Shown here piece by piece: positions 1 through 23,153 of a stretch of DNA of 23,153 bases. Numbering within the stretch: the first letter of the stretch is position 1; every line of letters starts with the position of its first letter. Under the pieces are notes generated by a model that saw only the letters and a program-made list of their open reading frames with translations, had not been told where the DNA came from and made no database searches. Source of the stretch: a virus; the IMG/VR virus record IMGVR_UViG_2791355197_000001, positions 1 to 23,153 of that record, one strand, 5' to 3'. The translations under genes and the position numbers were made by a program.

Positions 1-231
1 ATGTCGATCGACGAACTCGCCGCAGCAAAGGAGGCGGCCAGAGCCGAATTCGAGGCCGCCTGCCGATCGCAGACGATCACCGAGGCGGAATTCAATCCGA
101 TCCGGGAACGGTACATCGCGGCGATGCGCCAGCACCACGACGCCTGCGCGCCGCTCTGGCAAGGCAATCCGATCGAGCTGGCGCCCGAGGTCTATGCCGG
201 CCGCCCCATTCCAGTTTATGGCGCGGGCTAG
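1..231 (+). CDS. hypothetical protein (possibly 5'-partial)
   Basis: 76-aa ORF with GC-rich third codon positions; 3' end overlaps the tRNA-Gly 3' end. Confidence 0.55.
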   Translation: MSIDELAAAKEAARAEFEAACRSQTITEAEFNPIRERYIAAMRQHHDACAPLWQGNPIELAPEVYAGRPIPVYGAG

Positions 232-293
232 GAGAATCGAACTCCTACCTCCTGGGTGGAAGCCAGGCGCGCACCCCAGTACGCCAAGCCCGC
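219..293 (-). tRNA. tRNA-Gly(TCC)
   Basis: Acceptor GCGGGCT/AGCCCGC, anticodon arm CCTGG CTTCCAC CCAGG, TTCGATT T-loop, CCA. Confidence 0.92.
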
Positions 294-397
294 AAAGAAA
301 AACGTGGAGAGAGCTCGAATTCGGCTCAAGATTTGCCGGCGTAGCGGTTAGCCTAGTCCCCTATCGGCGCGTGTATCGCTGTAAGGGGAGTTTTTGT

Positions 398-559
398 ATG
401 AAGTACGTTCTACTCGCGATTCTGGTGGCGGCTGCCGCCACGCTCTACGTGGTCATCAGCAAGGGCGCTAAGCGGTCGTTTACCGAGGACTGGTTTGCAG
501 CGACGTTCTGGGCGACGGTTGGTGCAGGATTGCTCGCCGCCTTTTTTCTGTTCGCGTAG
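398..559 (+). CDS. small two-TM membrane protein
   Basis: MKYVLLAILVAAAATLYVVI...FWATVGAGLLAAFFLFA, two hydrophobic segments. Confidence 0.6.
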   Translation: MKYVLLAILVAAAATLYVVISKGAKRSFTEDWFAATFWATVGAGLLAAFFLFA

Positions 560-620
560 TCGATTGGCGAAGACGAGAGCCTGGTAATCCGCTTTTGACC
601 AAAGCCCGCGCGGAGTGAAG

Positions 621-1028
621 ATGAAGGCGCTCTATTGGCTTTTCGTAGGCGGCATCCTTTGGTTGTTCGCATATGTATTCGTTGATGCGGAGGGGCCCGC
701 TCCACCTCTCCATTGGGAGCCATATGCCACCAACAAAGAAAGCGGAAAGCTCGTTTGGGTTTGGGCTGGTCCATATGCTACTCGCGACGAATGCATGTTC
801 AACGCGAGGAAAGATCCGCAGAATTCCGCATCGAGAGAGCCGCTTGGCTGCTTGTACTTCGGCTATCAGAACCGGTACGTGCAGTGGATCGTCAACTCAC
901 TAGTTGCGCCTGGCGATTGGCGCTGTATCGCCCGCATGACCAAACGCGAGAAATTTGACGACCCGGTCTTTCAGCCGATCCTGCGCGACGGAAACAGCGA
1001 GGGCGACGGCTGGAAGTGCGATCTTTGA
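621..1028 (+). CDS. membrane-anchored/exported hypothetical protein
   Basis: GGAG upstream, N-terminal hydrophobic helix, Cys-containing soluble part. Confidence 0.7.
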   Translation: MKALYWLFVGGILWLFAYVFVDAEGPAPPLHWEPYATNKESGKLVWVWAGPYATRDECMFNARKDPQNSASREPLGCLYFGYQNRYVQWIVNSLVAPGDWRCIARMTKREKFDDPVFQPILRDGNSEGDGWKCDL

Positions 1029-1030
1029 AT

Positions 1031-1117
1031 TGGCGGAGAGGACAGGGATCGAACCTGCGCGTCCCGAAGGACTCGGCGCCTTAGCAAAGCGCTGCCTTAC
1101 CGCTCGGCCACCTCTCC
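1031..1117 (-). tRNA. tRNA-Ser(GCT)
   Basis: GGAGAGG/CCTCTCC acceptor, loop TTGCTAA, long variable arm, G73-CCA. Confidence 0.95.
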
Positions 1118-1169
1118 AAAAGCTGATACAAGGCTGGCTTTGCAGCCAGCGCGACAAGTCGGATTACCC

Positions 1170-1479
1170 ATGGATGAACTGAAGAAATTCACGAATTGGT
1201 GGAGCTTGATGGCGGCCGCAGGCGTCGCGATCCTCATCGCAGCCATTAACCAACAGAACCCAGCCGGAATGTATTTCAGGGCTGCTGCTCGGCGGCATCG
1301 GCGAATGGATCTGCAGGCCGACGCGCACTGAAATCGTTCGCGGCGCCGTACCGGGCCAGTTCATCAAACACATCAGCACCCCGTGGAAGCCGAAGCTTCT
1401 CGGCATCGTATTCGATCTCGCCGGTGCCGTGGCGGTTGCGCGCGCAATCTACTTGGTCTCAATGGCCGCCTCGCATTGA
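1170..1479 (+). pseudogene. frameshifted membrane protein gene
   Basis: MDELKKFTNWWSLMAAAGVAIL...GMYF continues in another frame near 1278 as GLLLGGIGEWICRP...LLGIVFDLAGAVAVARAIYLVSMAASH*. Confidence 0.6.
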
Positions 1480-1484
1480 CCGCG

Positions 1485-1561
1485 TGGCGATCGCCGCCGG
1501 AGTCGAACCGGCAACCTCCGGGATAGGAGCCCGGCGCTCTGTCCAGTTGAGCTAGGCGACC
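1485..1561 (-). tRNA. tRNA-Arg(CCT)
   Basis: Cloverleaf; anticodon arm CCGGG CTCCTAT CCCGG; CCA. Confidence 0.93.
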
Positions 1562-1571
1562 CCGGAGCGCG

Positions 1572-2234
1572 CTAGCCTTCCAATTCGGCGTGATCTCGTT
1601 CGGAACCAAGCGTTCGATCGATGATCGGGCGGCAAGCCTTCTCGATCGCGTCGACGAACGTTTTCACCCGCACATCAACTCGGTTCGCGTCTTTGATCTC
1701 TTGCTGGTAAACTTCGGCCATCCCCTCCCACACGTCGCACTCCATGCGCGTCCGCCGGTCCTGCGCATTCGGCCCGATGAATGGTCGGTAGCATAGCTCC
1801 TGGGCGGACACGACCACGAAGGCTCTGGCCTCGCGAGCTGCCTGAAAAAAGTCCGCCGCCTCGACGCCAAATAACGCTATATATCGGGGCCGAAACTTCG
1901 CTAGCCTCTCGAACAGATCATCGTGATTCTGAACTCTCTTGAGGATCGCGTAAAATGAACCACGAGCGCTGTACGAGGCGTCGTTCTCTCCTTCCCGCCG
2001 CGGCATATCCGCATACTCCGACCCGAAGGTACCGGAACTGCGGATGATCGAGAATGCCTCCTGAACCTCATAGGCGAGCTCGAGCGCTTGTATTGCGATA
2101 TCGATCCGTTTCTCCTCAATCTTCTCCCGCTTCCATCGGTCGAATGTGCGGAAGCCAAAGTATGCAATGCCGATAGTCACGCAGAAGCCGACGATGGTTA
2201 GCACATGTGTCCAGCCAAACGCCCAAGGGTCCAC
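1572..2234 (-). CDS. N-terminally membrane-anchored hypothetical protein (~220 aa)
   Basis: GTG start after AGGAGG; TM segment then helical domain; the longer ORF call runs through tRNA genes. Confidence 0.75.
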   Translation of the reverse strand: MDPWAFGWTHVLTIVGFCVTIGIAYFGFRTFDRWKREKIEEKRIDIAIQALELAYEVQEAFSIIRSSGTFGSEYADMPRREGENDASYSARGSFYAILKRVQNHDDLFERLAKFRPRYIALFGVEAADFFQAAREARAFVVVSAQELCYRPFIGPNAQDRRTRMECDVWEGMAEVYQQEIKDANRVDVRVKTFVDAIEKACRPIIDRTLGSERDHAELEG

Positions 2235-2280
2235 AGCAACCTCCTGCAATCTGTTGGCGAATCGTCCGAAGCTTACACTG

Positions 2281-2355
2281 TGGCGAGCGCACGAGGACTC
2301 GAACCCCGATTCCGGGCTTAGAAGGCCCGCGCCTATCCCGTTGACGGATGCGCCC
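2281..2355 (-). tRNA. tRNA-Arg(TCT)
   Basis: Anticodon arm CGGGC CTTCTAA GCCCG; T-loop TTCGAGT; CCA. Confidence 0.92.
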
Positions 2356-2404
2356 TTTCCACCGGCGTGCGAAAGATCTGAAGAATGATCTTCGATTTTG
2401 GCGT

Positions 2405-2479
2405 TGGAGTTCCAGGGCGGATTCGAACCGCCGTGCACGGTTTTGCAGACCGGCCGATAGCCCCTCTCGGCACTGGAAC
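2405..2479 (-). tRNA. tRNA-Cys(GCA)
   Basis: GTTCCAG/CTGGAAC acceptor, loop CTGCAAA, U73-CCA. Confidence 0.9.
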
Positions 2480-2483
2480 GAAT

Positions 2484-2561
2484 TGGCAGGGGATGACGGA
2501 TTTGAACCGCCGATGCCGCGTTCAGAGCGCGGTGCTTTGGGCCTGGCTAAGCTAATCCCCA
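2484..2561 (-). tRNA. tRNA-Gln(CTG)
   Basis: Anticodon arm CCGCG CTCTGAA CGCGG; U1:U72 mismatch; CCA. Confidence 0.92.
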
Positions 2562-2599
2562 ATGGTGGAGCGAGGCGCGTGCGCCCCGCTCGATTGTCG

Positions 2600-4222
2600 T
2601 CAGCGGATGAAGTCGGCCATCACCGCCGGCGCGCCGGCGTCGAAGCCGACAACATCAAGCATGCCGGCATCGCTCTGGTCCGCGATCGAGAACCCGGTCG
2701 ACGTCATGCCGACAACCACCAGCTTGGCCGGGATACCGGTCTTCTGGCGGTACTGCTTCAGCGCCTGCACCGGGTGCACCCCACCGGCCCAGGTTTCGTT
2801 GTCGGTGTAGACAAAGAACGCGTCGACCTCGAGTCCCTTCTCCAGCGCGTAAAGCATCGGGAGCGCGCAGTCCGTGCCGCCAAACGGCAGGTTGGAGACA
2901 GCCCGCACGGCGTCCGTAAGACGCTGACGCGGCGAGATGGCCAACGGCGTCAGACCCGCCTCGCCCCCTCCCCAGCGGCCGCCGAAGTGTCGCTGGGAGT
3001 GTCCGGCCGAGGTGAAGCCAACCACATGGGTCTGCCTCTCCGTTGCCATGGTCACCAGCGCCAGCGCCGCGGTGGCATCCCGGCACGAGATCGGAGATCC
3101 CATGATCGGCGCCGTCATCGAACCAGACACGTCGAGCGCGATGAGCACCCGCTTCCCGCTCGCCTTCACGTTCGCAAACGCCTTGTAGAAGGCGCCGTCG
3201 AGCGCATCGATCACAGCCCTGGACGGAACCCAGGAGCCGGATCCGCGAACGCTCCGATCCGACGAGTAAACCGCCATGGCCAGCAGGATCGAGAACGGGT
3301 GCAGGCGCGACTTCCGGATTGCTCCCTCGTCGCCCAACCGCTCGACCACGAGCGCCTCGGCCAACGACAGCGGGGCGATGGTGCCGAGCCGAGTCATGTT
3401 GCCGAGATTGCGGACCAGCGCGCCAAGTCCAAGCGTCGGCAGCATGGCGCGCCATGCGTCCGGATCGGCGTTGTACTCGCTCGGGATCGCCTCCCAAGGC
3501 AGCCTTGCGGCCGCGATGAGATCGAGCAGGTCCTTCTTGCTGGTGCCCGAGCTCATGGCCTTGAGATGCGCCTGCACGATGGTCGGCAGGTCACCATGCG
3601 GGTCGAGCCCACGCATCCAACGATACAGGGCGATGCGCGCCGGCGACTCCAAAGCCGCCGGGTGAGCGGTCTGGAGCAAGCGCTTGTGCGAGTAGCTCTC
3701 GCGCTCGCGGTACTTGATCGCCTGGTACGCGACGTCATCCAGGGACTTCGAGTTGTACCAGTTCGCGATCGCCGTCTTCAGTGACCGACCCCAGCCGCGG
3801 CCGAGCGCGCGCGCAGCCTTCACGAACTGGAACAGATGCGTCGCGGTGCGGCAGACGCGCGGTACCGCGGCCAACGCCAGCTTGCGCACGGCCTGGTCGG
3901 GATGCGCGGCGCCGATCGCCAGCACGAAGATGGCAGGATCGTTCTTCGGCGCCCGGCCCTCGTCCGAGATTTCGACCGTTCGGGCGACGGTGCGTGCCGC
4001 ATCCGCAGCAAAGCAGCGGTCAACGACCTTGGCGTTCTCGCGGGTGAGCGCCGGCGCCGTCTGGTAATACGTCGGCGCATCGCTGCCGAGGATCAGGAAA
4101 CGGTCGAGCCGTGCCCAGTCATCGATCGCGAAAACGAAACCACCGGCATTGTTCTGCACCTGGCGCTCATTGAGCGCCTCGATCTGCGGTACCGGCTTTG
4201 AGACGATATCGGCGTACTTCAT
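2600..4222 (-). CDS. rsr: Ro60-related RNA-binding protein (TROVE + vWA domains)
   Basis: N-terminal QVQNNAGGFVF..RLDRFLILGS..TYY, vWA MIDAS DVSGSM, GGTDCALPM, VYTDNETW, C-terminal MLDVVGFD; 540 aa; GAGGAGG RBS. Confidence 0.96.
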   Translation of the reverse strand: MKYADIVSKPVPQIEALNERQVQNNAGGFVFAIDDWARLDRFLILGSDAPTYYQTAPALTRENAKVVDRCFAADAARTVARTVEISDEGRAPKNDPAIFVLAIGAAHPDQAVRKLALAAVPRVCRTATHLFQFVKAARALGRGWGRSLKTAIANWYNSKSLDDVAYQAIKYRERESYSHKRLLQTAHPAALESPARIALYRWMRGLDPHGDLPTIVQAHLKAMSSGTSKKDLLDLIAAARLPWEAIPSEYNADPDAWRAMLPTLGLGALVRNLGNMTRLGTIAPLSLAEALVVERLGDEGAIRKSRLHPFSILLAMAVYSSDRSVRGSGSWVPSRAVIDALDGAFYKAFANVKASGKRVLIALDVSGSMTAPIMGSPISCRDATAALALVTMATERQTHVVGFTSAGHSQRHFGGRWGGGEAGLTPLAISPRQRLTDAVRAVSNLPFGGTDCALPMLYALEKGLEVDAFFVYTDNETWAGGVHPVQALKQYRQKTGIPAKLVVVGMTSTGFSIADQSDAGMLDVVGFDAGAPAVMADFIR

Positions 4223-4255
4223 GATTGGCCTCCTCAGGGTTGGCGAGGCCGATCA

Positions 4256-4338
4256 ACTAGAACGAACGTGAGAGCGGAGATCGGTGTTGGTTCACATTTT
4301 CAAGGTGCGATAACCGAAGTCCTGGGGCTCGTTCTAGT
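4256..4338 (-). ncRNA. Y RNA-like gene 4 (short; apical CTTGAAA loop)
   Basis: CTAGAACGAGCCCCAG..TCGGTTA..CCGATC..CGTTCGTTCTAG terminal stem; same motif set as the other three units; adjacent to rsr. Confidence 0.75.
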
Positions 4339-4371
4339 GGATCAACCTCGAAAGGACGGACCAGTTTGCAA

Positions 4372-4475
4372 GGGCCGAGCGTCAATTTGAGATCGGTGCA
4401 CCGATCTTGCGATCGGTTGCCGGTTTCCTGGCCGGCGGCTTCTGGAGGATAACCGAAACTCGTGGGGCTCGGCCC
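4372..4475 (-). ncRNA. Y RNA-like gene 3 (two internal hairpins)
   Basis: GGGCCGAGCCCCAC..TCGGTTA..CCGATC..CGCTCGGCCC; nested in an extended outer stem 4355-4492. Confidence 0.75.
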
Positions 4476-4513
4476 CAGCAAACTGGTCTGTCGATGAACC
4501 CTTCGAAAGAGAC

Positions 4514-4647
4514 CGGACGAACATGATGGCGAAGATCGGGTTTTAGCGCTCTACTAGGCTGAGCTACGTCACCTTTCGGCAACGACTGGATTTGAACCAG
4601 CGACCTCTACCTCCTGAAGGGTAACCGACACTTCTGGGGCTCGTCCG
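4514..4647 (-). ncRNA. yrlA: YrlA-type Y RNA (Ro-binding stem plus circularly permuted tRNA-like domain)
   Basis: T arm GCTGG TTCAAAT CCAGT precedes an acceptor-like stem closed by GAAA (CGTTGCC/GGTGACG), followed by D arm TAGCTCAGCCTAGTAGAGC; terminal stem CGGACGA/TCGTCCG. Confidence 0.9.
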
Positions 4648-4657
4648 ATACTTTGAA

Positions 4658-4724
4658 GGGCGAACGTAAGAACGGCGATCGGGGGTTTCATTAACAGTGA
4701 AAACCGAAAGCCTGGGGCTCGCCC
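4658..4724 (-). ncRNA. Y RNA-like gene 1 (minimal, 67 nt; apical CTGTTAA loop)
   Basis: GGGCGAGCCCCAG..TCGGTT..CCGATC..CGTTCGCCC with apical hairpin TTTCA CTGTTAA TGAAA. Confidence 0.75.
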
Positions 4725-4808
4725 AAAAGTTGAGCCTCAACGGATAGATGGCACAGCGAAGATTCGCCGCGCCGATTTTGTCGGCAGTTATCCACCGCCG
4801 ATTGTCTT

Positions 4809-4885
4809 TGGTCGGGGCAGCAGGATTCGAACCTGCGACCTGCGGTACCCAAAACCGCCGCGCTCCCGGGCTGCGCTATGCCCCG
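4809..4885 (-). tRNA. tRNA-Pro(TGG)
   Basis: CGGGGCA/TGCCCCG acceptor; arm GCGGT TTTGGGT ACCGC; CCA. Confidence 0.95.
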
Positions 4886-4892
4886 TTGATGA

Positions 4893-4971
4893 TGGCGCCC
4901 ACGGCAGGAGTCGAACCTGCATGCTCCAGTTACGGTACTTGTGCTTCGTAGGCACAGCCGGTTACGTGGGC
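4893..4971 (-). tRNA. atypical tRNA-Arg(ACG) lacking a canonical D arm
   Basis: Acceptor GCCCACG/CGTGGGC, arm TGTGC CTACGAA GCACA, perfect T arm and CCA; only 8 nt between acceptor and anticodon arm; 19-nt variable region. Confidence 0.75.
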
Positions 4972-5160
4972 GAAATTCTGCCTCGCCGAGGTTTCCCCTC
5001 GACTTCTCGTCTCGCTACGGGCGGCAATCGCCTGAGACCGGCCGATCGCTCCGGTCCGCCGCGAGATCACGTCCAGCGCTGCGCAGATCCGCGCGCGGCC
5101 GAAGAAGTTGCCGGCACTGACCGGCTCTCCACCACGTACCTCACGGGGCCCGCTTCGAAT

Positions 5161-5235
5161 TGGCACTGCCAACCGGACTCGAACCGGCGTTCTCCGCTCG
5201 AGAGGCGGGCGTCCTAGCCGCTAGACGATGGCAGC
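5161..5235 (-). tRNA. tRNA-Glu(CTC)
   Basis: D arm GTCTAGCGGCTAGGAC; loop CTCTCGA; CCA. Confidence 0.93.
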
Positions 5236-5275
5236 ATGTCCCCGATAAGCTACGGTCCTCAACAGGAGGTTCCAT

Positions 5276-5497
5276 ATGGCAGACAAGCTTTCACCAGAAG
5301 GCGAAGTTCTTGCTGCGCATATTGCGGCGACCACCGCGGCATTCCAGGTGCTCATTCTCACGCTTCGGAACAACGGAGCGCTCGATCACAACGAGTTTCC
5401 CGAAGCCCTGCATATGCATATGGAGAAATCCCGGGATCGCCTAACACCGATGACTTTGGCGCTTCTCCACGATCTGCGACGCGCACTGATGGACTGA
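5276..5497 (+). CDS. small hypothetical protein antisense to the tRNA array
   Basis: AGGAGG RBS; 73 aa; fills the gap between tRNA-Glu and tRNA-Asn. Confidence 0.75.
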   Translation: MADKLSPEGEVLAAHIAATTAAFQVLILTLRNNGALDHNEFPEALHMHMEKSRDRLTPMTLALLHDLRRALMD

Positions 5498-5499
5498 AC

Positions 5500-5575
5500 T
5501 GGCTCCCGCCGCACGATTCGAACGTGCCTTCCCCGGTTAACAGCCGGGCGCCCTCACCGAGATGGCTCGACGGGA
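5500..5575 (-). tRNA. tRNA-Asn(GTT)
   Basis: TCCCGTC/GGCGGGA acceptor; arm CCCGG CTGTTAA CCGGG; G73-CCA. Confidence 0.92.
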
Positions 5576-5637
5576 ATATGCAGGTCCAGCACCGACCGGC
5601 AGGTCGACCGCAAATCGGCAGGCGGTGCTGGTGATGA

Positions 5638-5710
5638 TGGTGGAGCACCTCGGGATTGAACCGAGCTCAGCTTGCTTGCAAAGCATGCCCGCGGACCCAG
5701 CGCGTGCCCC
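5638..5710 (-). tRNA. tRNA-Ala(TGC), reduced D arm
   Basis: G3:U70 pair in GGGGCAC/GTGCTCC; loop TTTGCAA; A73-CCA. Confidence 0.88.
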
Positions 5711-5796
5711 GATAGGTTTACAGTTTCGGCGATCAGGTTGACGTTTTCGCCGATACGGTTGTCAGTTTGGCCGATCTGATTGACAGCTTCGGCGAT
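5711..5796. repeat. 4 x ~21-bp degenerate tandem repeat
   Basis: GATAGGTTTACAGTTTCGGC / GATCAGGTTGACGTTTTCGCC / GATACGGTTGTCAGTTTGGCC / GATCTGATTGACAGCTTCGGC. Confidence 0.75.
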
Positions 5797-5798
5797 AT

Positions 5799-5873
5799 TG
5801 GTGCCCGGAAATGGAATCGAACCACTGACGCGCACGCCTTCAACGTGCCGCTCTACCGCTGAGCTATCCGGGC
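5799..5873 (-). tRNA. tRNA-Phe(GAA)
   Basis: GCCCGGA/TCCGGGC acceptor; arm GCACG TTGAAGG CGTGC. Confidence 0.95.
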
Positions 5874-5905
5874 AAATTGCGAGTTTGCGCAAATGCGCAA
5901 GTTGA

Positions 5906-5979
5906 TGGTGCGGACAGCGGGAGTCGAACCCGCGCTGCCGGTGTGGCACACCGACCGACTACCGTAATCTTTTGTCCGC
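5906..5979 (-). tRNA. tRNA-Gly(GCC)
   Basis: GCGGACA/TGTCCGC acceptor; loop GTGCCAC; A at position 8. Confidence 0.88.
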
Positions 5980-5983
5980 GAAT

Positions 5984-6068
5984 TGGTGGGTAACCCTGGA
6001 ATCGAACCAGGCAGGCGCATAGGCGCAGGCTTTACAGGCCCGCTCAGTCCCCAGACTTGGCGTTACCC
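5984..6068 (-). tRNA. tRNA-Tyr(GTA)
   Basis: GGGTAAC/GTTACCC acceptor; loop CTGTAAA; long variable arm. Confidence 0.9.
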
Positions 6069-6088
6069 AAAGATGAGAATCGGAGACG

Positions 6089-6301
6089 TCAATCCATGAC
6101 GTAAGACGGCAGAGGCTTGAAGAGAACGGCGCGGACCGCGCAGTCCTTCGCCTCGAGGAGCTTGCGCAATGCCGTTGTGCTCTCCGGGTTAGCCGGCAGT
6201 TCGGCCGCCAGTTTCCTGGCCATGTCACCAAACGGCTTGCTCACCGACTGTAGATGCGGCGGAAGATGCTCGTAGGCGAAGAACTGAAGCAGCGCGTCCA
6301 T
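6089..6301 (-). CDS. small phage helical-hairpin protein (possibly Acb2/Tad1-like)
   Basis: GAGGAG RBS; motif FFAYEHLPPHLQSVSKPF...ALRKLLEAKDCAVRA, which I recognise as a common phage family. Confidence 0.8.
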   Translation of the reverse strand: MDALLQFFAYEHLPPHLQSVSKPFGDMARKLAAELPANPESTTALRKLLEAKDCAVRAVLFKPLPSYVMD

Positions 6302-6318
6302 GGCGATCTCCTCAAGAT

Positions 6319-6396
6319 TGGTTGCGGGGGCACGATTTGAACGTGCGGCCTCCAGGTTATGAGCCTAGCGAGCTACCGGGCTTGCTCCACCCCGCG
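6319..6396 (-). tRNA. initiator tRNA-fMet(CAT)
   Basis: CGCGGGGTGGAGCA 5' end, C1:A72 mismatch, loop CTCATAA. Confidence 0.93.
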
Positions 6397-6714
6397 AAAT
6401 GGTGCCGAGGCTTTCAACTCCTCAGGCATGTCCCGGGTACATCCGCCGTGGACAGAATTCATGTCGATCGCGTACTCCTGACTTAGGACCTCGTCCCGCG
6501 TCATCCAGCCGCGCAGCGTTTCCGCGATCGGCTCTGGCACGACGAATCCGCCAACCTCTCCGGCCGCGAAAATAGCTTGCGGCACCGGAGGCGCGATCAC
6601 GAACTCGTCGGCAGTGAAAGTGAAACCGGACGTAGCCGGAGTCGGCCGCGCCGCTGCAGCACCACCGAACAGTCCAAGCGCGGCACCGAGAAATCCACGT
6701 CGAGAGATCGTCAT
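6373..6714 (-). CDS. twin-arginine (Tat) signal-containing hypothetical protein
   Basis: MTISRRGFLGAALGLFGGAAAA; GGAGG RBS; stop codon lies inside tRNA-fMet. Confidence 0.65.
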   Translation of the reverse strand: MTISRRGFLGAALGLFGGAAAARPTPATSGFTFTADEFVIAPPVPQAIFAAGEVGGFVVPEPIAETLRGWMTRDEVLSQEYAIDMNSVHGGCTRDMPEELKASAPFRGVEQAR

Positions 6715-6788
6715 TGACCGCCTCCGGCGCGATCGTAAGACCCCGTTAGCCCGACGACTAAATATCGTTCATGGCCGAACTGAGTCAT

Positions 6789-6876
6789 TGGCGGACGGCC
6801 GAGGAATCGAACCCCCATCGCTCGCGCGAGCCACGGTTTTCAAGACCGCTGTCAGACCATTCCGACGGGACCGTCC
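6789..6876 (-). tRNA. tRNA-Ser(TGA), probable 8/4 fold
   Basis: GGACGGTC/GGCCGTCC 8-bp acceptor, GGGG/CCTC 4-bp T stem, loop CTTGAAA, long variable arm. Confidence 0.9.
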
Positions 6877-6880
6877 AAAC

Positions 6881-6958
6881 TGGCTTCCCCTGCTGGACTC
6901 GAACCAGCGGCCTCGGCCTTCGGACGGCCGCGCTCTGACTCCACTGAGCTAAGGGGAA
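6881..6958 (-). tRNA. tRNA-Arg(CCG)
   Basis: TTCCCCT/AGGGGAA acceptor; arm CGGCC GTCCGAA GGCCG. Confidence 0.92.
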
Positions 6959-6994
6959 AACCGAACCGGCGGCAGGGCGTGCTGCCGCCGGCAA

Positions 6995-7531
6995 TCACTT
7001 CTCGAGCTCGACATCCCAGTACAGATAGTCTGTCCAGGACTCGTGCAAGAAGTTCGGCGGGAAGAGCCGCTGGGCCGCGAGCAGATCGAACTGCGTCGGC
7101 TCGAACGGCGCCCGCAACGGCTTCACGCGGAAGCGGTCCTTCCGCATGTTGCAGGGGCTGCACGCCGCGACGATGTTCGTCCAGGACGTCTCGCCGCCGT
7201 CGGCGCGCGGGATGACGTGGTCGAACGTCAGCTCCCCGCGGAGGTGCTGCTCGCCGCAATACTGGCAGCGGAAGCGATCGCGGAGGAAGACGTTGAACCG
7301 CGTGAAGGCAACCCGGCTCGGCCGCCGGACGTATTCGCGCAGCGCGATCACCGACGGCAGCGGCATCTCGGTCGACGGGCTCCGGATGACCTGGTCGTAT
7401 TCCGCGACCACGACGTGAGATCCGCGCACCACCGCCTTGACGGCGTCTTCCCAGCCGAACAGCGACAGCGGGAAATAGGACAGCGGCTGGAAGTCGGCGT
7501 TCAACACCAGCGCCGGATTTGCGGCAAACAT
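6995..7531 (-). CDS. HNH endonuclease (McrA-like, ~178 aa)
   Basis: ALVLNADFQPLS, RFNVFLRDRFRCQYCG, LTFDHVIPR..GG.TSWTNIVAACSPCN.RK; start after GAAAGGAGG. Confidence 0.93.
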   Translation of the reverse strand: MFAANPALVLNADFQPLSYFPLSLFGWEDAVKAVVRGSHVVVAEYDQVIRSPSTEMPLPSVIALREYVRRPSRVAFTRFNVFLRDRFRCQYCGEQHLRGELTFDHVIPRADGGETSWTNIVAACSPCNMRKDRFRVKPLRAPFEPTQFDLLAAQRLFPPNFLHESWTDYLYWDVELEK

Positions 7532-7554
7532 CGTCGACCTCCTTTCTCGGTTGA

Positions 7555-7629
7555 TGGTAGGCGCAGCCAGATTCGAATTGACGACCAAGCCGTTATGAGC
7601 GGCCGGCTCTACCGCTGAGCTATGCGCCC
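7555..7629 (-). tRNA. tRNA-Ile2(CAT, lysidine type; Met not excluded)
   Basis: GGGCGCA acceptor; arm GGCCG CTCATAA CGGCT; A53:C61 mismatch in the T stem. Confidence 0.8.
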
Positions 7630-7633
7630 GAAA

Positions 7634-7711
7634 TGGTCGGTGTGGCAGGATTTGAACCTGCGGCCCCTTCCGTCCGAGGGAAGTACGCTGACCTGGCTGC
7701 GCTACACACCG
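7634..7711 (-). tRNA. tRNA-Pro(CGG)
   Basis: CGGTGTG/CACACCG acceptor; arm CTTCC CTCGGAC GGAAG (A37). Confidence 0.93.
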
Positions 7712-7712
7712 A

Positions 7713-7786
7713 TGGCGCCCCTGACGAGGATCGAACTCGCCTTCCCGCATCGACAGTGCGGTCCCTTCCCAGATGGGTACAGGGGC
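7713..7786 (-). tRNA. tRNA-Asp(GTC)
   Basis: GCCCCTG/CAGGGGC acceptor; arm CCGCA CTGTCGA TGCGG; G73. Confidence 0.9.
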
Positions 7787-7789
7787 ATT

Positions 7790-7930
7790 GATCTCTCCGG
7801 GACGCCGGCGGCTACCTTGCTCATCGGTCGGCCTCTTGAACCGTCTCGCAGGCTCACGCCTGTGGCCAATTCTTCCCGTAGGCTTTGCGCCGCGCGGTGA
7901 ACGCGCTTGATCCGGCGCCCCGGAGAGATC
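7790..7930 (-). ncRNA. putative structured ncRNA of unknown family
   Basis: 19-bp closing stem GATCTCTCCGGGGCGCCGG/CCGGCGTCCCGGAGAGATC enclosing several hairpins; lies between two tRNAs. Confidence 0.5.
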
Positions 7931-7936
7931 GAAGAT

Positions 7937-8020
7937 TGGTGCGGCCGGCCGGAGTCGAACCGACATGGTTTCCCGTCGCCTCCTCAAGACGATGCGTCTA
8001 CCGAATTTCGCCACGGCCGC
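7937..8020 (-). tRNA. tRNA-Leu(GAG)
   Basis: GCGGCCG acceptor; loop TTGAGGA; variable arm; A73. Confidence 0.93.
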
Positions 8021-8105
8021 AAATTTTGGTGCTGGTCGAAATAAGCGACTGCCTATTCCAAAGTGAGCCAGCGCAGTTGTATCCTTCGCGCAGGAGGATA
8101 CCGAC

Positions 8106-8318
8106 ATGACAGTTCTGCAGGACGTTGGCTCATTCATTCAAAGCCAATCACCGAACCCCGTTTGCGACGACTGTATTGCCGATCGCCTCGGACTTTCGGT
8201 TCGACAGCATGCCAACCATAAGACGAGAGAATTGGCAGGAACCGGTGGGTTTATGCGTCGCGACGCTGAATGCGCAATCTGCAAAAACGAGAAACGGGTA
8301 ATCTCTTGGTCTGCCTGA
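8106..8318 (+). CDS. small Zn-binding hypothetical protein (CDDC...CAIC)
   Basis: AGGAGG RBS; two CxxC pairs flanking an HTH-like segment. Confidence 0.75.
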   Translation: MTVLQDVGSFIQSQSPNPVCDDCIADRLGLSVRQHANHKTRELAGTGGFMRRDAECAICKNEKRVISWSA

Positions 8319-8344
8319 AGGGCCACTCCGTCGCCTTAATTAGA

Positions 8345-8420
8345 TGGTGGGCCACCGCGGACTCGAACCGCGAACCTTCCGCTTAAGAGGCGGACGCTCT
8401 GACCGTTGAGCTAGTGGCCC
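8345..8420 (-). tRNA. tRNA-Lys(CTT)
   Basis: Arm TCCGC CTCTTAA GCGGA; CCA. Confidence 0.95.
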
Positions 8421-8421
8421 A

Positions 8422-8497
8422 TGGTGGGCTCCGCGGGACTCGAACCCGTACCCTTCAGATTAAAAGTCTGCTGCTCTGCCAATCGAGCTACGAGCCC
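8422..8497 (-). tRNA. tRNA-Lys(TTT)
   Basis: Arm CAGA CTTTTAA TCTG; CCA. Confidence 0.95.
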
Positions 8498-8673
8498 GGC
8501 AGATCGGTTGCGGCGGCCAGCCGCTCCGATTTCGCGTGGCGCGCCGTGATGGCGTCGCTCTTCGCCTTCGTGCGCGCGAGGGCGGCCTGGCTCTCGGCAG
8601 AGAGGACATGCACGCCGATCGGCAGCGTCGCCGCCAGCAGGCCACCCATCAGCGTCGTCAGAACAACCGTCAT
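8488..8673 (-). CDS. small membrane-anchored hypothetical protein
   Basis: GAGGAGG RBS; MTVVLTTLMGGLLAATLPIGVHVL; stop codon inside the tRNA-Lys 5' end. Confidence 0.6.
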   Translation of the reverse strand: MTVVLTTLMGGLLAATLPIGVHVLSAESQAALARTKAKSDAITARHAKSERLAAATDLPGS

Positions 8674-8691
8674 GTCGGCCTCCTCGTTTTT

Positions 8692-8765
8692 TGGTGCTCC
8701 AGTCAGGAATCGAACCTGCGTCAACCGCTTATCGAGCGGACGCACTGCCACTGTGCTACAAGAGC
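8692..8765 (-). tRNA. tRNA-Ile(GAT), atypical (C33)
   Basis: Loop TCGATAA closed by CCGC/GCGG; mismatches in acceptor and T stems. Confidence 0.78.
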
Positions 8766-8773
8766 GTTGAAGT

Positions 8774-8848
8774 TGGTGCGTCCGGATGGAATTGAACCAC
8801 CGGTATCGACCATGTCGGGGTCGCGCTCTACCACTGAGCTACGGACGC
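8774..8848 (-). tRNA. tRNA-Val(GAC), C33
   Basis: Arm CGACC CCGACAT GGTCG. Confidence 0.88.
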
Positions 8849-8915
8849 GAACCGGTATCGACTCTCTGACGACTACGTCGCTCGGGTTCACCCGAGCGGC
8901 CGATCTCCGGGTTAA

Positions 8916-8990
8916 TGGTGCGCGCTGACCGGATCGAACGGCCGACATCCTGTGTGTAGGACAGGCGCTCTACCGCTGAGCTAAGCGCGC
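8916..8990 (-). tRNA. tRNA-Val(TAC), C33
   Basis: Arm CCTGT CCTACAC ACAGG. Confidence 0.88.
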
Positions 8991-8997
8991 ATGATCT

Positions 8998-9076
8998 TGG
9001 TGCCCCAGGCCGGATTCGAACCGGCAATGAAGCTGCTTTTGAGGCAGCGGCGTCTACCACATTCCGCCACCGGGGC
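8998..9076 (-). tRNA. tRNA-Leu(CAA), short variable loop
   Basis: Arm GCTGC CTCAAAA GCAGC; Leu-type D arm; variable region only TTCATT. Confidence 0.9.
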
Positions 9077-9105
9077 ATTGTCGTTACAATGGAATTCCAT
9101 TGTCT

Positions 9106-9187
9106 TGGTGCGGCCGGAAGGACTCGAACCTTCACTCCGAAGAACTGGTTCCTGAGACCAGCGCGTCTGCCGTTCCGCCACGGCCGC
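9106..9187 (-). tRNA. tRNA-Leu(CAG)
   Basis: Arm CTGGT CTCAGGA ACCAG. Confidence 0.94.
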
Positions 9188-9192
9188 ATTGA

Positions 9193-9268
9193 TGGTGCCA
9201 CCGGCGCGGATCGAACGCGCGGCCTCGTCCTTACCAAGAACGCGATCTGCCAACTGATCTACGGCGGC
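9193..9268 (-). tRNA. tRNA-Thr(GGT)
   Basis: GCCGCCG acceptor; loop TTGGTAA. Confidence 0.93.
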
Positions 9269-9437
9269 TCACGTGAAAGCTTCACGTGAAAGCTGTGAGC
9301 GATATCGTCGTCACGGGTTCGTGTAATGCGTATTTCCCGGTGTGGGTTACGCCCCGAAATGGGTGCCTCAGTATCGCCCGCGTGTTAAATGACACCCGCT
9401 ACGCCGACGAAATGTTCGGCTGCAGAAAGGAGCGAAA

Positions 9438-9560
9438 ATGTTTGCCGAAGAAGTGCGGTTGACGATCGGACCGTTCGGCATCGCCGGCAAAACCGGCAAT
9501 GCCGTCTTGGTCCTCGTTATCGTGCTGACGTGGATCACAGCCTGCCAGTACGTGTTCTAA
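9438..9560 (+). CDS. 40-aa single-TM peptide
   Basis: AAGGAG RBS; MFAEEVRLTIGPFGIAGKTGNAVLVLVIVLTWITACQYVF* (below the ORF-track cutoff). Confidence 0.6.
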   Translation: MFAEEVRLTIGPFGIAGKTGNAVLVLVIVLTWITACQYVF

Positions 9561-9661
9561 ACGAACTGGTTCTGACAACTGAGGCGTCACGCCGGTGGGT
9601 TGCAGCCATCGGCGTGACGAAAACTAGCACCTCTCGGCCGATTAGAACAAGCCCGGATCGT

Positions 9662-9738
9662 TGGTGCCCGCAGCATGGGATCGAACCTGCGACCTCTCGC
9701 CTACAATGCGAGCGCTGCTACCGCTGAGCTATGCGGGC
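9662..9738 (-). tRNA. tRNA-Thr(TGT), bulged D and T stems
   Basis: Arm CTCGC ATTGTAG GCGAG; extra nucleotide in the T stem. Confidence 0.82.
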
Positions 9739-9739
9739 G

Positions 9740-9814
9740 TGGTGCCGGCGGCCAGATTTGAACTGGCGACCTTCGCGTTACGAGTGCGCTGCGCTACCGC
9801 TGCGCCACGCCGGC
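9740..9814 (-). tRNA. tRNA-Thr(CGT)
   Basis: GCCGGCG/CGCCGGC acceptor; loop CTCGTAA; weak anticodon stem. Confidence 0.88.
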
Positions 9815-9972
9815 GAGAGTAAATTCACAAACGGCCGGAACAGGCCCGGCCAATAGAAAAAACATCGCTGCCTGAAACCACCGTTTGCCGCTCCACTGAA
9901 GGAGACCGGTACCGGTCAGCGAGATCGCCTTATGTCCTTGCGGGGGCGACCATCCCGTATTCGAAATTCACG

Positions 9973-10167
9973 TCATGCAGCCGTGCGCGCGCCGCGACGA
10001 TGCGGCTGCGCTCGGTTTAGGTAATCGAGGTAGATCTTGCGAGCCTGGGCCTCGGTGACACCGCGGCGGGCGACAACGGTCCGCACGAAGGCGAGCGCTA
10101 CCGGCGAGGCAAAGATCCTCTGCTGGGCGCGGTTCTCGAGTCCTGTGGTGGTGTTGGTCCGGGACAT
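9973..10167 (-). CDS. small basic hypothetical protein
   Basis: 64 aa; GGAGAAGG upstream. Confidence 0.55.
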   Translation of the reverse strand: MSRTNTTTGLENRAQQRIFASPVALAFVRTVVARRGVTEAQARKIYLDYLNRAQPHRRGARTAA

Positions 10168-10416
10168 CGCCCTTCTCCGCCTGGTGTGGCGGAGGACGAT
10201 TCCTGCCGCCGGTTACGCTCTTGCTGGTGTGGGTAGCCCGGACGTACCGAGCAGATAATTCGAACCTTGCTTCGTCACGCGCATGCACGCCCAATCGCTC
10301 GACCGGGTAAACGGTCGTTCGATGGCGGCGGCGACGATATGTGCAGCTATGCGCAACACGGGCTTCGGTCCTAAGAGCGCGGGCAAATCATTTGCCGGCG
10401 GATTTGATGGGGCAGC

Positions 10417-10447
10417 GGTATGCGCAGAAGTTCGCGAATCCGTCAAG
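10417..10447 (-). promoter_or_regulatory. candidate sigma70-type promoter facing the tRNA array
   Basis: CTTGACG-N17-GCATACC resembles the alphaproteobacterial housekeeping consensus. Confidence 0.3.
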
Positions 10448-10579
10448 TCCCCTGCTCCACACAATCGCTGAGCGAGGCGTCCGTTCCAGGCCGCCATGGG
10501 CAGTATGGCGTCTCGGGTAACTCCCTCAACATATGGACGATTTGACTCCAGCGGAGCACACTGCATTCACTGCGGCATC

Positions 10580-11062
10580 ATGACCGAAAAAATTTCGCCA
10601 GATGCCTCCGGATTGACGCGTCGGCCGATGGAGGAGCGCACCGGCTGGCACGTCTACTACACCGACGTCTGCATCGGATGGATCGCCGCCCGCGCCGGCG
10701 TCCCTCACGAATCCGATCAGTGGGCGTGGTCGTGCGGGTTTTATCCGGGTGCTCCCCAACACGCCGAGCGCGACGGCACCGCCGTCGACTTCGAGCAAGC
10801 TCGAGCTCGCTTTGAGGTCGCCTGGCGCGATCTGGCCGGTGTCCTCACCGAGACCAATCTGCAGGAATGGCGAGATCAGCGTGATTGGACAGAACGGAAA
10901 TACGCGATGTGGGCGCGCGGCGAAAAGCTGCCGTCTCAAATCCCGTCTTCCAAGATGCGCTGCCCCTGCGGCGTTGAGTTCGACAGCCACGTACTCGCCG
11001 ACAACCTGGCCCACGTACCTCACATCACTGCCGCGCAGAGGCGGGACCGGATCGCACGATGA
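10580..11062 (+). CDS. conserved hypothetical protein (rhizobial prophage type)
   Basis: WHVYY..W.WSCGFYPG..F..AW..WRDQRDWT.RKYAMW..MRCPCG.FDSH motifs; start uncertain. Confidence 0.75.
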   Translation: MTEKISPDASGLTRRPMEERTGWHVYYTDVCIGWIAARAGVPHESDQWAWSCGFYPGAPQHAERDGTAVDFEQARARFEVAWRDLAGVLTETNLQEWRDQRDWTERKYAMWARGEKLPSQIPSSKMRCPCGVEFDSHVLADNLAHVPHITAAQRRDRIAR

Positions 11063-11349
11063 GGAAGATGAAGGAAGATCTGCCTTGGTCGGACCCCGAA
11101 AAGGCTGCGCGACGGCTGATCAAGTATGCCCAGGAATTCAAGCCGATCCAGGACGGCCGCATCTACACCGAGGTGCTCAATTATCCCTTCATCGACCGAG
11201 ATCGCGCGACCCCAGCGCAATACACGGCGGGGATGCAATACGCGAAGGATGCCGGCTGGCTGGAGAAGATGCACGAAAGTGGCACCTATACGCGCATCAC
11301 GGAAACAGGCCGGTTGGTCGAGCCGTTCGAATTCGAGAGGCCAGATTGA
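11059..11349 (+). CDS. hypothetical protein (wHTH-like)
   Basis: DPEKAARRL..QDGRI..GWLE.HESGTY; ATGA overlap with the upstream gene. Confidence 0.75.
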   Translation: MRKMKEDLPWSDPEKAARRLIKYAQEFKPIQDGRIYTEVLNYPFIDRDRATPAQYTAGMQYAKDAGWLEKMHESGTYTRITETGRLVEPFEFERPD

Positions 11350-11558
11350 CGCCGGCGCCGACCTGCAAGCGCTGCCGCGGTGCCCGCTGGGTCTGCGAGA
11401 ACCATCCCGATCGGCCGTGGAGCGCTGACACCGGTTGCGAATATTGCGGTGCCGGCGCCGGCATGATCTGTCCGGATTGTAATCCGGCAGACGGGTTCAC
11501 GCATCCGATTTTGCCGCCCGGCTTCGTCGAGGACGACGATTCTGGAATTCGCAATTAG
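11346..11558 (+). CDS. small Cys-rich Zn-finger-like protein
   Basis: CKRC..WVCENHPDRPW..C..CGAG.GM.CPDCN; TTGA overlap with the upstream stop. Confidence 0.65.
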   Translation: MTPAPTCKRCRGARWVCENHPDRPWSADTGCEYCGAGAGMICPDCNPADGFTHPILPPGFVEDDDSGIRN

Positions 11559-11565
11559 TATCTCG

Positions 11566-11952
11566 CTACGAACTACGATTAACCGCGTTTGTAAACTTAT
11601 CGAAATCCCCAAATCTCACCATCATGCCTTGCATCACGGCTTCTATCGATCCGTCGTCCGCTACGCGATAGGGTACGCTAGCAAGCACGCCATCGGGTTC
11701 GAAGGCTGGCCCCGCTAGCCTCGCGGCGGCCGGCAATGGAGGCGGCAAAGCGCCGAGTTGAACCTCCGGTCCCTTAGCCGAAACCTGAGTAAAGGCCCAG
11801 ACAAGTGCAGCAACCCAGCCGATGAAAGTCCAGCCTAGGAAGATGTTGACGATCACTATTGCCGCAAAATTCTGATGTTTACGTTCAGAAGCGACGAAGG
11901 TTGGTATGAAATAAATACAGATCGAAACCCCAAGTAGAATTAGAACGTCCAT
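11566..11952 (-). CDS. superinfection immunity protein (T4 Imm family) with C-terminal extension
   Basis: IYFIPTFVA..RKH.N..AI.IVNIFLGWTFIGWVAALVWA signature; GGAGG RBS. Confidence 0.88.
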   Translation of the reverse strand: MDVLILLGVSICIYFIPTFVASERKHQNFAAIVIVNIFLGWTFIGWVAALVWAFTQVSAKGPEVQLGALPPPLPAAARLAGPAFEPDGVLASVPYRVADDGSIEAVMQGMMVRFGDFDKFTNAVNRSS

Positions 11953-12081
11953 ATAGCGCCTCCAATTTGAGCGCCGCCAAAAAGAACACGATATCGCGAA
12001 CAATGTACGGTGCCAAGCCAACGGGTCGGATTGAGGTCCCTCCTTTGAGCCAAGACTCGCATTTGGCCCAGCGCTGCATAG

Positions 12082-12690
12082 ATGCCGGCTATGATCAAAC
12101 AGTTCGAGTTCTGCAAGCCGGTCCCGAAACAGGTAGTTCCGACCGGCCCCGATTGGATCCACGAGGTCAAATACGACGGCTACCGCGGGCGCGTAATCCG
12201 CGACGGCGACGTGGTGCAGGTGCGCTCGAAAGCCGGCCTTGATCTGACTTATCGCTACCCCATGATCGTCGAGGCGGCCCGGAAGATCAGGAACAAGCAG
12301 TTCGTAATCGATGGCGAGATCTGCGTGCTCGATGTCCGCGGAATCTCGCAATTCGACTGGCTGCACTCCGGCAGATACAACGACGACGCCCAGCTCTACG
12401 CATTCGACATCATCGCGCTCGATGGCGAGGACCTGCGGCGCCTGCCGCTCGACCAGCGCAAGTCGAAACTGGCCAAGCTGCTCGATCGCCGACCTGAGGG
12501 CATCTTCGTGGCGCGGTTCGAGCGCGGCGAGATCGGTCCGCAGCTGTTCGAGGCCGCCTGTGGTATGGACCTGGAAGGGATCGTCTCGAAGCGCCGCGAC
12601 CGCGGGTACCGGCCGAAGCTCTGCGATTGGGTGAAGGTCAAGAACCGGGCGCACCCCGCCTATCGCCGCGTAGCTGATCAGTTCGGGTAG
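12082..12690 (+). CDS. ATP-dependent DNA ligase, LigD/LigC-like adenylation domain only
   Basis: Motif I EVKYDGYR, IDGE, YAFD, LEGIVSKR, WVKVK; no OB-fold domain. Confidence 0.9.
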   Translation: MPAMIKQFEFCKPVPKQVVPTGPDWIHEVKYDGYRGRVIRDGDVVQVRSKAGLDLTYRYPMIVEAARKIRNKQFVIDGEICVLDVRGISQFDWLHSGRYNDDAQLYAFDIIALDGEDLRRLPLDQRKSKLAKLLDRRPEGIFVARFERGEIGPQLFEAACGMDLEGIVSKRRDRGYRPKLCDWVKVKNRAHPAYRRVADQFG

Positions 12691-12751
12691 CGCACAGCTT
12701 GTCAGTCCATTACGCCCCGTCTAGGTTGATCGGTGGAACCTGGGGTTGTTC

Positions 12752-13180
12752 ATGCTTCATTTGACCGCTCTTAAAGAACTCAAGGTGACCTCTGTCAGCC
12801 TCGAACTCGCAGCCAGCGTAATTCAATTTGGAGATTCGTCTCCGCAGGTACGGCTCTCAGCGATTTCCGAACCGATTGATGGACACCAGGTTGCGGGGCG
12901 GATCTGCGTCTCTCACGTCCAAGCTGGTGGACCGAAGAACTTGTTTCGGATGTTTCGCACCGGCTTGTTCGATACCACCGTTTACGTTGAGCGGGTCTAT
13001 CTGCACATGCTGTGGCAGGCCTGCACGATGCCGTATGAGTACTTCAACGCCTCCATCGCGCTGCGAGACCCGATCGACTTTGGTCTGGAATTGCAAGAAC
13101 TCGATCTTGCGTTCAACTACGACATTGGCAGAGGAAAAACAGCTTGGAAAGAGCTGCCCTCCGAAGACTGGATCGTTTAG
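12752..13180 (+). CDS. hypothetical protein
   Basis: ~142-aa ORF; no recognised motif. Confidence 0.5.
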   Translation: MLHLTALKELKVTSVSLELAASVIQFGDSSPQVRLSAISEPIDGHQVAGRICVSHVQAGGPKNLFRMFRTGLFDTTVYVERVYLHMLWQACTMPYEYFNASIALRDPIDFGLELQELDLAFNYDIGRGKTAWKELPSEDWIV

Positions 13181-13216
13181 TCAGCACAGGTCTTCGCTCT
13201 ATTGTCGAAGTGTTGA

Positions 13217-13423
13217 TCAATCTGGGGGCTCGTCGACCTGGTCTTCGTCGTATCTCTCCCAGTCCTTCTCGGGGAACTTCTGACCTTGCATGTCGCGTCG
13301 GTGAAGCTCTTCCTCCGACACCGTGGTGATCAGGACGAAATCCTCGGGTGTTGCGGCAGGCGTGAGGTACTTGTCGACTAAACGCCGCAGCTCAACCTGA
13401 AACTCGTACTTGCTGACTGTCAT
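13217..13423 (-). CDS. hypothetical protein
   Basis: 68 aa; acidic C-terminus. Confidence 0.55.
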   Translation of the reverse strand: MTVSKYEFQVELRRLVDKYLTPAATPEDFVLITTVSEEELHRRDMQGQKFPEKDWERYDEDQVDEPPD

Positions 13424-13688
13424 TTCCGCGCGCTCGCCTAGCTTGGCGGCCGATCGTTCCGGATCGGTCGGCTCCGCAGTTCTTCAGCAGCCCGGCGCAG
13501 TTTCCACATCGCGAGAACCTCCTCCGGCCGGCGATGTTGCTCCGTAAGCCCTATTATCTCGCGCCGCAGCTTCAGCAGACGCAGGAGCTCAGCAGGCTCG
13601 TATCCCAATACTTTCACGCAATACTCCCTAAAACGGGCAGTATGGCAGGGCTCGACGCTCACTGCAATTTGCGGTGCGGAATTGATTT

Positions 13689-13832
13689 TCAGCCGCCGGC
13701 GGTTTGTCCGATGAGGGCGCCGATCCAATATGCGAGCATGAGCAGGCTCACGGCTACCAGCGAGATCATCGCGGCCGGAAACAGTGACGTGCGCCTCGGC
13801 GCGGAAATCGCGATGTCGCTCATGCAACCGTA
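13689..13832 (-). CDS. small single-TM hypothetical protein
   Basis: ..LFPAAMISLVAVSLLMLAYWIGALIG; start uncertain. Confidence 0.4.
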   Translation of the reverse strand, partial: YGCMSDIAISAPRRTSLFPAAMISLVAVSLLMLAYWIGALIGQTAGG

Positions 13833-13892
13833 CATAGTCTTGACCGCTCGCTGATCATATCCGGACTGATACGGAGCAAGGTCCAGAAACGC

Positions 13893-13927
13893 AAAAAGCC
13901 CGGCCATCCCTTTCGGGACAGCCGGGC
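13893..13927 (-). terminator. rho-independent terminator of the late/lysis operon
   Basis: GCCCGGCTGTCCC GAAA GGGATGGCCGGGC followed by TTTTT. Confidence 0.8.
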
Positions 13928-14054
13928 AAGTTGCGTTTTGGGTCGCAAGTTCGGGAAGCCGCGGATTTCTCCGCGACAACCCTTGGTCACCGTCGCAACT
14001 TGGAGGGCCGACGACGGTCTATCGCAGCGCGGGCATGCGCTGGATCAGTTCTCC

Positions 14055-14414
14055 CTACTCGTCGACGCCGCCGTAGGTGCCGGGCGCGTACGGCCAGTCC
14101 GACAGTTCGACGGTCTGACCGGATAGCTTGTGCGGGCTATCCGCACAGAACTCGATTCGACCATCACGGATGAAATAGTGGCACTCGGTCCGTCGCTGAC
14201 CTTCAGGCAAGCGCTTCTGGCCATCATGGTTCGTCCAGATCAGGACGGAAGGGTTGAACGTCGGGCGCTCGTAGTCGCCATTGAACGACCACGACGCCCC
14301 CGGTCCGGCGATTTTGATGCCGTGCACCTCATCGCAACCAGGACACCAATGCAGGATCGCGCGATATCCATCGGCGCCGGATGCCGACCTGAGCTTCTTG
14401 CCGATCGCGCCCAT
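14055..14414 (-). CDS. DUF6527-like protein
   Basis: WCPGC..H, WSFNGD.ERPTF.PSVL, CH.FIRDGRIEFC.DS.H.L.GQTV. Confidence 0.85.
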   Translation of the reverse strand: MGAIGKKLRSASGADGYRAILHWCPGCDEVHGIKIAGPGASWSFNGDYERPTFNPSVLIWTNHDGQKRLPEGQRRTECHYFIRDGRIEFCADSPHKLSGQTVELSDWPYAPGTYGGVDE

Positions 14415-14841
14415 CAGCTTTTCCGGCCGTAGTCCGGGCCGATATTCGGCACCCGCCAGGTCTTACCGTCCAGATCGGCCGTGAATTCACCATTGCGCAG
14501 GAAGCCGTGGTAGTCGTCTGCGATGATCGACGGCGCGCAGGTGATGTTCGGCCATTCGCCCGTGACCTGCCAGCCATCGCCGTTCGATGACTTGTGGTCG
14601 ATGTTCCACATCGAGCCGTTCGGGCAAACCACGCAAATCGGTGGGCGCTTTCCGCGCCAGTCGCGATTGTAGTGACCGAAAGCTGAAAGCCGCGTCCCTC
14701 CTCCAGTTGCCAGTCGCAGTACCAGCCCATGCCGGGCAGAAAGATGCGTCGGTCATTGCGCCAGAAGCCGTCAACGACGGCTTTGTCGCCCAGCGCCTTG
14801 TATTCGTCGAAGCTGAGCAGCTTCGGCGTGAGCCGAGTCAT
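14414..14841 (-). pseudogene. second DUF6527-like gene, frameshifted near 14675
   Basis: MTRLTP..PGMGWY..FQLS continues in another frame as HYNRDWRGKRPPICVVCPNG..W.VTGEWPNITCAPSI...YHGFLRNG. Confidence 0.65.
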
Positions 14842-14856
14842 GGTGCCTCCGCGAGG

Positions 14857-15030
14857 TTATTGAGGGATTGACGCGAGGATGAAGCAAAGCGCCACGACCA
14901 GGAGCCCGATGAATGCGACACCGAAGCCCATGTTCGTCTCGTCGACCGACTTTGCGATATTCACCATCACGAATCCGGCGAGCACAGCGACGACGCCGGC
15001 GGCAGCGGCAATCGTGACCATCAAGTCCAT
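14857..15030 (-). CDS. 57-aa two-TM membrane protein
   Basis: MDLMVTIAAAAGVVAVLAGFVMV..MGFGVAFIGLLVVALCFILASIPQ* (not in the ORF track). Confidence 0.6.
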   Translation of the reverse strand: MDLMVTIAAAAGVVAVLAGFVMVNIAKSVDETNMGFGVAFIGLLVVALCFILASIPQ

Positions 15031-15039
15031 TGCTGCGGC

Positions 15040-15429
15040 CTAGGCGACGAGGGAAAGTGTGACCGCGATCGCGGCCGCAACGATGGTGGTGAATATCCAG
15101 ACTCGCCTGCCCCAGCGATCGGGTGCAAACACCCGAATGACACAGGCGACGCCGAGGATCTGGACCAGTGCGGTGACAAGCAGCACCGGGCTGTGCAGCA
15201 TCGAATCCGCGTCCACCCCGCCGTTGTCGAGATGACGCCACCACCAGATCCATATCCGAGACGCCGCCTCTGGTGCGAAAGCGACGAACAGGGAAATCGC
15301 GGCCTGAAGGCGGACGCGCTTGACGCCGTTCTCCAGGATCTCGCGGGCCATGTAGATGCCTAACATGAAGCAGGCAAAGATCAGCAGGAACGCCAGCGTG
15401 CCGTTCGCTCCCTCGAGCAATTTCAACAT
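15040..15429 (-). CDS. four-TM membrane protein
   Basis: MLKLLEGANG.. with four hydrophobic segments. Confidence 0.75.
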   Translation of the reverse strand: MLKLLEGANGTLAFLLIFACFMLGIYMAREILENGVKRVRLQAAISLFVAFAPEAASRIWIWWWRHLDNGGVDADSMLHSPVLLVTALVQILGVACVIRVFAPDRWGRRVWIFTTIVAAAIAVTLSLVA

Positions 15430-15430
15430 T

Positions 15431-15715
15431 TCAATTTCCCTGCCTCTGGCCGAATGACCGCATGTGATGGACGAGCTGCGCAATCTCGTCGTGCCGTGGC
15501 GATGCCTGCGCGGACTCGCTCGAAGAACGCGAAAGGATTACTGCTTCACGCAACCGGTCTTGGGCCTGGCTGATTTCTCGATCTGCGGTATCGAGGCGGC
15601 GCATCGTGGCATCGAGGTCATGCAATGCATTTTCGGCAGACGCTTTTTCGATCTCCTCTTCATCGAACGGTTCGATGAGACGGAATTGACGCAATATGTT
15701 TCGGAGGAAGCTCAT
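15431..15715 (-). CDS. hypothetical coiled-coil protein
   Basis: 94 aa; ATGA coupling to the upstream gene. Confidence 0.7.
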   Translation of the reverse strand: MSFLRNILRQFRLIEPFDEEEIEKASAENALHDLDATMRRLDTADREISQAQDRLREAVILSRSSSESAQASPRHDEIAQLVHHMRSFGQRQGN

Positions 15716-16236
15716 CGCGGCCTCCGCAAAAGGGCCCCATCAATCTTCGAGGCAATGCTGTCAATCTTGACCTTCAGTTCCGTAGCCGCAGTAGCGGCTG
15801 CCGCGCTGCTGTCCCTCGCGAGGGTCACCGACCCGGTGAGGACTCGGATTGCTTCAGCGTGCGCTGCAAATGCGCTGATCAGATCCTTCAGCTTCTCGAT
15901 GTTGCCTTCGTGGTAGAACTCGATCCTCTGGTTCACCATCTCGAATGCCGTGGCCTGCACTTTGATGGCCTCGGCAAGCGCCTCGGTGACGCGGTTCCGC
16001 TCCTCGGTCGATTCAGCGACCTTGGTCAGCGCCGCGTTGTTGGCCTCGACCAGTTTGCTGAACCGCGCGAGCTCTTCCTTCCGCTCGATATGGAGACGGT
16101 TGTTCGCTTTGAAGAGCACAACGATGGCCCCAGCCAAGACGGGAATGGTTGTCAGCAACACCGCGATCACGGCGCCAGCTGGTCCCCAGCCCGCGAGGGT
16201 TTGGGCAACGATCTCCGGCGTGCCGGCGGCGCCCAT
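15712..16236 (-). CDS. membrane-anchored coiled-coil protein (lysis cassette)
   Basis: N-terminal TM then long heptad-rich region; TGATG coupling. Confidence 0.75.
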   Translation of the reverse strand: MGAAGTPEIVAQTLAGWGPAGAVIAVLLTTIPVLAGAIVVLFKANNRLHIERKEELARFSKLVEANNAALTKVAESTEERNRVTEALAEAIKVQATAFEMVNQRIEFYHEGNIEKLKDLISAFAAHAEAIRVLTGSVTLARDSSAAAATAATELKVKIDSIASKIDGALLRRPR

Positions 16237-16478
16237 CAACGCTTCCCCGCCTTCTTGCGCCGCGAGCAAGCCCGGGCGACGTCGCGGTCACCGATCGCCT
16301 GAACGGCTACCGCGGCGAGCGCGCTGTTCGGCGCCGCCCTCATCTCGGCGGCGACCTGTTTCTGGACGTCCTGAGACCATGCCCGGACCGACGGACAGAC
16401 AACCGTCGGCGCCGGATCGGGCATCGTGCAGGTAAGCTGGACCGCAATGAAGGCCCAGCCGGTGCAGGTGAACGTCAC
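16236..16478 (-). CDS. possible o-spanin (Rz1-like) protein
   Basis: Small Cys/Pro-containing ORF (VVCPSVRAWS..RACSRR) coupled to an Rz-like gene. Confidence 0.5.
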   Translation of the reverse strand: MTFTCTGWAFIAVQLTCTMPDPAPTVVCPSVRAWSQDVQKQVAAEMRAAPNSALAAVAVQAIGDRDVARACSRRKKAGKR

Positions 16479-16741
16479 GCTGATCCCTCCTCGAGCCGCT
16501 TGATGGCGTCGTCGACCGACTTCGGGGCGTTGGCTTGCGCCTCGAGCTCGGCCTGCTGAGCCTCAATGGTGGCGTTCTGCTGCTGGACGGTGGCCTGAGC
16601 CGCACCGAGATCCTTGGCGTTCTGGTCGGCCCGCTGCCGCGCCAAGTAATCGTTCAGCGAGCTCCCGAAGGCGTTGAAGAACGCCTCCAGGAGCGGCTGC
16701 AGCGCGGTCAGAACGGCGGCGAGTGTTGCCCCGCTGAACAT
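16475..16741 (-). CDS. possible i-spanin (Rz-like) protein
   Basis: N-terminal hydrophobic segment, Gln/Ala coiled coil; position downstream of the holin-like gene. Confidence 0.6.
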   Translation of the reverse strand: MFSGATLAAVLTALQPLLEAFFNAFGSSLNDYLARQRADQNAKDLGAAQATVQQQNATIEAQQAELEAQANAPKSVDDAIKRLEEGSA

Positions 16742-16750
16742 GATGCCGCC

Positions 16751-17446
16751 TTAGGTCTTGGTAACGCTCGAGACCGCGGCGTTGACGTCCGGAACGGCGT
16801 CCGGCGCCAAGTTCAGACGCGCGATGATCTTCTGGGCGATGGCGTCGGGCCCGCCCATCCAGGAGGTCAGCCAGTCCGGCGAGTGGTCGATGACGTACTG
16901 GAGAGCCTGGGCGAGCACGGCGTTGTGCACGTCGACCGTGAGCGCCTTATCCTTCGTCGCGCCCTGCACCATGTTGATGGCGTAGTCGATACCCTTCTGG
17001 AGCAACTGATCGGCGCGGACCGACACCACGATGGCGTAGACCTGAGCCGGTAGCTTCCGGAGAAGCCAGGTCACGAACGCAAAGATCAGCGTGCCGATCG
17101 CGCCGGCCCACTGCGCGATCGTGGCGCCGTATGCCCACGTCACCTTGGTGGTCTCGCTGGTCGCCTGCGCGACGGTCTCCGGCGCCGCCGCATCCGCGGC
17201 AAAGGCGACATCGATCGCGAGCGAGGCGCCGACGAGCACGGCGAACCCCAGTGCGAACGGCCGCACGCTCCGCGGCAGAACGATGGTAGCCAGCACCAGG
17301 CCGAGCAGTGCGACGATCAGGGTGCCGGTCGGGTCGAAGGCAGGCCCGGCGTCGGCGAAAAAGGTCGAGTTGAAGGAGCCTGCCAGTGCGAGACTCGGCG
17401 CGAGCAGAATCGGCACGGCAAAAGCCGCGCTGTAGATGCGGTTCAT
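16751..17446 (-). CDS. holin-like membrane protein
   Basis: Several TM segments plus C-terminal helical domain (ADQLLQKGIDYAIN..ALQYV..H.PD); located in the lysis module. Confidence 0.65.
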   Translation of the reverse strand: MNRIYSAAFAVPILLAPSLALAGSFNSTFFADAGPAFDPTGTLIVALLGLVLATIVLPRSVRPFALGFAVLVGASLAIDVAFAADAAAPETVAQATSETTKVTWAYGATIAQWAGAIGTLIFAFVTWLLRKLPAQVYAIVVSVRADQLLQKGIDYAINMVQGATKDKALTVDVHNAVLAQALQYVIDHSPDWLTSWMGGPDAIAQKIIARLNLAPDAVPDVNAAVSSVTKT

Positions 17447-17496
17447 GTTTCACCTTTTCGATGTGGAAATGCGCGATTACCGTCGCGCGGCGTTCT

Positions 17497-18066
17497 TCAA
17501 GATGCCCGGCGATAGGTGCCGAACACGAAGTCCCAGACCGGCGTCGTGACGCCGAAATTACCCTTCCCGCCCCGATGATGACCGGAGTGGTGTTCGTTCA
17601 TGAAGGCGACGTACCATGACAGCCTCGCCTTCGGTCCGTGATGATGAAAACGGACATGGATGCCGCAGTAGGCCAGGTAGCCAATCATCACGCCCGCGAC
17701 GAAGACCGACGAGCGATCCTCGCCGACAATCGCCGTTACGATCAGCCACGCCGCTGCAAATGCCGAGAAGGTGCCGATGCTCGAGATCCCGATCATGTCG
17801 CGGGGAAGCCGATGGTGCATGTCGTGCATCGGCGCGAAGCGATTGTTGCCGTGGAAGATCGCGCGGTGGATCCAGTATTCCGCGAGCGTCCAAGTGACGG
17901 CTCCGGCTGTGAGCCAGCCGGCGATCGCGGAAAACCGTAGCCCGCCCAGGACCGCGAAGGCGACCAACGAGCAGACCGCCCACGGCACCAGCAGGAAGTC
18001 GAGGAAATACTGGAACGGCGACAAGTCGAAAGCCGGATCGAGACCGGCGTGACGGTCCTGGTCCAT
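17497..18066 (-). CDS. fatty acid hydroxylase / sterol desaturase family protein
   Basis: His boxes EYWIHRAIFH, HDMHH, HVRFHH, HHSGHH and NFGVTTPVWDFVFGT. Confidence 0.92.
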   Translation of the reverse strand: MDQDRHAGLDPAFDLSPFQYFLDFLLVPWAVCSLVAFAVLGGLRFSAIAGWLTAGAVTWTLAEYWIHRAIFHGNNRFAPMHDMHHRLPRDMIGISSIGTFSAFAAAWLIVTAIVGEDRSSVFVAGVMIGYLAYCGIHVRFHHHGPKARLSWYVAFMNEHHSGHHRGGKGNFGVTTPVWDFVFGTYRRAS

Positions 18067-18071
18067 GGCCT

Positions 18072-18857
18072 TCAGGCCTCGTTCGTGGACACACGGCCGT
18101 CGCTGCGAACGATCGGCAGATGACTGAAACCGATCTGACTCGCTGGCGGCGGCGCAACGTCCTTCGGCCACCAAAAGCCTTGGTTGAGCCGCGACGTCGC
18201 GAAGGGCTCGATGTTGACGGCGTCCGACTGGTTGCCGCCAAGCCCCATGACGTTGCCATGCTGATCCTTGCCGACCACGACCGTGATGTGGCCCCCGCCG
18301 CTCCGCTTCATCGGAGCGAAGGCGCCGACGGCAGGCCCGGCGAGCTTCACGGCTGGCCAGTGGCCGGCGAAATCGAGCGCCCACAGGGTCTCGGTGCCCT
18401 TGAGACCGACCTTGGTCAGGATGTGGTTGGCGAAGAGCGCACACCACGGGATCGAGTCGTGGGTATATTCGGCTGCGATATCGCCGCCCTCGTCCTTCGC
18501 CCACTGGATGATGACGGGGTTGTCTTTGGAGCCAGCCCCCTCCTTGGTCCCAATCAGCTTGATGCCGGCTTCGAGCCAAAGCGGGCGGCCGATCTCGGTT
18601 GCCGGAGCCGGAACCGGAACCTTGTTCGCCAGAGCGGTATCCAGAGCCGCCGCCGTCAGGGGGCCGACCTCGCCGTCAACCGTAAGGCCTGCCCGCTTCT
18701 GGAAAGCCTCGACGGCGGTATCGGTTGCCGGTCCAAACCACCCGGTACCGTTGAGCGCGTAACCAATAGATCTCAGCGCAAGCTGGACCTGCTTCACAAC
18801 GTCGCCCTGCGCGCCCAAGCGCAAGGGTTTCGCCGCTACGAGAGCTGCGATCGTCAT
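18072..18857 (-). CDS. endolysin: peptidoglycan-binding domain + TIGR02594-type CHAP/NlpC-P60 peptidase
   Basis: V..Q.AL..GY..G.FGPAT..AV.AFQ..GL.VDG.VGP.T; catalytic IPWCA..GGGHIT..LGGNQSD.V; AAGGAG RBS. Confidence 0.92.
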   Translation of the reverse strand: MTIAALVAAKPLRLGAQGDVVKQVQLALRSIGYALNGTGWFGPATDTAVEAFQKRAGLTVDGEVGPLTAAALDTALANKVPVPAPATEIGRPLWLEAGIKLIGTKEGAGSKDNPVIIQWAKDEGGDIAAEYTHDSIPWCALFANHILTKVGLKGTETLWALDFAGHWPAVKLAGPAVGAFAPMKRSGGGHITVVVGKDQHGNVMGLGGNQSDAVNIEPFATSRLNQGFWWPKDVAPPPASQIGFSHLPIVRSDGRVSTNEA

Positions 18858-18878
18858 CTCGTTTCTCCTTGTGGTACG

Positions 18879-18904
18879 AAAAAAGCCGCCGAAATCGGCG
18901 GCTT
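18879..18904 (-). terminator. rho-independent terminator
   Basis: AAGCCGCCGA TT TCGGCGGCTT followed by a T run. Confidence 0.65.
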
Positions 18905-19345
18905 ACGTGGGTCAGACGGCTGTTCAGGCCGCGGTGGCGTCAGGACTCAGTCCGAACCCGAATGGCCGGTCAGCCAATTTGCCGGCTTTACTTCAGGTTG
19001 CGTCGAGGATAGTTCGCGTGTGCGGTGTCTTGAAACGCATCGCCGTCGACAGGGGCTAGCGAGGGCCGGGTCACTGGTCCCTGCGCCCTGTCGATCGAGG
19101 TCCCATCTGTTGTTTCGTCGGTATTTCTGTGCCTAATAGGCGCGCCGTTTTGAGCTTGAAACCTCGGAATGGCGGATCACCGTAGTAGAGGCTACCGGCC
19201 CCATGCCGGGGGGGCCCAGCAAATACGCCGTCGACCGCGCCGGGTAGCTCCTGGCGCAAGATGTGCCAATACCTGGGGTCAGCACCTCTACTGCTGAGTT
19301 TCAACCCACCCCGGCACCAGCCTGGGGCAGCGTAGAGGGCTGCTT

Positions 19346-19528
19346 GTGGTCACCAGGACCAAGAACTTCGCTTTTTACGGTGCGTTCATTGCACTGTTCA
19401 TCGGGCTGAAGCTGATTTCGAGCTACTACCCTGACCTGCTAGGCCCGCGCACGCCGCACTTTATTTGCGAACCCTTCGACGGCAAGGCGCTGTCGGAACC
19501 GCAATGCGTTCGCTGGAAGATCCCATGA
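19346..19528 (+). CDS. small membrane protein
   Basis: Single TM (FAFYGAFIALFIGLKLI) followed by a Cys pair; ATGA coupling to the next ORF. Confidence 0.55.
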   Translation: MVTRTKNFAFYGAFIALFIGLKLISSYYPDLLGPRTPHFICEPFDGKALSEPQCVRWKIP

Positions 19529-19692
19529 GCGCTGGCATATGGGTCTTGGTCTCAGTCGGGGCCGCAATCGCAATGCTAAAGATAGTCGTGCTGATCGATT
19601 GGCTCATCAAATATAGGCGGATGAGCCTTCCGGAGCGCCAAGAAGCGCTCCGGTCTATAGGTGAAGGTGACGTGTCGGGTTGGGGTAACTAG
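19525..19692 (+). CDS. small membrane protein
   Basis: MSAGIWVLVSVGAAIAMLKIVVLIDWLI.. Confidence 0.55.
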   Translation: MSAGIWVLVSVGAAIAMLKIVVLIDWLIKYRRMSLPERQEALRSIGEGDVSGWGN

Positions 19693-19710
19693 ACAGAAAC
19701 CCTGTGACAA

Positions 19711-22476
19711 TCACCACCGCAACGAAAATGTCGCGCCGTCCATCTGCGCGGCGGTAGCGATGCTGCCGCCCACCATATTCCAAAGATAGAACGTAATCGA
19801 ATTGTCTCCGACAGTGCTCACGCGCGCCTGAAACCATTGCCCCGAACTACCGGAGTGGTCGAACGACGCGCGGATCACGCCCGGATTATCGAACAACGAT
19901 TTGACGCGGTACCGAAACTTGCAGACAACCTCATAGGGAAACGAAGTTGTCGCAACCGAGTCGAGCGCATCGAAATTGTCCTTCAAGTCGCTGATGGTAA
20001 ACAGTCCCGTTGATTGGGAGTACGTCAGCGCGCATGAGCCGTGGATCACCTCTCTCCGCTTATCGTTGAAGTTGACGGCCTGGGTCGTGGCGACCGAAGT
20101 ATACATCGGGTCATAGTATCGGGGATCGAGCCGCTGCTCGCGGCCACCGCTGAAATGCCTCTGAACCAGCGCGTCAAAGAGAACCTTATTGCCACGCTTC
20201 GTCATGTGGATGTTGTCATAACGCCAGTATGCAGGATCGAGCGTTGCGAACAGCGCTTGCGTATCGAAGAACAGACAATTCAGACTTTCCGCAGTAACCC
20301 GCTCCAAGGCGAGGAAATCCCGCATTGTCGATCCGTTCAGGACATCGGTAGGCCCATAACCCGCCGCGCTGTTTGGCGTTGGTGCCATCACGACGATCTC
20401 ACAATGCGGGTTCGTCGCTCTGGTGTTGTTGATGAGACTCGTCAGATCGGCCGCGAACTGCTCTTTCGTCTTGCTCGCACGGTCGTTTGCACCCGTGATG
20501 ATGATCAGCAGATCGGGGTTGTAGTTACCGATGCGAGCCGCGTATTCCGCATTGATCTGCGCAGTCGTGTAGCCCCCATGCCCGGTTAGCTGGAAGTTGG
20601 TCAACTTCGAACTAATTCCCTGGATGAACATCGTCATGTTCCCGGTGAGGGCCGAGCCATCCGCATTGCTGAAATTCTTCAGGATGATCTTGACCGGGTG
20701 CTGGTTGTTCGCACCGCAATCGATTTCTGTCTGGTGGGTCTGAAAACCAGCCCAGCTTGTCGTCGCTTGGTTGGTCAACAGAGCAACGTCTACCTCAGTC
20801 GTGTACGGGTAGAGCGAATAGGATAGCTGACAACGTTGATTGTTCGAGCCCGCGTTTGGGTTGTTGAGCCAGTGCAGAAATGCCTTGCCGCTGCTGTCGA
20901 CGCTATTAAATCGATGCATGAACCATGCACGGTCGGTGGACTTCGTTGCGTTGATGCCGACATATCTCGAATTGAACGGCGTGACATATGCCGCTTGCGA
21001 GTATGCCGGCGCTGGCGTCCCTGCATCGACGTCCAAAATCCAATCCAGATTGTCCGCATGCTCCCAGGCAGGATCAAGCCTATGCGCGAAGTCCCTCAAC
21101 ATGAACGACCATGACATCATCCCCGGATAGAAGTCATAAGCGTTAACGGGTGAACCGCCCGGAATAGGAAAATCATAGGCGTTGAAGCTGAGGCTGTCGC
21201 CAGTGACGACGATGTTTTTTCCGTGGTACCGCAAGAGGTGCGAAAAATCTTTGTTGCAATCGGTCTGGGCTCCGATGTTGACGCGGACCAGCGGCGTGTT
21301 CGCAGCATATTCGGACGCATAGTTGACCGATGACACGTCACCGGCACCGGGCTGACCAGCGACGTTTATATTCCAACTAGCAAACGTTCCCGCGCCGCTG
21401 AACTTGTCGGCGACCACCGTCATCGCACCGCTAACGGGGTTGTAGTACGCAACGCCTTCCATCCAATTCGAGTAATCTCCTGAATCGGCGGTGATGCGAG
21501 CGCGAGCACCGTTCTTGTAGGCAAGCTCTGCCTGGGTAGAGAAATTCTGATTTCCTGTCCCAATTGTCAGGGACGTGGTCGAGGTGCCGCCATAGCCTAC
21601 CCCCGGTTCACCAGCGACGTTGATATTCCAGAACTCAAATGTTCCTGCACCGGCGATCTTATCAACGACTACCGTCATCGCACCTGTGGCGGAGACGTAA
21701 TACCCGATGCCTTCCATCCAGTTCGCTGGATCGGCCGTGAGGCGAATACGCGCGCCATTCGTGTAGGCTAGCCCCGCTTGCGTCTGGAAGTCGTGATTTC
21801 CTAGCCCGATTGTCAGCGACCAGTCCGAGGTGCCTCCGTATCCAGAACCTCTATCGCCCTTGTCGCCCTTGTCTCCCTTGCCAGCCAACAGGGTCCAGTA
21901 AGCTGGATTTGGCGGAGCGTTGCCGGCCGTTGGTGTGCCGTAACCATAGATGTACGCACTGCCCCCGGACGAGACCACATCGTTAACCGAGTAGTTAACG
22001 CCAGAATCGTAATTGCCCCTGAATGCGAAGCCCTTGTAGATTCCGAGGAACGACCACGCGCCTTCGGTTTTCACCCAAAGCTTACCGGTGCTGGCCTGGA
22101 ATCCGTACTGACCGTCTTTGCCGTAGGACGGGTCCGGCGCAGTAAGAGATGAAGCAACAAAGATGTAGAAGCCATCAGTGTTCAACGCCGCGACGAGCGT
22201 TGACACGTCAGACATGGCCTGCGCACCGACAATCCGCTGGAGAGATATTTGCCAAATGACATAGGCCACGTTGGCCTGTGCGCCTCCACCCCACGGCGTG
22301 ATGACGAGATGGGTCGGATCTGTAACGTCCGTGATGATCGTGTGGAAATTTCCAATCTGGAGAACGTCGCCGGGCCTCACGTTCGTGCTCGACCAAATCG
22401 TCGCTGCCCCGGTCACAGTGGTTCCGTTGGCGGCAACGGAAACCGTCCCGGTTGAATAGCTGGCAAGCGCCGTCAT
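19711..22476 (-). CDS. tail fibre/spike protein with SGNH/GDSL hydrolase domain
   Basis: N-terminal YSTGTVSV..TTVTG anchor, GDK collagen-like triplets, duplicated ~82-aa module, SGNH blocks GDSLS / GHGGYT / GAND / DNIH. Confidence 0.88.
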   Translation of the reverse strand: MTALASYSTGTVSVAANGTTVTGAATIWSSTNVRPGDVLQIGNFHTIITDVTDPTHLVITPWGGGAQANVAYVIWQISLQRIVGAQAMSDVSTLVAALNTDGFYIFVASSLTAPDPSYGKDGQYGFQASTGKLWVKTEGAWSFLGIYKGFAFRGNYDSGVNYSVNDVVSSGGSAYIYGYGTPTAGNAPPNPAYWTLLAGKGDKGDKGDRGSGYGGTSDWSLTIGLGNHDFQTQAGLAYTNGARIRLTADPANWMEGIGYYVSATGAMTVVVDKIAGAGTFEFWNINVAGEPGVGYGGTSTTSLTIGTGNQNFSTQAELAYKNGARARITADSGDYSNWMEGVAYYNPVSGAMTVVADKFSGAGTFASWNINVAGQPGAGDVSSVNYASEYAANTPLVRVNIGAQTDCNKDFSHLLRYHGKNIVVTGDSLSFNAYDFPIPGGSPVNAYDFYPGMMSWSFMLRDFAHRLDPAWEHADNLDWILDVDAGTPAPAYSQAAYVTPFNSRYVGINATKSTDRAWFMHRFNSVDSSGKAFLHWLNNPNAGSNNQRCQLSYSLYPYTTEVDVALLTNQATTSWAGFQTHQTEIDCGANNQHPVKIILKNFSNADGSALTGNMTMFIQGISSKLTNFQLTGHGGYTTAQINAEYAARIGNYNPDLLIIITGANDRASKTKEQFAADLTSLINNTRATNPHCEIVVMAPTPNSAAGYGPTDVLNGSTMRDFLALERVTAESLNCLFFDTQALFATLDPAYWRYDNIHMTKRGNKVLFDALVQRHFSGGREQRLDPRYYDPMYTSVATTQAVNFNDKRREVIHGSCALTYSQSTGLFTISDLKDNFDALDSVATTSFPYEVVCKFRYRVKSLFDNPGVIRASFDHSGSSGQWFQARVSTVGDNSITFYLWNMVGGSIATAAQMDGATFSLRW
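21346..21843 (-). repeat. intragenic tandem duplication of an ~82-aa module
   Basis: GYGGTS..SLTIG.GN..F.TQA.LAY.NGAR..NWMEG..YY..GAMTVV.DK..GAGTF..WNINVAG.PG occurs twice (21601-21843 and 21346-21597). Confidence 0.9.
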
Positions 22477-22548
22477 CTCGAGAACCTCTCGATCAAAGCT
22501 TCACTATGTTTTCTAGGTTGGAGCGAACGACGGCCCCGGAGCATCGGG

Positions 22549-22917
22549 CTAAGGCAGGAGCGCCAGCCGTTGGTCCTCGTAGTGAGCCGGGACGTTGTTG
22601 TCCTCTAGGATCTTGTTCAGCTCGTCCAAGGTCTGCGCGTTCCGAGCCGCAACTATGAGGCTCCTGCGCTTGTTCTCTTTGACCATGAGGTCGTCAGGCT
22701 TTGCCAGGATGGTGGCCGCGAGCTCCTGCACGGTCTTCCCCTCGATCTTGGCTGCCTCTTCAAACTCTGCGGTCGGCGCCGCTCCGCCTTGGACGGACAG
22801 CGCCAGCATGTGCTTCCGGGCATGCGCGACGTCGTGACCGTCGACCATCAGGAACGTGTTGATCCTGCGTTCCGCCCGCTTCTTCTCCTGGACGAGCGGA
22901 GAGATGCTGATCTTCAT
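22549..22917 (-). CDS. phage tail-associated hypothetical protein
   Basis: 122 aa, upstream of the tail fibre gene; ATGA coupling. Confidence 0.7.
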   Translation of the reverse strand: MKISISPLVQEKKRAERRINTFLMVDGHDVAHARKHMLALSVQGGAAPTAEFEEAAKIEGKTVQELAATILAKPDDLMVKENKRRSLIVAARNAQTLDELNKILEDNNVPAHYEDQRLALLP

Positions 22918-23153
22918 TGCGCCCCCACCTCGAAAGCGCCGACCTTGTAGGGCTGGCCTGGGACGACCGTCACCCGGAATGTCCCGACTTGGTCGCTCGC
23001 GAACTCGATTTTGCCGTCCGTGACGTCCTCCTGGTGGACCAGCTTGTTGTCGTACCAGACATAGACCGTGAACTTCTCCGGCTGCACGGTGAGGTGAAGC
23101 GTATCGACTCCGTCCGCCTTGATCGGCCGGATCTCGCCCGTGATGATCACTTC
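22914..23153 (-). CDS. phage tail-associated hypothetical protein (5'-partial)
   Basis: Open to the window edge; beta-rich Ig-like sequence. Confidence 0.65.
   Translation of the reverse strand, partial: EVIITGEIRPIKADGVDTLHLTVQPEKFTVYVWYDNKLVHQEDVTDGKIEFASDQVGTFRVTVVPGQPYKVGAFEVGAQ

What the first reader, a model, noticed from the sequence alone, without database searches (positions are those of the whole stretch)
4256..4724. Four tandem Y RNAs, each displaying a different anticodon-loop mimic: candidate Ro60-borne tRNA-decoy system
Seen in sequence: four minus-strand units share a scaffold (5' CGAGCCCCA..TCGGTT..CCGATC..YGYTCG 3', self-complementary ends) but differ in the apical part. 3-7 nt after TCGGTT, each unit carries a 7-mer with the anticodon-loop pattern Y-T-NNN-R-A. 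These are CTGTTAA (4691-4697, Asn, identical to the array's tRNA-Asn loop, in a perfect TTTCA/TGAAA stem), TTCAGGA (4612-4618, Leu-CAG-like), CTCCAGA (4441-4447, Trp-like, weak stem) and CTTGAAA (4298-4304, identical to the array's tRNA-Ser(TGA) loop). Established: Rsr binds Y RNAs through a conserved stem, and the other module acts as an effector or tRNA mimic. Inference: this is a modular constant-scaffold/variable-insert array. Ro60 could present anticodon loops as decoys or sensors for host anticodon nucleases (PrrC/RloC, VapC, PARIS AriB types) or for tRNA-modifying enzymes.
Basis: partly seen in the sequence, partly recalled or inferred. Interest (0 to 1): 0.92.

Follow-up and report, generated by a model that had tools for sequence, protein, structure and literature searches.

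The report
Prophage Y RNAs showing anticodon-like loops
Four small RNA genes in front of a prophage Ro60 (rsr) gene share one Ro60-docking stem but carry different tips, and two tips look like a tRNA anticodon arm, a design that recurs in many phage rsr loci and is not described in the papers I could read.

Summary
Four minus-strand units (4658-4724, 4512-4649, 4371-4476, 4257-4337) lie directly upstream of a prophage rsr gene (2600-4222). They share a covarying three-helix scaffold, and all four heptamers sit at the stated coordinates.

The units are Y RNAs. Unit 2 is a YrlA-type permuted tRNA mimic.

"Each unit shows an anticodon-loop mimic" is only partly right:
- Unit 1 is a clean 5-bp stem with the 7-nt loop CUGUUAA.
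- Unit 4 carries the recurrent CUUGAAA motif, here in a 9-nt loop.
- In unit 2 the heptamer overlaps a 3-bp/5-nt-loop "V" hairpin.
- In unit 3 the heptamer is in no hairpin.

A hairpin with a 7-nt Y-U-NNN-R-A loop follows the conserved UUAYC in 19 of 87 units, against about 1.2 expected. In a second, previously unexamined set it occurs in 14 of 89. The loops carry 22 different triplets and almost never A34.

Close relatives keep the scaffold and swap the tip. The decoy function is untested. The host genome has no RtcB, and rsr was not found in the related genomes searched.

Verdict: a new variant of a known kind, of real interest.

The parts
2600..4222 (-). rsr (Ro60 orthologue), 540 aa, with a GAGGAGG ribosome-binding site just upstream
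   Evidence: Pfam TROVE 9e-33 and vWA_Ro60 2e-64. Full-length match to D. radiodurans Rsr 2NVO, E 1e-116. Single copy in the genome, and not found in 36 genomes of the same genus or 24 of the same order.
4658..4724 (-). Y RNA unit 1: scaffold plus one apical hairpin
   Evidence: R1 78.2 bits. Fold -26.2 kcal/mol, z -4.0.
4686..4702 (-). Unit 1 anticodon-arm look-alike: 5-bp stem UUUCA/UGAAA and 7-nt loop CUGUUAA (4691-4697)
   Evidence: The loop is identical to that of the array's tRNA-Asn, but the stem is unrelated to that tRNA's CCCGG/CCGGG stem.
4512..4649 (-). Y RNA unit 2: YrlA-type, circularly permuted tRNA-like body
   Evidence: Rfam RF02553 37 bits, E 4e-6, below the gathering score of 69. 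R1 46.5 bits.
4610..4620 (-).
   Evidence: The same UCAGG loop sits on CCUU/AAGG and UCUU/AAGA stems in L136 and L114. The V stem-loop is described in PMC4201824.
4585..4601 (-). Unit 2 T-arm-like hairpin (loop UUCAAAU)
   Evidence: Rfam alignment and fold.
4567..4584 (-). Unit 2 acceptor-like hairpin, 7 bp closed by GAAA
4548..4566 (-). Unit 2 D-arm-like hairpin (UAGCUCAGCCUAGUAGAGC)
4371..4476 (-). Y RNA unit 3: scaffold plus two G+C-rich hairpins. The heptamer CUCCAGA (4441-4447) lies in an unpaired junction.
   Evidence: R1 35.6 bits. Fold. Relatives at this array position carry a T-arm instead.
4257..4337 (-). Y RNA unit 4: scaffold plus one apical hairpin
   Evidence: R1 74.9 bits. Fold -23.5 kcal/mol, z -3.2.
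4292..4310 (-). Unit 4 hairpin: stem UCGCA/UGUGA and 9-nt loop C-CUUGAAA-A (heptamer 4298-4304)
   Evidence: CUUGAA recurs at this position in 8 of 176 units against 0.9 expected, on unrelated stems.

Best explanation
The region is an array of four Y RNA genes that a prophage carries together with its own Ro60 protein (Rsr). Each RNA has a constant part: paired 5' and 3' ends, the GNCGAG-CCCCA internal loop, two short inner helices and the UUAYC motif. By analogy with studied Y RNAs this part docks on Rsr. Each RNA also has an exchangeable tip made of tRNA parts. Unit 2 carries a whole permuted tRNA body (YrlA type). Units 1 and 4 carry only an anticodon-arm look-alike, with an Asn-type loop CUGUUAA and a Ser(UGA)-type motif CUUGAAA. 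Unit 3 carries hairpins unrelated to tRNA. The RNAs are probably cut out of the long tRNA-Y RNA-rsr transcript. They then act as adaptors that bring the Rsr ring, and the exonuclease it recruits, to factors that read tRNA parts, or that titrate those factors. For the anticodon-arm type, the factor would be one that reads anticodon loops. Shown: sequence, covarying structure, linkage to rsr, and enrichment of anticodon-like loops. Inferred: Rsr binding, processing, and the partner.
For: Linkage to rsr:
- The gene is rsr.
- The units lie 35-500 nt upstream on the same strand.
- All 88 R1 hits and all 98 R2 hits in rsr loci are on the rsr strand.

Scaffold structure:
- 96.2% of cells are paired.
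- 14 of 16 pairs show changes on both sides.
- Slid controls give 31-47% paired.

Unit 2 matches YrlA with T, acceptor-like and D hairpins.

Anticodon-like tips in the discovery set:
- 19 of 87 units are positive, against 1.18 +/- 1.04 in dinucleotide shuffles (maximum 6 in 2000).
- 20 of 76 candidate 7-nt loops fit, against 1.4 expected from permuting within loops.
- Among 64 pattern classes of equal information, Y-U..R-A ranks first with 20; the next class has 5.
- The background in rsr coding DNA is 1.4-1.7%.

Replication:
- In unseen units, 14 of 89 are positive, and 10 of 24 loops on stems of 4 bp or more fit.
- In cultured actinophages, 2 strict and 2 near cases occur among about 13 units.

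Loop content:
- There are 22 different triplets.
- N34 is G 15, U 10, C 7, A 1, while A is 30% of the local composition. The single A34 is ACG.
- G36 goes with G37 in 4 of 7 cases.

The same loop sits on different stems. CUGUUAA is found on UUUCA/UGAAA (window), UAUC/GAUA (L235) and UUCUC/GAGAA (L290).

Published precedent:
- Y RNAs tether Ro60 to effectors.
- YrlA is modified by tRNA enzymes.
- M. smegmatis YrlA and YrlB are cut from one precursor (PMC4201824).
- A phage Ro60 binds two phage Y RNA-like RNAs and host PNPase (PMC12135203).
Against: - Only two of the four window units fit, and unit 4 has a 9-nt loop flanked by a C/A mismatch.
- The tip of unit 1 is not kept in the closest relatives L001, L002 and L180.
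- Only 16-22% of units in related loci are strictly positive.
- The CUUGAAA motif also occurs without a clear stem.
- Long units fold unreliably, so many V hairpins are not in the minimum-energy fold.
- R2 was trained on the discovery set, so the test set is not fully independent.
- Related phages are not independent samples.
- There is no expression, binding or modification data.
Confidence: 0.6

Rival explanations
1. These are ordinary Y RNAs, and their tips merely need a stable small hairpin, for example a U-turn loop that helps folding or contacts Rsr or PNPase. The likeness to anticodon loops has no functional meaning, and the four window heptamers are partly coincidence.
For: Units 2 and 3 do not show a proper loop. 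Most units in related loci have other tips. Published short Y RNAs have small pyrimidine-rich loops with no tRNA reading.
Against: This does not explain the near absence of A34, the G36-G37 coupling, or identity to real anticodon loops (CUGUUAA, CUCUUAA, CUCAAAA, CUGCAAA, UUGCUAA are all in this prophage's own tRNAs). It also does not explain why the second dominant loop class in the tips is the T-loop.
Confidence: 0.25
2. The anticodon-arm Y RNAs are decoys or sponges, held on Rsr, for host anticodon nucleases, and they protect the tRNA pool during infection.
For: The RNAs lie inside a phage tRNA array of about 30 genes. Several of this phage's own tRNAs have deviant anticodon loops, with C33 in Val x2 and Ile, while the Y RNA loops are canonical. 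Tips turn over fast between close relatives, as expected in an arms race. Displayed triplets include GUU, UGU and UUU, the targets of PARIS AriB (PMC12409363). Phage tRNAs are known to counter such nucleases (PMC11464382 and PMC11555353, listed).
Against: There is no direct evidence. The 22 different triplets are far more than the known nuclease targets. A stoichiometric decoy has to outcompete abundant tRNA. Why Rsr would be needed is unexplained. Chromosomal, non-phage Y RNAs show similar loops (L298 CUUCUAA, L299 CUGUCAC).
Confidence: 0.15
3. The anticodon-like tips are relics. Pieces of neighbouring tRNA genes were captured by recombination into Y RNA genes and still look like tRNA, but are not used as such.
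For: Y RNAs sit among tRNA genes. Other units carry lone T-arms, or a native-order D/anticodon/variable/T block (L220:65-207). YrlA is thought to derive from tRNA.
Against: The stems are not tRNA stems. Unit 1 has UUUCA/UGAAA against CCCGG/CCGGG in tRNA-Asn, and unit 4 has UCGCA/UGUGA against GCGGU/ACCGU in the Ser(UGA)-like gene. In many units the conserved UUAUC itself forms the 5' strand of the stem. Identical loops persist on different stems in phages whose Rsr is only 45-49% identical to the window's, which indicates selection on the loop.
Confidence: 0.1
4. The region encodes small proteins (mechanical ORFs 4257-4481, 4342-4524, 4382-4582) rather than RNAs.
For: ORFs of 60-74 aa exist on the minus strand.
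Against: Variation follows base-pairing, not codons. The units repeat a non-coding scaffold. A YrlA match covers the middle of the region. The tips differ completely between close relatives while the flanks stay fixed.
Confidence: 0.01

Closest known systems
YrlA (Rfam RF02553; S. Typhimurium, M. smegmatis)
   Same: Encoded next to rsr on the same strand. The ends pair. A GNCGA-type motif sits near the 5' end. The conserved YUAY is followed by V, T, acceptor-like and D hairpins in permuted order.
   Different: Unit 2 scores 37 bits against a gathering score of 69. Its motif is GNCGAG-CCCCA rather than GNCGAAN0-1G. It is prophage-borne and has no rtcBA neighbours, and RtcB is absent from the genome. 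The S. Typhimurium structure paper states that YrlA lacks the anticodon loop.
Short second Y RNAs (S. Typhimurium and M. smegmatis YrlB, D. radiodurans Yrn2)
   Same: A second, shorter Rsr-bound RNA from the same locus, folding as a long hairpin. M. smegmatis YrlB has a possible T-arm. Units in L002, L180, L185, L187 and L219 likewise carry a lone T-arm.
   Different: Units 1 and 4 end in a 7-nt or 9-nt anticodon-type loop, not a small pyrimidine-rich loop. There are four units here and up to six in relatives, against two in the studied species.
D. radiodurans Yrn1 'anticodon arm'
   Same: Chen et al. 2014 drew a 5-bp stem-loop of Yrn1 as a potential anticodon arm.
   Different: That loop has 6 nt, and no anticodon-like frame or variation of the triplet was reported. 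Here the frame C/U-U-NNN-R-A recurs with 22 triplets.
Thermus phage phiLo Ro60 with Yrl1/Yrl2 (PMC12135203)
   Same: A phage-encoded Ro60 with Y RNA-like genes directly upstream. Binding to Ro60 and a complex with host PNPase were shown.
   Different: Two RNAs, with no tRNA-like or anticodon-like tip reported. That Ro60 is only distantly related to this one (E 7e-7 over 180 residues).
Anticodon-arm mimics outside Y RNAs (E. coli thrS operator, TYMV tRNA-like structure)
   Same: Hairpins that copy an anticodon arm in order to be read by a tRNA-binding protein. The thrS case rests on my own knowledge. TYMV is named.
   Different: Those are cis elements of an mRNA or a viral genome aimed at one synthetase. 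Here the mimic sits on a trans-acting Ro60 scaffold and the displayed triplet varies.

Membership tests
Bacterial/phage Y RNA | Encoded within about 2 kb of rsr, on the same strand | tested here: met
   Units lie at 4257-4724 and the rsr start is at 4222, all on the minus strand. All 186 model hits in rsr loci are on the rsr strand.
Bacterial/phage Y RNA | 5' and 3' ends pair into a stem interrupted by an internal loop | tested here: met
   Folds. Covariation: 96.2% paired and 14 of 16 pairs with double changes.
Bacterial/phage Y RNA | GNCGAAN0-1G motif near the 5' end (Chen 2014) | tested here: inconclusive
   The window has GGCGAGC, GACGAGC, GCCGAGC and AACGAGC, a GNCGAG variant (AACGAGC lacks the leading G). 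More distant units found by the same model have GGGCCGAAG.
Bacterial/phage Y RNA | Bound and stabilised by Rsr | not testable with these tools
   Needs co-immunoprecipitation.
YrlA (RF02553), unit 2 only | T-arm, closed acceptor-like hairpin and D-arm in that order inside the Y stem | tested here: met
   Rfam alignment covers model positions 1-114, E 4e-6.
YrlA (RF02553), unit 2 only | Score at or above Rfam's gathering threshold | tested here: not met
   37 bits against 69. The outer helices differ from the enterobacterial model.
Anticodon stem-loop look-alike | 5-bp stem closing a 7-nt loop | tested here: met
   Met for unit 1. Not met for unit 4 (9-nt loop), unit 2 (3 bp with 5 nt, or 2 bp with 7 nt) or unit 3 (no hairpin).
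Anticodon stem-loop look-alike | Y32, U33, R37, A38, with a triplet that exists as a bacterial anticodon | tested here: met
   Units 1, 2 and 4 have GUU, CAG and UGA. Their loops are identical or one base from those of the array's tRNA-Asn, tRNA-Leu(CAG) and Ser(UGA)-like gene.
Anticodon stem-loop look-alike | Frame conserved while the triplet varies among homologues | tested here: met
   19 of 87 and 14 of 89 units are positive, against about 1.2 expected. There are 22 triplets and A34 occurs once in 33.
Anticodon stem-loop look-alike | Recognised by anticodon-loop enzymes (t6A, i6A, Q, m1G) or binders | not testable with these tools
   Needs modification mapping or binding assays.
Anti-defence tRNA decoy | Binds or is cut by a tRNA-targeting defence nuclease and relieves defence | not testable with these tools
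   Only circumstantial overlap of triplets with the AriB targets.
tRNA gene | Full cloverleaf with acceptor end | tested here: not met
   ARAGORN and Rfam tRNA call none of the four units. The only trace is a 15.9-bit partial hit on unit 2.

The most novel reading that the evidence does not exclude
Anticodon-arm Y RNAs are programmable adaptors. The displayed triplet decides which anticodon reader the Rsr-exonuclease particle engages. Phages swap the tip as a cassette in an arms race over the tRNA pool.
Probability: 0.2. Interest if true: 0.9.

Novelty: new variant of a known kind. Interest (0 to 1): 0.72.

Why it matters
What the variable half of bacterial Y RNAs binds is still open, and no partner is known for the tRNA-like domain of YrlA. 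A class of Y RNAs whose tip is only an anticodon arm, with many different triplets, narrows the search to factors that read anticodon loops. It also gives simple reagents, since a 70-nt RNA needs only its triplet changed. The class links phage Ro60 to the current work on tRNA-targeting defence and phage counter-measures. It further suggests that the published 'V stem-loop' of YrlA may in many cases be an anticodon arm. In units such as L180:1068 and L187:1093 the order hairpin, AGGUC or a near variant, T arm, acceptor hairpin, D arm is that of a tRNA opened between the D arm and the anticodon arm.

Tried and rejected
- Rfam at gathering score finds no Y RNA here. Only the E-value mode shows YrlA for unit 2.
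- The 14-base pattern scan of genome contigs returned 120 loci, almost all chance single hits. Only L114 and L136 were real.
- blastn against cultured phages found only the tRNA-like core of unit 2, in mycobacteriophage Sparky.
- RF02553 across 151 genomes of the phylum gave two matches above the cut-off. Most weaker matches look like tandem tRNAs rather than Y RNAs, a reading I did not check.
- R1 is weak on actinophage Y RNAs.
- The terminator-like calls at 4708-4727 are simply the scaffold of unit 1.
- Small ORFs over the units were rejected as coding.
- A link to RtcB repair was rejected, because there is no RtcB in the complete genome.
- Recent copying of tRNA anticodon arms was rejected, because the stems differ.
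- Two Y RNA reviews (PMC10870794, PMC6047535) are not held. Prior description of anticodon-like V loops there cannot be excluded.

Full report
**What is there.** The window is part of contig 45 of an 8.4 Mb bacterial genome. It reads as a prophage. About 30 tRNA genes lie on the minus strand. There is an HNH endonuclease, a superinfection-immunity protein and a tail-fibre-like GDSL protein. ORF 2600-4222 (-) is a full-length Ro60/Rsr: TROVE plus Ro60 vWA domains, and E 1e-116 to D. radiodurans Rsr, 2NVO. It is the only rsr in the genome. None was found in 36 genomes of the same genus or 24 of the same order. RtcB is absent from the complete genome. The module is therefore phage cargo and is not the Salmonella-type rsr-yrlBA-rtcBA operon.

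**The observation.** Between tRNA-Pro (4809-4885) and the rsr start lie four minus-strand units:
- U1, 4658-4724
- U2, 4512-4649
- U3, 4371-4476
- U4, 4257-4337

All four share CGAGCCCCA, then N5-6, TCGGTT, the tip, CCGATC, and CGYTCG, with complementary ends. CTGTTAA recurs only in the loop of tRNA-Asn. CTTGAAA recurs at 6838-6844, in a class II tRNA-Ser(UGA)-like gene that ARAGORN and Rfam miss. U2's TTCAGGA differs by one base from the tRNA-Leu(CAG) loop CTCAGGA.

**They are Y RNAs.** U2 matches Rfam YrlA over the whole model (37 bits, E 4e-6, below the gathering score of 69). It has T, closed acceptor-like (7 bp) and D hairpins in the permuted order typical of YrlA.

I built a covariance model of the scaffold from ten short units (A2, R1). 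The scaffold is an outer helix of 8 bp, a middle helix of 4 bp and an inner helix of 4 bp.
- R1 finds exactly the four units in the window (78.2, 46.5, 35.6, 74.9 bits).
- It finds nothing else in the genome.
- It finds 2-6 units beside rsr in many phage and metagenome loci, fetched through the Rsr protein.
- All hits are on the rsr strand.
- On the 88 aligned hits, 96.2% of cells pair and 14 of 16 pairs show changes on both sides. Slid controls give 31-47%. The caveat is that this alignment was fitted to the model.

The features match Chen et al. 2014 (PMC4201824). Their 5' motif GNCGAAN0-1G appears here as a GNCGAG variant. Their conserved YUAY is UUAYC here. They also describe a 'less-conserved V stem-loop upstream of T'.

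**Constant scaffold, variable tip.** Loci whose Rsr is 82-87% identical to the window's (L001, L002, L180) keep the U1 scaffold almost base for base but carry a different apical hairpin. At the U3 position they carry a lone T-arm that the window lacks. The modular reading is right.

**The anticodon-loop claim, unit by unit.**
- **U1.** A 5-bp stem (UUUCA/UGAAA) closes the 7-nt loop CUGUUAA in the minimum-energy fold. The stem is unrelated to the CCCGG/CCGGG stem of tRNA-Asn, so it is not a recent copy.
- **U4.** The stem UCGCA/UGUGA closes a 9-nt loop, C-CUUGAAA-A.
  - L002 and L225 have the same motif in 9-nt loops on other stems.
  - L220 and L217 have CUUGAAC as an exact 7-nt loop on 5-bp stems.
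  - CUUGAA occurs in 8 of 176 units against 0.9 expected, sometimes without a clear stem.
- **U2.** The heptamer overlaps the V hairpin, CCU-UCAGG-AGG. Two planctomycete loci keep UCAGG on CCUU/AAGG and UCUU/AAGA. A 3-4 bp stem with a pentaloop is at least as good a reading as a 7-nt loop.
- **U3.** CUCCAGA is not in a hairpin.

Using the model alignment, I took the 28 nt after the inner helix. These always begin with UUAYC. I asked for a 7-nt stretch Y-U-NNN-R-A flanked by at least 3 contiguous pairs.

*Discovery set (87 unique units)*
- 19 units are positive, against 1.18 +/- 1.04 in dinucleotide shuffles (maximum 6 of 2000).
- 20 of 76 candidate 7-nt loops fit, against 1.4 +/- 1.2 when each loop is permuted.
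- Of 64 pattern classes of equal information this one ranks first with 20; the next has 5.
- Over the whole tips, the other dominant class is the T-loop.
- Chance hairpins in rsr coding DNA of the same phages fit in 1.4-1.7% of cases.

*Unseen set*
- I had formed the idea on those data, so I built R2 from the 88 hits.
- I searched loci where R1 had found nothing, plus 22 new loci.
- R2 gave 98 hits, all on the rsr strand.
- 14 of 89 unique units are positive. 14 of 56 loops fit, and 10 of 24 on stems of 4 bp or more.

*Cultured actinophages*
- Ten phages gave 2 strict cases (Cece, Cashline) and 2 near cases (Bxz1 CUGUCAC, Phabba) among about 13 units.
- None of these records annotates the RNAs.

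*Loop content and folding*
- Over both sets there are 33 positives with 22 triplets.
- N34 is G 15, U 10, C 7, A 1, although A is 30% of the local composition. The one A34 is ACG, which to my knowledge is the only A34 anticodon natural in bacteria.
- G36 is followed by G37 in 4 of 7 cases. Other N36 are followed by A37 in 25 of 26.
- In 15 short units the 7-nt loop is in the whole-unit minimum-energy fold.
- Often the conserved UUAUC is itself the 5' strand of the stem, as in UUAUC-CUNNNAA-GAUAA.
- The loop CUGUUAA of U1 recurs on UAUC/GAUA (L235) and UUCUC/GAGAA (L290). Rsr in those phages is only 45-49% identical to the window's.

**Reading.** The tips of these Y RNAs are built from tRNA parts:
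- a whole permuted body (YrlA type);
- a lone T-arm, already suspected for M. smegmatis YrlB;
- in about one unit in six, a lone anticodon arm.

The third kind is new as far as the literature I could read goes. The YrlA structure paper states that YrlA 'lacks the anticodon loop'. Chen et al. note only a 5-bp/6-nt 'anticodon arm' in Yrn1.

In YrlA-type units such as L180:1068 and L187:1093 the order is hairpin, then AGGUC or a near variant, T arm, acceptor hairpin, D arm. That is the order of a tRNA opened between the D arm and the anticodon arm. The published 'V' stem-loop may therefore often be an anticodon arm. This is inference.

**Mechanism.**
- Shown: sequence, structure, linkage to rsr, and enrichment.
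- Inferred from studied Y RNAs: the constant stem docks on Rsr, and the tip recruits or titrates a partner. Known examples are PNPase in D. radiodurans, Salmonella and phage phiLo.
- No promoter-like or true terminator-like site separates the tRNAs, the units and rsr, so one precursor is likely, as in M. smegmatis.
- For U1 and U4 the partner should be something that reads anticodon loops.
- The decoy model is attractive. Phage tRNAs counter tRNA-targeting defence (PMC11464382 and PMC11555353, listed). AriB cuts Lys(UUU), Thr(UGU) and Asn(GUU). This phage's own Val, Ile and Thr tRNAs have deviant loops. However, nothing tests the model, and 22 triplets exceed the known targets.

**Limits.**
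- Everything here is computational.
- Related phages are not independent samples.
- The thresholds (28 nt, 3 bp) were chosen after seeing the data, although they were held fixed for the unseen set.
- R2 carries weak information from the tips of the discovery set.
- Two reviews could not be read.

**Verdict.** At the family level the constant-frame, variable-triplet pattern is real. This is a new variant of a known kind, with interest 0.72.

Noticed in passing
window 6790-6876 (-): A class II tRNA-Ser(UGA)-like gene with a 7-bp acceptor stem, anticodon loop CUUGAAA, a long variable arm and an encoded CCA. It has one mismatch in the T stem. Neither ARAGORN nor Rfam at gathering score calls it.
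   Followed up: partly
window 4896-4971 (-): A tRNA-like gene with anticodon ACG, almost no D arm and a long variable region. Rfam tRNA scores 34.6 bits. ARAGORN misses it.
   Followed up: no
window 7634-9738 (-), tRNA array: Only 18 of 29 called tRNAs have a canonical Y-U-NNN-R-A loop. Val(GAC), Val(UAC) and Ile(GAU) have C33. Thr(UGU) has AUUGUAG. Gly(GCC) and Arg(CCG) start with G32. This resembles the anticodon-loop changes reported for phage tRNAs that escape nucleases.
   Followed up: partly
window 4972-5160 (-): A G+C-rich structured spacer between tRNA genes. The only match is a weak hit to epsC RNA (25 bits, E 0.08).
   Followed up: no
L187:918-1934; L275:3643-4204; L281:3314-4040: Arrays of five or six Y RNA units occur beside one rsr gene. 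In L275 and L281 they lie downstream of rsr, not upstream.
   Followed up: partly
L220:65-207 (same as L013:213-355): A Y RNA unit whose tip is a native-order tRNA body (D arm, anticodon arm with loop GAUACCC, AGGUC, T arm). The Y scaffold takes the place of the acceptor stem, which is a different permutation from YrlA.
   Followed up: no
L327-L336 (cultured Gordonia, Mycobacterium, Microbacterium and Streptomyces phages): In six of the ten phage records fetched, the 'Ro-like RNA binding protein' gene is preceded by an unannotated gap of about 300-650 nt, and none of the ten annotates a Y RNA. Where I looked, the region upstream of the gene holds Y RNA-like units.
   Followed up: partly
window 4293-4303 and L329:1345-1421 (phage Bxz1): The 11-mer CTTGAAAATGT is shared between the tip of window unit 4 and a Y RNA-like unit of mycobacteriophage Bxz1, although the Rsr proteins are only 46% identical.
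   Followed up: no
window 6995-7540 (-): An HNH endonuclease gene sits inside the tRNA array. The mechanical ORF runs on over four tRNA genes, so the true start must be downstream of about 7550.
   Followed up: no
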